Source of the DNA: Selaginella moellendorffii
Lineage: Eukaryota; Plantae; Lycopodiophyta
Direction: 5' to 3'
NCBI RefSeq assembly: GCF_000143415.4
Contig: NW_003314290.1
Coordinates: 1,664,454-1,728,453 of the forward strand
Length of the DNA stretch: 64,000 nucleotides
Shown here one piece after another: positions 1 to 64,000 of this stretch. The translations under genes and the position numbers were made by a program. The first letter of the stretch is position 1, and the number at the start of each line of letters is the position of its first letter. Under the pieces are notes generated by a model. The model was not told the origin of the DNA and made no database searches. It saw only the letters and a list, made by a program, of their open reading frames with translations.

Positions 1-8
1 AGGACGTG

Positions 9-2380
9 CTAAGCAGCAAACAAGAGGTTTCTGCCAAGGCAGTCACCCACGCGGTTAGAAGGCTCTAGAAAAGAAGTGTGCCAAACTCACTTCGAGTAAT
101 CGAGGTGATAGCTCACCACGCCGCTGAACAGGAACTCCGTCGAATAAATCTTAATCCCTGAAGTACCACCAGGCATAACTACACTCTCAAAACAAATCTT
201 ACTATATAATCGTACCCTTCTTGATAAGTGGTAAGCAATACTTTCGATCCTCCTCGCAAGAGATCACTAGACAACCCCCAGTGGCTTCGTTCTTCTTGAC
301 AATCTGCGTAACAGCAGTCAATACTTCCAATTCACACACATACACACACCTTTCCTCCCGCAGCTTTTACAACGGACTCCACCATGTCCAGTGGCTTCGT
401 ATTTGGAGTTATGTGCACTGGGATTCCCTGTTGATTTTGTCAAGCTTCATCGGTTCTGAGAGAAAAAGACGTGTGACTATACCTCCAACAGTAGCCTTTG
501 CTGAGCAGAAATATACGTTGAATGCATAGAAAACCCGAGCTCCTTCTCCTTCTTAGAGTCATCCACGATGAATTTCTTCTCGTCCACCGCGCACCCTGCC
601 ACGCTGCAGCTCTCTATCCACGCCAAATCCACAACGGGCTTTCCCGCAGCCAGGACTTCCAGCATATTGGCTGTTCTCAAGAACCTGTCCGTGATGAAGT
701 GTGTGCATTCCGCAGCTTTTTCCACGACCTGGAACTTGAGCTTCTTCAGCACCTAGCAGAACGTAACCGGTTACAAAAACTTGACAGGACCAGCTACAAA
801 CATGCTTACTTTCTTCTGCTCCTCGATCGTATCCTTGCCGAGGGAGTGACTAAACAGAACTTTAACTGGCCGTCGTCTGCTCCTTCTCGGTGTGTCGTCG
901 GCTATGATCAGCTTCTCCGCCTCACTTTTTCGCTTCCTAGCCGTCGACTTGCTGCCCTTCGTTACAGCTTCAGCAGAAACGGCATCGTTACTCGTGCTTT
1001 TAGGAGTCTGTGGATCTACTTGCGGTGCTGTAAAAACTACCTGATCAGCGCGCCTTGGGGAAGCCTTTCTACGCCTTTTACCTCTAGCGGTACTGCGTGG
1101 AGGCGCGGTTTTCCGTTTGTTCGTGCTCGGCTTACTTCCCGTCGCCACCGAAAGAGGCGTTTTACCCTGTTCTTCAAGCGCCTCAGAGACTTTTTCTTCA
1201 TCCAAAACCTGCGCTGGCTGGTCACCTTCTGCTGCTAGCACCCCGGCTTTCATGAGCGGATCCTCCTGGCTCGTTACGAAATCATATACTGAAGAAGGGT
1301 CGTCCCGCTGGAGCTGTACGATGCGAGAGGCGAGCACGTTCATCTTCTTGTTTTCCACGTCAAAGTCACCGAGTTGAGCCTCTTGAGAGAAATCGCCGTT
1401 TGTGGACACCAACCGTTCCAGCGCCTCAAGAGCAATGGCCTGCGACTCCTCTCCCGGATCCTGAGAATTAAGATAGCTGAGCTCCCTCACGGGAGCTACG
1501 ATCGCACTCAGAGGTTGCGCAGGGTGACGGTGATCTTCGCCTGGAACACTCTTCCCATCGAACAAGACCTTTCGAATTTTGTCCAGAGAATTCTCCTGCT
1601 GAGGACTAGCCGAGTCCGACTTTTTGTCCCGGTTCTCTGTCGACTTCTTGTTGTTCGAGCACAATGCCGGGACAAGGCTGATGTTCTTGAGAGTTTGAGA
1701 GACGGGAGTTGACGCTGAGCAACTGGCTCCACCGTTCGAAGTCACCAGATTCTCTTCCACAAGCGATGGCGCTGGCTTGAAGACGTCGAAAGCAATCGTG
1801 GAAGTCTTGGCCTGCTTAATACCCCATTGCAAGACAAACTTGGCCGAATCGTCCACTTCAACTTTTTCCTGTGGATCCTTCTCTAGCTCTAGCTTGGATA
1901 CCAACCTCTCGTAAGCCGCCATGGCTGATCCACGCAGCGACTGCACACGTATCGACGCCAAGCTCTTTGCTTTTTTCTCTTCCACCGGATTTTCCAGCCC
2001 TGCGTGCTCCATGCCAAAAATTTGGGTGCTCTCGTACTGGGGACTCTCCAGCAGCTGCGTCCCAAGAATCAGGGTCGGTTGGACTGCCAAGAAACCAAGA
2101 ATCTCTCTCAATCGCATGCCGCGAGAAGCACAGCCATACCTTCATCGTCGTGCTCCTGAATCTTGGACGAGGCCGTGTCCTGGACGCCTCCAGCTCCAGC
2201 TTCTTCGTCATCCACAGTGGTGGCATCGGACAGCGCCTTCTCGACGCCATCGCCCCGGGCATCGACAACGCAATCGCCGCCGCCGCCGCCGCCGCCATCG
2301 CTGTGCGCCTCCTGCTGGGTGTCGTTGCCAAGAATCAGGGTTGGCTGGAAGTCGTCGTCACAGCTCTCGTCCCCGCCCAT
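9..2380 (-). CDS. Tandem-BRCT DNA-damage protein, BCP3/BCP4 (plant MDC1 counterpart)-like; multi-exon
   Basis: Acidic N-terminus; LSYLNSQDPGEESQAIALEALERLV matches the SQSQ motif; C-terminal BRCT pair (VLFS...CTHFITDRFLRTANMLEVLAAGKPVVDLAWIESC...IYSTEFLFSGVV); GT-AG introns. ATG 2380 and stop at 9-11 inferred from splicing. Confidence 0.8.
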
Positions 2381-2864
2381 GGCAAAAGGCCCAGAAACAA
2401 ATATTCCGTCGCCTCGTTTTTGCAGGAAGCATATTCTGTTAGGGCGTTGGCAAATTCCGTTAGTTTTGAAAAGCATTTGGCGCCAATTTGAAAATGCTCC
2501 ATAAGGAAAACTCTAAGCCAGTAGTAAATTTTATGGCGCTTGCCAAGTAATATAATTCGTTTTAAGAGACTTTTGATTGTCTGCTAGCATCCCATGAATG
2601 AATTATGAATGAGTTCTCTTGGCAAATGCAAACATCATTATTGCATCGGCAAGCCCTAATGTTTCCAAATTGTCAATGGTTTTTCTAGCTATTGGTTGTG
2701 ATAGAGAAAACTACATAGCAGCATTCTCAAATTAATTTAATTTGCACCTCTCATAGCCAAGGTTTGTTTGAAAGGCGAAAACAATAAAAAACTATCTTGA
2801 GAAGGCACTCGGGACTGAATATCACTAAATAATATCTTTTTCCTTATATATCGCTGTTGTAACA

Positions 2865-4064
2865 TCATCTTTCACCAGTTTCTTCCCATCCTCTAGCGCT
2901 AGCAGCAGCTTGTGCTGCATCAAGAGAACCCTTACTTTCAAGCCCCTTCAGGAACAAGTCTGTTTGGCCAGGATTGATTCGGTATGGAGTGTATGCATGA
3001 CAAGGAAAAGCACCACTGGAGACCTCTGCGCGATATTTGGCGAGGCCTTCTTGAATAACATCTCCCACTTTAGCAAATTGTTTACAAAACTTGGGTGCAA
3101 CCTATCACAAGAATGCAATTAAGCCAAAAGAAAATATGAGATATTGTTTTACCTTTGTGTGCTGAGGATGCATCATTCCTAGAAGATCATGATAAACTAG
3201 GACCTGGTATTGTATGTTTTTAATATACGACTTGTAAATAAACCATAAGTTTACCTGGCCACTGCAAAAGGGTCCGGCTCCTATTCCAATTGTTGGTATT
3301 TTCAGTGATGAAGTTATCGCAGCGCCAACGGGCGAAGGTACACACTCGAGAACAATAGCGAAGCACCCAGCAGCTTCCAAGAGTAATGCTTGCTCCAGCA
3401 ACTAAAGTCACAGAAACACAATCAGAATATAGTTGAGAAGAGATTTCATTTACCTTCGTAGCATCTTCAGAAGTCAGCCCTTGTGGTCGGAAGCCACCAA
3501 GAACACCGATTGACTGTGGTGTGAGACCAATGTGTCCCATGACAGCAATTCCAGCATCGTGAATTGCCTTCACTGCTGTGATTCGAGATGCACTACCACC
3601 CTCTAGCTTAATTGCATCCATTCCTCCTTCCTTGACAAGGCTCACTGCGCTCTCTACGGCCTGATAGATCAAACAAACGATAAGGCAAAACAACATTTGA
3701 TATATAGCATGGAATCAAAGCAAACCTGCTGGGGTGCCTGTTCGTAGCTCCCGAAAGGAAGATCCCCAACAAGGAACGATTTGTTGGCTCCTCGTTTAAC
3801 AGCCTTACAGTGTGACAACATCTCTGTCATGGTTACTGGTAGTGTTGTATCATAGCCATGGGCAACCATTCCTATAGAAAAAAAAAAGGAGTACACTTCA
3901 GAAAATACTGTGACCTTACCTGCAGAATCCCCAACTAAACACATATCTATGCCTGCCTGATTTACGTGAACTGCACTAGGATAATCATATGCTGTAACCA
4001 TAGTGATTGGTTCCTTTCTTGCGTACTTCGATTGCAAGTACCTCATAGTCACCTTTTGAGCCAT
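2865..4064 (-). CDS. panB: 3-methyl-2-oxobutanoate hydroxymethyltransferase (KPHMT)
   Basis: Motifs [53 protein letters not shown] and VLVYHDLLG across short-intron exons. Confidence 0.95.
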
Positions 4065-4431
4065 GACACAAACTTTAAAACCTAAAAAGTTTATACGAAA
4101 AGGGTTGAATTTATAACCGTGGATTTAGACACATGACAGATTCAATCTGGAGCGTCGGATACGGTGCATCGACGGCTGAGAGCCAACAATCTTATTAGGG
4201 TTTCTCTGCTCTTTGAGTTAGTTTAATTTTAGTTTTACGCTTTTAAACTTTTAAAGTTAATTTAAGATTCCCATCGATAGAATTGTCAATGCTTCCAAAA
4301 AGGCGAATCTTGACGCTTTCGGTCCCGGGCACTCCAAGCAAATCCCTCTCCCACGTTCTCTTTGTTCAATGCTGGTTTCCAGTAGTTTATAGATTTCTAT
4401 CTTGAACATTTCTTCCATATCGAAGCTAGCG

Positions 4432-4875
4432 CTAGTAGCTCGCAGCAGCTTCCCCAAGTCTTTTGATCCCCCACCGCAAGAACTCCTCTTGCTCCTGCCG
4501 GTTCTTGGTGCTCCTGGAGCTCATCTGGAACGACCAGCGCACCAGAGTGGTGGTGGTTCCGGCCCGCGAGAGCTCGAGCGTGGCATCGTACTCCTCCAAT
4601 CCCATGTTTCCTTCCACCATCTCGTAGGACAGGCAGTGATTCTCATCATCCAGCCTCACCATCCTCTCCTTGACCCAGGTCACTTGCCCATCGGGCCGCG
4701 GAAACGATCTCACGAGCCTCACGCCCTCTTCGATCCGGAGGCACTCCTCCACCGTCGGCACCCATCGCCCAAGCTCGTAGAAGTCCGCCGCGATCCGCCA
4801 CACCGTCTCCACCGGCGCCGCAATGCTTCCAAGCACCATTCCTTGCGCTCTATATGCTCCACACTGGCAGTCCAT
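4432..4875 (-). CDS. START/SRPBCC (polyketide cyclase 2, lachrymatory-factor-synthase-like) protein, intronless
   Basis: IAAPVETVWRIAADFYELGRWVPTVEEC...GVR...WVKERM...LSYEMVEGNMGLEEYDATL...VRWSF is the helix-grip fold pattern. Confidence 0.85.
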   Translation of the reverse strand: MDCQCGAYRAQGMVLGSIAAPVETVWRIAADFYELGRWVPTVEECLRIEEGVRLVRSFPRPDGQVTWVKERMVRLDDENHCLSYEMVEGNMGLEEYDATLELSRAGTTTTLVRWSFQMSSRSTKNRQEQEEFLRWGIKRLGEAAASY

Positions 4876-5068
4876 GGTATGGAGAATGGAGGAGAAAAAA
4901 GAAATCGAGCGAGCGAGCTAGAGAGAAATCCAGAGATCTTGATTCTTGATCGCGAGAAAACCCCAGCAACTGGGAGAAACGCAGAGTTTATGGATAGATA
5001 ACTGTTTATGAGACAAACACCCGAGAGAGGTGCATTTAAACCAGATACTGCGGGACCAGATACTAGCA

Positions 5069-5228
5069 ACGTGGCCACATTCCAGCCATCCACAACGCCA
5101 GCCACGTGGTACAATCGCCTTCGTTGCATCGCTGGCCGTTTTGACACATCTGGGCCGTCCGGCGGGGCCAGATCGTGTATCGCATGACACACGTGGCCAG
5201 TGGTCACTAATCCACTTGTGCCACGTGG
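5069..5228. promoter_or_regulatory. Cluster of four ABRE/G-box elements in a divergent promoter
   Basis: ACGTGGC 5069-5075, GCCACGTGG 5101-5109, CACGTGGC 5190-5197, GCCACGTGG 5220-5228. Confidence 0.65.
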
Positions 5229-5461
5229 ATGATAGAGAAGTTCTTGCGTCACTGCTTAGTGTGAATGAAAGATCCAGCCAAACAATGTGCGTATTCTAAT
5301 TGCAGTGGAACACAAATTTTAATAGCGACAGCGCAATTACCCCCAGAGGTCCCGGCGGCCAAAGCGCTTGCCGGATCTTCCGTGTTCATCCCAGCTTCTT
5401 CCAAGTTTCTTCCAAATTTTGTTCTTCCAGGACTTTTTTCCTCCAGAGACTTGTTCTTCGC

Positions 5462-5947
5462 ATGGAGCTCGCGAATCGCAATGCTAGCCCTTCTCCCAGG
5501 AATCGCAAGCACCACCACAAGAGAGTTCACGGATTGGTAGCCGCGACGATCTCAGTCCCACTCCACAAAGCCTGGAAGATCGTGTCGGATTTTTACGACC
5601 TCGCGTCCTGGGTGCCAACGATTCGAAAGTGTTACGAGATCAAACCGGGAGTCCGCTACGCTGAGTCTGTTCCAAGCAGCAATGGTAAGTTCCGGTGGGT
5701 GGAGGAGGAACTCACGGCCTTCTCCGCCGCCAGGTACAGCATGAGCTACAAGATAATTGCAGGGAACTTTGGCCTCCAAGACTACTCCGCCACTGTCAAG
5801 CTCGCCAAGAGCTGCGATGGGAGCAAAACGATCGTCCGCTGGTCTTTTGGAATGAGCATCATGAGTGAGAAAACGAAGGAGCAGCAAGAGCTTTACCTCA
5901 GGCAGGGAATCCGGAGCCTCGAGAGAGCGGCGACGAAGATCTCGTAA
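5462..5947 (+). CDS. START/SRPBCC (polyketide cyclase 2) protein, intronless paralogue of 4432-4875
   Basis: ISVPLHKAWKIVSDFYDLASWVPTIRKC...PGVR...WVEEEL...MSYKIIAGNFGLQDYSATV...VRWSF. First in-frame ATG at 5462. Confidence 0.85.
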   Translation: MELANRNASPSPRNRKHHHKRVHGLVAATISVPLHKAWKIVSDFYDLASWVPTIRKCYEIKPGVRYAESVPSSNGKFRWVEEELTAFSAARYSMSYKIIAGNFGLQDYSATVKLAKSCDGSKTIVRWSFGMSIMSEKTKEQQELYLRQGIRSLERAATKIS

Positions 5948-6138
5948 AATCCTGCCTGTCCTGTGATGCTTTTATATCTCTGACGATATTTGTCTGGTTG
6001 TCTGGTTGTTGATCACGGGATCGAAGAAATAAATTTCATGGGAAAGTTTTTAGTTTATACTTGTTTGTTTCGAGATCTCCTGGCCAAGGAATCAAACAAC
6101 GAAAGAGAAAGCACGAGCGTAGAAGTTTTAAAGAAAGT

Positions 6139-6802
6139 TTAACAGCGAAGTGGAGCTGGAGTGCCAAATTTCATGGCGTGCGCGGCATCAAACGCTGGCC
6201 GGAGCTCGCTGATAACTTGAGCATCCAGGTAACTATCGCAAGCGAAACACCATACGGACAAATCCCTGCCAGATTCGCAAGAGAAAAACAAGGAAGCTCA
6301 TGAGCGAACAAGGCAAAAAACCAAGAGAGAAAGACACAGAAATTCCACCTGTAGCTTAAAGCCGATGGATGACCAAACTCTTGGAAGTGTGACAACATAT
6401 GTCCATTGATGAATCGTCCACACAAGACTTTTCGGCAGCTCAAGCACACCCAATTCTCGCGATGATCGCCGCAGCTGCGGACGAAAGGAAAAAAACAAAT
6501 CAAGGAAAACAACAAACAAGCGATGGGAGAGAAAAGAGAAAGATCAGTCAAGCACTCAATCCCGAGGGATTGTCAGGAAATGGAGATCCCACCCACATAC
6601 ATTGCACAGGGCGCATCAAATCGAGGCAAGAGAGGCGCGTTGCAAACTCGATCGAGATGCGGACAGCTCGTCCTGGCCTCCACCCAGCCAGAGTCCTCGC
6701 CGCATCCTGACAAAGCCTACACAAAATCGAGCTAGAGCAAGAAAATTTCTCTGGCGGACAGACCTCAAGGCCTCCCTGGCTGCCGCTAGTAGAGCCTGCC
6801 AT
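6139..6802 (-). CDS. Stand-alone HDAC6-type ubiquitin-binding zinc finger (zf-UBP/BUZ) protein
   Basis: Spliced reading gives [13 protein letters not shown]...[30 protein letters not shown]...[21 protein letters not shown]...HAMKFG. Confidence 0.85.
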
Positions 6803-7626
6803 AGCCACAGCCCGCACAACCCTAAACCCCTAAAGCAAGACGAAGTGTTCCGGTTGACGTGGCAAACGGCCCACTCCGCTTTTTCCCACGTGTGATGAAC
6901 AGTGTACAGGTAAAGAGCTGCCCCATTGTAGCTATATAGTTTATTGATAGTATTTTTCGTTTTTGATGTCCAGAATGGAAATCAGAATGCAACAGTTGGA
7001 GGCGGATCTGGAGGCAGAAACAACCAATTTCCAAGAAGCACGAAGAAGATTCAACTGGCAATTTACGAGGAGATTGCAAAAGTTTTCCTCTTCAACTAAT
7101 TAACAAGCTTTGGAGCAGTTGGTTCAAAGCTTAAGTGAGAAGGGAGACGATGGAACCTTACACCCAATTCAGAACAGTTTTGGAAATTCTCTGAAGAGGA
7201 CAATTCCTCTGGTTGAGAAAATATGCAACGCAAAACTGGAGTGCAAAAAAGTCTCTAACACTAAGCTTGAATTTTGTTTTTGTTGGGCTTATTTCAAGTG
7301 AGCTGTTAAGTGTTTTGTGACACCAAGTCGATTGCCTTGGCACCGCCGGTCACTGTAGAGATTTGTGAAGGGATACAGCAGAGTAGGCAGAGTGTTGCAT
7401 CAAACTATCTGAGCTTCTTAGGGCTATGATAAAAACGATCGCATCGTGCAAACGTGTAGCCTACATCACCAAGAGCGTGGAATTCAGCCTCTACCACAGG
7501 AATGCTGGCGAAGTAGCGTGGCTGCGTGGTAGTCTCGCTAATGGGTTGTCATTTCCAATAGTTTAAGTATGAAGAAATTATATAATTAGGTTTGGTTGCC
7601 GCTTCACCTTAAAAATCTTATAAACC

Positions 7627-8100
7627 TTATCTTTCTCCCCTTTGTTCTGGGGTCAGTCCACCTTTGCCACATCTTGGGCAGCTCACATATCCAAAGCCTT
7701 GGCAATCAAAGCATCTGGAGAGTAGAATTTAGTGCTTCCATGAGGGATTCGCAAGGAATTGTGCCAAAGTTCTTACTTCCATCGCTCGAAAACATTGCCA
7801 TTCTTCTTGTTCTTGCCAGTTCCCTGCAACCCAATTCGATTGCCACATTGTTTTGTCAAGGGGGTTTTTGGAGTCGAGTTCTCACCTTGCATCCCTTGCA
7901 CTCCATGGCGCCTTTGCCTTTGCAAGTCGCGCAATTTCCCCCCTGGAATGTATGGCAATCGCAGCACTCGCATAAAATCATCCGGGGGAACTTACCTTGT
8001 CGAGCGCTGCTCGAGAGATTACTCCATCGCGTTTCCTCCCTCCCAATTTCGCGTTCCAGGGGAGGGAGACGCTCGGAGAACAAAACGAAAGCATCGCCAT
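7627..8100 (-). CDS. Plastid DnaJ-like CxxCxGxG zinc-finger protein (ENA / At3g17668-like)
   Basis: Transit-like N-terminus, then CATCKGKGAMECKGCK|GTGKNKKNGNVFERWK|CFDCQGFGYVSCPRCGKGGLTPEQRGER* over four exons. Confidence 0.85.
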
Positions 8101-8248
8101 AGCCACTTTAAAACTTTTGGCGCCAGAAATTTAAAAATGTCGTGGATAGGGGCTGATGTGGGCACATGTCGACGCGCCAAGTGGATAGGTTTTAAGTCTT
8201 GCGTGGCAATCCGGCGAGAATGCCGCCCTGCTCCGGAGCTCGATTGCG

Positions 8249-9690
8249 ATGGCGGCCGCCTCCTCCAGCCCCAGCCCTACGCCCAATGCCAACGCCAGCG
8301 TCGGCGCATTTGAGGCGCTCCACGACTGCACTGCCGTCGACTCGCCCGATCGATGGCTCACTTGCAACATGGAGTATGGAAATTTCTACAAGCTCTCCCG
8401 CCCAGCGTCGGCGGCGGTGGCCAGGCGCGCCGAGGTACGCTTCCAGCCCTAGGCTAGATCCCCCAGAGTGATCGATCATGGGTCGCCAGGGTTTTTGAGT
8501 AGCCGTGATTTCAATGGGCGCAAGCAAGCGACTAAACGAAACGATGGAAATTTTTTGTTTCTTGGTTTCTTGTTCTAGGCGCTGGCGGAGAAGCAAAAGC
8601 AGCAGCAGCAGCAGCGGCCACAGACCGTGCCCAATCTAAATCTCGAGGCGCTGCACGAGAAATGCGAGAAGAAATGGGAGTTGCTTACCAAGCAGCTGGA
8701 GGAGTGCCGGAGCGAGGTGGAGCAACTCCGGCTACAAAAACGCGATCAAAAGCCTGGTGATCTCTTGTGATCTCTCTTCCAACATCCCAAGTTCGGTAAA
8801 AAATAAAAAGTCAATTGATCGAAGTTGCTGATTGTTTCTTCTTCTTTTTATTTCAGAGAGTCCTAGAATCAGTCCTCGCAGCAATAAAAGCAGCCCTCGC
8901 GGAAACAAGACGTGTCGTGGAGAGTACTACGACGACGAGACCCCGCTTACAACCTCTCGCTGCGAGCACGACCGGGCTCAAAGCTCTCCCGGAAGATCTT
9001 CGTATGGCGACCGAAAAGCGTACGAAGGCAAGATCTACGTAGGGAAGAAGGACGACACTGGAAGAAGCTCGCCGGCACACAAAGTCTTTAACATTTACAT
9101 CAGGTATCCAAGAGAGTCTTCTCGTTTTTCTCCTTTTTCTCACGGCACGATCGAATCCACAGGAGAAGTCCATCGCCAAGTCGAGACAATGAAGAAGATA
9201 CCCAGCGATACGAAGATAAACGCCAGCGCTACGAAAACAAACACCAGCAACGTTACGAAGACGAACACCAGCAACGCTACGAAGACAAACAATCGCAACG
9301 CTACCGCCAGGAAGAAGATCTCGACGACGACGAGTTTTGCGACAAGTGCAAGATGATGGAGCGCCCCGGGAGCTCGCAGACGCAGCTCGACGATGTCATC
9401 CCTCCGCCGCGGCCGAGGCGAGTCAAGAAGAAGTGGCGAAAGCAGCGGCAGGACAGGGATCAAGCTTCCGACTCATCGGTTCATCCGGCAACTTCAAAGT
9501 ACAATTACTACAAGTACTACGGTATTTCTACAAGCTTTCAGGGGATGGAGGTTTTCTCACCGATACTGTGCGTTTCCATGTCTGCTGCTGCGCAGGTTTT
9601 GCAGGCCATGGTGCTAAGACGAGCTGGGGACATAACTTTCCTCTGGGATTGGTTCCACCGCATTCCGTGAGAGCTCCACCAGAGTTGTAA
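8249..9690 (+). CDS. Uncharacterised 5-exon protein A (coiled coil plus disordered region; shares terminal motifs with protein B at 53357-55787)
   Basis: Exons 8249-8434, 8579-8756, 8857-9103, 9163-9521 and 9596-9690 join in frame via GT-AG introns. The 3' end may have one more exon. Confidence 0.75.
9202..9310 (+). repeat. Coding tandem repeat, ~5 copies of 21-24 nt (QRYE[D/N]K[H]Q)
   Basis: Translates as TQRYEDKRQRYENKHQQRYEDEHQQRYEDKQSQRYRQ in the spliced frame. Confidence 0.8.
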
Positions 9691-10010
9691 GCTTCTTTTT
9701 AACTCGCTTTTCCTTTCGATTTCTCTCGAGCTTATCAGCGTGATTCCAGAGTTGTTCCCGAGGATATCATGTTTCGAAGGAATGTGTAGTAAGAAGTTTT
9801 TCTCGTGTTTTTTCTTCTTCGTTTCTTTTGTTCTTCTCTCCTCGTGATCTTAGTTGTATAGATCTTCCAGGTGAAAATTGCTATGGTTCTTCTAGCGTTC
9901 TCCACCGCGAGCTGGATCGAAAAGCATTTCTCCGGAGGATGTGATGGGCTTGCCAAGAAATTTTCAGCGAGAATGTGGTCCTTGGCTCTAGCCGCTTGGC
10001 TAGGGCATGG

Positions 10011-12425
10011 ATGTTCTTGTGTGAGCGGTGCTCTCGCGATCGTCTCGTCCTTGCGCGGTATGTTCTCGGGCTCTCCTCGATCGCAGTAGCTCAATCTCGT
10101 TCGACCCATCTCCGCCATGCCTCCCAGCCTAGCATCGCCCAAGAACACCACGACTTCCATCTCCTCCTCCCGGCGCTCCAGGCATGTACCGCCCTGCGCG
10201 ATCTCGAGATGGGCGACGCCATTGCCAATCTCGCCTCCAGCAGCAGCAGCAACGTCTTCGTCGCGAGCTCGATCGTCACCATGTACGCGCGATGCGCACG
10301 CATGGATCTTGCGAAGCGAGCTTTCGAGGAGATGGGGCCTCGCCGGGACGTGGTTGCGTGGAACTCGCTGCTCATCGGCTATGCCCGCAATGGGCATCCA
10401 GAGCTCGCGCTCGAGCTCTTCTCGAGGATGGAAGAGACCAACGCCGGGAGCTTCGTCGCGGCGATCAAGGCTTGCAGCGGTGGAATCGATCGAGATAGTG
10501 GCGGATCATCCGCGTTCCTGGATCGAGGGATCGCGATCCATCGCCAGGCGAGGAGAGCCGGCTGTGACGCCAACGTCTTCGTCGCCAACGCGATCGTGGA
10601 TTTCTACTGCAAGGCTGGGCGGTTGATCGAAGCTCGCGGGGTGTTTGATGCAATGCCCCAGCGCAGCGCCTCGTCCTGGAACGCGCTCATGCTGGGATTC
10701 GCCGAGAATGGGTCGCCGGAGGTGGCGATCGAGCTCTTCCATCGCTGCTGCGCGGTGGATTCCCGGGGTTTCGTCGCGGCGATCAAGGCGTGCTCCATGC
10801 TCGCTACACGGATCGATCGCGAGGAGGGCCGGGAGAGCTCGCTCGAGGCGATGGAGATTGGGAGGATCGCAGGGGAGAGTGGCATGGATCGCGAGAGCTT
10901 CGTGGCCAACGGGCTGGTGGATATGTATGCCAAGTGTGGCGCCATGGCGATGGCTCGCCGGATCTTCGACGCTATGGAGGAGAAGGACGTGGTCTCCTGG
11001 ACGGCGCTCATCTCCGGCTATGGCGAGAATGGAGAGGAGGCGATCGCCCTCGACGCTTTCGATCGATTCCACTCGCCAAACGAGCTCACGCTCGTGGCGG
11101 CGGTCAAGGCGTGCTCGCGGCTCTCGATCAAGGAGGAAGAATCGAGCTCCATAGCCGGGATGAAGATGAAGATGGATTCCCTGGCGAGGGCGATGAGGAT
11201 CCACGCTCGAGCGTGGAGATCCGGGCTTGGAACAAACACCCTTGTCGCGACCACGCTCATCGATCTCTACGCGCGGTGTGGCAGCCTGCTCGACGCGAGG
11301 ATTGCGTTCGATCGCATGGAGCTCCACTCCGCCGCGTCGTGGAACGCGATGATGCTCGGCTACGTCGATCACGGCCAGGCCCACGTAGCGCTGGAGCTCT
11401 TTTCCAGCACTGGAGGAGCTGCCGACGCTCGCGGCTCGATCGTGGCGGCGATCAAGGCGTGCGGGGAGCTCGGGCTGCTCGATCGCGGCGTGGAGATCCA
11501 CGCGCGAGCGGCGGAGCTGGGCCTCGCCTTGGATGGCTTTGTGGCGAGCGCGCTGGTGGAGATGTATGCCAAGTGTGGTGGCGGAGGAGTGGCGGAGCAT
11601 CGCGGCGGCGGGCTGGCGGAGGCTCGCAAACTTTGCGACGCTCTACCGGTGGGAGAGTTCGTGCCGTGGACGCGCCTGATGGTCGGCTACGCCGAGAGCG
11701 GCGAGGCGGAGGCGGCGCTGGAGATCTTCGCCCGCCTCCGCCTCCAGCGACCGCCGGATCCACAGCTCTTCCTGGCGGCGCTCTCGGCGTGTGGCGCGGC
11801 GGCGGCGCTGGACGCCGCGCGGGCCATCCACGCGGATTTGTCGCGTTCCGGGCTCGAGAGCTACGCGCCCCTGGCAAACTCTTTGATCGACGTTCATGGG
11901 AAGTGTGGCGATCTCGCGGCTGCCCAGCGGCTCTTCGATTCCTCGCGCTCGAGCTCCGAGGATCTGATGGCCTGGACGGCCTTGCTCGGCGCGTATGGCC
12001 GGGAGGGGGAGAGCCGGCGTGTTCTTGAGCTCTTTGGAGAGATGGTGGACGAGGGCGTCAAGCCCGACGGTGTGGCGCTTCTTTGCGTTCTCGCGGCGTG
12101 CAGCCATGCCGGGCTCGTCCACTCGGGCGAGCGGTGCTTCCACGCCATGGCTTCCAAGTTTGGGATCGTCCCGGGGATGGAGCACTACGTGTGCATGGTG
12201 GACATGCTTTGCCGCGCGAACCAGGTGGAGGCGGCGGTGGAGATGGCGAGGTCGATGACTCTCAAGCCGGGAGTTTTGATCTGGAGGACCATCTTGGGAG
12301 CTTGCCAGAGGTGGAAGAATGCCGAGCTTGGGAAGCTAGCTTTTGACGCGCTCGTGGAACTGGATCGCGACCAGGCCGTGGCTTATGTGTTTATGCGAAA
12401 CATGTACCAGACAACATTGGATTGA
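10011..12425 (+). CDS. PLS-class PPR protein with truncated E region, no DYW; intronless
   Basis: Repeated NVFVA..IV.MY.+CG / DVV.W.ALI.GY.++G motifs; HYVCMVDMLCRA...W.TILGAC end. Confidence 0.9.
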   Translation: MFLCERCSRDRLVLARYVLGLSSIAVAQSRSTHLRHASQPSIAQEHHDFHLLLPALQACTALRDLEMGDAIANLASSSSSNVFVASSIVTMYARCARMDLAKRAFEEMGPRRDVVAWNSLLIGYARNGHPELALELFSRMEETNAGSFVAAIKACSGGIDRDSGGSSAFLDRGIAIHRQARRAGCDANVFVANAIVDFYCKAGRLIEARGVFDAMPQRSASSWNALMLGFAENGSPEVAIELFHRCCAVDSRGFVAAIKACSMLATRIDREEGRESSLEAMEIGRIAGESGMDRESFVANGLVDMYAKCGAMAMARRIFDAMEEKDVVSWTALISGYGENGEEAIALDAFDRFHSPNELTLVAAVKACSRLSIKEEESSSIAGMKMKMDSLARAMRIHARAWRSGLGTNTLVATTLIDLYARCGSLLDARIAFDRMELHSAASWNAMMLGYVDHGQAHVALELFSSTGGAADARGSIVAAIKACGELGLLDRGVEIHARAAELGLALDGFVASALVEMYAKCGGGGVAEHRGGGLAEARKLCDALPVGEFVPWTRLMVGYAESGEAEAALEIFARLRLQRPPDPQLFLAALSACGAAAALDAARAIHADLSRSGLESYAPLANSLIDVHGKCGDLAAAQRLFDSSRSSSEDLMAWTALLGAYGREGESRRVLELFGEMVDEGVKPDGVALLCVLAACSHAGLVHSGERCFHAMASKFGIVPGMEHYVCMVDMLCRANQVEAAVEMARSMTLKPGVLIWRTILGACQRWKNAELGKLAFDALVELDRDQAVAYVFMRNMYQTTLD

Positions 12426-12581
12426 CGATCTTCTTGAGAAAATGGTCGATAGAGAAGATCTTCTTGAGAAAAAAAGAAAGTAAATACACCATGTTTACAA
12501 CAAACTTGGAATACACAAAACTATTCTTAGAGATCGATCGAGCGCAGTTAACTTAAGCTTACAACAAACTTCAAAGCTGTC

Positions 12582-13484
12582 TTAGAAGGAGGGCGATCTT
12601 CCATTCCTCGGGAACGTCCAGAACTCTCTCTCCTGATCCTCCAGGGCCCAAGGATCCATCTCCTCTTTCTCCCGCCGAGAGTTCCTCCGCTTGCTTCGTT
12701 TTCGATCTTCCTCCGGTTCCGGTTGCGAGCCTCTCCTCCGCTTCTTACTCATGGCCAGTTGGTCGACCCTCTGATCATCGTCACACACCCTCTGGCAAAA
12801 AATGGTGGCAACCCTTTGATTAGCGTCAGACACCCTCTTGCGCTTCGGCACCTTGACCAAGATGGCCTCGAGTACGTTGGCCATTTCTAGCGTTTGTTGA
12901 TCAACCTCGATCTTTAGGGCTTCTCGATTTTCCACAAAGTTACGATGGTCTTGCGGGTGTCGGACCACGCGAGCAGCCCTGGCTTGAAAATCTTCGGGCT
13001 GGACTGGCCGAGCCAGCGGTCTCGGCGCGAGATCGGCATTGCAGCGATACTTACACTGGATCGAGCAGTAGAGCGAGACCGTGGTGAGGAGCACCCTATT
13101 GCAATGGCGGCACTGGTTCTTGTTTGCCAAGGTTGCATTTCGCGGCCTCCCGTGCAGGAAGTGGATGTAGTTGCCGTTGATCTTGAACGTCTCCAGGCCG
13201 GAGGTGTCGATCAGGGGCGCGATGTCGTCGACCTTCAACGCCGCAAACCTGGACGCGCTGAGGACCTGCAGGATGTTTGGCTTGCAGGCCTTGTGATCGC
13301 GCTGGTCGCACTCCTTGCAAAGGGCTTTCTCGCAGGCACGGCAAAACGAGGCGAGCTTTCGATTACCCGGACCGACGTCTGGATGGGTCGGGCAACCCTT
13401 GAAGAAGTTCGTCTCACCCATCAGCGCAAGCAGCCATGAGGAAGACGAAGAAGCTTGAATGTCGTCGCTCGCACGCTCCTCCAT
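12582..13484 (-). CDS. PLATZ zinc-dependent transcription factor, intronless
   Basis: WL..L..TNFF..CPTH...FCRAC...LCKEC...H; LQV...VDDIAPLIDTSGLETFKINGNYIHFL..RP; CRHCNRVL...YCSIQCK; basic NLS-like C-terminus. Confidence 0.88.
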   Translation of the reverse strand: MEERASDDIQASSSSSWLLALMGETNFFKGCPTHPDVGPGNRKLASFCRACEKALCKECDQRDHKACKPNILQVLSASRFAALKVDDIAPLIDTSGLETFKINGNYIHFLHGRPRNATLANKNQCRHCNRVLLTTVSLYCSIQCKYRCNADLAPRPLARPVQPEDFQARAARVVRHPQDHRNFVENREALKIEVDQQTLEMANVLEAILVKVPKRKRVSDANQRVATIFCQRVCDDDQRVDQLAMSKKRRRGSQPEPEEDRKRSKRRNSRREKEEMDPWALEDQEREFWTFPRNGRSPSF

Positions 13485-14199
13485 AACTTCGATCTCTAGA
13501 CTATATACCAGCCCTAAATTTCTAAACCCCTGATCTCATCGGAAAGCACCTTTAGCCAAAAATAACAACATTGCCATCATGCTACAAAATAATAAAATAA
13601 CAAATCATTTGAAACAAAATTATGAATTAAACTAAACTATATATATTAATTTTTATTATATGTTAATTTATATAAAATTGATCTATACAATCAGAAGTCT
13701 TAATTTAAATTTAGAAAAAATAGTATATATGTAATTCCAATAATGCATGTGACAATGAAATTTCTATAATACTAATTATTGCATTTCACAATATTCAATA
13801 ATTTCTAAATGTATATTTAGTGGTATAAAACATTAAATTTTTTATATTTAAACTTAAATTTATTTATTTATAAATACTTATAGGGAAGTAAAAAGTTTAC
13901 TTCTCAATATAAAACATACCACTATCTATACTAAAACATAAACTTCATTAAGACTTAAATTTCTTTTCATCTTAAGACCTTGTAATGTAATTAACCTTTT
14001 TTCTGTACTATCAAATTTTAAAAATTATAAATAATTGAATAAATACTTTATAAACTAAAATTTAATATTATTTTGTGAGAAATAAAATACCAAAATGACT
14101 ATATTTGATTAACAAGAAAACCCTAGCTCATATATAAAACTAAATGGTCTTGATTAAAACAAATGCAATAGCTCTTCGTTAATAATAGTATATCGCATC

Positions 14200-16600
14200 A
14201 TAACTGTACACTTGGACCTCATATCATTCTTTCCTCTCAGAAGGATGGAAGGCAATTAAGATTTTTGGTTCATAAGTTAGGATCTAAAGGAATATTAAGA
14301 AAAGGTACTAATGGATTTATGAATGATGCAAATTGTTCCTGATCCCTTTGTATTAAACACTTTAATTGGTGAATATGCATAATTTATAGAGGATCAACTT
14401 ATTGAATGTTATGCCGAATTTTATAAATTTACAATCTAACTTGCCACAATACTCAATATAGTCCTTTACACTAAGTAAAGAGCCCCTTAGACAAAACATA
14501 TGCTATAAAATTAAGAAAAAAAATTAACATCATATCATTCACTTTATACTCTACAAATAAATAATCATGGGAGTTATAGTTTGTTGTTGTCCCACTTATA
14601 TACAGCCTAAATATTCAATAGACTTCACTGAAATCAGTGGAAGAATAATCAGTAAATACTAATCCTAAGACCTAGTATCCATAGTTTTTGGCAATTGCAA
14701 AGGTAAACTCAACTCCGATGATAGTATCAAATCATAACTATATAAGAGTTTATATGGTGAAACACTAATAGAACTTTGTACTTTTATGACATATATATAC
14801 CACAGAGATGGCAAATAACCATCCCAATTCAAATATTGAAAGTTTACAAACTTTGCAATTATCTTTCTAAAGGTCTGAAAAAATCATTTTGCCAAACCAT
14901 CTGACTGTGGATGATAAACACTCGTGAAAATGTGGTGTATCCCCAGCCAAGAGATTAAAGTGTGAAATGCCTTATCCATAAATATAGAACCATTATCCTA
15001 AAGAATTCACTCAAGATAGAAATGTTGGAACATTACTCAATTTAAGAGGAAGTATTCAACAATAGTTGTAAGCACACTAGCAAGAACACCAACTTCCACT
15101 TAGCGAGTCAAATAGTCATAAACAATAATAATATATTCATTGCTAGTAGTTAACCGTGGAAAAGGCTCTATTACATCAAATGCCACCAACTTAAACAGAT
15201 GGAAAATTACAAATGACTTTAACTATTTTTCCATAAAATGAGGGGAAGTATTACAAGCTTGGCACCAAATGCAATTACACACATACTGAATAATATCATA
15301 TTGCATCTCTAACCAATAGAAAGATCTATTTAGTTTCTTAGTCACATAATATGCTTATTTAGAATAAGAGAGTTATTGTAAATGTAGAGAAAGTATGGAA
15401 TAAATATCAAAGGCACCACTAGCCATAATTTATCATTAAGATTAATTTCCATAAAATAAAGATCTCTTTTGATCTTCTTTGATGACCGATAGTCAAATAG
15501 GAACTTGATTAGATTAGCATTTTCATTTGGAATAGAATGATGTATTGTAATCTTAACCCTAAACAACAAGTCATAGTTGAAAAAAGTAGCATAATTCTTC
15601 TTGAGTTAGTCAACTGTTACAACACAAAGATTGTCAAAGGGATAGAGAGAGTATGGAGGAGCAAGATAACAATACAGAAGAAAGTAATAAAAAAATAAAA
15701 GTGATGGAAGTAGAAGTAAAAGCAGAAGGACGAAGTAAAACAAAAGTGAAAGGAATTGAAAAAAAATGAGGAAGTATAAAACAAGGGGGAAAAGCCTTAA
15801 ATTAATACTTAGCATAATTGCATTGCAACTAATCTATCCTATAATTAAAGTAAAAAAATTAATTTGGCACCATTTGCAACAATGAATCATAAGCTCAAAA
15901 TCACCCACATGCATAACTAGATTTACTTTATCTTATATATATACATGTGTATGACCATTGCTATAAAGAATAAAAACTAGCTCTACCACATGATATAACT
16001 ATAGATGGCAATATGTGGCAACATGCCAAGCAATAAAAGATAACCTTGAGCTTGTATTAACTAACACAGAGAAAATAATAAAAGATAAAAATGAGTTTGA
16101 AAAGAAAATATTAGATGAATTAGTGTTGAATGCACTCCTTAATAGTACTCCTAAAAGAATAATGGAAGGGTCATTAACTTATTTGTACAAAGACCCTTCA
16201 TTACTCATGCAATTTTTCATTTCCCAAAAAATCATTATATCAAGACTTTTTATTGTAATAGCCTTAATAGAATGTTGTTGATGAGACTCCACTCAAGAAA
16301 TAGAAAATGCTAATCTGGAAAACGCCGATAATGCTAATATGTGTGGCCACTCTCATCACACACCCAACACTAAACATCACAATGCCAATATATATGCCCA
16401 ACTTTATCACACGACCAGCAGTGGATATCATGGCCAACAATAAATAGAAAAGGTGATGGCTCATAGTATTTTGCCCGTTGAAAAACATTGTCAATGGTGG
16501 TAGGAGCAAATGCATACACAAGTTTTACAAAATCTTGACGAAACATTAGTCACAACATTCTCAACTTGATTCACTTTAATATAGTTAGCTTTGCGTAAAG
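14200..16600 (-). mobile_element. Degenerate Ty3/gypsy LTR retrotransposon relic (gag zinc knuckles and integrase) inside an AT-rich island ~13550-18400
   Basis: Minus-strand translation through stops: CWSCDKVGHIYWHC..CWVCDESGH (~16330-16430); integrase FDVIEPFP...YIIVYDYLTR...DNGSIF...GIHHIFTSVYHPQSDGLA (~14880-15190). Boundaries approximate. Confidence 0.75.
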
Positions 16601-18999
16601 CAAAAGGCTCTAAAGGCAACCCTTAATGGAGATGATGCAATTTTTGGAAAGAATCATTAAAATTGTCAAATATTTAAATATGCCTTAAAGAAGGTTTCAA
16701 TTTGCATAAGTGGTTGTGTTTAAACCATTGTACCATTGCAACATTATCTCTTAGAGATATATGGTAAACTTGTATAAATGCCAAGCATCATTTTAAAAAT
16801 GATAAAGGGCAATCACTTTAAAGTGATTGAACTAATGGTATATATCATCTTTAAGATTTTCATAGAAGAACTCTGGCTAAACACAAAGATTGATAGTAAG
16901 AGCAAAAGGAGCTGCACCACACACTATAAATATTGCCATCAATTAAGTCTAATTGTTCAATTGCAACTATAAACCATCAAGCAATTGTATCAATTGCTAC
17001 TCTAAATTCAAAGGAGGAAGCTATTACTCTACCATAGAGATGAACAAAAAGAAGAAAAAACAAAGGAGAAGAAATTAAAAAGGTATAAAACAAAAGAGAT
17101 TTAAATAATGCAAAAAAATAGATCTAAACAAAAATTATAAATCCATACACTCTTCAAGGACAATTAGAGCTGGCCCTCATCCTCACTAATATGAAGCATG
17201 AAGTATAAAAATGAAATACAGAAATATGCATATTCGATTAGGCTGGAAACTCTAAGTTATATATAAAAACAAGTGGTCTAAATTGAAATTAATCTAATAA
17301 CTACCAAAATCCCACTACATTAATAATAGTATACATTATCATAGTCATCCACCTAGACCTCACAAATTATATTATAGTTTTCTTTTATTCATATATTTTA
17401 ATTTATGTTCTTGTTAAAAAATATAATTTGCAATGGTGCAAGAAATAATATGAGTAGCTAAATTTAATAAATGGCACCTAAATTCTAAGATAATCATCGA
17501 TATAATAACATACACTTTAAATCATTTATGAATTTAAAGTAGTTAATTGTTTAAATAATATACTATGTTTCTCTTAAAATATCTAGCAAATATTAAATTA
17601 GGATAATGCCTTTAATTTAATGTTTTAATACTTACCTATTATGATCCTTCACTTCTTCACAAAAAGGGTATCACCTTGTTTCTCTGCTTACCTTTTTAAA
17701 TTTACATTACATTAAGTTTTATCAACTTAATATAATGTTCAAATTTTGTTTCAAGTTCTTCACACTAAGAATTAAACATTAAATTAGTTTAATATTTGTA
17801 GTTTTTGGTTAAAGTTAATGTTATCATTTCTTATTGTTGTGAGAATCATTTAAAACAAACAAGCACAACACAAATGAGTAGGTTGTGGCATAAGCCATGT
17901 CTCAACTTTGAAGAATAACTCATTTTTTCTTTTGAAGGGTTTGTTTGAGATTTACTTTTCACTTATAAATATAAAATACAATCAAGTTCAATGATGTTTT
18001 ATAAGCATAAATACCTCATAGCTCAAAACATGGGAAATAATCTGTCCATTTACCTAGTACTTTATATGTGTAACTCTTTATTAACAGTATTTTATGGTTA
18101 AAAATCATACTAAATTTATAATTGTTCATAAAGTTTTTATAAAAATTACCATTCTATAAATGGTAAAACACCTTTTGAAGGATATAAAAACCATCAAAGT
18201 TGGAGCATGGTGCATGTGCTTCAAGAGGAGGCCTACAACTAACACAGGAAGGTCAGTAGAGTTAGAAGTTAAATTTTGTAGCTAGAGTTTGTCAGCAAGG
18301 TTTTTGAATTTGTTGGTTGAAATGCTTAGTGTTAAATTAGTCTAATTAAACTAATTTATAAAGTCCTAATTTAGCATATTTTCCAGTTTTAGCATATTCT
18401 TGTTTTTATGCTGTTTGTATGGTTCAGATTCTTATTTGATGGTTGTGACAGCCTCCATCATACCTATTATCCTGACTTAGTGCCTTGCAGACTGACGAAA
18501 ACGATCACGAGGAAGAAGATATCGGCCACCAACTGTGATTTATTTCTTTTTTTATGTTTTAAAAATCGTAATCACCATACGCTGTTCAATGTCACGGTCT
18601 TGATTAATTCCTTACCATCAGCAACTTGGCCACCAGGAATGAGGACTTCGCGAGCTCACTGCTCCCCAGATCATCGACTAAACTTCGTACTGTTGCCAAC
18701 GATATGATCATGAGTGGCTCCTTATTGTAGCTTTGATCCGGCCAACAAGCTGTAGGCTTGCTGCGGGTCGGTTAGCACATAGAGATTAATCCCTGTCACG
18801 GTTTTGATGGACAGATCTGAATTTGAAGAGAAGTCATCGAGAAGCGTCTTTCTGCTAGCAAACTCTGATCTCAAACACAATGCTCACATAAGGGCTGCAA
18901 GGTGCCATGCATTTTCTTTCTCCTCCCTCTTCGACTTTGATCATGATCTTCTTGTGGATCACTTGCTATGTGGAAGAAGCTAGCACAGCCTCTATGCGA

Positions 19000-19171
19000 A
19001 GTCAAGGACACTAAGGTTGGTGTTCTACACTCAGTATGGAACCTCTTTTCCATTGAAGAGCCAGACTTAGGCAATGTGGTGGCTTATACTCACAACAAGA
19101 GGATGGAAGAAGCAAAAGACCTTTTGCGCATGGCACCGCTTCCTTCTTTGCATGGAACTCACTTATCATGA
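19000..19171 (+). pseudogene. Short PPR-repeat relic
   Basis: GVLHSVWNLFSIEEPDLGNVVAYTHNKRMEEAKDL resembles an SS-type PPR unit with deletions. Confidence 0.4.
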
Positions 19172-19346
19172 GCATGGGGCATACAATAAAAAATGCTATG
19201 CCAAAATGCTTTGAGAATGTTTTGAATAAACCAAGAGCTCTAGACACTTCGTGGCAAAACATACATGATAGTTCAGCTAAAAAGGAAATATTTCTAATGA
19301 GCCACAGTGCACTTCTTTACATTATTATTATTTGAGCCAAATGATG

Positions 19347-21446
19347 TTAAAAGGCGGATTTTCGAGTTCCCCCAAGTTGCTTGTAGATGTTTGAGAGGAG
19401 GATGAATGGACCGCTAGTCTGGGGCTCGAGCTCGATTATCCGGCGAGCAGACACGATCCCACCTGTGGTGTCACCGTGGTTACTGCAAGCGGAGAGGAGC
19501 GTCATCCATGCGATAACGTCGGGCTCAAACGGCATGGAATCCAGCAGCTCCCGGGCTTGTTTCAATCGCCCGGATCGACCCAGCATGTCAACCATGCACA
19601 GGTAGTGATCCATCGTGACTCCCGAGTGATAGTCCCCCGGGATGGACGAGAAGTAGCTCCTGGCGTGCTCTATCATCCCGGCGTGGCTGCAAGCCGAGAG
19701 AATCCTCACGAACGAGATGTGGTCCGGCTCAAGGCCGTGCTGGTCCAGCGTCTGGAATATCTCCAGCGCCTCGGCTCCAGAGCCGGCGGTGGAGCAAGCA
19801 GCCATGAACGAGTTCCACGCCGCGATGTCGACAGAGTTCTTCGAGGATTTATCGAAGAGGGCTCTCGCGTCGTCCAGGCTACCACACTTTGCGTACATGT
19901 TGATGAGGCTCTCGCCAACTGCATCGTCGAACAAGATGCCCGCCTCGACAACGCTCATATGGACTGCCTTGCCATCTTCCGCCACACCCAAGCTCGTACA
20001 AGCATCGAAGATCCCAATAAGCGTATACTTGTCTGTGGGATATCCCTCCAGATCTTTCCTCACGACCAACGCAATCGCCTTCTTCGCTTGCCCCTTCTCG
20101 GCAAATGCTGCGATCAGGATGTTCCAGGACACCGCGTTTTTATCCCTCATTCTCTCAAACATCAACTCGGCATCTTGTAATCGATCGTTGAATGCGTAGG
20201 ACGTGAGCATGGTGTTCCAGGAAATTGGATTCGGGCATGGAATCTCGGCAAACAGGGCCTCGGCTTGAGAAACATGCCCATGCAAAGCATATGCTCCAAG
20301 CAACGTGTTCCAGGACACGGTATCTTTCTCTGGGATTTGATCGAACAGATCTTTAGCCTCCACAACAACACCGCTGTGAGAGTACGCCCCAAGCATCGCG
20401 TTCCACGAGACAAGATCTTTTGTTCCCATCTTATCAAAGAGTTCCTTCGCTGCTCGCAAGTTCTTGCTTTGGGCATATGCTGTTAGCATGGTCGTCCAGG
20501 AGACGGTATCTTTAATCGGCATTTTCTGAAACAAATACCAAGCTTCTCTCAAGAATCCCGTTTGTGTATATCCAGTGATCATCGCATTCCACGAAACAAC
20601 ATTCCTCTCATTCATGTCATCAAATACTTGCCTCGCTTCATACAGATGCCCAGACCGGGCATATGCTACAAGCATCGAGGTTCTAGACACCACATCAGGA
20701 TCTGGCAGAGAATCAAATATATCCTTCGCTCGATCCATGAAACCCCTCTTGCAGAGTGCAGCGATTAGAACATTGCAAGCATAGGTTTTGGGTTCCGGCA
20801 TTCTATCGAGCAGCTCTTTCGCCTCCTCCAAATGCCCGTTTTGGGAATAAGCTGTGATCATGCTCGTCCAAGAGACTACATTGGGATCACGGATTTTATC
20901 AAAGACGGCTCTCGATTCCTCCACGCTGCCGCATCTCGCGTACATCGTGATGAGCCCATTTGCCACAACTTCGTTAGATTCGTGCCCAGCTTCCAGGATT
21001 TTGGAGTGGATCTCTCTTCCCAGCTCCAGATCCCAGCAAACACCCAGAACTGTGGCATACGTATGTGCGTTGAGCTGGAGAGTCCCGTCGCGTTGCATCC
21101 GCGCATAGATTTCCAGTGCCTCCCGCGGGAATCCATTGCCGGCGTAGACCTTGATCAGTATGTTCCACGAGAAGAGATTGGGGCGGTCGATGGAATCAAA
21201 CACCAGGCGCGCGCTCGGGACGCTGCCGCAGCTGCCATACGCCTCGACGAGGAGATTGCGCAGGAACTTGTTGCGGTGGAAGGAGCTCTCCAAGATCTCC
21301 GCGTGAATTGCACGGCATTGCGACAGATCCCCGGCATCTCTGCACGATCGCAGGCGCGCAGCGAGCAAAGCAATCTCGCCATCGCCATCCCCATCGCCGT
21401 GCTTCGTCTCCTTCCATTGCAAGCCAATGGACGGCTGAAATTGCAT
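19347..21446 (-). CDS. PLS-class PPR protein (many SS motifs) with E region, no DYW; intronless
   Basis: Array of 31-aa DxVSWNxMLxAYxxxG units; HYLCMVDMLGRSG...MPFEPDVIAWMTLLSAC...ILLSNIY. Start uncertain. Confidence 0.92.
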   Translation of the reverse strand: MQFQPSIGLQWKETKHGDGDGDGEIALLAARLRSCRDAGDLSQCRAIHAEILESSFHRNKFLRNLLVEAYGSCGSVPSARLVFDSIDRPNLFSWNILIKVYAGNGFPREALEIYARMQRDGTLQLNAHTYATVLGVCWDLELGREIHSKILEAGHESNEVVANGLITMYARCGSVEESRAVFDKIRDPNVVSWTSMITAYSQNGHLEEAKELLDRMPEPKTYACNVLIAALCKRGFMDRAKDIFDSLPDPDVVSRTSMLVAYARSGHLYEARQVFDDMNERNVVSWNAMITGYTQTGFLREAWYLFQKMPIKDTVSWTTMLTAYAQSKNLRAAKELFDKMGTKDLVSWNAMLGAYSHSGVVVEAKDLFDQIPEKDTVSWNTLLGAYALHGHVSQAEALFAEIPCPNPISWNTMLTSYAFNDRLQDAELMFERMRDKNAVSWNILIAAFAEKGQAKKAIALVVRKDLEGYPTDKYTLIGIFDACTSLGVAEDGKAVHMSVVEAGILFDDAVGESLINMYAKCGSLDDARALFDKSSKNSVDIAAWNSFMAACSTAGSGAEALEIFQTLDQHGLEPDHISFVRILSACSHAGMIEHARSYFSSIPGDYHSGVTMDHYLCMVDMLGRSGRLKQARELLDSMPFEPDVIAWMTLLSACSNHGDTTGGIVSARRIIELEPQTSGPFILLSNIYKQLGGTRKSAF

Positions 21447-21514
21447 GTGATCCAAGTGGACGGCTGAAATTGCATGTGATCCAAATGGACGGCTGAAATT
21501 TCGTGTGATCCAAA
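21428..21514. repeat. Three 29-bp tandem repeats (tggacggctgaaattgcatgtgatccaa[g/a])
   Basis: Units at 21428-21456, 21457-21485 and 21486-21514 (third slightly diverged). Confidence 0.9.
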
Positions 21515-21652
21515 ATCCAAAATCCAGTCAGCCATTGACTTTCATTGACATTTTTTGACTCTCGAATGAGCGCGAGATTTCATAGATAAGGGAGGACGAA
21601 AGATCAGCAAAATTTTAAGAGAGAGAGAGAAACAAACCAAGGCTCTTCCACT

Positions 21653-23058
21653 CTAAGCCTTGACCTTTCCAAAAACCTTGGCCTTCTCCAGCGATGTCTG
21701 GAAGCGGCCGTGTCCAAACTTGGAGGAGGTGTCCACGAACTTGAGCTTGATATCCTCCAGAGCATTGCGAGAGGTCTGTTTCCACAAAGACTGGCGGAGA
21801 GTGATGACGCGCTTCCTCACGCCCATGCAGCACCCCTTGATCATGATATAATCCTCGTTGACAACACCGTAGTGTGCAAAGCCACCCATCGGCGTGATAT
21901 CTTTGTCGGTCGTGTCGAACTCCGTGCTTGCCTTGTGAGACTCCTGCCCCTGCTTGCCGATCTTGTAGATCTTCTTGTTCATCTCGGTACGGTGATGGTA
22001 TCTGCGAGAATATAGAACAAAATTTAGTACAATCCGAGAGAACCAACTGTGAAAACTTACCCGTTCTGACCGGCCCTGGCAACCGTGAACGAAACGCGAG
22101 CTGGATGCCACGCTCCGATACAAGCAACCTTTCGCAGACCCCTGTGAGTCTTCCGGGGCAACCTGGTAACCCCCCATCTCGTCACCACACCCTCGTAGCC
22201 GTGACCCTTGGTGACTCCGATCACGTCAATCATCTCATCCTTGCGGAAGACACTGTCGATCGGCACGGCCTTCTCGAAGAAGTTATACGCAAAGTCAACC
22301 TTCTCCGCGGTCGTGCCTCCGTTCACCTGAATCTCCATGAGATGGGCCTTCTTCTGCTTGATGCCCTTGAGGTTGCGAACCTGGGGATAGTTCTCAAACA
22401 TTAGCACGAGTCAATTGTTTCTGGATCGAGAGTTTTCATACCTTGGTGTGAGCGAGGACTCGGATCACAGAGCCGTACTTCTTCATACGCTCCAGTTCGT
22501 GTTCGATGCCCTTCTTTCCTTCGTCGGTGTCATACTTCTTCGCGTACTTGGTGAACGCCTTCTTCTTCGACTTGTAGAAGTTCTTGTAGAACCTCCTCTT
22601 GAGATCGTCGCTCAAGTGCTGAGCCCAGACCGTGTTGAGAGAGCGCAGGCCGCGAGGAGTCTTAATGTACGCCACCACTCCGACGATAATGAGCGGTGGT
22701 GTCTCGATGATGGTCACAGCCTCGCAGGTCTCCTTCTTGTGGAGCTCTGGACAAATGAACGCGAAATTTAGCTCTCGAAATGGGAAGAACAGCGGACTTA
22801 CTAGATCCTGGCTTCTCGACCTCCCGGACGATATGAGTCATACCGGCCTTGTATCCCATGAAGGCTGTCAAATGGGGCTTCTTCGTAGGATCATCCCGAG
22901 GGAAGGATTTCACTACCAAGAGAAAATGTATGAAATTCGGGAGAAGAGAAATCGAGAAAACGAGCACACATACCTTTGCCGCGATGGCGCTGGGCACGCT
23001 TCCTGGGAAGGAAGCCCAGAGATCCATGCCGGGGATGCTCGAACTTCCGGTGGCTCAT
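21653..23058 (-). CDS. RPL3: 60S ribosomal protein L3 (uL3)
   Basis: [18 protein letters not shown]; [16 protein letters not shown]; [20 protein letters not shown]; [13 protein letters not shown]. Confidence 0.98.
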
Positions 23059-23431
23059 GGCGGCGCCGCGCTCCTCCGCCCCTGTCCAAAATCCCTCTAA
23101 ACCCTAGCCGTCGAGCAAAATCCCGACCTAGCAAACACACCAGCCGTCGATCGCATCTAGCGGCCACGATTCATGATTCTTAGCATATTCTCTTAGGGCT
23201 TATTTTTTACATTTCTTCTATTTCCGGTTACATTCTAAGGAAGGTTCGCTGGAATCGAAACCTGGCCGCCAAAAAATAATAGGGTTCAAGTAAGCGAAAA
23301 TAGCTGCATGCCACGTATGTTACGTGGCAGGCCTTAGAAATGAGCGCGTGGCCTTCTAGGTTTTTACTGATCAGCTAAAAGTTCTCCCACCTCGTCTCAC
23401 TCGCGATCGTCATATTCTCCTTCCTCTTGCA

Positions 23432-25084
<1,653 letters not shown>

Positions 25085-25188
25085 CTTCGGATTCTGTGCG
25101 TAGAAGTTTAGAGATGCAATAAAACCGATTCATTTCTTTTCTATCTGAGCTATTATCATACAAGTTAAAAGCGAGATTCATATTGGCT

Positions 25189-26683
25189 ATGGCTGCTCAA
25201 GCTTGTACCGGCTCTCAGCTTGGAGCTCTTTTGAGAAAGCGAAGCTGCGTTGGAAAGCCATGGGAAGGAAATCGAATCAACACGAGGCGCCGTGGTGTGG
25301 CTTGTGCTGCGGTGATTCTCTCTCTCTCTTGTTTTTTCTCTCCTTGGCTCTTCTGGATCAATCGATTGGTTTCCAGGTGGGTTGTAGCGATTTGATCCAA
25401 TTGGCTCCAGCGCTGGTAGCCGACGCATCGTCCTGGAGTGCTGGGGATTGGCTCAGTGGTTTGCTCTTCAACGCGGGCCAGGACGCAAACAGTGCGGTGC
25501 AAGGGGAACTATCGGCCCTCTCTCTTGCCAGGTAGAAAACTTTTTCGCGAGAAATCTATAAGCTTTTTGGATTGATTTTCCAGCGTCGCAACCATCTTTG
25601 GAGCGGGTCTTGTGACGAGCCTCTCGCCATGCACGCTCAGCGTTCTGCCATTGACGCTCGGCTACATTGGTAACTTTCGTGAGTTTCTTGACAAGAAAAA
25701 TTGGTTTTTTTTTTCTTTCTCTATCACTACTCTAGGATCATCGGGGTCAGGGAAGAGTCAGGCGCAGGTAAGAAACTCTCGCTCTCTCTTTGATCTTCTT
25801 TTTTTTTTCTCGTGGAAAGTTTAGATCGCGGTGGATGCTTTTGCATTCTCGATGGGATTGGCGACAACGCTCGCGGTGCTGGGGATCGTGGCATCGCTCG
25901 CTGGAAAAGCTTACGGGCAGATCGGGCAAGGCCTTCCAATCGGTGTCTCCTGCTTGGCCATGCTTATGGGACTCAACCTTCTCGAGGTGATCAAACTTTT
26001 GCTTATAAACCTGCAATAGCTAATATAGCTTTCCATGATCAACAGATTATTGAGCTGCAACTCCCATCGTTCTTCGGAAACTTCGATCCTCGCTCTGCTG
26101 CTGCCAATCTTCCCACAAGTTCGTGCTGCTTTAAGCATAGAATAAACTTTCACTGATTTCTTCCATCTCTCCAGGTGTTCAGGCCTATCTAGCCGGTTTA
26201 ACGTTTGCTCTCGCGGCCTCTCCGTGCAGCACACCTGTTCTTGCGACTCTACTCGGCTATGTCGCAGCTTCCCAGGTGTGACTTGGTTGTTTGCTTTAGT
26301 TCCTAGAGTTCTATAGGAGCATAATTCTTTCGTTTCTCTTTTCCAGGACCCGGTGACTGGTGGTGCATTGCTGCTTGTCTATACAAGCGGCTATGTCTCA
26401 CCACTGCTACTCGCAGCATCGTTTGCTGGTGCTCTTCAGGTTTTTTCGATTTCGTTCATTTCAATCAGGCTTGCTTTGCTAACACAGAGTTTGCAGCAAC
26501 TTTTAGCGCTTCGGAAGTTTTCTGCATGGATCAATCCTACCAGGTACGGAATTTTTTTTATATGTATTTACACCTTTTTCGTGCTGGTTTTGTAGTGGAG
26601 CCTTGCTTCTGGGAGGAGGGCTGTATACGTTTCTCGACAAAACATTTCCATCATCATCTATGTCCTCAATGATGATGATGTAG
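25189..26683 (+). CDS. CCDA: Chloroplast cytochrome c biogenesis thiol-disulfide transporter CcdA
   Basis: [18 protein letters not shown] and [18 protein letters not shown] motifs; multiple TM exons. Confidence 0.92.
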
Positions 26684-27456
26684 CTTTTCTATGGAAAAGA
26701 GATAGATCATTTAAAATTAATGTTAATGCTGGAACAAACCATTATAGCCAATAAGATTCCGCCACGGTCTTAAAGTTCTCACTTGAAAGCTATAAGTCTT
26801 GAGGATGGTTTCATCGCTCGATCACTGTTGAATGGGTGGAACATGATTGCTAGAAGATAATCAATCCAAAGTAATCAGTCAACGACGACCAAACTTCAGT
26901 AGTGTAGCCCACTGGATTGCTGAGACTTTTATTTCCCCATCTATTCCATACCATAACCACGATGTTTTTTGCATGACATCGATTGCTCCTTTGATATGCT
27001 TCTGGATTTCCTGATCACAAGGAACTTCCGTGTGGTGGGAATGAACTTTTTAAGTACTCTCTCCCAGATACCCAAACGTGATCTTCAACCTGAAGCAAGT
27101 TTTGCGGAACGAGAAACAACGAGAAAATTGGAATGTGTGAAACAAATCTGAGACTCAGATAGGCTCCAGTGCTACTAACGCTAGAAGATCCACGGCGCCT
27201 TCGAGCATTTTCACCAGAGGCATCGTTGGTCGTTCCAAGGGGTCCTCCTGGGCACACCATAGCCCGATCGGGTTGAAGACACTCTAGCTTTGCATTCAGG
27301 CATGGGTTTTTGTGATCTTCTCGAGCAATCTACAATGAATGTCTAGCTCTCGGGAATTCTCTAGCAAAGCATCGTTTCGATTTTCGAGCATTACAGCTTC
27401 ACTGATTGATCCGCAAACATGATAGCACTTATTAAAACATAGTTAGATGTACACAC

Positions 27457-27910
27457 TCAAGGTGTGTTCCACCCGTTTAGCATCGCTCGGCCCATGAAAT
27501 CTACCGTTTCTTCAATTGCTTGGGGCACTGCATCGTCCACCGTGCACAGAGGGATCATGACCTTGGGACGTTTCCACTCTTTTAGACGCTTGTACTCGTC
27601 ATCCGACAGAAAAGCTGGCTTGGATGGCCACTCGCTTGGAGTCCAGTAGTAGAGCTTGTGGCGTGGAAGCTACATGAACTAGATCAAATCAAATGTCAGG
27701 ACCAGAAAGGAAAATTACCTCGTTATATCCCCATTCTCCCTGAAGAGGTTTCGTGAGCTCCGGACCGTCGTAGGGGAGGCGAAATCCAGACCTATCCAAA
27801 TTGTATAACTCCAACTCGATTTCCTGCGCAGTTCGTCGAACAGGGCCCTGGCTGCGCGTCCTCGGCCTCTTGCTTTGCCTGTTAAAGCCGCGCCTCTTAG
27901 AGCTCGACAT
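27457..27910 (-). CDS. Small orphan protein, copy 1 (134 aa, 2 exons)
   Basis: Exons 27719-27910 and 27457-27669 with a 49-nt GT-AG intron; frame and intron conserved in copy 2. Confidence 0.65.
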
Positions 27911-30442
27911 TGAAAAGCCTTAAGCCTAGATTAGTTTTATTTTTAATATAACTTAATAAATAGTTAAAATTTAATAAAACATAAAATTAAAAATATGCTA
28001 GATGCCGATTTTCAGCATCCTCAAACCTCTTTTGGACTTCTTCAATTCCTCGATTGCGCTGGCGGGCACTTTCACGAGCTTTGCGATTCAGATTCTCCAG
28101 GATCTAAGAATGGGACGGAGCTTTTTAGAGATCGACGACCATCCTGAGCCTGGAGCTGCACCAGGTTTCGCCCCTTGAGAAATGAGATCCGGCTGAGCTA
28201 AGAAATTCCCCATATTTCCTGAGCTTGCCTGCCCTCTGGAGCGAGCGATGGTATACTCCGACTCTCCTGGCCAGCAGCATTTTCTTCGCTCTGATTTGCC
28301 GCATCGCAAACGACAGCGTCAATCCCCGATTGACCTTCTTGCACGATCATAAATCAAAGTAGTTCTTTCGGAAATATTACCATAGTAACCAAACAGACTG
28401 GAACGTTAAAATCCGTAACCATATCAAAATGCGATGGTGTGGATCGAATAACATATCATCTGTCATGCTTGTTCGAAAAACTTGAGACCTTATACTCGTT
28501 AGAAATCCAAATTCCACGCCAATATAAGATCGAACGAAATCGTTCTCATGAAACGAAATGCTTGGAATCCGCAACACACTCATGGTAGTTCAACCAAAGA
28601 GAAACAAAGAGGAGATGAACGTACCATTTGAACATGGTTGTACCAGACCTTTACCACGTCCTTGAGATCACATTTCCTGCTACCAACAGTCGCCCTGTGA
28701 ACTCACATCACAAGCTCCTCGTCGAGAAGCCCAGCCTCGAATCCATTGCCATGCTCCACGCCCCTCAGGGTGGGAGTTTTGCTGCCATCGGGTCGTGGCC
28801 TTCCTGAGGCTCGAGGACTTCCAGCACGCTCTGGCGGATTCAATAACGCGCTCAAGATCGATGGCGGCCTGTCAAGAGCACAAGTCGAAAGGCCCGAGCG
28901 CTGGAAGGCTTGCAAGAGTTTGAGAAGGCTGTGCACTGGCTCGAGAAGGAATTCCAAGGAACACATCAAAACTTCGTTTAAAACCCCTATGGTTTAAGGG
29001 AATATACCGCTGCTGACATTAGCCCGAGATAAAAAAGAGAAGATGAGACCTGTGTACTGTTTCTTCCGCGAGCGCGATCAACAGCTCTAACGCTAGAGAT
29101 ATCGCTGCCTCGTTTGTCATGTCGATTGCATCTGGCACCAGCTAGAAAATGAAAGATCAAAGATCAAAATGAAAGAAGAAAGAAAGAAAAGAACCTGGGA
29201 TCCTCCAGCAACAGCAGCAGCAGCCTCGAAACGACTCTATCTCCTTATAGATTTATAGCTATTGCTTCCTGTTTCAAGGTAAGGTTAGTGTATGTTTCTG
29301 AATATTTACTACAAGCCTTGTTGGCAGCACGCGGAATTCTATCCGTATGCAGTTTCTTGTCTACGATATCAGTTTTGTCCTTCACTCGCTTTGTTCTTTC
29401 AGTGTTACAGCGAAGGCATTTGGTGCTGAATCCTTACGTGAACTTTGCAAAGCATCAGCACCGCATTGAGCCACTGCCCGTGCTCTGTCTCCACTGATGG
29501 GAGCTTGCGAGACAGCAATCACTACTTCATTAGGAGAGTGTTAACTTGCAGCCGTTGCCGCTGCATTGCCAATCCATGAACCGGAAGGAACTATACAGGG
29601 CTTAACTGGCTAAATCAAACAATGCTCAGTGATGCAAGTAAGTTTTGCTCGCATATATATGTTTTTCACATGAAATCACGTGTGCTGTGTGTTTATTTAC
29701 ACCAAACCTTTGCAAAGTGCCTTGAGAACGATGAAAAAGCTGCCGTGAACTTTGGGAGAGAATCCGAGTTTTTGCGAGATAAACAATCTCGACAGCGCAA
29801 AGGCAATGCCTTCGAAGCCTCGGCGGCAGCTGCCTCCAAGACATCCCTCTTCGGTGCCAAAGTTTTTCGGGTGTGCCACTGGTAAGCTTTTAAGTCTCGT
29901 CATGTTGTCTTAAGCTTTGGCAGGTGTTCTGCATCGGATCCTGCTGCCAAGTTTATTTCGAGACAGGAGTATGTCAATGAGATTATCTCCATCATGCTTG
30001 TTTTAACGGTACTCAATTTCAAGCTGGCTACTCTTTATAGACAGTCGTCAGCTATGTGTCCTATGGACAATTGACCGTGATCTTCAGAGACGCCATAGCA
30101 GCATGGAACACCCAGCCAGCACGGCTGAGACGAGCTTTAAAGACTCACCACAGTGTCCTTGTCCAGCGAGTCATGGATTTTTAAGCGAAGTCCTGTTCCA
30201 GTACTGAGAAACGCGTCATGACTGCTCTATTGAAGTATCGTCACTGCATGTTTCGGCGATCTCGCTGCTTGTCTCTACAATCGCGTCGCTGGTGCTCAGG
30301 AGCTTATTTTCAATTAGCGCTCGGGATTCTTTGCATCAAACTCCACATGATGAGAAGAGCATGGTTTCGACATATCTTCTTTCACTCTTGGTTGAACTTA
30401 CTAAGACATAAGAGAGCGATTTAAACTGGCGGATGCACAAAC

Positions 30443-30886
30443 TCAAGGTGTGTTCCACCCGTTTAGCATTGCTCGGGCCATGTAATCTACCTTTATGTCA
30501 ATCGCTTCGATCACTGCGTCGTCCACCGTGCAATAAGGGATCATGACATTGGGATGTTTCCACCCCTCTTTTAGGCGCCTGTACTCGTCATCCGACAGAA
30601 AATCTGGCTTGGATGGCCACTCGCTTGGAGTCCAGTAGTAGAGCTTGTGGCGTGGAAGCTGTATAGACTAGATCAAATCAAATGCCAGGACCAGAAGAAT
30701 TACCTCTTTATATCCCCATTCTCCCTGAAGGGGTCTCGTGAGCTTGGGACCGTCGTAGGGAAGGCGAAATCCAGATCTATCCAAATTGTATTCCTCTAGC
30801 TCGATTTCCTGCGCAGTTCGTCGAACAGGACCATGGCTGCGCGTCCTCGGCCTGCTGCTTTGCCTCTCAAATCCTTCGCTTTGCAT
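30443..30886 (-). CDS. Small orphan protein, copy 2 (132 aa, 2 exons)
   Basis: Exons 30704-30886 and 30443-30658 with a 45-nt intron; paralogue of 27457-27910 with the same stop (..NGWNTP*). Confidence 0.65.
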
Positions 30887-31004
30887 TTGAGAGGCCCTAA
30901 TGTGAACAAGCTTTTCGACAATGCCCTAATTGTTTTTATAGTATTCGCGTCTCCAAAATTGCCTTATTCCAGAGAATCTTTTCAGATGCGTTTATCGAAC
31001 TCGT

Positions 31005-31290
31005 TTTCTCTCTGATGCAACAAGATCCGATTTTATACGCGCAAGATTGGTAGGAATTCGTTCTGGCTTACGACAGCGCTGTAACATAAGCACAAACTCA
31101 TGCCAACAATGAGAAAACAGACGAGCAAAAGACAGCTTTTGCGATCAAAGCGTGTCACCTTGACCACAGTCCACTCGCTCTTCCTAGAAGTAATCACCTG
31201 GAAGGCGAGCACAAGTTACGAAGAAACGAAAAAGGCAAAAAGAAAACTTTCAAGCTTTACCAGTCAACCGAATAGAATTTAGCCTGGAGT
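31005..31290 (-). pseudogene. Deleted partial duplicate of the SGF29 3' region
   Basis: gcgatcaaagcgtgtcaccttgaccacagtccactcgctcttc...acctggaaggcgagca matches ~32135-32225; the ctgatgca...ggaatt...ctggcttac segment matches ~31728-31813. Confidence 0.7.
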
Positions 31291-31545
31291 TGTGCATGGC
31301 CAGACATCATTAGAGATTAGAATCGGATGTAATAGATATTAGGAGGCACCGGTTTTTCAAGATTTAGAGAGGACTTATCCCCGATGGTACAAATTCTGGA
31401 TGAGCATTGCAACTCTTACCAGCAATGCTATGGTGAACTTGCTCTACCATGTTTGCTGGCCGGTTGAGCTTCTTCTCGTATGTTACTGTTACAGGCGACA
31501 TGGTACAGCTGATCAACTGTGACAATGCTACTGGCTGTTGTTGCT

Positions 31546-32921
31546 TTACTGCCGGTGCCCCTCCGGAAGAGTGACAACGTGGTAAAATGGCACTGTTCGC
31601 TTTGGTAGAAATCCATCCTCGTCGTCGTCATCGAATTCTAGAATATAGCTGGAACAAGAAAGCAAACGACGTCTCGGTTAACACGATACAAGAGATAGAG
31701 AAAAAAAACTTACTCGTCCGTTTTTTTCTGATGCATCAAAATTCGTTTTTTGGCACGCGCAAGACAAGTTTCGATCAGCGCAAAACCAGTGCTAGGAATT
31801 CTTTCTGGCTTACTTTTCTATGAGGACCGACGACAGTAGCTTTGTACAGTGCGGTGGTGCCTGGATACACCGCAAGAACTTGAGATCCCGTTGGAAAATC
31901 CAGCGCTGTCGCTGGTTTTGGGAATTGGATGATTGCGGAGGGAGATAACTTGTACTTCCTGGAGGGCGATGAGAGAAGATTAGCGATGTTAAAGTCGCGG
32001 TTGCTTTACCTCGGTCCACCGGTTCCACCATTTTCTTCTTCGTCCCCAGGCTCTTCGTCTATCACTTCATATCTGGAGAGACAAAGCACTGTGAAAAAAG
32101 ACGAGCAAAAAGATCGACTTAACTTGTTTGTTTCGCGATCAAAGCGCGTCACCTTGACGACAATCCACTCGCTCTTCTCTGAATCTTCAGGAGTAATCCT
32201 CGCGGCGACCTGGAAGGCGAGCAAAAATCACTAAGAAACAAGGAAAATGAAAACTTTCAAGCTCGACCTGGTCTCCAACAGCTTTACCAATTGAATCAGC
32301 CGACCGAGAAACGTTCGGAGAATTCAGCCTGGAAGAGTCTGCATCGGCCTTGGCTCTCTTCCGCTTTTGATCGCCAGTCTCTGGCATTCCATCAAGAAAA
32401 ACATCAGCTAGCAAAAAAGAGAACAGGAGAGAAGAGAGCCAACCAGTTTTACGTCGATGAGCAGCAGCAGCTTGTGAAGGTATCGAGAGAGTGTCCAGAT
32501 TGCTTAGACAAGCATTTGACGCACTAGTTCGACCGAAAAAAAAATTAGCACCATCATCCTCGAAAAGAAGAAAGAAAAAAAAAACCTTTCTTCGGCGTCC
32601 GCAAGTGCTTTAGCTTGACTGTACAAATCCCGTAGCTTGCTCCAGAACTTATCTTCGAACTTCTCGGCTTGCTCTGGTTCTGCAAACTAAAGCTCAATCA
32701 CATCCTTCCTCGAGAAGAAAAAAAGGTCCTAGAGAAAATGTAATTTTTTTGCCGAAAGTGGAAAGAAGAAAAGAAATCTACTTACGGGTCTCTGCGAGCT
32801 TGGCGTGGATCTTATTGATCTTCTTGATCAGACCATCTTGTTCTCTCCTCAATCGATCCAGCTCCTTGAGCCCTTGCGACGCGGCCTCCACGCTCGCCGC
32901 GCTCAATGCATTGCTCGCCAT
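31546..32921 (-). CDS. SGF29: SAGA-associated factor 29 (tandem Tudor H3K4me2/3 reader)
   Basis: N-terminal coiled coil; VAARI...EWIVVKV...EVIDEEP; DFPTGSQVLAVYPGTTALYKATVV; LEFDDDEDG.LPKRTVPFYHVVTLPEGHRQ*. Confidence 0.92.
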
Positions 32922-33052
32922 AGCCCACACTCACAACCCACAAATCAAAACAAACCACAGGCACCAGGTCGCCCGTTCGATCCTCTAGACTTCCCAGGTG
33001 GAACTCTTCTTGATCCTCTTGCAAATAGGACTTTTTGATTGAAAAAAATTCG

Positions 33053-34591
33053 TCAGGCTTGGAAAACTGGGAGCCCCATGCTCGCCATATTTTGGAGCAT
33101 CCATTTCTTCCCTTGCTGCTTAATCTCGCCCCCCAAATCTTGTACCACTGCCGCCCCCGTGCAGCAGCCAAGCTTGCAGCAATGATCCAGCGAGAGGCCG
33201 TTTATCATCCCATATAAGAATCCACTCGCGAACAAGTCGCCAGCGCCGGTTGTGTCCACCACGGACCCGCCTTCCACAGCTTTTGCTCGGACCACCTAAG
33301 ATAAAAATCAGTTGTTTTAGATTGTAGAGCCAAAGTTTGTTTCTTCTAGCTGTTTTTACCTCGTCTCCACTTCGAGCAATGCAGCCCTTTGATCCCAGCA
33401 TAACGACTGCGTTGTTGCAGTACTGCGACAGGAACTTTAATGCCGATTCTGGAGTGGACTCTGGCTCTCCGCTGCAAGAACGAACGGGTAAAAACGAGAG
33501 TATATGGCAATGGAAAACAACTACCCCATGAGTTCACGAGCTTCGTCTTCGTTTGCGAAGCAAAGATCTACTTTTCTCGACTGAAGGAGCTTTAAGAGGC
33601 GCGGCCGGAAGTTCCTCACTACCTACACAAGCAAACAGAGACAGTTAGTCGAATTTGAGGCGACAAAGCTTCTTTCCCTATAGAGATTGTTTGTTGTGTT
33701 GACAGAACCTCAAAGCTAGCGAGATCCATCGAAACAAGAGCACCTTCCAGTTTGGCGAGATGCGCTGCGCTTTCAACAAGCTCTTCTCCATAGAACCCGT
33801 AGCCATTTAGCACAAGCCACTGCAAAGACAACCCAAAAAAAAAAAAAAAACACGGAAATTTGCGTATCAAAACACAAGCTTTCCAAATATCACCTTGATC
33901 CCCTTGAAATCCTCGCGAGTCAATTCGCTTGCCTATGGCAACAAGACACACTTTTAACAACTTGCGAAAACCGAAAAAGGAAAATCAATTTACCTGAAGC
34001 CTCACTGCATCAGATAAACAAGGCCGCATTGTGCGATTGCCAAGAGCATCCACAAGGCACACGCACTAAAACAATGACAAGCAGTAAGAACACCCAGAGA
34101 AAGAAAAAGAAGGAATTTTTAGTCACCTGGCCTGTTGGTCCAGACTTTACTCTCAGGCACGAAAGATCCACCTGAAAGCTTCGCATGCTCGTAGCGAACA
34201 TTTTCCCTTGCTCGTCATTGCCTCTAGCACCGACCATCTTACATCTCACGCCCAGCCCCCCCGCCAAGCCTCGGAGCGTATTCGCTACACTACCTCCAGC
34301 TAGCGTGCGAATTGGACTGGAGAAATCACCATTGGGCAGAACATGCTTGTTCACTTGAGCTAGAATGTCTTCTAGCTCCGTGGCCGTGACCTGAGGGAAG
34401 CGAGCAAGAGCTTTGAGGATTTCGAGGAGGGAGACTAAATATCTTACCCGAATTGAGCCGCCGCGCTCGCCCGGAACAGATTCCAGCATCGCCCAGTCGA
34501 CGCGGGCGACGTGATCAACGAGCGCCACGGGCTGGAGGCCGACGACGACGGCATTGCGCTCGCCATCGCCGTCGCAAGAAGCCGCTCCCAT
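33053..34591 (-). CDS. pfkB-family carbohydrate/nucleoside kinase (At1g19600-like)
   Basis: GLQPVALVDHVARVDW, AGGSVANTLRGL, MDLASFE, CFANEDE, DTTGAGDLFASGFLYG. Confidence 0.9.
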
Positions 34592-36855
34592 TGGCGCCCT
34601 AGATCCTAAATCCGACCGTTGGATTAAAGGTTTAATCCGACGGCCAGCAGCGCTAGGGCACTTGAGGCGGGAAGTCGATGATTTAAAATCCACGCCATTG
34701 TTGAGCATTGGATGAATGGACAGATAGAAGATCGAACTAGGAGACCGAGCTACTATCGAGGAATTGTTCTTTGCGTCTAATAGTAGGAATTTCCTTTGTC
34801 TAGTTTCTGGGATTCAGGGTTCGAAAGATAACTGTAAGTAATGGCGATTATGAGTTTAACTTGAGCTCCTTGGTTACCATCTCCGTCTTGGTGAAGAATC
34901 CAGTGACGGGAAACTCTACTTTTGGGTGGTAAAAGAACAGCCAATCGAAGGTTTTTCCAGTGCCTAACATGATTTAGATTGTAGTCTTTTTCATATTACG
35001 AAATGGTTTCTTGTTCTCAGGAATTGATCGCTTTCAAGAAAGGAACATCGACAGTCCCTTTGAGCATATCCAGGTTTCATGGAAGGTCAAAGAGCTGGCT
35101 CGGTGTGAATGCACCAAATCCAATTGGATGACGAAAACCGCCCAGGAACTTGAAACTCTGGAGTTTGCCTGGAGGTGATGAGCTCATCAGAAGTTCAGTT
35201 CTTCACAAGTTAGATGAATTAGTTTTACTAAATACTTTATTTCTGGAAACTAAGCCAAGATAAATAAAAGAATTAGAATCATGGACCTCAGAAGCTGAGG
35301 ACCGGGCCGGCCCTGATCCACAAACTGCTGAAGAAATACAGCTAAAGCACAATTTAGGATTCCGTGTGCAAAGCTGCTCGCAAAGTGGATGATGGAAATT
35401 TCACTATGTGGATTCCCAGGAATATACCTCATATAAAAAAGACGAGAGACAAAAGAATAAAGAGTCGCAAAAGAAGTGTCGAGAAAGATTGCCCTGGAGC
35501 GTGTGATGAGTGGCTTGCGTTGAGAGGCAAGGGAACATCATGCATCTATAGGTGTATCTTGTCTCCATTGTGGGTTTTTTATTGGTGCATTGCCTGGGAA
35601 TATGTACTGGACAGTATACAACCATATAATGTGGTTAAGGTACACGCATAACACACTTGCCCTCTTTAAGGCAAGAAATATTCTCAGGATTCAATACAAA
35701 TTCAATATCATTGCAACTAAGAGAGGAACAACTCTCTGGAGTCCCAAATAGGTAGCTGAGCCTTGATCTCAGACTAGTGCCAACTTTAGATGCTGAGGGT
35801 GCATGGCAACCTCTCATCTAGATTTATGGAAGATCCCTGGTCAATTGCAGGGAATAAGATGATGAGAATGCTCTTTGTCTTGGGAAAGAAGAACAAGTCT
35901 ATCCAGCACTATCAATAGAGTTTGTTCCTGCGTGGAAAGGGTGAGCCGAGCATTAGCCCAGTGGGCACATTCTGAGCTCATGCTTGTGAACTGCCTTAAC
36001 ATGCATGTGGCAAGCCTATTGAGGTGGTATATATGGCATCTTGTAATGTTGGTCGAATTGAAAATTGCCATGTGGTATGGCTCAGATTTCTGTAGTGGAT
36101 TTCCTCCATGACAGCAACAGCAAATCAAAGGCAAGAGTTTGGTGTTGTGTTGCTCTAATGCAGTTCTCTAGAATTACAATAGCACTCTACCTAGATTTCT
36201 TAGAGTTGCCTGATGATTGTGAAATCCACCATTCTCCCAGACCATCAACCATGAAGTGGATCTCTTAGTGATGGTGAGGAGAGTGATTAGGAGCTTAACT
36301 CACTCTAGTAGGTAGTACATGTTCTCGAGAACATAAGTGCCATATGGGTGGCTTGATCACCTTAATAGGTGAGTTATTGCCTATTAAAAACTTAAAATGA
36401 TCAAAGTTGTTTTTTTTTTCATACTTTCCCTCTTTTTAGATGGTTCTAAATTAAGGTAGATAAGGAATATAAAGTGTTGTATATGGTGTGAAAATCTAAC
36501 ATGTGTATTCATCCATAGCCCACTTGCTATCAACAATGTAAGGAATATATTAAAAAACAACAACAAACTCAAAAGTTTTTTCCTTTGATAATGTTCATGT
36601 TTGATGGCTAATAGTGGAGATTGGTTAGTAGACATGTTCAAACTAGAATTTACCATGTTTTTGAAAATCTACAAGCATGAAGTTCATTTTTATCTATCTA
36701 GATTTGAAATCATTGCCACCTATTTTCCCAAGTGAGCATGAGCATGATTGAGATTTACTATTGAACCTATTAAAGATCCCAATTACAATATTGCCATACA
36801 TTGAAAATCAAAATGAAAAAGATAACTAACCTTGATCAACCCATAATCTATGCTC

Positions 36856-36975
36856 TAAATGAGTCAACCTATAATTTATGGTCCAAATGAGTCTTTAAAT
36901 GAGTCAACCTATAATTTATGGTCCAAATGAGTCTTTAAATGAGTCAACCTATAATTTATGGTCCAAATGAGTCTT
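36856..36975. repeat. Three perfect 40-bp tandem repeats
   Basis: taaatgagtcaacctataatttatggtccaaatgagtctt x3. Confidence 0.95.
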
Positions 36976-38387
36976 TAGGCTTGTATGCAATTAATCAAAT
37001 TTTTTTCTAAGCATAGGATAAAAGAAAAAAGAATAAATAAATTGCACAAAAGAAATCTTATAGTAGCATATAAAGAAAAAATGAGAGAGAGAGTACTTAG
37101 CTAAAGATTTACTTATTGCCTCATATTGGCTGATCTCTTTGTATGAGTAAAATCAATGAGTTGCTTTGACAAACTCAAGAAAAAACATAAAAAATCACAA
37201 TGCCATGTAATATGAAAATCACACAAAAAATCTCAAAAATCTAGATAAAGAGAAAATGTAAGCACCAAAACCTGGGCAATTAAGATGCAAATGAGGAAGA
37301 TCCCTCAATCTAAGGATATTGTTATATTAATTTCTAGGATGCTAAAACTTTAGAGGTAGAAATTTTTTTCATATTACTTCTTAATTGCTTTCTAGAATGT
37401 TTGAGCTTTCTTGCCCTAAAAGTCACTATCAAAACTTTTATGAAGAATATGTAGTAGTCTAACAAAAATTAATTTTTATTCATACACGTGTGCAAAAAAA
37501 CTAAAGAAACTAAAGTGATTTTCACTTACAGATTTAAGAAAGCAATACAAACACTTCACTCACTAATAATCAGTGCTTATTGCTTATCTTCTTTATCCTT
37601 TTAGCATGAACTAAAAACGCTTACCCCATACTCAATTTCAAAGTCAGTATGTAGTTAGAGTCCATTTAAATTAGATATTGTTATCACAAATGTCACTCTA
37701 GCGTATTATATATATAATGGTCTTTCCCCTATTAAAACTTGTACAATTAATTCTTCTCAACTTATGCACTAACAATAATATAGATCACCATACTTTATCA
37801 AGCAATAAAACTTATAAATAACATGTTTCCCTTATTTCTTTAAATTAATATGTATAAACTTATTCTCTCCATTTACATTTTCATATACATCACATTCATA
37901 GTATCAAAATACTCCAAGCTAATTCAACAACATAATCACACTATTTTGTTTTTGTCCAAATCCAAAGATGTTTAGGAAACCACACCCCCTCAAGGCATCT
38001 AATAAAAAAAACTCCTTAAAGTGTTTTTAAAGTTGTTATGGTTAATGTTTTTGACCATAAATATGTTTGAATCACATTTTTTCTTCTTAATTTGAAAATG
38101 AATAAAACTTAATCTTTCTAAACACTTGATCTTTCTCACCTCCACTGAACTAGCATATGCCATAAGTTTAACCATAAAGAATTAAGGATCCCCAAATATC
38201 TTTTAAGATGTCATTAAATGATTAAAAAGTTTCAATCGTAGTGTTATTTCTCCACTTTCCAAAATGAGCCCAAAATCAAAGACATTTAAGTCACATTATT
38301 ATAGAAACCCATTTTGTCAAAAACTCCTTTTATATCCTTTATACTCCTACATTTAGAAGTAACCAAATTTATCAGTTTTAAAGTGGC

Positions 38388-39162
38388 AACAAGTGTTGCT
38401 CCTCATTTACTCCCTTCTCTTCCCTCTTGAGCACTTTCATGATATTAATTATCTCCTTATTATCAATTTTGAGATCTTTCAAATCCTCCACTTGGATCAC
38501 TATTGCAACTTCATGGCTCTATTGACCACTTTGTTTTTTGTTAACAACCCACACTTAATTATTATTGACTGACAAACCTTTTTTAGTCTCATTTTGAACT
38601 AAAGTGCATTTGAGCTTCTTGTTTTGATGAGCCATGTCAAGTTCTTAAATGTTGCTTGATTATACCCATTTTATATAGGTGGGTCTTGTTTTTCCACTAT
38701 AGGTGAAATTTTTCTCAAAGATGCTTTATTGGCTAATCTTGTTATTGTTGAAGTAGTTAAACTTGCCCCACCCACTATAATTGCATTTTATACAAGTTGG
38801 ATGCTACTCTTTTAGGTATATTTTCAAATCTTTAAATTGTCCACACTTTGGAGGATGAAGACTCAAACAATGGTTCTCAAGCTCTTTATACACCTTGCTA
38901 CTCTTCTTTGGCATCACTACTTTTTTAGTGAAAGGATAAATGAAAATCTAAAATATTTCACTATTTTAGAAGTTAAAGGGGGTTGAGTGGGTTTAAAGTT
39001 AGCTTTGGGTAAAGGGAGTTTGGGTAAATTATTAAATATATTTAATGTTATAAAGGTTTTATTGTGGAGTTGTGAGAATATTATCACATTACATGTTAGA
39101 AAGAAATATTCCAAATTTTGAATGCTTCATTAGAAATAAACTTGAAAAGAACCTTAAAATAA
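38388..39162. repeat. ~0.8-kb direct repeat, copy 1 (partner 42346-43147)
   Basis: Collinear from aacaagtgtt(g/a)ctcctc to aaacttgaaaag(a/g)acct(t/c)aaaataa, with many transitions. Confidence 0.85.
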
Positions 39163-42100
39163 TCTAATTGTATGGTAGAGATAATGGGTAGATTAGGCAT
39201 AGCCGATCAACCTGAGGCATAGTTTAGCTCCTTGCTTGTGTATTTGTCCTTGTCTTATATCTAGCTTGGGTCTAAACCCAAGTTCCATACTATAGTAGTT
39301 AGTGGAATATCTATATCCTCATATTAGATTATCAGTATGTTGAAATAACATTAGACTTTATTTAGCTCTGTTTTGCGTGTTAGTTCTATTATAAAGATGC
39401 TAGATGCTCTAAAATAGCTCAAATATCGCTTTATACTCTTGTCTTTTTTACTCATCAAACTGTATGCTCAAAAGTCATTCTGTACTCCTCTCATTTCACT
39501 CCTTGGGCTATATGCTTAGGAGTTGTTCCATGCTTTAGTTTCTTAAACTCCTTAGGTATATGCTTGAGTGTTTAATTCTATCTCTTCGTTTAGTGGCCTA
39601 AGGCCCTAAACTCAAGTTCTGCTCCACTGTCCTTGGCCCACGTGTCCAAGGGTAAAGATTTCACTTCGTGGTTATCCTATAGTAAAACATTATAAGATAA
39701 GAGGTGAAAACCATATGCACTATATATTTGTATTAGGCATAATGTGTTTTAGTAGGGCAGAAGGATTGGCAAATAAATGAAACAAGAACAAAAAAGGACT
39801 AATAAATTCTTATTTGTTTTAAATCTTTAGTATGAAAGTACTTATTGGAAAGTATATAGTAGTCATGATTACTTTACAAATCAAACTCATTCATCAAGGC
39901 ATCTAAAATGAGCTTGAGAACAAAATGTATTTTAATCTCAACATGCATATTTTTGTTTTCCAACCTCCACAACTCATTCTGGACTAATGGCATCTATACC
40001 ACTCAAACTTTGCACTTGGTCCAAGAGCTTCACGTGTCCGATTCCATGACTAACACCCAAAGGTACCACTGACATATCAATGTTACACTAAGGCCATGCC
40101 CATTCACCTTTGTCACACTAGTGATCCAACACCACCTACATCACAGTCCCATCTCTTAAAAATTAGGCCATCCGTCCATGAGTGATTATCCTAAATCCAC
40201 TCCTTAGCATCCTTAGGATGCCGGCAGACATGGGAAACAACTTTCCTCAATATCCCTTTTTCGGTCCTCACTAAGTTTCTTTCTGTCCCCACCAAGTTTC
40301 TTTTTGTCCATGGCCGTGTTCACCAACATTGCCAGTGGGTCAATGCCCACAGGCTCAACCACTAAGTCCCATTATCCTCTAGGATTTCCTTACCATATAA
40401 TTATATCCTTGGTCACTACACCAGAGGATTGCTCCTCTTCCTTTTCATCGTCTAGGATTTTGGGACGACATTTCGGAACATTGTGGCTTTATGCGAGCCT
40501 TGTGGGTACTCTTCCCACCTTTTGCCTTTGGGTACTCTATCCATTAGGCTAGAGCAGGTTTCTGCTGAGCTATGCCAAGTATCTAAGTAGGTAATGCCAC
40601 CCATACTTGGATTGAGAGCATCGACCATTCGATCTCCTAGAAGAGCTAGAGGCAGCTCTTGAACACTTTACCAAGCTACCCTACTTATTTATTCGTATTC
40701 ACTCTAGCCTTGGATATATCATCAACCAACACATGGGTATGGCCTTCCTTGGTCACATTGGCCTTTTCTGGCCAAATTAGTTTTACTAGAGTTCAACCCC
40801 CACACTCTCTCTATTATACTTTTGGAACCCTTTGCATCCCCCTCCCCCCCCCCTTCTTGCCCTGGGGGATGATTGCTTTGGGCTTTCACCCAAGTCCATC
40901 TCAGGTTCATCTTAGACTCCATCTCAAACTCTATCTTGGGTCCATCTTGACAATTCCACGTGTCATATATTGGTCCTCTTGTGTCCTTTTTCTAAAAACT
41001 CACTTATTACTCGCTTTGTGCTCATTCCTTGAGCACTTTGTTGAGAGTTCCACTCATGCTCTCGACCTTTCAAGTTGGAGCTTTTACTCTCAACATGTTA
41101 CACTTGTTTGGCTTCTACTGCAGCCACTACCACGTGGCACCAATTCGGCTCCACTTTTAGGGCTTTGGGATTTGTGTCTTACAGGTACTTGGGTTAAATG
41201 TCCTTGGGTTTGAGTAATATTGGGTTGTGTGACTTTTCAAGAAGTTCAAATTCAAAACTTTACATTTAGTATCAAAAGTGGTTTCAAATCCAACTTTGTT
41301 GGTTGGGTACGGGAATCATAACATGCTGAAATTGATATTTGGTAAGTTTAATTTGCCTTTAATTGCCTTTAGGTGTCAAAGGAACAAGGCTACATAAGCA
41401 TTTTCATTTCCTTTTATCTTTTAGTAAACCCTCTTATTCTACAATTGAATGTCAAAATAAATCAACTAAAATTGCCTCCTAGTATTTGTAGAGTTCTTTT
41501 GAGAATCATTTATTTCAGTTATTACACATCAATGCAAAATAAACTTACTAGGAATCCTTGCAAATATATAAAAAAAAAACCTTAAAGTTAGAGATATGAG
41601 GCTTAAAAGATCTACAACAATATTGTTTGTGGATACCATTGAAAGTAATTATTTGTTAAGTAGCATCTTGGCTGCCAATTGCAAATACTACAAAGTATTT
41701 CATGAGTTTTTATTGTTTATTGTTTTTGTTTTTAAGATCAAAGCCATATCTCCTAATAACCAAATTTTGCTGAGGGAGAAAAAAAACTCTAAGGTAGTGT
41801 ATTAATTTTAGGAAATTCTAAAGATGGGAAAAGGAAGAATGAAAATAAAAGATTTATACTTTTCTTTATATAGTAGATTGTCAATTTTTCAATTTCTTTT
41901 ATATTATTTAATAGAACTCAAGCAAGTCCTTTTAGATCTCCTCTTAGCCCTTTTATTTTATCTAACTTGCTTGTTATTTTCTTATAGAAACATGAAATTG
42001 TTTTAAAATTCAATTACTTTTTATCTAACAAAAGTAAAAGTATTGTGATGATTAATTTTGATTCAATTAACAAATAAAGCTAATGTGGTGATGTGAAGTT

Positions 42101-42345
42101 GAAAATAACACTATCAAATTTTTCAAATTCACTCCTCCACAACATCATTACTTTCTTTTCTTGCTTCTCTTTTTCAACTTAAAAACCTTACTCAAGTTAA
42201 AAAAAAATTTAATATCTCTCTTCATTGCTTTTGGATGTTCCTTCTATGAATTCAACAAAAGATCTATCATCTCTTCATTGCCTATATTTTAAAGAATTTA
42301 ACTTATTTCCTCGTTACTTGTTTAAATTTTTATCAATCCCTCCTT

Positions 42346-43147
42346 AACAAGTGTTACTCCTCCTCATTCATTCCCTTCTTTTCCCTCTTGAGCACTTTTA
42401 TGATATTGACTATTTCCTCATTATTAATTTTGAAATCTTTCAAGTCTTCAATTTGGATTACTATTGCAACTTCATGGCTTTTTATTTTTAGTTAATAACC
42501 CTCATTTAACTGTTGTTGACAAACAAACCTTTTCTAGTCTCATCTTGAACTAGAGTATATTTAAGCTTCTTGTTTTGATAAGCCATGTCATTTTTTTTAA
42601 TTGTTGCTTGATCATACCTACTTTATATAAGTGGGTCTTGTTTTTCCACTATAAATGAAATTTTTCTTACATTAACTGCAAAGGTACTTTATTGGCCAAT
42701 TTTATTATTATTGAAGTAGTTAAATTTGCCCCACTCACCATGATTGCACTTTATACAAATTAAGTGCTACTCTTTTAGATATGTTTTCAAGTTTTTAAGT
42801 TGTCCACACTTTTAAATTGAAAGTTACTCTATTAGGAGGATGAGGACTTAAAAAATGGTCCTGGAACTCCTTATACACTTTACTACTTTTCTTTGGCATT
42901 ACTACTTCTTTAGTGAAAGGATAAATGGAAACCTAAAATATTTCACTATTTTAGAAGTTAAAAGAGGTTGAGTGGGTTTAAAATTAATTTTGGGTAAAGG
43001 GAGTTTGGGTAAATTATCAAATATATTTAATGTCATAAAGGTTTTATTGTGGGGTTATGAGAACATTGTCACATTGCATGTTAGAAAGAAACATTCCAAA
43101 TTCTGAATGCTCCATTAAAAACAAACTTGAAAAGGACCTCAAAATAA
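42346..43147. repeat. ~0.8-kb direct repeat, copy 2
   Basis: Collinear match to 38388-39162 with small indels. Confidence 0.85.
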
Positions 43148-43789
43148 AGCTAAATTTTAAGGAGTGAGTTATAAGAGAACTGTATCATAAAATGAGCAAA
43201 AGCACACCTTCCAGTCTTGGAAGCCAGAGAGAGGGGGAGCATTAGAGTGCAAGTGAGCAATCATTTAGAATGTAACAATCAGGCCTATGAAAATGGCAGA
43301 ACTTTGAGCCTCAGGAACATTTTGTAGTTCAAAATGTTCTCAGTAGGAGAGTTGAATTGGTCTAAGAGGGTTGTAAGATGAGATTGATGATTAGCTCTAC
43401 ATCAATGAGTCTGCTGAGACAATTGACAGGATGATCTTGAGACTCCATTCACGCTTTGTGCATCTGTTCTTCTCCTTCCCTAAGAGTTAAAAGTCAATAC
43501 CTGTTGGGAGGCTGACCTTGCCACTGCCAATGGAGAAATAGAAAAATGGAGGTAGGGGAGAGCCAATTCTACCAAAAAACTCAGCTTCAGGTCTATCAAC
43601 TTACCATGGTGTTTGCGTACTGTTCTTATATGTATGTTGTTGTTAGATCCTCGGCTGGTCTTGGATCATATAAAATCTCTCCAAGCATCTGAAGCTTGCT
43701 TGAAAGACTAGGTTTGCAAGTTTGGCGTTGCGAGTTGTGTATTTTCCTTATTCTTTTTGTTTCTGATTGAGTCTTCTTTGTCATTTCAC

Positions 43790-44575
43790 AGCTCGCTATG
43801 CTGATCCATTTGTCAAACAAGGAGCAAGAATTTGCAGAATTGAAGGCAAGTCTCTCTTCAATGTTTCTTTGTTTTTTTCGTTATAAACACAATAGCACTT
43901 TAGACTCTTGTTCACGATTTGAAACTTTCGTTAAGGCCTCCAACACTTCAGGTACTTGTGTATTTTCCAGGTTAACTAGTGACGACATGAGACTGTGACC
44001 TAACAAAATTGTAAGATCGTCTTTTGCTGAATCATGTAGTTACACATATGAAGGTTAGTCTTTTCCAGGTCTGAGGTTGTGACTTCCAAAGTCTAGGAGC
44101 TGGAATTGCGGAAAAGAAGGCCAAAGACCTGACTGACGATACTCCGCACAGTAAAAACGGCAAAATGCTCATGACAAAGTGTCATACGCTGCAAGAGGGG
44201 GAGGGAGGCTTGGGAGGGGAAGGTTCATTTCTTTCCAGTATCTTCGACTTGTTTCAAGCAAAACGTTACAGATACATGATCTGGAAACAAGGCTGGCTGT
44301 TCAAAAGTCTTGAGCTCTAAATTGAAACGCAGCTATCAAGGTTTGTAATCTTACAACGAATCTCCTGAACGTTCTAAAGGTTTAAAATGTTGTGCCAGAG
44401 TTGTTTCGGTATGTCCATGATCTCAATGAAGAGGCTGAGAGCTGTAGCAAATGGTACAAGCTGGGAGGTTTATTTTGACATGTTTGTCTTGGACACAGGT
44501 GCGTATACTGCAGAATCAAGTGGAGCAAAAGGACCGGCAAACGGATGACACAAGAACAAAAAGGGACTCTAGTAA
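43790..44575 (+). pseudogene. FIP37/WTAP (m6A writer complex subunit) pseudogene
   Basis: KEQEFAELK; TPHSKNGKMLMTKCHTLQE (FIP37 signature TPQSKNGKMLMAKCRTLQEENE); IHDLETRLAVQKS* followed by stops and frameshift; VRILQNQVEQKD. Confidence 0.75.
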
Positions 44576-45289
44576 GTTCTCGTTTGTCTATAATCCTTGT
44601 ATCAAAGCGCTTGTGGTGTTTTTCAATGATGCAATGGTCCCATCACGCTCTAAAGCTATATACTTGATAGAAACTTACCTGCCGAGAAGATTGAGTATAA
44701 TAGTAGTCGCGTGATCACTTCCCGCGGCCACTGCCGATCCATAAATCTACACGCAAGATACAAGCTTTTCCTTCACATTTGCAAGTTTCTAAGCCAAAGG
44801 AAAGAAAGAAAATGCAGTACCTCCTTCGAGGGAAAAAGATGGTCATCGTCCTAGAGCTCACCAAAACGTTCAAGCCTCAGCCGAGAAATAGACGCCATAG
44901 CCAAGCGTGGAAAATCCTAAAATGGATTTATTTCTTCTCGAACACGCTTGACCTTTGCCTACCATCACCTTTTCAGCAATGGAAGTGAAGAACACAGCTG
45001 CTTGTACTTGACAATGTTCTCGTAGAAATCCTTGAGTTTCTTTTGCTTCCGTCACCCAAGACGGAGATGGTAATCACATGATTTAGATGCAATGGAACTG
45101 ATCCGCTTTCAATAGAAACAGAATCACAAGCTAAAAACTGGAGCTAGAAGCTATGAAAAGCCCTAATTGTTTTGTTTATCTTGAGTTTCCAACTCCAGGC
45201 AAACTTGCATTCAAACCGAGCCAGTGCTTTGACCTTCCATGAAAACCTGGACATGCTCGAATGTTCCTGACTTTTTTCAAGACGCTGGC

Positions 45290-45610
45290 TCAGGAGAGCT
45301 TGTGGCGGTCAAGAGGATTGGTGCTGGATCGCAGCAGGGGGACAAGGTGATGTCCATCAGCAGCATCCATCACCTCAATCTCGTCAAGCTGTCGGGATTT
45401 TGCCTCCATTCATCACTCAGCTTGTTCGTCTACGAGTTCCTCCCCAAGGGCTGGATAGCTTGGATTAGATAGTTTCTCCGTGTGTGATGGTGAAAATGCT
45501 CGAGGGTGCCATGGATCTTGTTGTATTTCCTGGAGAGACCACCTTTTTCTCACTGGTAGTGAGTAGCAGTCTGAAGTGTTCCATCCCGGTCTCGGATTTG
45601 GCACGCTAGA
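45290..45610 (+). pseudogene. Internally deleted receptor-kinase relic related to the 61117-62884 kinase
   Basis: ELVAVKRIGAGSQQGDKVMSISSIHHLNLVKL..VYEF jumps to VKMLEGAMD and a ...gatttggcacgctag end matching 62740-62884. Confidence 0.8.
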
Positions 45611-45729
45611 GGATTTGCAAAGTCAAGAATAAAAGTCAATGTATTCAAAGACTCTCTTATCGTCCGAAAACTTTAATGTTTTTAAGGGGGTTAAAGGTAG
45701 TTGCCCTAATAAATTTTAGGGTTGTTACA

Positions 45730-48552
<2,823 letters not shown>

Positions 48553-48821
48553 ACTAGAACTTTCCTGGGAGCCGTTAGATCAACGGCCAGATGTGATGGA
48601 CGGCCACGATTCGCGATGCTGTTAAAATACGAAAGGGCTGGACTTTTTCTCCGCCATAGCCTACCAGTGATTAGGGCTAGATCTAGCGCCGGGATGGGGA
48701 GCCGCGACCGATTCTCCGCGGCGCGCGTCTGATCTGGGAGCTCCGGCGCCACTCCGAGGGATTCCAGGGGCCAGCGGCCTGAGGGATTAGCGCGGCGGCG
48801 TGGGGGCGGAAATCCATCGCA

Positions 48822-49865
48822 ATGGCGGGCAGCGACGCCAATCTGGTAAGAAAGGTCGTGCTGAGCTACATCTACGTCGCGATCTGGATCTTCCTGAGCT
48901 TCACGGTCATCATCTACAACAAGTACATCCTCGACAAGAAGATGTACAATTGGCCCTTCCCGATCAGCCTCACCATGATCCATATGGCCTTTTGCTCGAC
49001 GCTGGCCTTCCTCCTGGTGCGCGTGGCCAAGGTCGTGGAGCCGCTGGGCATGACGCGCGAGATTTACATGTCGTCGATCGTCCCCATCGGCGCGCTCTAC
49101 TCCTTGAGCCTCTGGTTTTCCAACTCGGCCTACATCTATCTCTCCGTCTCCTTCATCCAGATGCTCAAGGCGCTCATGCCGGTGGCGGTCTACTCCATCG
49201 GCGTGCTGCTCAAGAAGGAGATCTACAAGCCCGAGACGATGGGAAACATGGTGCTCATCTCCATCGGCGTGGGCATCGCGGCCTACGGCGAGGCCAAGTT
49301 CAACACCTTTGGAGTGATCCTCCAGCTCGCGGCCGTGGCGTTTGAGGCGACGAGGCTGGTGATGATCCAGATCCTCCTCAGCTCCAAGGGGATCACGCTC
49401 AACTCCATCACCGCGCTCTACTACGTGGCTCCCTGCTGCTTCGTCTTCCTGTGCGTGCCGTGGGTGTTCGTGGAGCTGCCGGTTCTGCGCGAGAGCTCCA
49501 GCTTCAGCTTCGATCTGCCAACCTTTGGGCTCAACTCGGGCTGCGCGTTTGCGCTCAACTTGGCGGTGTTCTTGCTCATCGGGAAGACGTCCGCGCTGAC
49601 GATGAACGTTGCGGGGGTGGTGAAGGATTGGCTGCTCATCGCCTTCTCCTGGTCGGTGATCATGGACAGGGTGACGACGCTCAATCTGGTGGGATATGGG
49701 CTGGCGTTCCTGGGGGTGTGCTACTACAACCACGCCAAGCTCCAGACGATGAAGGCCAAGGAGGGATTGAAGAAGTCGCAGCAGGAGGAGCGGGACGACG
49801 AGGAGCAGGGCATGGTTTTGGTGGAGCACGCTAACACCAAGGATGATGATGGGGGAAATTCGTGA
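48822..49865 (+). CDS. TPT-family nucleotide-sugar transporter, UAfT (At5g25400/At4g32390)-like; intronless
   Basis: [42 protein letters not shown]...[25 protein letters not shown]...[18 protein letters not shown]. Confidence 0.93.
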
Positions 49866-49914
49866 AAGCTCTTGGGGCTTGCTTGCGCTGGCTATGGCGA
49901 CGCGGAGAAGAGGC

Positions 49915-49944
49915 AGAAGAAGAAGAAGAAGAAGAAGAAGAAGA
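49915..49944. repeat. (AGA)10 microsatellite in 3' UTR region
   Basis: Direct read. Confidence 0.9.
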
Positions 49945-51829
49945 GAAAGAGAAGGGAGAGAGATCATCTTAGATGATGGTAGGACTATTTAATTTCCATT
50001 CAAAAGAAATCAGTGTGAAGAACAAACTCATCTCTTTCTTTATTGATTGTGATTGATAATAACGAGAATAGCTTCGTTTTCCAACAAACCCATAGCGGTA
50101 CAAACGTTAAGAGTTTGTTGAAAATCTTCTAAAGAACAAAGTCGAAGAACAGCATTAATAACTGTTGGAGCATATTCGCCCAAATTATTTCACATCTACA
50201 ACCCAACCAAGCGTTGGAATCGAGAGCGATTTGCATCTTGGGATTGCAAAACCTGTGACACTTGGGTTCTAGGTCGATCCCAATGCCGGGTTGTAGGCCC
50301 CGGGTTGAAAGAAAGGGTTTCAAAGAAGAGCTCTCTCCAAGGAGCCTGAGAGGAGCTCAAGCTCAATCTTGGGAGAGCTCCCCCAAGCTTGAAAGCCCTT
50401 CTCTCCTATTTGGAAAAAAGAGGGAAAAATCCAGAGATTTCTTACTCCATTGCCAACTTTTCAATGGCGAAAGAGAGGAAGTAGATTTCTCAGGCCTAGT
50501 GGAGCGGATCAGATGGAGTCATCATTGGAGCTCCTCTAACCATAGCTTCTCCAGCTCCTCACTGGCTAATCTCGCATCAGTCTGGCAAGGGTCATGGAAA
50601 GTTACCTGATCAGACTGTTGATGACCCTTATATCTTGATCATATGATTTTATATATTGTCCAGCTCACTCAAGCTGAGATCGCTTTCCGGGTCTAAATCC
50701 ACTAGCCAGGGATTATGGTTTCGAGGACAGGGAGAGCACAAATAAAAGGGAAATGCGTAAATAGACTCACAAACGTCCACTCCAATTGCGACCAGAATCC
50801 TTCTCCATCTTCTAGATTGAATCCCAACATACCATAAGACACTGATGCTTGATTCATTCAAAGTAAGCAAATAAAGCAAGTCCCAGCAAACATTCAAGGC
50901 CAAAACTCCAAAAAAGAAGCTCAAGATATATTATGGCATTCTTGAGCGAAATACTGGTGTCTTTCCAGCTGAAAAGTCTAAACTCGTCAGTCTTGCTTTC
51001 ATGGATTTTGACAGAACAGTAACAACTAGGTTACCATGTCATAGATGAAAGATATGAAAAGGTAATTATTCATAAGAACATAACATAAATACATACATAC
51101 ATCTTGACAAGCAAAGTGGCTCAGGTAAGCATGTAAAGCAAGTAATATCTACTATAGTTACAAATCAAAGAGTACCTTGACATGACTGAGTGTCTCAAAG
51201 CAAGAGAAGGTCATTGTGCAGCTTCTAGAGGTGGTACAGTGCAAAACCAAGACTTTTATTTTATAACTGAAAGTCAAACTTACCAGCACAATAATACTAG
51301 CCACCTAACTCATAATTAAGATTGTGGATACAAAACCATGTGTGATGTAAACATCTGAAATATTATGACACAAGGAAAACTAAAAATGACAATCTTATAG
51401 AGGTGATAGCTGTGTGTGTGGCAGCAAACTCCCTTGAGATGACATAAGTTCCCATGTCACAGTGTGATGCAAAACTGGGAACTCCTTTGTTCAAGAGGAA
51501 TTCTGCTCAAGTTGATCATTAGGTGGTCAAGTGTCAACAACTTTGTGAGGTTCTATGAGTGTTGGAAATCATGGTTTCCAACTCCTTCAATCATGACTAC
51601 ACTTTGGGCCATTTGAGCGAAAGGACAGAGTTGAACTCTTAACTAAGAAACATAAAAATAAAAGCATAGAATAACTTTTAAATATACAACCAAGAAGCAA
51701 AAGAATAGGAGTTTAGGGCAATTTTCAAACATACAATTAAGGAGAAAAAAAAGGAGCATAGAACTAAAACCAACAAGCCTAACACTATTTTAGGCTTAAC
51801 AGATATTGAAGAAGAAGAATAAAGTAAAG

Positions 51830-52780
51830 ACGTTGCCATTGAAGTCATTAAATATCAAGGCAAAAGGTACCCTAAAAGTGCCCAAGTTAAGATGCCTACT
51901 TGGCTCCTATGGAGTGTGGAGCACATCTCTCTTTCCTGTGCTTTGTTGAGGACTTGAGACAGTTGTTTAATTTAAGAAACTTTGTGGTTGGGGTGTCTTG
52001 GCATAAAAAGTCAACTACATGAATCCTTGATTAACTGTCGCTTGGTGCACTACCATTGAAAAGGTAACCAAACACTTCTTACTTCCATTTCTCTTCTAGA
52101 ACTGAGGCTTGGATCGCAGGTTTTCACTTTGCTGGCCAAATTCGCGTTGGGAATGAACATAGAGCCCAACTTCAGATATTGTGAGGCGGACAATGACCGT
52201 TGATTCTTTGAAATATATACCGTCTCCGGGTATGCCTCCTTATTCCCGCTGGCTAGAAGCAGAGAGAAGATCATGGATCATCGAGACCGAGATAGGAGGC
52301 TCACAAGTGTTGACGGTATATAGGCAGTTTTTCTTTCACTGTGAGAGCTGGAGCTTCCAGGTAGTTGCAAGCTGAGCTCCAAACCTGCAGCTTGCGACAA
52401 CATTGAAGTGATCAATTGATCAAGAATTCCTTGCTGCCTCAGGCTGGATGGACCACAGTCCGATTTTCACGTACCTCTCACTCCAAGCCACTGCTAGCGC
52501 TGCGAGTTCGTCGTACGAGGAAGATGGAGGATGAAACCGACAGTGCGCTTCGAGCTGACGGTCTTGTCCGTGACTCTTGTGTGGAGCCACTTGGCCACGT
52601 ATCCTGGAGTTCTCGTCCTGGAGCGGCTTGATGTCCAGATTTGCTGATCCGCCTTCGCTAGATTGTGATGACGATCCAGGATTTCCTTCGTCTACCACCC
52701 ACGATCCCCTATCAGGTGGCTTTCTGCTTCATCTGTAGCCCAGCGACTGGTTTCTATAGCAAGAGGGAGGGACGAGGACC
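51830..52780. pseudogene. Compressed relic copy of the TOP1 / kinase / kiwellin block
   Basis: Collinear patches matching ~57610-57680, ~58575-58620, ~58697-58835, ~59055-59130, ~59325-59360, ~59595-59610 and ~61626-61642. Confidence 0.8.
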
Positions 52781-53356
52781 AGACCTATTTTGATTTCGAA
52801 CCCGAATGGCCAGGAGGTTTAGAGAACAATCTAGATATTCGAAATAACAGTCAGAGAATATTCGTCCCCCACGAAAGTATTCCAGTGGAGTTTTGTGTCA
52901 AAGCCGCGGCGACGCTTGGGTTGCTGCGCCAATGGAGTCATCCGGGACTCCAACAGCGGGAGTTCCAGCAGATATTGGAGCTCCAGCTCCAGCAAGAGAT
53001 CCAATTCCATCTCCATCTCCAGCAAGAGATCTAGTTCTAGCTCCAGCTTCTCCTGTGATCACTTTAGCAGGGGTTATGCCGGCCCCTATGGAAGTAGATG
53101 ATGTAAGTTTTTTTCTGCTGCTGTTGCGCTTTCCTCCAGCCCCTGTCTTCTCCAGTATGGTATGATCAAGAGGCTGCTCCAGAAAAAGAAGCCCGGACTC
53201 AAGATCAATAGGAGAATTTTTCGCTCTTGTCACACATTTCATTTCATGTCTTCTCATCTCACATGGATTTAAAAAATCTCTCCCAGCCGCGCGAAAAAAA
53301 TTCTAATTAGGGTTTAAGGTTTTTGGTCCGGCTCGGCCCTAACTGCCGTTCGCTTG

Positions 53357-55787
53357 ATGGCGGCGGTAGCTCCGGCACCACCGGTGCGATGGCGAGCCGA
53401 GTCCAAGGAGATTGGAGGCTTCTACACGTTTCTCAAGTCGGAGGTACGCTGTGGATTGCCTGCATTGCGATTGAGCTCTGCAAAACATGGATCGTTTTCT
53501 TCTCCTCGATCGCTTCTTCTCCGTCGGTTTTCCCCCAGGTGGACAAGCTCAAGGCGGCCGAGGGCAAGATGAGAACCCACGCGATGAAGCAGTGCAACGT
53601 GCTGCTCAAGGAGTACGTGAGCTTCAATCCTTACATCCAGCGCCTCTACTTTGAGCACATCCGGAGCAAAAAGTATGGCGATTCTAGATATCCTCAAGCG
53701 TACCGCTGCTCCATGCGACAGCTGAGGTCCCCATCGGGTAAGAAGATCCTCCTTCCACTCTCTAAAGTTCTTGGAACTCAGCCTGGTTTGATCCAGTTCT
53801 TCGTCTCTTCTTCTTCTGCCAGTGTGGGACTCGTCTCCTCCGGCTATTTTCCGAAGAGAGAGCACGGTGAATCCAAACCACATCATGTCCGAGTCGTCCT
53901 CCATGTCGGGCTACGAGAGCTCCGACCACGCAAGCGCTCGGATACTGGCCAAGACTCCAAAGCCAGAGCAGGGCCGAAAGAAATCTCCGGAGGGATCTCA
54001 TCATAGAGGGGCCGAGACTTCTCGAAACCCGGAGCGAGAGAATGGCAAGAACAGGTCTCCGGTTCTCATAAGATACAGGTCTCCGGACTCAAATCCGGAG
54101 AGGCCGAGCCAGGGAAGTCCTTACAGAATCTCCGAGGGGAGTCCCTTCAAGTATCGCAAAGCAGCAGGCCAACGAGTGAACGAAGACGTTGTGGACAGTT
54201 CTGTGTATCGTCAGCCGCCACCACCTCACCGGCAAGTTCAGCTGGATCATCCTACGTTTGCGAGGGTCATGGCGACGAGCGGCTCGGAAGTCGTCTCGGA
54301 AGTGTCCCGGTTTTTGACGCCGCAAGAGACGAGAGCTGCTGGTTCGAGATACGATCTCCCGACGCGGCTCTCGAGCGGCAGCAGCAGCGATCAGTCGACT
54401 CCGACAGCGGTGTTTGAGTCTTTGAACAGACGCACGGCGAGAGCGTCGGAACTTTCGACTTTGCAGTCGCGGTACTCGTCCCCGACGAAAACCATGGACG
54501 GCAGCAACGTCCTTTCAGGTGTCACAACCGAACCTCGGACGTCGTCGACGACTTCTTCGTCCACCGCAGGGATACCAGCAAGTAGCGATCTCCAGCATCG
54601 ACACCAGGCTTTGTTTTCCTCATCGAGTAGAACCACGACGACGACAACATCTTTGTCGAGAGCTTTTGACACAAGCTCAAGAACTCTGGACACTAGCTCA
54701 CAGGTTGGACTGCAGCAGCCGAGAACCGCATCCAGTGATGCCGTCACCAGCAGCTCTGCGAGGGGTTTGGATCGTGTTCCCGGCACTCCGTCCACGAAAG
54801 AAGTTTCTTTCGACGACGGTTTGCCTTACAAACTCGAGCAGGGAGGAGTCTCTTACCAGGACGAAGGCACTCAGACTTACTCGGACAGGATACCGGGAGC
54901 TCATGCATTGCGATATGGCATCGTCCAAGGTGGAGTTTCTCCTCCTCACAGGTCGGATCCAGATTTTCCCACTGCTGCTACCATGACTACTGCTACGACT
55001 ACTGCTACCATCACTACTGCGACGACTACTACTCCCACGACGACGACAAATGCTACTAGGAACGAAGTATCCAATCAACAACACCCCGCCGCTAGCTCTT
55101 CGACTCACACCCGAAACGCGAGTCCCAGCAAACTCCCTGGAGGTGGAATTTACACTTACAAGATGCCGGCGGGAGGCTCATACAGAATGCTTGATCACTC
55201 AGCCAGGCTGCCGGAGGCCAAGCTCGTCGAGGGCTCTAGCAACATTTATGTCATCGAAGACGCGACTCAGTACAAGGTGTCCGAGAGCCGGACGTCGGAG
55301 CACGTCACAGTCGGGCATTTGCTCTACGGTAGCGAGACGAGGACGCTCGACACCGAGAAGAGAAGCCGGACGAAAAGTGGTGACAACGCTCTCCGACTTA
55401 AGAGGTTCTCTTCCATGTTCGTCTGCCTCGTCCATGATCTAAAGCTTGCTCTTTTCTTGTTCTATCCTCCAGGAAAAAGAAGAAGTTTGCTGCTCACCGA
55501 TGCGATGTGAATGATCTAGTCCCCGAGCAGCGGAGAGTGAGGCGGAGATCCATCCAGAATCGAGTTCCAGAGACGAGGAAATACATGTTCTACAAGTACT
55601 ACGGTATGACACCAAAAATTCTTTTTTTGCCTTGAAGGTTTTGTGAGGGTTTTTTCTCCAAGGATTTGCTGGTCAAGGAGCTAAAACGAGCTGGGGTCAC
55701 AATCGCCCTCTTGGAATTTCTCCTCCTCACGCACAAAAAGCTCCTCCTCCTCCGGTGGTGGAAGGTGAAAGGCCCGACGCCGTGTAG
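53357..55787 (+). CDS. Uncharacterised 5-exon protein B (long Ser/Thr-rich disordered middle; paralogue of protein A)
   Basis: Exons 53357-53443, 53539-~53737, 53823-~55403, ~55473-55603 and 55663-55787 join in frame via GT-AG introns. Confidence 0.75.
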
Positions 55788-55942
55788 AAATCTCCAGTAA
55801 AAATTCGCTCGTCACTGTAACTTTCCTCGTAGTTTTACCGCTATAGGCAGTTTGTCAATGTGTGTGGAGTCTGTGAGGAGGGATCATATAATTTCATCCT
55901 TGGAAGCAAATTTTCCTTTGGAATAGGGTTAGGGCTCTCGCG

Positions 55943-58782
55943 ATGGATTCCTCCTCCGAGGACGACGTGCCGCTCGCGGCGCGCTTCAAGAAGGCAAATC
56001 CAGCCAAGGATTCGGACGACGAGGACGACGTCCCCCTCGCCCGGCGCATCTTTTCCGCGAGAGCGCGCAATCCCGGAGCGGAGCAGCACGCCAGCTCCTC
56101 CAAGGATGGATCGGTGGCGGCGGCGCCGGCTTCCGCCGATTCCAACGCAAGCGGGAGGAAGAGGCCCGCGCCAGCGTCCGCCAATGGCAGTTCCAAGAAA
56201 TCCAAGGTCGAGGTGAGCTCCAGCGATGAGGAGAGTGAGGAGGAGGATGACGAAGACGAGGACGAGGACGTTCCCATTGGAAAGCGTTTTGGGGGCGATA
56301 GTGCAAAGCCAGGGAAGAAGGGAGCGACGAAGGGGAAGGCTGGGAGCAAGAAACCCAGAAAGGGGAGTGTTGCTGAGCCAAAATGGACGACGCTGGAGCA
56401 CAATGGCGTGCTCTTCCCCCCGCCGTATAGCCCGCATGGAGTGAAGATGCTCTACAATGGTCGGCCAGTCGATCTTACACCAGAAGAAGAGGAGGTTTGT
56501 AGCTCTTTGTTTCGCTTTCTTCGTTTAATTGTAGCTGGTCTTGCAGATCGCGACGATGTTTGCCGTGATGAAAGACACTGACTACGCAACCAAGCCCGTC
56601 TTTGTCAAGAACTTTTGGGAGGACTGGAAGAAAGTTCTTGGTCCAAAGCACGTCATCCAGAAGTTTGAGCTGTGCGACTTCACTCCTATTTTCGACTGGC
56701 ATGCCGCGGAGAAAGAGAAGAAGAAGCAAATGAGTGCAGAGGTGTGTTCGTCCGTGGATTATGTGTTTGTCTCACTTCTTTTTGCAGGAGAAAAAGCAAC
56801 TGAAAGAGGAGAAGGCGAAAGCAGAAGAACGTTATGCATGGGTTCTGATCGATGGTGTCAAAGAGAAGGCGGGGTTACTTCTTTTCTTTCCACCCCATGG
56901 CAGTTTTCTTACTGTAACTCGTGCCAACAGGTTGGAAATTTTAGAGTGGAGCCTCCTGGCCTTTTCCGGGGCCGCGGCGAGCATCCCAAGGTACTTAAGC
57001 TTCAGTTTGTTTGTAAGCTTCACACCATTGTCGTTTAGATGGGAAAGCTGAAACGGCGCATTTTTCCTGAAGACATTGTACTCAACATTGGAAAAGAAGC
57101 ACCAGTTCCAGAGTGTCCGCTTCCTGGTCACAAGTAAGTGTGCATTACATGATTCTTATCTTGTTAGGCTAACTTTGCTTACCGCAGGTGGAAGGAAGTC
57201 AGACACGATAACACCGTTACCTGGCTTGCGTTTTGGAACGACCCGATCAATGTGAAGGAGTTTAAGTACGTGTTTTTGCATCAAAGTAGTAGTTTGAAGG
57301 GCAAGAGCGATGAGGAGAAATACGATAAGGCTAGGAAGCTTACGTCAAAAGTAAGCAGGCGTTTTCTTTTCTTTTCTAATCTTCATTTCTTGTCAGATTG
57401 ATAGCATACGGGAATCTTACACAAAGGATTTTAAAGCGAAGGATGTGGAAGCACGGCAGATTGCGGTGGCCACGTATCTTATTGATAGGCTTGCTCTGAG
57501 AGCAGGAAACGAAAAGGTGGAAAGTGTGTCATTTTCGTGCCTGTGAATTGACATTTTGATTTCAGGATGACGATGAAGCTGATACGGTTGGCTGCTGCTC
57601 GTTGAAAGTGGAGCACGTCTCTCTTTCCCCTCCGAGCTCGCTTGAGGTGCTTTGTTGAGGACTTGAGACTGTTGTTTTGTGATCTATGGTTCGCATATTT
57701 ACAGTTCGATTTTCTGGGTAAAGACTCCATCAGGTACCAAAACTCTGTGGTTGTAAACGAAGAGGTATACGACGCTATACACGACTTCAAGAAAGGTATG
57801 TTGTGACTTGTGTTGTCCTCGTTGAGATGAGCTGTTTGTTACACAGGGAAAAAGGAAGGGGTTGACCTCTTTGATAGGTTAGATACTTCTAAGCTTAATG
57901 CCCATCTGAAGAAGTACATGCAAGGTCTAACAGCGAAGGTGTTTCGAACGTATAATGCGTCATATACTTTGGAGACGCAGGTTTGCGACTTTTGCTTTGT
58001 CAAGGCCAAAATGATCTGACGCATTACTTGTTACAGTTGAAGGAGACGCTTGGTGCGACTCTTAACGAGAAAACTGCAGAATACTCCCGAGCAAATAAGG
58101 AGGTAAGAGAACGTTCTGTTTGGTTAGCACTCATGAATCTTGTTGACAGGTCGCGATTCTATGTAATCATCAACGGACAGTATCCAAGGGCCATAGTGCT
58201 CAGATGGAAAGATTGGAGGCAAAGATTTCAGAGTTAAAGGTCTGTTTTTCTTTATGGTTTGTTTGAGGCTGACGCTTTGCTATTGGCAGACATTGCGTGA
58301 GGAACTTGCAACAGACTTGGGGAAAGTTAAAAAGGGCAAACCCCCAGTCCACAGCACCGCTAAAAGGCCTCCAACCGCAGAACAGTAAGTGGATGATTTT
58401 TATGTTTCCACTTTTATGATACTGACTATTCATGTAAATACCAGGTTGGAAAAGAAGTTGGCTCAAACTGATGCAAGGATAGCGAAGATGACCTTGGATC
58501 TGTCCGTCAAAGAAGATCTCAAAACCGTAGCGCTGGGAACGTCCAAGATCAACTACATGGATCCTCGAATAACAGTCGCTTGGTGCAAGCGACACGAAAT
58601 CCCCATTGAGAAGGTGACCAGGCACTCCTTACTTTCATTTCTTTTATTTCTTTTACTGAGGCAGGAGATTTGGATCACAGGTTTTTAATAAGTCATTGCT
58701 GGCCAAATTCGCGTGGGCAATGAACGTAGAGCCCAACTTCAGATTTTGTGAGGCTGATGGTGGTGCAGACGAAGACCTTTGA
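55943..58782 (+). CDS. TOP1: DNA topoisomerase I (type IB)
   Basis: [81 protein letters not shown] (catalytic Tyr). Confidence 0.97.
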
Positions 58783-58918
58783 TTCTTTGAAATATATATC
58801 GTCTCCTCATTCCCGCTGGCTAGAAGTAGAGAGAAAAACTTGGAAGAAGGGAGTGACTCCCCTCTGCCAATATAACGTCAACACTTGCGAGACTCTATCT
58901 CGGTCTCGATGATCATGG

Positions 58919-60826
58919 TCATAGACGAGTGGATCCAGGTAGTCGGAAGCTGAGGCTTCTGGAGCTACCATCACTTGAAGGTGGTGGCAAGTCAAGAACG
59001 TCTATGTTACCTTCGAGCATATCCAGGACGTTTCTCATAGAGGGGCGGATTGCTGCCTCGGGTTGGATGCACCACAGTCCGATTTTCACGTACCTCTCGG
59101 CATCCTTGAGCTCCAAGCCACTGCTAGTGCTGGCGAAATCGTCGTCCAGGAGCTTCTCGTCAATAAGCTCGACGACGTTGCCACTGTGAAACATGCTCAG
59201 CGCGGTTTCGCCCAGGAAGCGCGGTTGTGAGGAGGATGAGGAGGAAGAGGAGGATGGAGGATGGAACTGGACGGTGCGCTTGGAGCTGACGAGCTCGAGC
59301 AGCACGATTCCAAAGCTGTAGACATCGGTCTTGTCCGTGACTTTGGTGTGGAGCCACTCGGGTGCCATGTATCCGGGAGTTCCTCGCATGACAGTCACCA
59401 CCTGGCTCTTTCCCCGCTCGGCGAGCTTGCTCAGGCCAAAGTCGGAAATTCTGGCTCGTAAGTTCTCGTCCAGGAGGATATTTTGAGGCTTGATATCCAG
59501 GTGAAGAACTTGCTCCCGGCATCCTTCGTGGAGGTATGTGAGTCCTCGAGCAACATCTAACGCGATTAAGTGTCTCTGGTTCCAGTTTAACAGCAGATTT
59601 GCTGATCCGCCACCTTTGTCATCATCGTTCTTGGTGAAGATCCACTTGTCCAGTGATCCATTGGGCATGAACTCGTAGACAAGCAATGCGGCTGGTCCCT
59701 GAATGCAAAATCCTCGAAGCTTTACCAGGTTGAAGTGGTGAATGCTGCCAATGGACATAACCTCGGCCTTGAACTGCGAGTGTCCTTTCGACGCGCCTTG
59801 GATCTCTACGTCCATCTTCTTCACAGCAACGAGGCTCCCATCCACAAGCTCTCCTTTGAAGACAGATCCAAATCCTCCAGCTCCAAGTATGAGCTCGGGA
59901 TCAAAGTTTCTAGTTGCCATCTTCAAGTCGTGATAGCTAAACTGGTGCGGAAGTATCTCATCGAGCCTCATTCCTTCGATGAGCACTTGCTTTTCCATGC
60001 GCCTCCTCCGAGATCTTCTCCACTTTCTGGTTGCAACGAAGATTACGACGCTAAGCACCACCCCGGCCACAGCGCTTGCTACCCCAGCGATCACTCCCAG
60101 ATAACTCTTTTTGCTTCGAATGAACTGTGGAAGATTACTATCAGTGACACTCCAAGTGACATTTCTCAAGATTCCAATGCCTGGATCATACCCAAGCTGC
60201 CTCCACACTTGCTCGTTCCCAGCCACAGCGTTTGGAGCACAGGGCTCCGTGAACGAATGATCGCTGAGACACCCGTCTGGGGAGTAGCATTGAGCCACCA
60301 TCCTGGCCACCGCAGTCCGTCCATTTGGAGCTAAAACTTGGATGTTTGTCGAGCACAAGCTCCGGTCTTGGCTATACCATCCAGTGGCCAGCGCTGCCAT
60401 GGGTTCCATATTCCATTGCGAGGACGTGCACGGCCTGAGAGACCCCGGATTTGAGAGGTTGAAGCTTGTGACATAGAGGACGGCATTGTTGGTCCCTTGC
60501 AAAGTTGGAGAGCAAGTGAAAGTCCTGTAAGCTAGGCCTGGGACGCAGCAATTCGGGCAGTCTGGAGCGATGGTGGCATTCAAAATGACGCTGGAGAAGG
60601 GCTTGCAAGCTTCGGAATCGCTGAGATATGGCTCGGATTGATTGCTCGATTGGTAGCAGGATGAATTGCGGAGTGAACGGTTGCCGCTGAGCATGGGCTC
60701 CGGGAAACAAAGATATCCATTCGGGCAGTCGCTTGATGAAGAACATACCTGTTGTTGGGCTTGCAAGTGGAAACTCCTGGTGCTACATAACACTATCATG
60801 AAGCACATGAGAAGCGACACCTCCAT
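58919..60826 (-). CDS. Receptor-like kinase with kiwellin (ripening-related, RlpA-like double-psi beta-barrel) ectodomain; intronless
   Basis: Signal peptide; Cys-rich CSSSSDCPNGYLC; CCVPGLAYRTFTCSP...ALATGWY...C...APNGRTAVA...C....GC..DH....PC..N.V....VW..LG...VTWS; TM (GVIAGVASAVAGVVLSVVIFVA) followed by RKWRR; intact kinase (LGAGGFG, VAVK, HLDIKPQN, DFG, GTPGYMAPE). Confidence 0.9.
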   Translation of the reverse strand: MEVSLLMCFMIVLCSTRSFHLQAQQQVCSSSSDCPNGYLCFPEPMLSGNRSLRNSSCYQSSNQSEPYLSDSEACKPFSSVILNATIAPDCPNCCVPGLAYRTFTCSPTLQGTNNAVLYVTSFNLSNPGSLRPCTSSQWNMEPMAALATGWYSQDRSLCSTNIQVLAPNGRTAVARMVAQCYSPDGCLSDHSFTEPCAPNAVAGNEQVWRQLGYDPGIGILRNVTWSVTDSNLPQFIRSKKSYLGVIAGVASAVAGVVLSVVIFVATRKWRRSRRRRMEKQVLIEGMRLDEILPHQFSYHDLKMATRNFDPELILGAGGFGSVFKGELVDGSLVAVKKMDVEIQGASKGHSQFKAEVMSIGSIHHFNLVKLRGFCIQGPAALLVYEFMPNGSLDKWIFTKNDDDKGGGSANLLLNWNQRHLIALDVARGLTYLHEGCREQVLHLDIKPQNILLDENLRARISDFGLSKLAERGKSQVVTVMRGTPGYMAPEWLHTKVTDKTDVYSFGIVLLELVSSKRTVQFHPPSSSSSSSSSQPRFLGETALSMFHSGNVVELIDEKLLDDDFASTSSGLELKDAERYVKIGLWCIQPEAAIRPSMRNVLDMLEGNIDVLDLPPPSSDGSSRSLSFRLPGSTRL

Positions 60827-61116
60827 AGTTTAGTAAATACCACTGTTCTTGGGCACCTGGAAACCACAGAAAATCACGAGATCGTGTCTCTCTTGTTGTT
60901 TCGGCCCACAGACTTAAAGTTTGGCAGCTGGCTGCAGGTATCTTTCAGTGTCATGGGCTGGCAGACGAAAAGAGGAATTCCTTCCAGGACCCGCAATGCT
61001 TTAACAAGCAAAAGCTTCGATCTTGACAAGTCTAGCTCCGCATGAGACCGCAAAAGACTTCGACTTTTTCTAGAGCTTTAAACCAGTTTACCCGCGAGAG
61101 GTTTGCAATTCCAGCC

Positions 61117-62884
61117 ATGGATCATCGCAGCACTTTCTTCGCGCTCGCGATGATCTCACTCGCCAGCGCCACCGCGCAGCATTTCTCCTCCTCTTGCGGC
61201 GCCAGATGCGACGATTGTTCTGGCGGTCTCGTTTGCAATCCTGTTAGCAAGACCTGCGATGGTGATCCAGGAGCTAACACCCTTTCCTGCCCAATTCCCG
61301 GCTGCGAGCCCGCGCAGACCTTCGTCTACTCGAATGCCACCGCCCTCAATCCCGAGTACTGCGTCGGCAACTACACCTATCAGCTCTTCAATTGCTCGCC
61401 TAAAGAGCAGTCTCTCAACTTCGCGGCTTTATACTACATCGAGCTGGAGGGGCTTCCCACGGCATGCAATCGGTCCACGCCCTACAAGAACTCGGAGCTC
61501 CTGGCAAATATGGCCACCGGATGGTTTGCCAGTGGATCCTCGTGCTTCAAAGAGATTGCAATCACGGCAGAGAATGGATGAGCGTCACGGCGACGGTGGC
61601 GGACATTTGTGCATCGACGATGGGGTGTAGCCCAGCGACTGGATACTACGAGCCGTGCACGCCCAGATCGCTGAGAGGGACGAGAGGTGTGTGGAAAGCG
61701 ACGTATTTTGATAATGTGTTGCAAGTCACTTGGAAGTGGATTCGAAAAAACGCACTCTTTTCATTGCACTGGTTTCTAGTGGAGCACTCGTTGCCTTGCG
61801 GCGCTCTTAAGGATTTTCTGGTGGAAGGTCGTGAGACTGTCCAATGCCGCCAAGAAGAAGCTCCATCTGGGGGATCGCACGGATGCCCCGCGGCAAATCA
61901 GGTACCAAGAGCTGTATCGAGCGACCAAGGGATTCCAGAGCAAGTGGGAGAGGGAGGGCTTGGGACTGTGTTCAAGGGGACGCTGCCCAGCGGAGAGATT
62001 GTAGCGGTCAAGAGGATTGGCGGTGGATCGCGGCAGGAGGACAAGCAATTTAAGGCGGAGGTGATGTCGATTGGCAGCATCCATCACCTCAATCTCGTCA
62101 AGCTGGATTTTGCCTGCATTCTCCCCACAACTTACTCGTCTACAAGTTCCTCGCCAATAGCTCGCTGGATAGATGGGATTTTGCCAAGGACAAGTACCTG
62201 CCCTGGGCAACCAGGCTTTCCATCGCGCTCGACGTCGCTTGAGGGCTTGCGTATCTCCACGATGGATGCCGCGAGAAGGTACTCCGTCTAGACATCAAGC
62301 CACAGAACATCCTCCTGGACGAGAAGATGAATGCCAAAATTGCCGACTTTGGATTCTCAAAGTTCATTGACAAGGACAAAACGCATGTCGTGACAGTCAT
62401 GCGGGGCACGGTGGGATACATGGCTCCCGAGTGGCTCCACTCTCGTGTCACGGACAAGACGGAAGTCTATAGCTTTGGAATCGTCCTCCTGGAGCTTGTT
62501 TGTAGCATAAAGGCCGTGGAGTGTTCCTTGTACTCGGACTCGCAGATGGACGTTGTGTTCCTCACCCAGACCGCTTTTAACAAGCTCCACAGTGGAAACG
62601 CCAAGGACTTGGTGGACGATCGGCTGCTCAAAGCCGAGGACGGTGGTGGTTTTTTCTTGAGTGGCTTTGAGAACATCCTCCTGATCGGGTTATGGTGTAC
62701 GCAGGAGGATCCCTTGCGGCGACCAACGATGTCTGTGGTGGTGAAGATGCTCGAGGGTGCCATGGATGTGTTGGCGCTCCCTCAGCTGGAGAGACCCGCT
62801 GCACAGGATTCATCGCTCTTGGTGAGCAGCAGCGAGAGCTCGGGAGTGCAGATCTCCATCTCGGTTTTGGACTTGGCTCGCTAA
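61117..62884 (+). pseudogene. Kissper-kiwellin receptor-like kinase, disrupted
   Basis: Signal peptide, kissper-like SSCGARCDDCSGGLVCNPVSKTCDGDPGANTLSC, kiwellin body, TM and kinase. Frameshifts near 61578, 61745, 61798, 61938 and 62105; in-frame TGA at 62240-62242; HLD changed to RLD. Confidence 0.82.
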
Positions 62885-63436
62885 GTAGATTGCTTAATAA
62901 GTTAATCAAAAGGAATGAACTTTCATTTAAGTATATATTTAGAATCCTAATGAGAAACCGGAAGGTCTGGAGGCGGAAGATCTGGAGGAGTTCAGGAAAT
63001 GGCTGAAGAGATCATCAAAACGGCACTTATAAACATGAATGAAACCACTATTTGGGTGATAAAGTTTTTGGCAAAGCGTGAAAGTTTGTACGTCTTTTTA
63101 TGTGCTGAGTCTTTTGGTATACACACACCACACGGCACGGGACGGTAGTTTGAGCACTTCAGTGTTGCTTTGGCAGTCCCTTTCAATGCCAATGGTTTTC
63201 TTGGCTTGGCCTAGAACAGAAAAATTCTTGCAAGAAAGGATGATAGCGATTTGCTTTTGCCAGTCAAAAGCTTTAAGTCTAGCTCGCTTCGCCTGGTCAA
63301 AAACGTCTCTTTATTATTCCAGACGACTCGTACAAGAAAGACCAATGCTCAGGTTGGAAAACCATTTGCTGAGCTTTTTTGTTATGACAACAGACGCGTT
63401 ATACACACATCACACGGCATGGCGATGCGTGGCTCC

Positions 63437-63443
63437 TATAAAA
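63437..63443 (+). promoter_or_regulatory. TATA box of the 3D-domain gene
   Basis: TATAAAA ~60 nt upstream of ATG 63499. Confidence 0.5.
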
Positions 63444-63498
63444 GGTAGAGCTCCGAGGTCATGCAAGAATTATACAGCGAGCAGCGCTGCGTTCATTC

Positions 63499-64000
63499 AT
63501 GGCTAAAAATCATCGATCTTCCGCTTCTCTTGTGCTCTTTCTCTCTTGCATGGCTCTGGGATTCTCAGTGGAGGCAGCCAGAGAGAGTTTCACGTACTAC
63601 TGGACTCCAGAGGAGAGTGATCTATGCGCCAACGAGGCCTCAAACACAGAAATCAAGGATTGCAATGACAACACGATAGCTTCCGTCTGTGGCAGTTTCA
63701 GTTCAAAAATCCATGAGGAGGGTGCTGGAAAGTTGAAGGACGGGCACTACGTGAATTGTCAAGAGAATTGCAACTGCTACTCCGTGACTGATGGTCCCAA
63801 GGGCAGCCGAGATAACGATTTGCATCTTTACGTGTCTATCGCGGTTCCAGATGAAGTGAAGTATCCCTTTGGATCAAAGCTCCAGATAGATCTGCTCCAA
63901 AACTTAGCGCTTCCCAACGGCAGGCAACACAATGGATGTGTTCGGGTGGATGACACGTGTTATGGATGCAACATGGACTTCTACGTGGGATCTGAGAGTA
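63499..64000 (+). CDS. Secreted 3D-domain (MltA-like double-psi beta-barrel) protein; 3' end beyond the window
   Basis: Uninterrupted 167-codon ORF: MAKNHRSSASLVLFLSCMALGFSVEA|ARESFTYYWTPEESD...EEGAGKLKDGHYVNC...GSRDNDLHLYVSIAV...YPFGSKLQIDLLQNLALPNGRQHNGCVRVDDTCYGCNMDFYVG. Confidence 0.75.
   Translation, partial: MAKNHRSSASLVLFLSCMALGFSVEAARESFTYYWTPEESDLCANEASNTEIKDCNDNTIASVCGSFSSKIHEEGAGKLKDGHYVNCQENCNCYSVTDGPKGSRDNDLHLYVSIAVPDEVKYPFGSKLQIDLLQNLALPNGRQHNGCVRVDDTCYGCNMDFYVGSES

What the first reader, a model, noticed from the sequence alone, without database searches (positions are those of the whole stretch)
8249..9690. Undescribed gene family: two proteins 45 kb apart share only terminal motifs and identical intron phases
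Seen: protein A (8249-9690) and protein B (53357-55787) align without gaps at the N-terminus (RWLTCNMEYGNFY vs RWRAESKEIGGFY) and strongly at the C-terminus (LDDVIP..RRVKKK...PATSKYNYYKYY|GFAGHGAKTSWGHNFPLGLVPPHSVRAPP vs VNDLVP..RRVRRR...PETRKYMFYKYY|GFAGQGAKTSWGHNRPLGISPPHAQKAPP). Both have four introns of phases 0,1,2,1, and the last splits the same Gly codon. The middles are unalignable and differ greatly in length. The C-terminal motif is cut by an intron and is not visible whole in the ORF track. I recognise no known domain.
Basis: seen in the sequence. Interest (0 to 1): 0.8.

Follow-up and report, generated by a model that had tools for sequence, protein, structure and literature searches.

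The report
Undescribed motif protein family in Selaginella
Two spikemoss genes 45 kb apart are real paralogues of an unnamed, mostly disordered protein family that occurs in green algae, mosses, liverworts, lycophytes and ferns but in no seed plant found, a spread that suggests, without proving, a role in the swimming-cell (flagellar) apparatus.

Summary
In this Selaginella moellendorffii window, gene A (8249-9690) and gene B (53357-55787) both have GT-AG introns of phases 0,1,2,1. The last intron splits the same Gly codon inside a shared C-terminal motif (56 aa, 61% identity, E=3e-19).

No Pfam family, solved structure or searchable paper covers the motif. A profile search of 1.84 billion proteins found 45 relatives. 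All named ones come from green organisms with flagellate cells: Selaginella (a third paralogue), ferns, mosses, liverworts, Mesostigma, Chlorokybus and chlorophytes. None is from a seed plant.

Streptophyte members share three blocks: an N-terminal W.T...[DE]YG.FY motif, a confident helix, and the C-motif. The 0,1,2,1 intron pattern recurs in Riccia, Physcomitrium and the third Selaginella gene. Chlorophyte proteins share only the C-motif, often in two copies.

Transcript contigs confirm introns 1, 3 and 4 of A, including the motif-splitting one. The productive A isoform was therefore not seen, and B's RNA was not tested.

My best reading is a green-lineage docking-motif family tied to the flagellar or basal-body apparatus. 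The family is near certain; the function is about even odds.

The parts
8249..8434 (+). Gene A exon 1 (62 codons). It holds the N-motif RWLTCNMEYGNFY at 8351-8389.
   Evidence: The contig 5' end lies at 8206, and the 8434|8579 junction is supported by contig pieces in X1 and X3.
8579..8756 (+). Gene A exon 2, ORF-preserving form. It encodes the conserved helical block (HEKCEKKWELLTKQLEECRSEVEQL) and ends at the weak donor GTGATC (phase 1).
   Evidence: RefSeq protein P0047 maps exactly with this donor. The intron position and phase match Riccia, Physcomitrium and Selaginella C.
8757..8795 (+). 39-nt extension of exon 2 seen in the transcript contigs, using donor GTAAAA at 8796. It holds an in-frame TGA at 8768-8770 and begins with a 10-bp tandem duplication of the donor (8757-8775).
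   Evidence: a joint at 8795|8857 in X1, and matching loose ends in X3. One search shows the tandem repeat. One search shows the same sequence on the other haplotype.
8857..9103 (+). Gene A exon 3, a low-complexity S/R/P-rich linker.
   Evidence: The 9103|9163 junction appears in all four runs, from four studies.
9163..9521 (+). Gene A exon 4. It holds QRYED-type 24-bp tandem repeats (9209-9304), a basic patch, and the first half of the C-motif (PATSKYNYYKYY, 9485-9520) plus the first base of the split Gly codon.
   Evidence: The 9521|9596 junction appears in X1 and X3.
9596..9690 (+). Gene A exon 5. It holds the rest of the Gly codon, the second half of the C-motif (FAGHGAKTSWGHNFPLGLVPP, 9598-9660) and the stop at 9688-9690. 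An optional extra intron (9687-9749) replaces the stop with 12 more codons that end at 9789.
   Evidence: One search shows the extra intron spliced in X2 record 6 and retained in X1 record 3 and X2 record 5. RefSeq model P0047 uses it.
53357..53443 (+). Gene B exon 1 (29 codons), with the N-motif RWRAESKEIGGFY at 53387-53425.
   Evidence: Allele P0001 has the same structure.
53539..53737 (+). Gene B exon 2, a divergent counterpart of the helical block. The following intron is phase 1.
53823..55404 (+). Gene B exon 3 (527 codons), an S/T/P-rich low-complexity middle with no relatives outside Selaginella.
   Evidence: only the allele P0001 was found. Between haplotypes there are 9 synonymous and 15 non-synonymous differences.
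55473..55603 (+). Gene B exon 4. It holds a basic patch, the first half of the C-motif (PETRKYMFYKYY, 55567-55602) and the first base of the split Gly codon.
55663..55787 (+). Gene B exon 5. It holds the rest of the Gly codon, the second half of the C-motif (FAGQGAKTSWGHNRPLGISPP, 55665-55727) and the stop.
   Evidence: Between haplotypes, exons 4-5 show 3 synonymous and 0 non-synonymous differences.

Best explanation
A and B are locally duplicated paralogues in Selaginella moellendorffii. A third paralogue, LOC112345456, lies elsewhere. They belong to an unnamed streptophyte protein family with four parts:
1. An N-terminal W.T...[DE]YG.FY motif that runs straight into a long helix of about 50 residues, probably an oligomerising coiled coil.
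2. A fast-evolving disordered linker of very variable length.
3. A basic patch.
4. A C-terminal aromatic and glycine-rich motif of about 30 residues: P...[RK]Y.[FHY]YKYYG[FY][AG]G.GAKTSW[GA]HN.

The C-motif is disordered on its own. I read it as a docking peptide that folds on a conserved partner. The same motif, often in two copies, is the only part shared with a set of chlorophyte proteins.

The family is found only in green organisms that make flagellate cells, and in no seed plant. The most likely partner is therefore part of the flagellar, basal-body or sperm-microtubule apparatus, with the helix and linker acting as a spacer or cross-linker.

What is shown: the homology, the architecture, the conserved intron pattern, the taxon spread and the lack of any description. 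What is inferred: the docking mechanism and the flagellar link.

Gene A is transcribed. In the sampled RNA its assembled form uses a stronger donor 39 nt downstream in intron 2 and so carries a premature stop. Full-length A protein may be made only from a minor or tissue-specific isoform.
For: Gene models and the A-B match:
- Gene models, intron phases and the split Gly codon.
- C-motif similarity between A and B, E=3e-19.

Relatives:
- The profile of the C-motif finds 45 proteins at E<=1e-3 among 1.84 billion.
- The named ones are Selaginella A, B and C, Adiantum, Psilotum, Physcomitrium, Sphagnum, Marchantia, Riccia, Mesostigma, Chlorokybus, Pedinophyceae, Cymbomonas, Bryopsis and Volvocales including Chlamydomonas.
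- None is from a seed plant.
- One Volvox africanus entry is named 'Flagellar associated protein' by UniRef.
- The Cymbomonas members fuse EF-hands to the motif.

Architecture:
- The streptophyte alignment shows the three conserved blocks.
- The N-module HMM built without A and B scores A at 35 bits and B at 13.5 bits, against at most 8.3 bits for shuffles.
- Intron phases 0,1,2,1, with the last intron in the motif's Gly codon, also occur in Selaginella C, Riccia and Physcomitrium.
- AlphaFold2 on the third paralogue gives helix 14-66 at pLDDT about 90 and the C-motif below 50.
- Profile-profile comparison of streptophyte and chlorophyte sets aligns the motif only (98.3%, E=1.7e-14).

Constraint and expression:
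- Both haplotypes keep both ORFs. B's C-terminal exons show 3 synonymous and 0 non-synonymous differences, against 9 and 15 in the middle.
- RNA contigs confirm introns 1, 3 and 4 of A.

Context from the literature: Koshimizu et al. (bioRxiv 10.1101/2021.07.25.453666) cite Banks et al. 2011. That work found that 32 of 137 gene groups present in Chlamydomonas, Physcomitrella or Selaginella but lost in angiosperms resemble flagellar or basal-body genes.
Against: - There is no direct evidence of localisation or of sperm-specific expression.
- The 'Flagellar associated protein' label is one submitter-derived name, on a chlorophyte protein that shares only the motif.
- I could not find the Chlamydomonas genes (Cre02.g079000 and Cre02.g079005) in any held proteome or transcriptome supplement, nor the Marchantia gene in held sperm-related supplements.
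- No chain of any solved structure in the PDB copy, axonemal ones included if deposited there, matches by sequence.
- Most gene groups lost in angiosperms are not flagellar.
- Gene A is expressed in whatever tissues the public runs sampled, so it is not silent outside sperm.
- The assembled A transcripts carry a stop before the C-motif.
- B's transcription was not tested.
- About 15 of the 45 hits are unnamed fragments whose taxa I inferred only from the motif type.
Confidence: 0.55

Rival explanations
1. The family is real and conserved but has nothing to do with flagella. It would be a cytoplasmic or nuclear scaffold or regulatory protein, since basic patches resembling nuclear localisation signals precede the motif. 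It would serve some other trait of algae and spore-bearing plants, and seed plants would have lost it for unrelated reasons.
For: - Only about a quarter of the 'angiosperm-loss' gene groups looked flagellar in Banks et al. 2011, as cited.
- Gene A is transcribed in ordinary public runs.
- Basic runs (RRVKKKWRKQR in A; KRKKKK and RRVRRR in B) sit just before the C-motif.
- No solved structure in the PDB copy, axonemal ones included if deposited there, matches by sequence.
Against: - Every named taxon has flagellate cells, across bryophytes, a lycophyte, ferns, two early streptophyte algae and many chlorophytes. None of the very numerous seed-plant proteomes gave a hit, although the profile was built from a vascular plant.
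- One Volvox relative is named a flagellar associated protein.
Confidence: 0.3
2. Gene A is a decaying or non-coding duplicate. Its normal transcript is the stop-containing form, and the full-length open reading frame seen by the reader and by RefSeq is not translated. On this reading only B and the third paralogue are functional.
For: - Contigs from two studies (X1, X3) join 8795|8857, which includes the TGA at 8768-8770. No contig shows 8756|8857.
- The ORF-preserving donor is weak (GTGATC) and the donor actually used is stronger (GTAAAA).
- A 10-bp duplication sits at the donor.
Against: - Contigs drop minor isoforms, so absence of the productive form is not shown (tool note).
- Apart from this 39-nt piece, all five exons stay open in both haplotypes.
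- A matches the family N-module HMM better than B does (35 against 13.5 bits) and keeps a canonical C-motif. That implies long purifying selection since the old A/B split.
- The extension is a multiple of three, so it behaves like a regulated 'poison' extension rather than random decay.
Confidence: 0.12
3. The resemblance between A and B is chance or compositional, and the gene models are artefacts.
For: The N-terminal match alone is weak (E=0.43), and the middles are low-complexity.
Against: - C-motif similarity of E=3e-19.
- 45 relatives, with E down to 1e-15 outside Selaginella.
- The same intron position in a liverwort and a moss.
- RNA-confirmed splicing across the motif.
Confidence: 0.01

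Closest known systems
Chlorophyte proteins of the Chlamydomonas Cre02.g079000 / Cre02.g079005 type (Volvox africanus VaNZ11_001612, named 'Flagellar associated protein' in UniRef)
   Same: They carry the same motif of about 30 residues (HYKYYGFAGKGAKTSWAHNPKY). The profile-profile match to the streptophyte set has 98.3% probability and E=1.7e-14. They have no Pfam domain and are largely disordered.
   Different: They have two motif copies about 200 residues apart, a different conserved N-terminus (HFH.P.NE.NRF) and different intron positions. Only the motif is demonstrably homologous. Orthology with A and B is not shown.
Single-copy streptophyte relatives: Selaginella LOC112345456, Psilotum, Adiantum, Physcomitrium LOC112295142, Marchantia Mp5g03150, Riccia, Sphagnum, Mesostigma, Chlorokybus
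   Same: They share the N-motif, helix and C-motif architecture and the 0,1,2,1 intron pattern, with the last intron in the motif's Gly codon.
   Different: They are mostly short (about 230-320 aa). A, and especially B, have expanded lineage-specific low-complexity middles. Bryophyte proteins end just after the GAKTS core of the motif and lack the WGHN.PLG..PP tail.
'AngiospermLoss' gene groups of the Selaginella genome paper (Banks et al. 2011) and plant BLD10 (Koshimizu et al., bioRxiv 10.1101/2021.07.25.453666)
   Same: The same phylogenetic signature: present in Chlamydomonas, moss and Selaginella and absent from angiosperms. That study used this signature to find basal-body and flagellar genes.
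   Different: BLD10 belongs to the pan-eukaryotic CEP135 family and has a shown function. The present family has no relative outside green organisms among the hits and no tested function. I could not check whether it is one of the 137 groups.
Filamentous microtubule-associated or microtubule-inner proteins that bind through short repeated motifs (for example Chlamydomonas FAP45 and FAP52, studied in PMC6408466)
   Same: This is a resemblance of design only: largely unstructured proteins with short conserved aromatic or glycine-rich modules, repeated in the chlorophyte members.
   Different: There is no sequence similarity to any solved axonemal chain. The comparison is an analogy from general knowledge, not a tested relationship.

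Membership tests
Unnamed streptophyte family (N-motif, helix, C-motif) | C-terminal motif P...[RK]Y.[FHY]YKYYG[FY][AG]G.GAKTSW[GA]HN | tested here: met
   A and B both carry it. The profile retrieves members with E from 4e-15 to 1e-3. The motif table covers 74 unique instances.
Unnamed streptophyte family (N-motif, helix, C-motif) | N-terminal W.T...[DE]YG.FY motif followed by a helix | tested here: met
   An HMM built from other species scores A at 35.0 bits and B at 13.5 bits, against 8.3 bits for the best of 2000 shuffles. B is divergent (Ile for Tyr, Ala for Thr). The helix is predicted with confidence in the third paralogue.
Unnamed streptophyte family (N-motif, helix, C-motif) | Four introns of phases 0,1,2,1, the last splitting the Gly codon of YYG|FAG | tested here: met
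   Seen in A and B on both haplotypes, Selaginella C, Riccia and Physcomitrium (which has one extra 5' intron).
Chlorophyte Cre02.g079000-type proteins ('flagellar associated protein' by one name) | Two motif copies and the conserved HFH.P.NE.NRF N-terminal block | tested here: not met
   A and B have one motif copy. hhalign aligns only 36 motif columns between the two sets.
Chlorophyte Cre02.g079000-type proteins ('flagellar associated protein' by one name) | Presence of the protein in isolated flagella | not testable with these tools
   The only support is the UniRef name of a Volvox entry. The gene identifiers were not found in the held supplements.
Any Pfam-A family | A score at or above the gathering threshold | tested here: not met
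   Exon by exon there is nothing below E=0.1. Full-length relatives give nothing except EF-hands in the Cymbomonas fusions.
Proteins with solved structures, including axonemal proteins if deposited | Sequence match to a PDB chain | tested here: not met
   The best E-values are 0.46 to 0.94, to unrelated enzymes.

The most novel reading that the evidence does not exclude
The YKYYG-GAKTSW motif would be a previously unrecognised docking module, specific to green organisms, for the flagellar, basal-body or sperm-spline microtubule apparatus. Its loss would track the loss of motile sperm in seed plants. Selaginella gene A would additionally be kept off outside spermatogenesis by a stop-carrying 39-nt exon extension (regulated unproductive splicing).
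Probability: 0.3. Interest if true: 0.65.

Novelty: new variant of a known kind. Interest (0 to 1): 0.5.

Why it matters
Plant sperm and green-algal flagella have lineage-specific structures, such as the spline, the multilayered structure and the stellate transition zone, whose proteins are largely unknown. This family is conserved and unnamed, has a sharp 30-residue motif, and shows a spread of 'flagellate green organisms only'. That makes it a concrete candidate that can be tested by knock-out or tagging in Marchantia, Physcomitrium and Chlamydomonas.

It is also an annotation lesson. The motif is split by a conserved intron, and two older JGI models mis-splice it and lose part or all of it. 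Exon-wise or ORF-wise scans therefore miss the family. The motif and the N-module are ready material for a new Pfam or InterPro entry.

Tried and rejected
- Pfam on every exon and on ten full-length relatives: nothing.
- Word-index search with B's large exon and with the C-terminal 74 residues of its allele: only the allele itself.
- PDB sequence search with the motif profile and with the Volvox protein: only chance hits.
- ESM Atlas look-alikes for the Chlamydomonas protein and the third Selaginella protein: no score of 0.9 or more. The Atlas models have pLDDT 0.36 and 0.50.
- Full-text searches for the gene identifiers and for motif strings: nothing relevant.
- Supplement searches in two Chlamydomonas transcriptome papers, one flagellar-membrane proteome and two Marchantia sperm papers: no occurrence. 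For the central-apparatus proteome paper no supplement was held.
- The Selaginella genome paper was not held.
- DNA for the Adiantum locus could not be fetched.
- I considered a homologous N-terminus between streptophyte and chlorophyte proteins and rejected it after hhalign.
- I did not run a fold search on the AlphaFold model. It consists of two long helices plus disorder and would only return coiled coils.
- The joined, spliced A or B protein was never sent to a search tool. Exons were searched by reference, and full-length searches used the database proteins P0001, P0046 and P0047. Joining was done only inside local scripts, for translation, the A-against-B blastp and codon counts.

Full report
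**What is in the sequence.**
The window is Selaginella moellendorffii. The large exon of gene B finds SELMODRAFT_409366 at 96% identity, and RefSeq protein XP_024536815 (P0047) maps exactly onto gene A.

I rebuilt both models from the DNA:
- Gene A has exons 8249-8434, 8579-8756, 8857-9103, 9163-9521 and 9596-9690 (354 aa).
- Gene B has exons 53357-53443, 53539-53737, 53823-55404, 55473-55603 and 55663-55787 (707 aa).
- All introns are GT-AG and 59-144 nt long, with phases 0,1,2,1 in both genes.
- The last intron splits a Gly codon (G|GT in A, G|GA in B) between ...YYKYY and FAG.GAKTSWGHN...

A local blastp of the two proteins gives one strong match, the C-terminal 56 residues at 61% identity (E=3e-19). 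It also gives a weak N-terminal match (E=0.43). No third copy lies in the window.

**How the searches were done.**
The joined spliced proteins were not sent to any search tool. Exons were searched by reference, and full-length work used database proteins that the tools returned (P0001, P0046, P0047). Joining was done only in local scripts.

**RNA evidence for A.**
Four runs from four studies are labelled only as guessed RNA, but their contigs skip introns with GT..AG ends, so they derive from RNA.
- Intron 3 (9103|9163) is seen in all four runs.
- Intron 4, the motif-splitting one (9521|9596), is seen in X1 and X3.
- Intron 1 (8434|8579) follows from the contig pieces of X1 and X3. Each has 47 record letters between the two pieces, exactly the length of 8580-8626, which the tool masked as a CAG repeat.
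X1 has a joint at 8795|8857, and X3 has matching loose ends on both sides.

Exon 2 is thus 39 nt longer in these contigs and contains an in-frame TGA at 8768-8770. Read from the ATG, this transcript gives 125 residues with the N-motif and the helix but without the C-motif.

The ORF-preserving donor is weak (GTGATC) and sits in a 10-bp tandem duplication. The donor actually used is GTAAAA. The other haplotype has the same sequence.

Contigs drop minor isoforms, so the productive form is unobserved rather than excluded. RefSeq models it. Its intron position and phase match those of the relatives (below).

A minor extra 3' intron (9687-9749) is spliced in one X2 contig and is used by RefSeq. It replaces the stop with 12 more codons.

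**Is it a known domain?**
- Pfam gives nothing for any exon or for ten full-length relatives. The only exception is EF-hands in two Cymbomonas fusion proteins.
- The PDB sequence search gives only chance hits.
- ESM Atlas neighbours are uninformative, and its models are disordered.
- Neither the gene identifiers nor motif strings occur in the searchable literature.
- All source names are 'hypothetical' or 'uncharacterized'.

Two older JGI models spoil the motif. P0048 mis-splices the last intron. P0002 uses an acceptor 9 nt downstream and so drops three motif residues (FAG).

**Relatives.**
I aligned the allele of B with the two C-terminal exon pieces of A as separate rows. I then searched 1.84 billion representative proteins with that profile, since the claim rests on absence of relatives. 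It found 45 proteins at E<=1e-3 and 8 at E<=1e-10.

Named members:
- Selaginella: A and B with their alleles, plus a third paralogue, LOC112345456/LOC112345532 (229 aa).
- Ferns: Adiantum and Psilotum.
- Mosses: Physcomitrium and several Sphagnum species.
- Liverworts: Marchantia (Mp5g03150) and Riccia.
- Streptophyte algae: Mesostigma and Chlorokybus.
- Chlorophytes: Pedinophyceae, Cymbomonas, Bryopsis, Haematococcus, Sanguina, Volvox, Pleodorina, Astrephomene, Edaphochlamys and Chlamydomonas.

C. reinhardtii has two identical copies, Cre02.g079000 and Cre02.g079005, 30 kb apart.

No seed plant appears, although the profile came from a vascular plant and seed-plant proteomes dominate plant databases. 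By established botany, all named taxa make flagellate cells. The roughly 15 unnamed fragments carry the chlorophyte form of the motif.

**Architecture.**
The streptophyte alignment shows three conserved blocks:
- the N-motif W.T...[DE]YG.FY;
- a helical block, C[ED][RK]KCE.L...L......L..L;
- the C-motif, with Y, Y, G, G, G, A, T and S invariant.

An HMM of the N-module built without A and B scores A at 35.0 bits and B at 13.5 bits, against a maximum of 8.3 bits for 2000 shuffles. A is in fact the more canonical of the two.

The intron pattern 0,1,2,1, with the last intron in the motif's Gly codon, recurs in the third Selaginella gene, in Riccia and in Physcomitrium, which has one extra 5' intron. 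It is therefore ancestral to land plants. Chlamydomonas introns differ.

AlphaFold2 on the third paralogue, with a 13-sequence alignment, gives a confident helix at 14-66 (pLDDT about 90) and a second helix at 100-146. The C-motif stays below pLDDT 50.

Profile-profile comparison of streptophyte and chlorophyte sets aligns only 36 motif columns (98.3% probability, E=1.7e-14). The chlorophyte proteins, usually with two motif copies, share the module but not demonstrably the whole gene.

**Selection.**
Both haplotypes keep both ORFs. For B the C-terminal exons show 3 synonymous and 0 non-synonymous differences. The middle shows 9 and 15 (pN/pS about 0.55), and the N-terminal exons 3 and 3. The numbers are small, but they fit constrained ends and a relaxed middle.

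**Interpretation.**
- *Shown:* a real, ancient, unnamed family. A and B are old local duplicates with expanded disordered middles. The family is defined by a split C-terminal motif, an N-terminal motif with a helix, and a conserved intron pattern.
- *Inferred:* the C-motif is a docking peptide that folds on a partner, and the helix oligomerises.
- *Inferred from taxon spread:* the partner belongs to the flagellar, basal-body or sperm-microtubule apparatus.

Three things support the last point:
- the clean 'flagellate green organisms only' distribution;
- one 'Flagellar associated protein' name on a Volvox relative;
- the EF-hand fusions.

As background, Koshimizu et al. cite Banks et al. 2011, who found that 32 of 137 groups lost in angiosperms look flagellar. 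The same paper notes that RNA-seq of sperm-producing Selaginella tissue is scarce. That could explain why only the stop-carrying A isoform was assembled.

Against the flagellar reading:
- there are no localisation or expression data;
- no match in solved structures in the PDB, axonemal ones included if deposited there;
- no hit in the held supplements.

I put the family claim at about 0.95 and the flagellar link at about 0.5.

**Verdict.**
One real caveat concerns A's intron 2. The finding is a new, well-delimited protein family of an ordinary kind (a conserved, uncharacterised, motif-bearing protein), with a suggestive phylogenetic profile. Interest is moderate.

Noticed in passing
window 8757-8795: A 10-bp tandem duplication (GTGATCTCTT, 1.9 copies) sits exactly at the ORF-preserving donor of A's intron 2. 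The assembled transcripts use the next donor, at 8796, and so include an in-frame TGA at 8768-8770. The other haplotype has the same sequence. This may be a 'poison' exon extension.
   Followed up: partly
window 9687-9789: An optional 63-nt intron (9687-9749) removes A's stop codon and adds 12 codons. It is spliced in one X2 contig, retained in X1 and in another X2 contig, and used by the RefSeq models on both haplotypes.
   Followed up: partly
window 9521-9606: Older JGI protein models spoil the motif. SELMODRAFT_416195 reads through the last donor. SELMODRAFT_409378 uses a CAG acceptor 9 nt downstream and drops three residues. RNA contigs support the upstream acceptor at 9596.
   Followed up: yes
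window 9209-9304: A's exon 4 holds 24-bp tandem repeats (about 4 copies) that encode QRYED-type units. The copy number or sequence differs between the two haplotypes (16 gapped codons in the middle region).
   Followed up: partly
L004 and L005 (Chlamydomonas reinhardtii chromosome 2, about 819-861 kb): The Chlamydomonas relative is present as two genes that encode identical 434-aa proteins (Cre02.g079000 and Cre02.g079005), 30 kb apart. In both places the upstream neighbour ends at the same locus coordinate, which suggests a recent segmental duplication.
   Followed up: partly
window 58919-60826 and 61464-62291: Two adjacent ORFs combine a kiwellin (KWL1) domain with a protein kinase domain.
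   Followed up: no
window 9975-12425, 19347-21455, 12582-13484, 45676-47259, 55943-56581: The neighbouring genes are two PPR proteins (one with an E motif), a PLATZ/B-box protein, an AAA ATPase with a nucleolin-binding domain, and the start of a topoisomerase I gene directly downstream of B. None has an evident link to the family.
   Followed up: no
L001 3001-3897 (Selaginella third paralogue): RefSeq isoforms X1 and X2 of LOC112345456 differ by two residues (RQ) at the first intron's acceptor, a tandem-acceptor type of alternative splicing.
   Followed up: no

Follow-up and report, generated by a model that had tools for sequence, protein, structure and literature searches.

The window analysed here is a 64,000-nucleotide stretch of the Selaginella moellendorffii genome (GCF_000143415.4, NW_003314290.1:1664454-1728453). 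It carries at 58919..60826, on the minus strand, the whole coding sequence of an intronless gene for a receptor kinase with a kiwellin ectodomain, which we call the A-type gene. The open reading frame begins with an ATG and runs uninterrupted through 635 codons to a stop, as an earlier reading of this DNA from its letters alone (the sequence-only reading) had claimed, and the identical protein is the product of a gene called at about 1.72 Mb on GL377594.1 in S. moellendorffii assembly GCA_000143415.2; Pfam matches agree with this assignment. The gene is flanked by a topoisomerase I gene on one side and by a divergently oriented relative (the B-type, below) on the other. That it is one half of a head-to-head pair with a dead partner, and a member of a multi-copy family, had both been missed by the sequence-only reading.

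The 635-amino acid protein consists, in order, of a signal-peptide-like N-terminus, a Cys-rich kissper-like stretch, the kiwellin domain, one transmembrane helix and a complete non-RD kinase, all encoded on the minus strand. The N-terminal 24 amino acids (AAs 1–24, 60755..60826) form a putative signal peptide by their hydrophobicity and context; the hydrophobic core spans AAs 3–21 and the cleavage site is an inferred one. The Cys-rich stretch (AAs 25–63, 60638..60754) contains C28, C34, C40 and C57 and is followed by the kiwellin, or double-psi beta-barrel (DPBB), domain (AAs 64–226, 60149..60637). Six N-x-S/T sequons lie on the ectodomain side. The single transmembrane helix (about AAs 243–266, 60029..60100) reaches a mean Kyte-Doolittle hydropathy of 2.35 over 19 residues, and a basic stop-transfer stretch, RKWRRSRRRR, comes directly after it. 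The protein kinase domain (AAs 308–610, 58997..59905) has all the catalytic motifs and carries a poly-Ser insert at about AAs 524–532. Hydropathy, Pfam and motif comparison thus agree with the membrane helix and complete HLD kinase proposed earlier, and the kiwellin domain lies almost exactly where it had been placed (about 60140–60620).

Kiwellins are normally free, secreted plant defence proteins. The A-type ectodomain matches the Pfam family KWL1 (PF24300) over AAs 64–226 at 81.2 bits, where the family cutoff is 27 (E 1e-22, profile positions 36–200 of 202), and its significant matches among PDB sequences are kiwellins only: maize KWL1-b (6ti2, E 3e-23), maize KWL1 (6fpg, E 7e-23) and kiwifruit kiwellin (4x9u and 4pmk, E 1e-19 to 1e-18). 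An AlphaFold2 model of AAs 22–240, built from 64 aligned sequences, has a mean pLDDT of 81.6 and a pTM of 0.79, and the nine best Foldseek matches of this model in the PDB are all kiwellin chains. The match to 6fpg has E 3e-14, a TM score by target of 0.85 and an rmsd of 2.6 Å over 155 columns, and that to 4pmk has a TM score of 0.88; with such values the ectodomain does superimpose on solved kiwellins, and the fold assigned by the sequence-only reading has held. The next structural neighbours (expansins of bacteria and fungi, loosenin and cerato-platanin) are far more distant, with E of about 1e-4 and TM of about 0.4. The fused kiwellin thus has the domain and the fold of the free kiwellins (maize KWL1 and KWL1-b, and the kiwifruit kiwellin Act d 5) and retains their conserved Cys, Gly and Trp columns. 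On the other hand, free kiwellins are small, soluble, secreted proteins, whereas this one is membrane-anchored and kinase-fused, its transmembrane helix and kinase lying downstream in the same open reading frame.

In front of the kiwellin domain the sequence-only reading had noted a "small Cys knot". The Cys-rich stretch is real, but it corresponds to the kissper region of the kissper-kiwellins, which had been overlooked. AAs 25–63 align by tblastn with the kissper region of a B-type paralog, and the B-type ectodomain in turn aligns with full-length kiwifruit kiwellin, kissper included (4pmk residues 2–187, E 1e-21); this makes a degenerate kissper module the best reading of the A-type stretch. 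The Cys-rich N-terminal module of the free kiwellins is thus clear in the B type and degenerate in the A gene.

The kinase domain gives a Pfam Pkinase match over AAs 313–529 (E 4e-42). Its motifs include GAGGFG at 315, VAVK at 333–336 (with the lysine K336), the glutamate of FKAE, HLDIKPQN at 442 (with N449), DFG at 462, APE at 488 and RPSM at 594 (with R594), by which the enzyme should be catalytically complete. The nearest named homologues, by their NCBI names, are SD2-5, At5g20050 and At2g19130-like kinases, and in a maximum-likelihood tree the kinases of the Selaginella kiwellin receptors form one clade (support 92/89) adjoining a Selaginella At2g19130-like G-lectin-type receptor kinase. 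The SD-2b affinity expected earlier was thus recovered, both in the tree and in the nearest named matches (SD2-5/At5g20050-type), with LRK10L-type sequences also falling inside the broad HLD clade. The HLDIKPQN non-RD catalytic loop is common to the Selaginella A kinase and the SD-2b/SD2-5/At5g20050-type receptor kinases; HLD, or rarely HCD or HFD, is found in all of the 30-odd aligned SD-2b/LRK10L-type kinases (H442-L-D444 in the A protein), and HRD in the RD outgroups. Non-RD status is therefore inherited and is no specific signature of a kiwellin receptor kinase: the motif itself was correctly seen, but as a pointer to a pattern-recognition role it loses its force, being common to the whole clade. 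G-type lectin receptor kinases have a B-lectin/S-locus/PAN ectodomain, whereas no B-lectin, S-locus or PAN match was found in the A protein with Pfam at E up to 1, so the RefSeq names of its paralogs ("G-type lectin S-receptor-like...") are misleading.

The B-type relative begins 290 bp upstream of the A start codon on the opposite strand; the two start codons diverge, and the 290 bp that separate them (60827..61116, from the coordinates of the open reading frame and of the partner) are presumed to be a shared bidirectional promoter. The partner itself (61117..62884, plus strand) is a pseudogene of a B-type kissper-kiwellin receptor kinase, with homology spread over frames 1, 3 and 2. In comparison to an intact paralog it has five frameshifting indels (-1 at 61576, -10 at 61738, +2 at 61798, -1 at 61944 and -4 at 62104) and, as a sixth lesion, a CGA to TGA stop at 62240. 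Assembly error was considered and rejected for the lesions at 61798 and 62104, both of which are spanned by exactly matching contigs from independent sequencing runs; the B pseudogene is real.

The head-to-head A/B arrangement was confirmed at three loci besides that in the window. On GL377575 the A gene is an intact, intronless open reading frame of 646 amino acids (its RefSeq model, P0003, is mis-spliced) and the B gene is P0016 (612 AAs); on GL377634 they are P0007 and an open reading frame of 589 amino acids (model P0025); and on GL377719 they are P0002, truncated after AA 561, and the intact P0332 (598 AAs). A spacing of about 290–390 bp is found at two other loci as well. The RefSeq models P0002, P0003 and P0004 might be taken to describe defective genes, a view we reject since the models skip kinase segments and the genes do not; the P0003 locus holds the intact 646-amino acid frame and the P0002 locus is colinear up to AA 561. 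GL377719 is an approximately 91–93% identical segmental duplicate of the window locus that includes the neighbouring gene for a secreted 205-amino acid protein (in which no Pfam match was found). It is not the other haplotype of the window locus, given this limited identity, the inversion of the neighbouring gene and the apparent existence of an allelic scaffold for GL377719 itself, its B protein being recorded in identical form on a second, 1.16-Mb contig. About 110 coding sites tell the two loci apart. Homology of its A gene ends after AA 561, without kinase subdomain XI, and its B gene is intact, so that the two loci are in mirror-image states, with an intact A and a dead B in the window and a truncated A and an intact B on GL377719.

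In the kinase tree the A clade has support of 100/99, the B clade 99/95 and A plus B 92/89, and in the kiwellin tree the A and B kiwellin domains lie together in one Selaginella clade (99). The A copies branch in the same order as the B copies do, which indicates that the pairs were copied as units. The simplest history is a single fusion followed by an inverted duplication, after which the pair was multiplied as a whole.

In comparison to its recent duplicate, the GL377719 A gene, the A gene in the window is gap-free over 557 aligned residues and has an overall dN/dS of 0.40 (p 6.5e-6); against the GL377575 A gene, the kiwellin domain has a ratio of 0.45 (Fisher p 0.0035) and the kinase one of 0.14. 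The ectodomain thus changes faster than the kinase, with no overall excess of amino acid change. There are no disabling lesions in the 1905 bases of the A gene and six in its equally old B neighbour; at the neighbour's rate of decay about 6.5 would be expected in A, and the probability of finding none is about 0.0016. The A gene has been kept by purifying selection.

Expression was judged from Logan contigs of four runs whose RNA status is a guess (it fits their small size and, in two of them, the lack of intergenic coverage), and such contigs drop minor variants. A 2010-nucleotide contig covers 59144–60844 without gaps at about 95% identity, from the kinase to the 5' end, and continues into QLRGDVKPFG, the C-terminus of P0002, so its source is the GL377719 paralog. 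It shows, for that paralog, that ectodomain, transmembrane helix and kinase lie on one unspliced transcript in this Selaginella family. In all four probable RNA runs the contigs listed over the A coding sequence carry the paralog's letters and its divergent 3' end; in three of the four, no contig other than that of the paralog is listed for the greater part of the coding region, and the majority of the differing sites listed show the paralog letter only. Such long contigs of about 95% identity, with the letters and C-terminus of P0002, were therefore rejected as evidence for expression of the window gene. Transcripts spanning ectodomain and kinase, which the sequence-only reading had made a check on its claim, thus exist for the closest paralog, but for the window locus the contigs listed over the coding region carry the paralog's letters. 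Because minor variants are dropped from these contigs, the absence of the window's letters is no proof of silence. Exactly matching pieces at 58679–58901 may stem from the adjacent topoisomerase I gene, as part of its 3' UTR.

Kiwellin-kinase fusions are not confined to Selaginella. Of 180 kiwellin-like clusters drawn from 1.84 billion representatives, the best 150 contain no kinase fusions but those of Selaginella and of one angiosperm group. A region-restricted search with a Cuscuta protein recovered a single coherent group among angiosperms, made up of Cuscuta campestris, C. australis and transcript contigs; it also matched a Prunus gene model that looks like merged neighbouring genes. The saguaro (Carnegiea gigantea) protein Cgig2_031885 shares 92% identity with one of these transcript-derived proteins over its kiwellin, its transmembrane segment and parts of its kinase, so this angiosperm group takes in cacti. 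A word-indexed search with the ectodomain only, at receptor-kinase length, returned S. moellendorffii paralogs only, and it missed P0007, P0016 and P0025 and hence is uninformative on other lycophytes. The cactus/Cuscuta kinase nests within an angiosperm SD2-5 clade (100/100), the kiwellin of these proteins nests among angiosperm kiwellins, and a single clade of all kiwellin receptor kinases is rejected (AU p 0.0002). Both trees and this test lead us to conclude that the fusion arose at least twice, the cactus/Cuscuta event being, by these phylogenies, independent of the Selaginella one. The cactus/Cuscuta proteins (Cgig2_031885 in part, VFQ80130.1 and RAL37368.1) have the same order of kiwellin, transmembrane segment and HLD kinase as those of Selaginella and, like them, have lost the second of two conserved Asp residues (below); unlike the window A protein, which has lost the first Asp and has a degenerate kissper, they keep the first and have no kissper-like module.

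These two Asp residues belong to the barrel motifs VVDEC and NIVDAS of canonical kiwellins, which the sequence-only reading found replaced in the window gene by MVAQC and NAVAGN. A 64-row kiwellin alignment with 54 comparison rows confirms both replacements: A178 stands where 48 of the 54 other kiwellins have the first Asp, and A202 where 41 of the 54 have the second. Loss of the first is limited to a subclade of the window A protein, P0002 (the GL377719 A) and P0003 (the GL377575 A); P0007 (the GL377634 A), the angiosperm fusions and the B types, P0016 and P0025 among them, have kept it. None of the ten fused kiwellins examined retains the second, having A, G or S instead, and in the saguaro the free kiwellin, which is merged with the fused one in the gene model, keeps both residues while the fused one is without the second. 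This alignment suggests that loss of the second Asp may track the fusion, a correlation that with two independent origins only is not statistically secure. In the kiwellin papers searched, nothing is stated on the role of the two residues; that the fused kiwellin is a "binding-only module", as was proposed, is a reading that their replacement may favour.

No searchable paper was found to describe a kiwellin joined to a receptor kinase. The 2022 survey of the kiwellin family lists Selaginella among the kiwellin-bearing species and reports kiwellin duplications as the sole fusions, and the word "kinase" is absent from its text and from the supplements examined (PMC9813671). Two partial JGI models, SELMODRAFT_16503 and _136958, are exact fragments of the Selaginella receptors that contain the kiwellin part only, and a third, _17512, contains the kinase part only; the old models thus split the receptors in two, which is probably why the survey has no mention of the kinase. 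All of the Selaginella kiwellin-like entries that we traced are fragments of kiwellin receptor kinases, and none is a free kiwellin. Neither kiwellin nor barwin is mentioned in a 2024 receptor kinase review or in a 350-genome survey of surface receptors. The earlier suspicion that kiwellin stands outside the described ectodomain classes is therefore upheld in the searchable papers, and the kiwellin-ectodomain receptor kinase is a real architecture that those papers do not describe. The closest precedent in design is PR5K, the thaumatin-like receptor kinase of Arabidopsis, with an ectodomain similar to soluble defence proteins of the PR5 type (PMC6822995, PMC10868138). As in the Selaginella A protein, an ectodomain like a soluble defence protein is set on a receptor kinase; PR5K differs in having a thaumatin fold rather than a DPBB kiwellin, a kinase of another clade and a home in another plant lineage. 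We know of no report of PR5K genes in head-to-head pairs.

Our best explanation of these findings, which we hold as a whole with only somewhat more belief than doubt, is the following. A secreted kissper-kiwellin would have been fused once, in a Selaginella ancestor, to the kinase of an SD-2b-type non-RD receptor kinase; an inverted tandem duplication would then have produced the divergent head-to-head A/B pair, which apparently spread as one block to four loci or more, leaving in the window an intact A gene under purifying selection beside a decayed B. The A product, a member of a family specific to Selaginella, would be a receptor kinase that crosses the plasma membrane once, and its kiwellin barrel would bind a ligand outside the cell, most probably a protein secreted by a microbe. 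The model for such binding is the free maize kiwellin KWL1, which binds and inhibits the Ustilago effector Cmu1 (PMC9813671). Ligand binding would draw kinases together and so start signalling, possibly A with B, the latter supplied from another locus; the architecture, the fold, the family structure, the selection and the repeated origin of the fusion are observed, whereas the ligand, the immune role and any cooperation of A with B are inferred. Ustilago does not infect Selaginella, and the comparison to Cmu1 is therefore an analogy only. Against the explanation we count the dead local B partner, the paralog's origin of the listed coding-region contigs and the clade-wide distribution of the non-RD motif.

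The ligand might instead be a glycan. Glycans are bound by other DPBB proteins, namely expansin-like and barwin-like ones and cerato-platanins, and on structural grounds the modelled barrel could have a glycan ligand as readily as a protein one. The receptor would then be a sensor of the cell wall, binding fragments of plant or fungal wall polysaccharides; what it reports would be chitin/glucan or damage to the wall, and not a protein of a pathogen. The structural neighbours after the kiwellins (bacterial/fungal expansins, loosenin and cerato-platanin) agree with this, as does the moderate purifying selection on the ectodomain (dN/dS about 0.45–0.5), which has no arms-race signature, and the Asp replacements would fit binding without catalysis. 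However, the solved kiwellin complexes are only with a protein effector (6fpg, 6ti2), the similarity to expansins is far weaker than that to kiwellins, and we know of no kiwellin that binds glycans; we regard a glycan sensor as rather unlikely.

Paired NLRs such as RGA4/RGA5 and RRS1/RPS4 are divergently transcribed pairs with integrated domains, and the A/B pairs resemble them in being divergent pairs duplicated as units in which a domain is borrowed from a defence-related protein; paired NLRs are intracellular, whereas A and B are, by their predicted topology, surface kinases and both partners have the borrowed domain. An "integrated decoy" role in immunity is a plausible hypothesis. Since the known kiwellins act as effector inhibitors rather than effector targets, "bait" suits the case better than "decoy". 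In one form of the idea A and B would be an obligate heteromeric surface pair that offers a kiwellin bait to secreted effectors, and reciprocal decay would have left its halves at different loci, A in the window and B on GL377719; we think this quite unlikely. In the strict decoy form, the ectodomain would mimic a free kiwellin that effectors attack, binding would trigger the kinase, and A and B would be sensor and helper as in paired NLRs. The head-to-head pairing conserved at several loci, the lack in fused kiwellins of Asp residues conserved in the free ones, and the double origin of the fusion are all in accord with this. But A and B both have a kiwellin and a complete kinase, with no obvious asymmetry of sensor and helper, there is no free kiwellin to mimic among the Selaginella entries traced, and we know of no effector for a Selaginella kiwellin receptor; the strict form is very unlikely. 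It is likewise very improbable that the window gene is a silent, recently orphaned copy on its way to becoming a pseudogene, its frame open for want of time rather than through function, since the pseudogene partner, the coding-region contigs that match the paralog and the match of the protein on one genomic contig and no transcript contigs are outweighed by the contrast with the six lesions of a same-age neighbour and by the constraint seen against the duplicate, and the dropping of minor variants from Logan contigs deprives the missing transcripts of weight as evidence of silence.

Two independent origins of the fusion, together with the conserved pairing, make function likelier than accident. 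If A and B were indeed an obligate bait pair, they would be an extracellular counterpart of the paired NLRs with integrated domains, and the recurrence of the fusion in cacti and Cuscuta would mark a repeatedly favoured design. Receptor kinases are classed by their ectodomains, and kiwellin is absent from the described classes; if the kiwellin ectodomain binds microbial proteins, as our preferred explanation has it, this family would be a direct surface sensor of effectors in an early-diverging vascular plant and would provide a ready scaffold on which kiwellin recognition could be tested.

Our analysis of the B-type gene that is paired head to head with the window's intact A-type kiwellin receptor kinase gene shows it to be a pseudogene (window 61117-62884, + strand) whose reading frame is broken by five frameshifts and a single nonsense codon. 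It is matched exactly by contigs of probable RNA runs, and its transcription may be ongoing, driven from the shared 290-bp spacer. The A/B pair of the duplicate locus on GL377719.1 (L005 5001-6764 and 2055-3851) is in the reverse state; there the B copy is intact and the A copy is cut off after amino acid 561, without kinase subdomain XI, and is transcribed despite this truncation. These opposite states may reflect reciprocal decay following duplication of the pair. A gene for a small secreted Cys-rich protein accompanies the pair in both duplicated segments (window 63499-64000 and L005 1064-1681; 89% DNA identity), and the 205-amino acid product of the GL377719.1 copy has no Pfam match at E-values up to 10. 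Elsewhere in the window, short isolated fragments at 45290-45514 (+) and 27164-27268 (-) show 51-72% identity to the SD-2b-type kinase across 36-80 amino acids and are apparently remnants of additional copies.

The RefSeq models of three paralogs (P0002, P0003 and P0004) contain spurious introns that skip kinase segments; each bears the name of a G-type or L-type lectin receptor kinase, although none has a lectin domain. Other kiwellin receptor kinase pairs lie beside defence-flavoured genes (L003 on GL377634.1, 1-3681; L002 on GL377575.1, 2744-3460 and 7945-9086): one such locus adjoins an RBOH-type NADPH oxidase gene, and at another the neighbours are genes for a basic secretory protein (BSP) and for a class III peroxidase. 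This proximity could be coincidence.

Among angiosperms, kiwellin receptor kinases are present in the cactus Carnegiea gigantea and in the parasitic genus Cuscuta (C. campestris and C. australis). The saguaro model Cgig2_031885 (P0121) joins the receptor kinase and an adjacent free kiwellin gene into one. These lineages are distant and the distribution is patchy, which could be due to many losses or to plant-to-plant gene transfer into Cuscuta. The 280-amino acid protein P0125 of the zygnematophyte alga Closterium sp. NIES-65 is kiwellin-like (E about 1e-26 against the window A-type ectodomain), so the kiwellin domain may be older than the land plants.

What the first reader, a model, noticed from the sequence alone, without database searches (positions are those of the whole stretch)
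63499..64000. Secreted microbial-type 3D-domain protein hidden at the window edge: possible horizontal transfer
Seen: an intronless ORF absent from the ORF track, with TATA box, signal peptide, many Cys and the pattern TYYW..EE..D / EG.G.L.DG..VN / GS..N.L..+.SIA / PFG+KL.I..L....LP.G..HNGCV.VDD / MDFYVG. Established: 3D (three-Asp) domains are MltA-related double-psi barrels linked to peptidoglycan cleavage or binding. From memory this motif set resembles secreted proteins of bacteria and early-diverging fungi rather than seed plants. Inference: an HGT-derived apoplastic protein, possibly antibacterial or glycan-active.
Basis: partly seen in the sequence, partly recalled or inferred. Interest (0 to 1): 0.82.

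Follow-up and report, generated by a model that had tools for sequence, protein, structure and literature searches.

The report
Fungal-type MltA-like secreted protein, Selaginella
The spikemoss Selaginella moellendorffii has an expressed, intronless gene for a small secreted protein built like the bacterial cell-wall-cutting enzyme MltA; among plants relatives turned up only in lycophytes, the rest being in early-diverging fungi, a springtail and predatory soil bacteria, so it was probably gained by horizontal transfer.

Summary
Observation confirmed. An ATG at 63499 opens a frame that runs off the window end. The full gene is a 197-codon intronless ORF ending 92 bases past the window, on a 1.9-Mb Selaginella moellendorffii scaffold among plant genes. 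RNA-type contigs from four studies cover it but not the upstream spacer.

Pfam, NCBIfam and PDB do not hit the protein directly. A family profile hits YuiC (3e-6), and 40 of 104 relatives hit Pfam 3D. A confident AF2 model (pLDDT 91) matches MltA best (Z 10.5, against 6.8 or less for expansins and 6.0 for kiwellin).

The catalytic Asp (D160), the substrate-binding Asp (D152) and the orienting Thr (T32) are kept. The first "D" is Pro117, and the D152-D160 loop is shortened and flanked by two cysteines.

Named relatives are mostly Zoopagomycota and Mucoromycota, with chytrids, the springtail Allacma and Myxococcota. The only other plant hit is a divergent copy in the lycophyte Diphasiastrum that lacks the catalytic Asp. 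Trees place Selaginella in a Zoopagomycota-rich clade (96/95), but AU tests do not reject alternatives.

Selaginella has three intact copies and one broken copy; older pairs show ω of 0.2-0.3.

Enzyme activity and a defence role remain inference. Earlier scan reports on paralogous loci of this genome reached the same reading.

The parts
63437..63443 (+). TATAAAA box, 56 nt upstream of the ATG
   Evidence: Read in the sequence. RNA-type contigs begin at 63486 and 63491, downstream of it.
63486..64000 (+). Transcribed region: short 5' UTR plus CDS, continuing past the window end
   Evidence: Logan contigs of four runs from four studies lie here and on the neighbouring kinase exons. None lies on the spacer 62957-63424. 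A GT..AG joint at 62644/62704 in X1 shows that run is RNA.
63499..64000 (+). CDS of the MltA-like/3D-type secreted protein, codons 1-167 of 197. The stop codon lies 92 nt beyond the window (L001:6592-6594).
63499..63576 (+). Predicted signal peptide, aa 1-26, with cleavage after V-E-A (inferred)
   Evidence: Hydrophobic core at aa 7-24. The AF2 model has low pLDDT and a lone helix here. Homologues also start with hydrophobic leaders. No dedicated predictor was available.
63589..63603 (+). First barrel strand, FTYYW. T32 (63592-63594) aligns with MltA T99 / YuiC T91, the Thr that orients the catalytic Asp.
   Evidence: Profile alignment to MltA. The role of the Thr is from PMC4499186. T or S occurs in 91 of 104 relatives.
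63718..63744 (+). EGAGKLKDG motif of the middle (inserted) subdomain; G75 is nearly invariant
   Evidence: The structural alignment to MltA covers 153 residues, including part of this region.
63835..63852 (+). SIAVPD, the position of the first '3D' aspartate (MltA D261). Here it is Pro117, followed by Asp118.
   Evidence: Across the family this column is D in 45, N in 44 and P in 3 sequences; the three P are the three Selaginella proteins.
63928..63939 (+). HNGC motif. H144 and G146 are invariant in 104 relatives, and C147 is conserved in 91 of 104.
63952..63954 (+). [quoted passage not shown]
   Evidence: D in 103 of 104 relatives; PMC4499186.
63958..63969 (+). Cys154-x-x-Cys157 loop between the second and third Asp. 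The D-to-D spacing is 8 residues, against the canonical 11.
   Evidence: Paralogue P0002 has a spacing of 15. One RNA contig 99% identical to this gene carries a 21-nt insertion here.
63976..63978 (+). Asp160, equivalent to the catalytic Asp (MltA D308 / YuiC D162)
   Evidence: D in 95 of 104 relatives; PMC4499186 and PMC10127604.

Best explanation
The gene encodes a 197-aa secreted, disulfide-rich, single-module protein of the MltA/3D (GH102-like) lytic-transglycosylase superfamily. It belongs to a compact subfamily marked by an invariant HNGC motif. That subfamily is common in Zoopagomycota, Mucoromycota and chytrids, and its bacterial kin are in Myxococcota.

Shown here: homology, fold, retention of the catalytic Asp160, the substrate-binding Asp152 and the orienting Thr32, genomic integration among plant genes, transcription, a small gene family, and long-term purifying selection.

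Inferred: after signal-peptide cleavage the protein acts in the apoplast on a beta-1,4-linked GlcNAc-containing glycan, either bacterial peptidoglycan or chitin/chito-oligomers. Asp160 would act as the single acid/base to give 1,6-anhydro products, serving defence or release of microbial-wall fragments.

Also inferred: the gene entered the lycophyte lineage by horizontal transfer from a zygomycete-grade fungus or a shared microbial source. This happened long ago, because paralogue dS reaches about 1 and a divergent copy exists in Diphasiastrum.
For: - ORF and full gene.
- Expression: contigs of four studies lie on the gene and on neighbouring exons, none lies on the spacer, and a spliced joint is seen next door.
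- Family: 451 relatives, the best being Entomophthora at 1e-34. Pfam 3D hits 40 of 104 relatives. The profile hits YuiC at 3e-6 and MltA at 0.05.
- Fold: AF2 pLDDT 91.2, pTM 0.82. The top 14 Foldseek hits are all MltA-type enzymes. VIA Z is 10.5 with 153 residues aligned to MltA and 8.1 to YuiC, against 6.8 or less for expansins and 6.0 for kiwellin. Atlas gives TM 0.78-0.79 to Mucoromycota and Myxococcota 3D clusters.
- Residues: T32, D152 and D160 map to MltA T99, D297 and D308.
- Substrate precedent: YuiC degrades peptidoglycan and converts penta-GlcNAc to a 1,6-anhydro product. A secreted MltA-like enzyme is used by Bdellovibrio against prey. Some fungal relatives carry LysM/CBM50.
- Distribution: no other plant was found except one Diphasiastrum copy.
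- Tree: Selaginella sits in a 96/95-supported clade with Conidiobolus, Neoconidiobolus, Entomophthora, Dimargaris, Tieghemiomyces and Allacma.
- Host integration: flanked by topoisomerase I and kiwellin-RLK genes on a 1.9-Mb scaffold; the paralogues also lie among plant genes.
- Selection: ω is 0.19-0.33 for the old pairs.
Against: - Pfam 3D, NCBIfam and PDB do not hit the protein itself.
- The first '3D' Asp is Pro117.
- The loop that contacts the -1 sugar in MltA and YuiC is 3 residues shorter and bracketed by two Cys. It also varies in length between paralogues and alleles. Substrate or activity may therefore differ or be lost.
- The recent pair P0001/P0002 has ω of about 1, one copy is broken, and the Diphasiastrum copy lacks the catalytic Asp.
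- AU tests do not reject a position outside all other eukaryotic sequences (p 0.12-0.13), so donor and direction are unresolved.
- No activity, localisation or induction data exist.
- Large HGT screens whose tables I could not read may already list the gene.
Confidence: 0.72

Rival explanations
1. The fold and origin are the same, but the plant protein no longer cleaves glycans. It would act as a glycan-binding or wall-loosening protein (expansin- or lectin-like), or as a decoy or ligand within the kiwellin-RLK cluster.
For: Pro replaces the first Asp, and the -1 subsite loop is shortened, Cys-bracketed and length-variable. The recent duplicates have ω of about 1. The Diphasiastrum homologue lost both the catalytic Asp and the Thr yet keeps an open 197-aa ORF. 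Three of the four Selaginella copies lie beside kiwellin-ectodomain kinases.
Against: D160, D152 and T32 are kept in all three intact Selaginella copies. D160 corresponds to the single residue essential in MltA and Bd3285. In this subfamily the first Asp is already N in 44 of 104 sequences, so it may be dispensable.
Confidence: 0.3
2. The gene was acquired directly from bacteria (for example Myxococcota), independently of the fungal genes, rather than from a fungus.
For: Myxococcota encode the nearest bacterial relatives. The AU test does not reject Selaginella on the bacterial side of the split (p 0.12-0.13).
Against: The best scores go to Entomophthoromycotina. The ML trees put Selaginella inside a 96/95 clade of Zoopagomycota plus Allacma. 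Selaginella shares HNGC (N, not the D typical of the myxobacterial rows) and the DDxCxxC loop with Conidiobolus, Piptocephalis and Allacma sequences.
Confidence: 0.12
3. It is an ancient eukaryotic gene inherited vertically and lost in nearly all other plants and most eukaryotes.
For: Two deeply diverged lycophyte families have copies, and a lycophyte clade is not rejected (AU p 0.42). A position outside fungi is not rejected either.
Against: No homologue was seen in any alga, bryophyte, fern or seed plant among about 15 billion proteins. This would require many independent losses. The genes are intronless in both lycophytes. The tree places them within a fungal subclade.
Confidence: 0.07
4. 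It is contaminating fungal or bacterial DNA in the assembly, or a diverged plant DPBB protein such as a kiwellin, barwin or expansin.
For: The neighbours encode kiwellin domains, which are also DPBB folds. The Diphasiastrum copy sits on an unplaced scaffold.
Against: The gene lies inside a 1.9-Mb scaffold between topoisomerase I, receptor kinases and other plant genes. Paralogues lie on three more scaffolds. It is transcribed in four independent studies. Structural Z is 10.5 to MltA against 6.0 to kiwellin, and sequence relatives are all MltA/3D-type.
Confidence: 0.02

Closest known systems
MltA, membrane-bound lytic murein transglycosylase A (E. coli; PDB 2ae0, 2pi8; CAZy GH102 from my own knowledge)
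   Same: It is the best structural match (Z 10.5, 153 residues aligned). Both have a double-psi beta-barrel built from an N-terminal T-x-Y-Y strand and a C-terminal 3D segment, with an inserted subdomain. The catalytic Asp, the substrate-binding Asp and the orienting Thr align.
   Different: The plant protein is half the size, with a much reduced inserted domain. It has a eukaryotic signal peptide rather than a lipobox, and 10 Cys in the mature part. The first Asp is Pro. It has an HNGC motif and a shortened D-to-D loop. Sequence identity is only 16-19%, and Pfam MltA/3D models do not hit it.
YuiC / Sps stationary-phase survival proteins (Bacillus subtilis; PDB 4wjt, 4wli, 4wlk)
   Same: It is the best sequence-profile match in the PDB (3e-6) and a minimal secreted MltA-type domain. 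It shows that such a stripped-down barrel cleaves peptidoglycan and GlcNAc oligomers to 1,6-anhydro products.
   Different: YuiC lacks the middle subdomain and the 12-residue hairpin that carries HNGC. It has all three Asp and no disulfides.
Uncharacterised '3D domain-containing proteins' of Zoopagomycota, Mucoromycota and chytrids (for example Conidiobolus coronatus KXN72822.1, Entomophthora muscae KAJ9077750.1)
   Same: They share the subfamily: 30-38% identity over the whole mature protein, the same length, signal peptide, HNGC motif and conserved Cys55/93/147/190. Predicted structures superpose at 1.9 A.
   Different: Most fungal members have the canonical 11-residue D-to-D spacing and D or N at the first Asp position. 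None is functionally characterised in any paper I could find.
Bd3285, the secreted MltA-like lytic transglycosylase of Bdellovibrio bacteriovorus
   Same: It is a precedent for an MltA-type enzyme exported to attack another organism's wall. Its function depends on the third Asp.
   Different: It is a bacterial lipoprotein with a long disordered N-terminus. It was not shown to be a close relative here.
Plant DPBB proteins: kiwellin, barwin, expansins
   Same: They share the double-psi beta-barrel core and are secreted and Cys-rich. Kiwellin domains are encoded in the neighbouring receptor kinases.
   Different: Structural scores are clearly lower (Z 6.0-6.8, about 85 residues). There is no sequence relationship and the active-site motifs differ.

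Membership tests
Pfam 3D domain (PF06725) / MltA-type lytic transglycosylase superfamily | A significant match to the family model | tested here: inconclusive
   The protein itself has no Pfam hit at E<=1. However, 40 of 104 homologues hit PF06725 (best 1.7e-15), and the family profile hits YuiC at 3e-6 and MltA at 0.05. Membership is therefore transitive.
Pfam 3D domain (PF06725) / MltA-type lytic transglycosylase superfamily | MltA-type double-psi beta-barrel fold | tested here: met
   AF2 model pLDDT 91.2. Foldseek probability 1.0 to MltA entries. VIA Z 9.2-10.5 to six MltA structures and 8.1 to YuiC, above every other fold class.
Pfam 3D domain (PF06725) / MltA-type lytic transglycosylase superfamily | Third Asp, the catalytic carboxylate (MltA D308 / YuiC D162) | tested here: met
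   Asp160 is in the aligned column, which holds D in 95 of 104 relatives.
Pfam 3D domain (PF06725) / MltA-type lytic transglycosylase superfamily | Second Asp, the substrate N-acetyl contact (MltA D297 / YuiC D151) | tested here: met
   Asp152 is in the aligned column, which holds D in 103 of 104 relatives.
Pfam 3D domain (PF06725) / MltA-type lytic transglycosylase superfamily | First Asp (MltA D261 / YuiC D129) | tested here: not met
   Pro117 occupies the aligned column, with Asp118 next to it. The subfamily has D in 45, N in 44 and P in 3 sequences at this column.
Pfam 3D domain (PF06725) / MltA-type lytic transglycosylase superfamily | Thr that orients the catalytic Asp (MltA T99 / YuiC T91) | tested here: met
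   Thr32 lies in the FTYYW strand.
Pfam 3D domain (PF06725) / MltA-type lytic transglycosylase superfamily | Lytic transglycosylase activity (1,6-anhydro product) | not testable with these tools
   This needs biochemistry.
Horizontally acquired gene in a plant | Absent from the recipient's relatives (patchy distribution) | tested here: met
   Word and exhaustive searches of 5.8 billion clusters and 1.84 billion representatives found plant members only in Selaginella moellendorffii and Diphasiastrum complanatum. Unannotated plant genomes could not be searched.
Horizontally acquired gene in a plant | Nested within the donor clade with statistical support | tested here: inconclusive
   The ML tree gives a 96/95 clade with Zoopagomycota and Allacma. 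The AU test gives p 0.12-0.13 for the alternative outside all other eukaryotes.
Horizontally acquired gene in a plant | Truly integrated in the host genome and expressed, not contamination | tested here: met
   The gene is flanked by plant genes on a 1.9-Mb scaffold, and paralogues lie on three other scaffolds. RNA-type contigs come from four studies.

The most novel reading that the evidence does not exclude
A lycophyte ancestor captured a zygomycete-type secreted lytic transglycosylase and kept it for hundreds of millions of years as an apoplastic enzyme. It would cut bacterial peptidoglycan or fungal chitin into 1,6-anhydro fragments. This would be the first lytic transglycosylase of a plant. 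In Selaginella it is embedded in, and diversifies together with, arrays of kiwellin-ectodomain receptor kinases. Its hypervariable active-site loop would then reflect an arms race with microbes.
Probability: 0.2. Interest if true: 0.75.

Novelty: new member of a known kind. Interest (0 to 1): 0.55.

Why it matters
I know of no lytic transglycosylase described from plants; plants are known to attack microbial walls with lysozymes, chitinases and glucanases. An expressed, selectively maintained MltA-type gene in lycophytes would add an enzyme class to plant-microbe biology. It would also be a clean case of cross-kingdom gene gain in an early vascular plant lineage. In addition, it gives a route to characterising a large fungal family of the same proteins, for which I found no functional study. 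The claim is easy to test with recombinant protein.

Tried and rejected
- Direct family scans of the protein (Pfam, NCBIfam) and a single-sequence PDB search gave nothing, or only chance hits to procerain and rubredoxin.
- The search for related loci failed twice with alignments that were too diverse. It worked with three myxobacterial-type sequences.
- Giant-virus vector idea. One long-branch metagenomic relative (P0144) groups with Selaginella and lies on a contig with chlorovirus-like genes. Three scans of IMG/VR found no viral relative. Removing P0144 did not change the placement. I dropped the idea as unsupported.
- Kiwellin, barwin or expansin origin: rejected on structural scores and sequence relatives.
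- Contamination: rejected for Selaginella.
- Literature searches for the locus tags, for eukaryotic 3D/MltA proteins and for plant HGT lists found no report of this gene. The Ma et al. 2022 HGT survey is not in the library, so prior listing there cannot be excluded.

Full report
**The observation**

An ATG at 63499 opens a frame of 167 codons that has no stop before the window ends. The mechanical ORF list omits it only because it runs off the source. A TATAAAA box sits at 63437-63443. The N-terminus looks like a eukaryotic signal peptide, with a basic start, a hydrophobic core at aa 7-24 and V-E-A before residue 27.

A word search found the complete product, a 197-aa protein (P0001). It is encoded without introns on Selaginella moellendorffii scaffold GL377594.1 (1.9 Mb). 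The gene ends 92 nt beyond the window. Upstream neighbours are a topoisomerase I gene, a kiwellin-ectodomain receptor kinase and another kinase gene, so this is plant DNA and not a contaminant.

**Expression**

I laid Logan contigs of four runs from four different studies on 60500-64000. They cover the gene from 63486/63491 onward and cover the exons of the upstream kinase gene. No contig lies on the intergenic 62957-63424. One run shows a GT..AG joint at 62644/62704. The runs are therefore RNA-derived and the gene is transcribed. Contigs cannot give expression levels or exact transcript ends.

**What the protein is**

Pfam, NCBIfam and a single-sequence PDB search gave no real hit. An exhaustive HMMER search with the three Selaginella paralogues found 451 relatives at E<=1e-3. 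After the Selaginella clusters, the best was Entomophthora muscae (1e-34), followed by Conidiobolus and Neoconidiobolus proteins.

I aligned 104 relatives (A2).
- Forty of them hit Pfam 3D, PF06725 (best 1.7e-15).
- The A2 profile hits the Bacillus MltA-like enzyme YuiC at 3e-6 and E. coli MltA at 0.05.

An AlphaFold2 model built on A2 is confident (pLDDT 91.2, pTM 0.82).
- Its 14 best Foldseek matches are all MltA-type enzymes, with probability 0.99-1.0.
- With VIA-align, MltA gives Z 10.5 with 153 aligned residues, and YuiC gives Z 8.1.
- Expansins give 6.8 or less, and kiwellin gives 6.0.
- In the ESM Atlas the model superposes at 1.9-2.0 A (TM 0.78-0.79) on a Mucoromycota cluster and on a Myxococcota cluster in which every member carries Pfam 3D. 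The feature search gave the same leads.

So the protein is a compact member of the MltA/3D superfamily. It is not a kiwellin- or expansin-type plant barrel.

**Active site**

From the profile alignments and the YuiC paper (PMC4499186), the residues map as follows.

| Selaginella residue | Equivalent in MltA / YuiC | Role | Conservation in 104 relatives |
|---|---|---|---|
| Thr32 | T99 / T91 | Orients the catalytic carboxylate | T or S in 91 |
| Asp160 | D308 / D162 | Catalytic | D in 95 |
| Pro117 (then Asp118) | D261 / D129 | First of the three Asp | D in 45, N in 44, P in 3 (all Selaginella) |

The loop between the second and third Asp contacts the -1 sugar in MltA and YuiC. Here it is 8 residues instead of 11 and is bracketed by Cys154 and Cys157. 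Paralogue P0002 has 15 residues at this point.

One RNA contig that is about 99% identical to the window gene carries a 21-nt insertion exactly there. The loop therefore varies in length even between near-identical transcripts.

A similar DDxCxxC loop occurs in Conidiobolus, Piptocephalis, Allacma and several metagenomic sequences. His144 and Gly146 of an HNGC motif are invariant in the subfamily. Cys55, Cys93, Cys147 and Cys190 are conserved family-wide, while six further Cys are lineage-specific.

**Distribution**

Named relatives fall into these groups:
- Mucoromycota: many Mucorales, Endogonales, Rhizophagus, Umbelopsis and Bifiguratus.
- Zoopagomycota: Basidiobolus, Conidiobolus, Neoconidiobolus, Entomophthora, Dimargaris, Tieghemiomyces and Piptocephalis.
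- Chytrid-grade fungi: Nowakowskiella and Hyaloraphidium.
- The springtail Allacma fusca.
- One unnamed EukProt entry.
- Myxococcota as the nearest bacterial kin: Enhygromyxa, Kofleriaceae and Myxococcales MAGs.

Among plants, the word search with the Selaginella protein found only S. moellendorffii.

The last cluster look-up showed that one representative (P0059) comes from the lycophyte Diphasiastrum complanatum.
- Its whole homology region is a single 197-aa ORF.
- It lies on a 65-kb unplaced scaffold that is gene-poor, has 38% GC and carries LTR-retroelement fragments.
- A partial second copy lies 3 kb upstream.
- The annotated spliced tail looks like an artefact.
- This copy has lost the Thr and the catalytic Asp, with Asp at the Thr32 position and Gln at the Asp160 position.
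- It has no close relative in the word search.

**Phylogeny**

I built an ML tree (LG+C20 PMSF, 176 columns) of 106 sequences. It separates the bacterial rows (plus Piptocephalis) from the other eukaryotic rows, and the three Selaginella proteins form a clade with 99/92 support. Their apparent sister was a long-branch metagenomic sequence, P0144, from a contig with chlorovirus-like genes.

Without P0144, the Selaginella clade sits in a clade supported at 96/95. That clade contains Conidiobolus, Neoconidiobolus, Entomophthora, Dimargaris, Tieghemiomyces, Allacma and the Diphasiastrum sequence. It is apart from the Mucoromycota, Basidiobolus and Rhizophagus clades.

The AU tests give three results:
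- They do not reject a tree with Selaginella outside all other eukaryotic rows (p 0.127 and 0.124).
- They do not reject a Selaginella plus Diphasiastrum clade (p 0.417, delta lnL 2.8).
- So a zygomycete-grade source and a single ancient lycophyte acquisition are the best-fitting readings, but neither is proven.

**Gene family in Selaginella**

| Copy | Locus | State | Neighbours |
|---|---|---|---|
| P0001 | L001 (this window) | Intact, intronless | Kiwellin-ectodomain receptor kinase array |
| P0002 | L011 | Intact, intronless | Kiwellin-ectodomain receptor kinase array |
| P0003 | L012 | Intact, intronless | F-box, fibrillin and HEATR1 genes |
| P0004 | L013 | Broken | Kiwellin-ectodomain receptor kinase array |

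The broken copy has a frameshift after about residue 97 and a deletion that removes the PFG motif. Its annotated model splices over the damage.

dN/dS results:
- For the old pairs, ω is 0.19-0.33 at dS 0.8-1.3. This indicates long residence and purifying selection.
- For the young pair P0001/P0002, ω is about 1.0-1.3 at dS 0.1. This is compatible with relaxed or diversifying selection.

**Mechanism**

The mechanism I commit to is a secreted MltA-type glycan-cleaving enzyme. It would act on peptidoglycan or chitin-like GlcNAc polymers, with Asp160 as the single catalytic acid/base, and would function in the apoplast.

Precedents support this. YuiC, a minimal version of this fold, degrades peptidoglycan and turns penta-GlcNAc into a 1,6-anhydro product. 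Bdellovibrio exports an MltA-like enzyme against prey, and its function depends on the equivalent Asp. Some fungal relatives are fused to LysM/CBM50 modules.

My confidence by step:
- Homology and fold: about 0.95.
- Non-vertical origin: about 0.8.
- Retained catalysis: about 0.5.
- A defence role: about 0.35.

The main mechanistic rival is a non-catalytic glycan-binding or signalling role. The Pro117 substitution, the remodelled loop and the catalytically dead Diphasiastrum copy all point that way.

**Prior knowledge**

I found no paper that describes this gene or a eukaryotic MltA/3D family. UniProt and JGI merely label some fungal members as "3D domain-containing". Earlier reports of this scan on paralogous loci of the same genome reached the same reading. 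One of them stated that no other plant has the family, and the Diphasiastrum copy found here qualifies that statement.

Noticed in passing
window 63953-63959 (in contig record 8 of run X1): An RNA-type contig with only 4 mismatches to the window gene over 515 nt carries 21 extra bases, in frame, in the loop between Asp152 and Asp160. The insertion resembles the longer loop of paralogue P0002. It is either a loop-length allele of this gene or a chimeric unitig.
   Followed up: partly
L013:6001-6620 (GL377627.1): This is a fourth Selaginella copy of the gene, and it is broken. It has a frameshift after about residue 97 and a deletion that removes the PFG motif. The annotated 132-aa model (SELMODRAFT_423500) splices over the damage.
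   Followed up: yes
L001, L011 and L013 (window 58919-63032 and the paralogous loci): Three of the four copies lie next to kiwellin-ectodomain (Pfam KWL1) receptor-kinase genes. The block topoisomerase fragment / KWL1 kinase / MltA-like gene has been duplicated and rearranged, with flanks 85-95% identical.
   Followed up: partly
L014:10001-10594 and L014:7007-7253 (Diphasiastrum complanatum MU832886.1): A lycophyte homologue is encoded as a single 197-aa ORF that lacks the catalytic Asp and the orienting Thr. A partial second copy lies 3 kb upstream. The 228-aa annotated model adds two tiny distant exons that look artefactual. The scaffold is unplaced.
   Followed up: partly
L010:5001-5606 (JGI metagenome 3300009469, contig Ga0127401_1000269): A short, long-branch relative that lacks the middle subdomain lies on an 11-kb densely packed contig. 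Faint PBCV1_P7 and TBP hits and a Polysacc_lyase_14 gene suggest a giant virus. No relative was found in IMG/VR.
   Followed up: partly
window 63118-63140 and 63400-63422: There is a 23-nt direct repeat (TATACACACAYCACACGGCAYGG, 91% identical), with the two copies 282 nt apart in the promoter-proximal spacer. The second copy ends 15 nt before the TATA box. A tandem 15-mer lies at 62959-62988.
   Followed up: no
P0026, P0232, P0237 (Allacma fusca): The springtail Allacma fusca has at least three genes of this family, one of them on a 99-kb contig. They group with Zoopagomycota and Selaginella in the tree, so this may be a second animal-side transfer or fungal DNA in that assembly.
   Followed up: no
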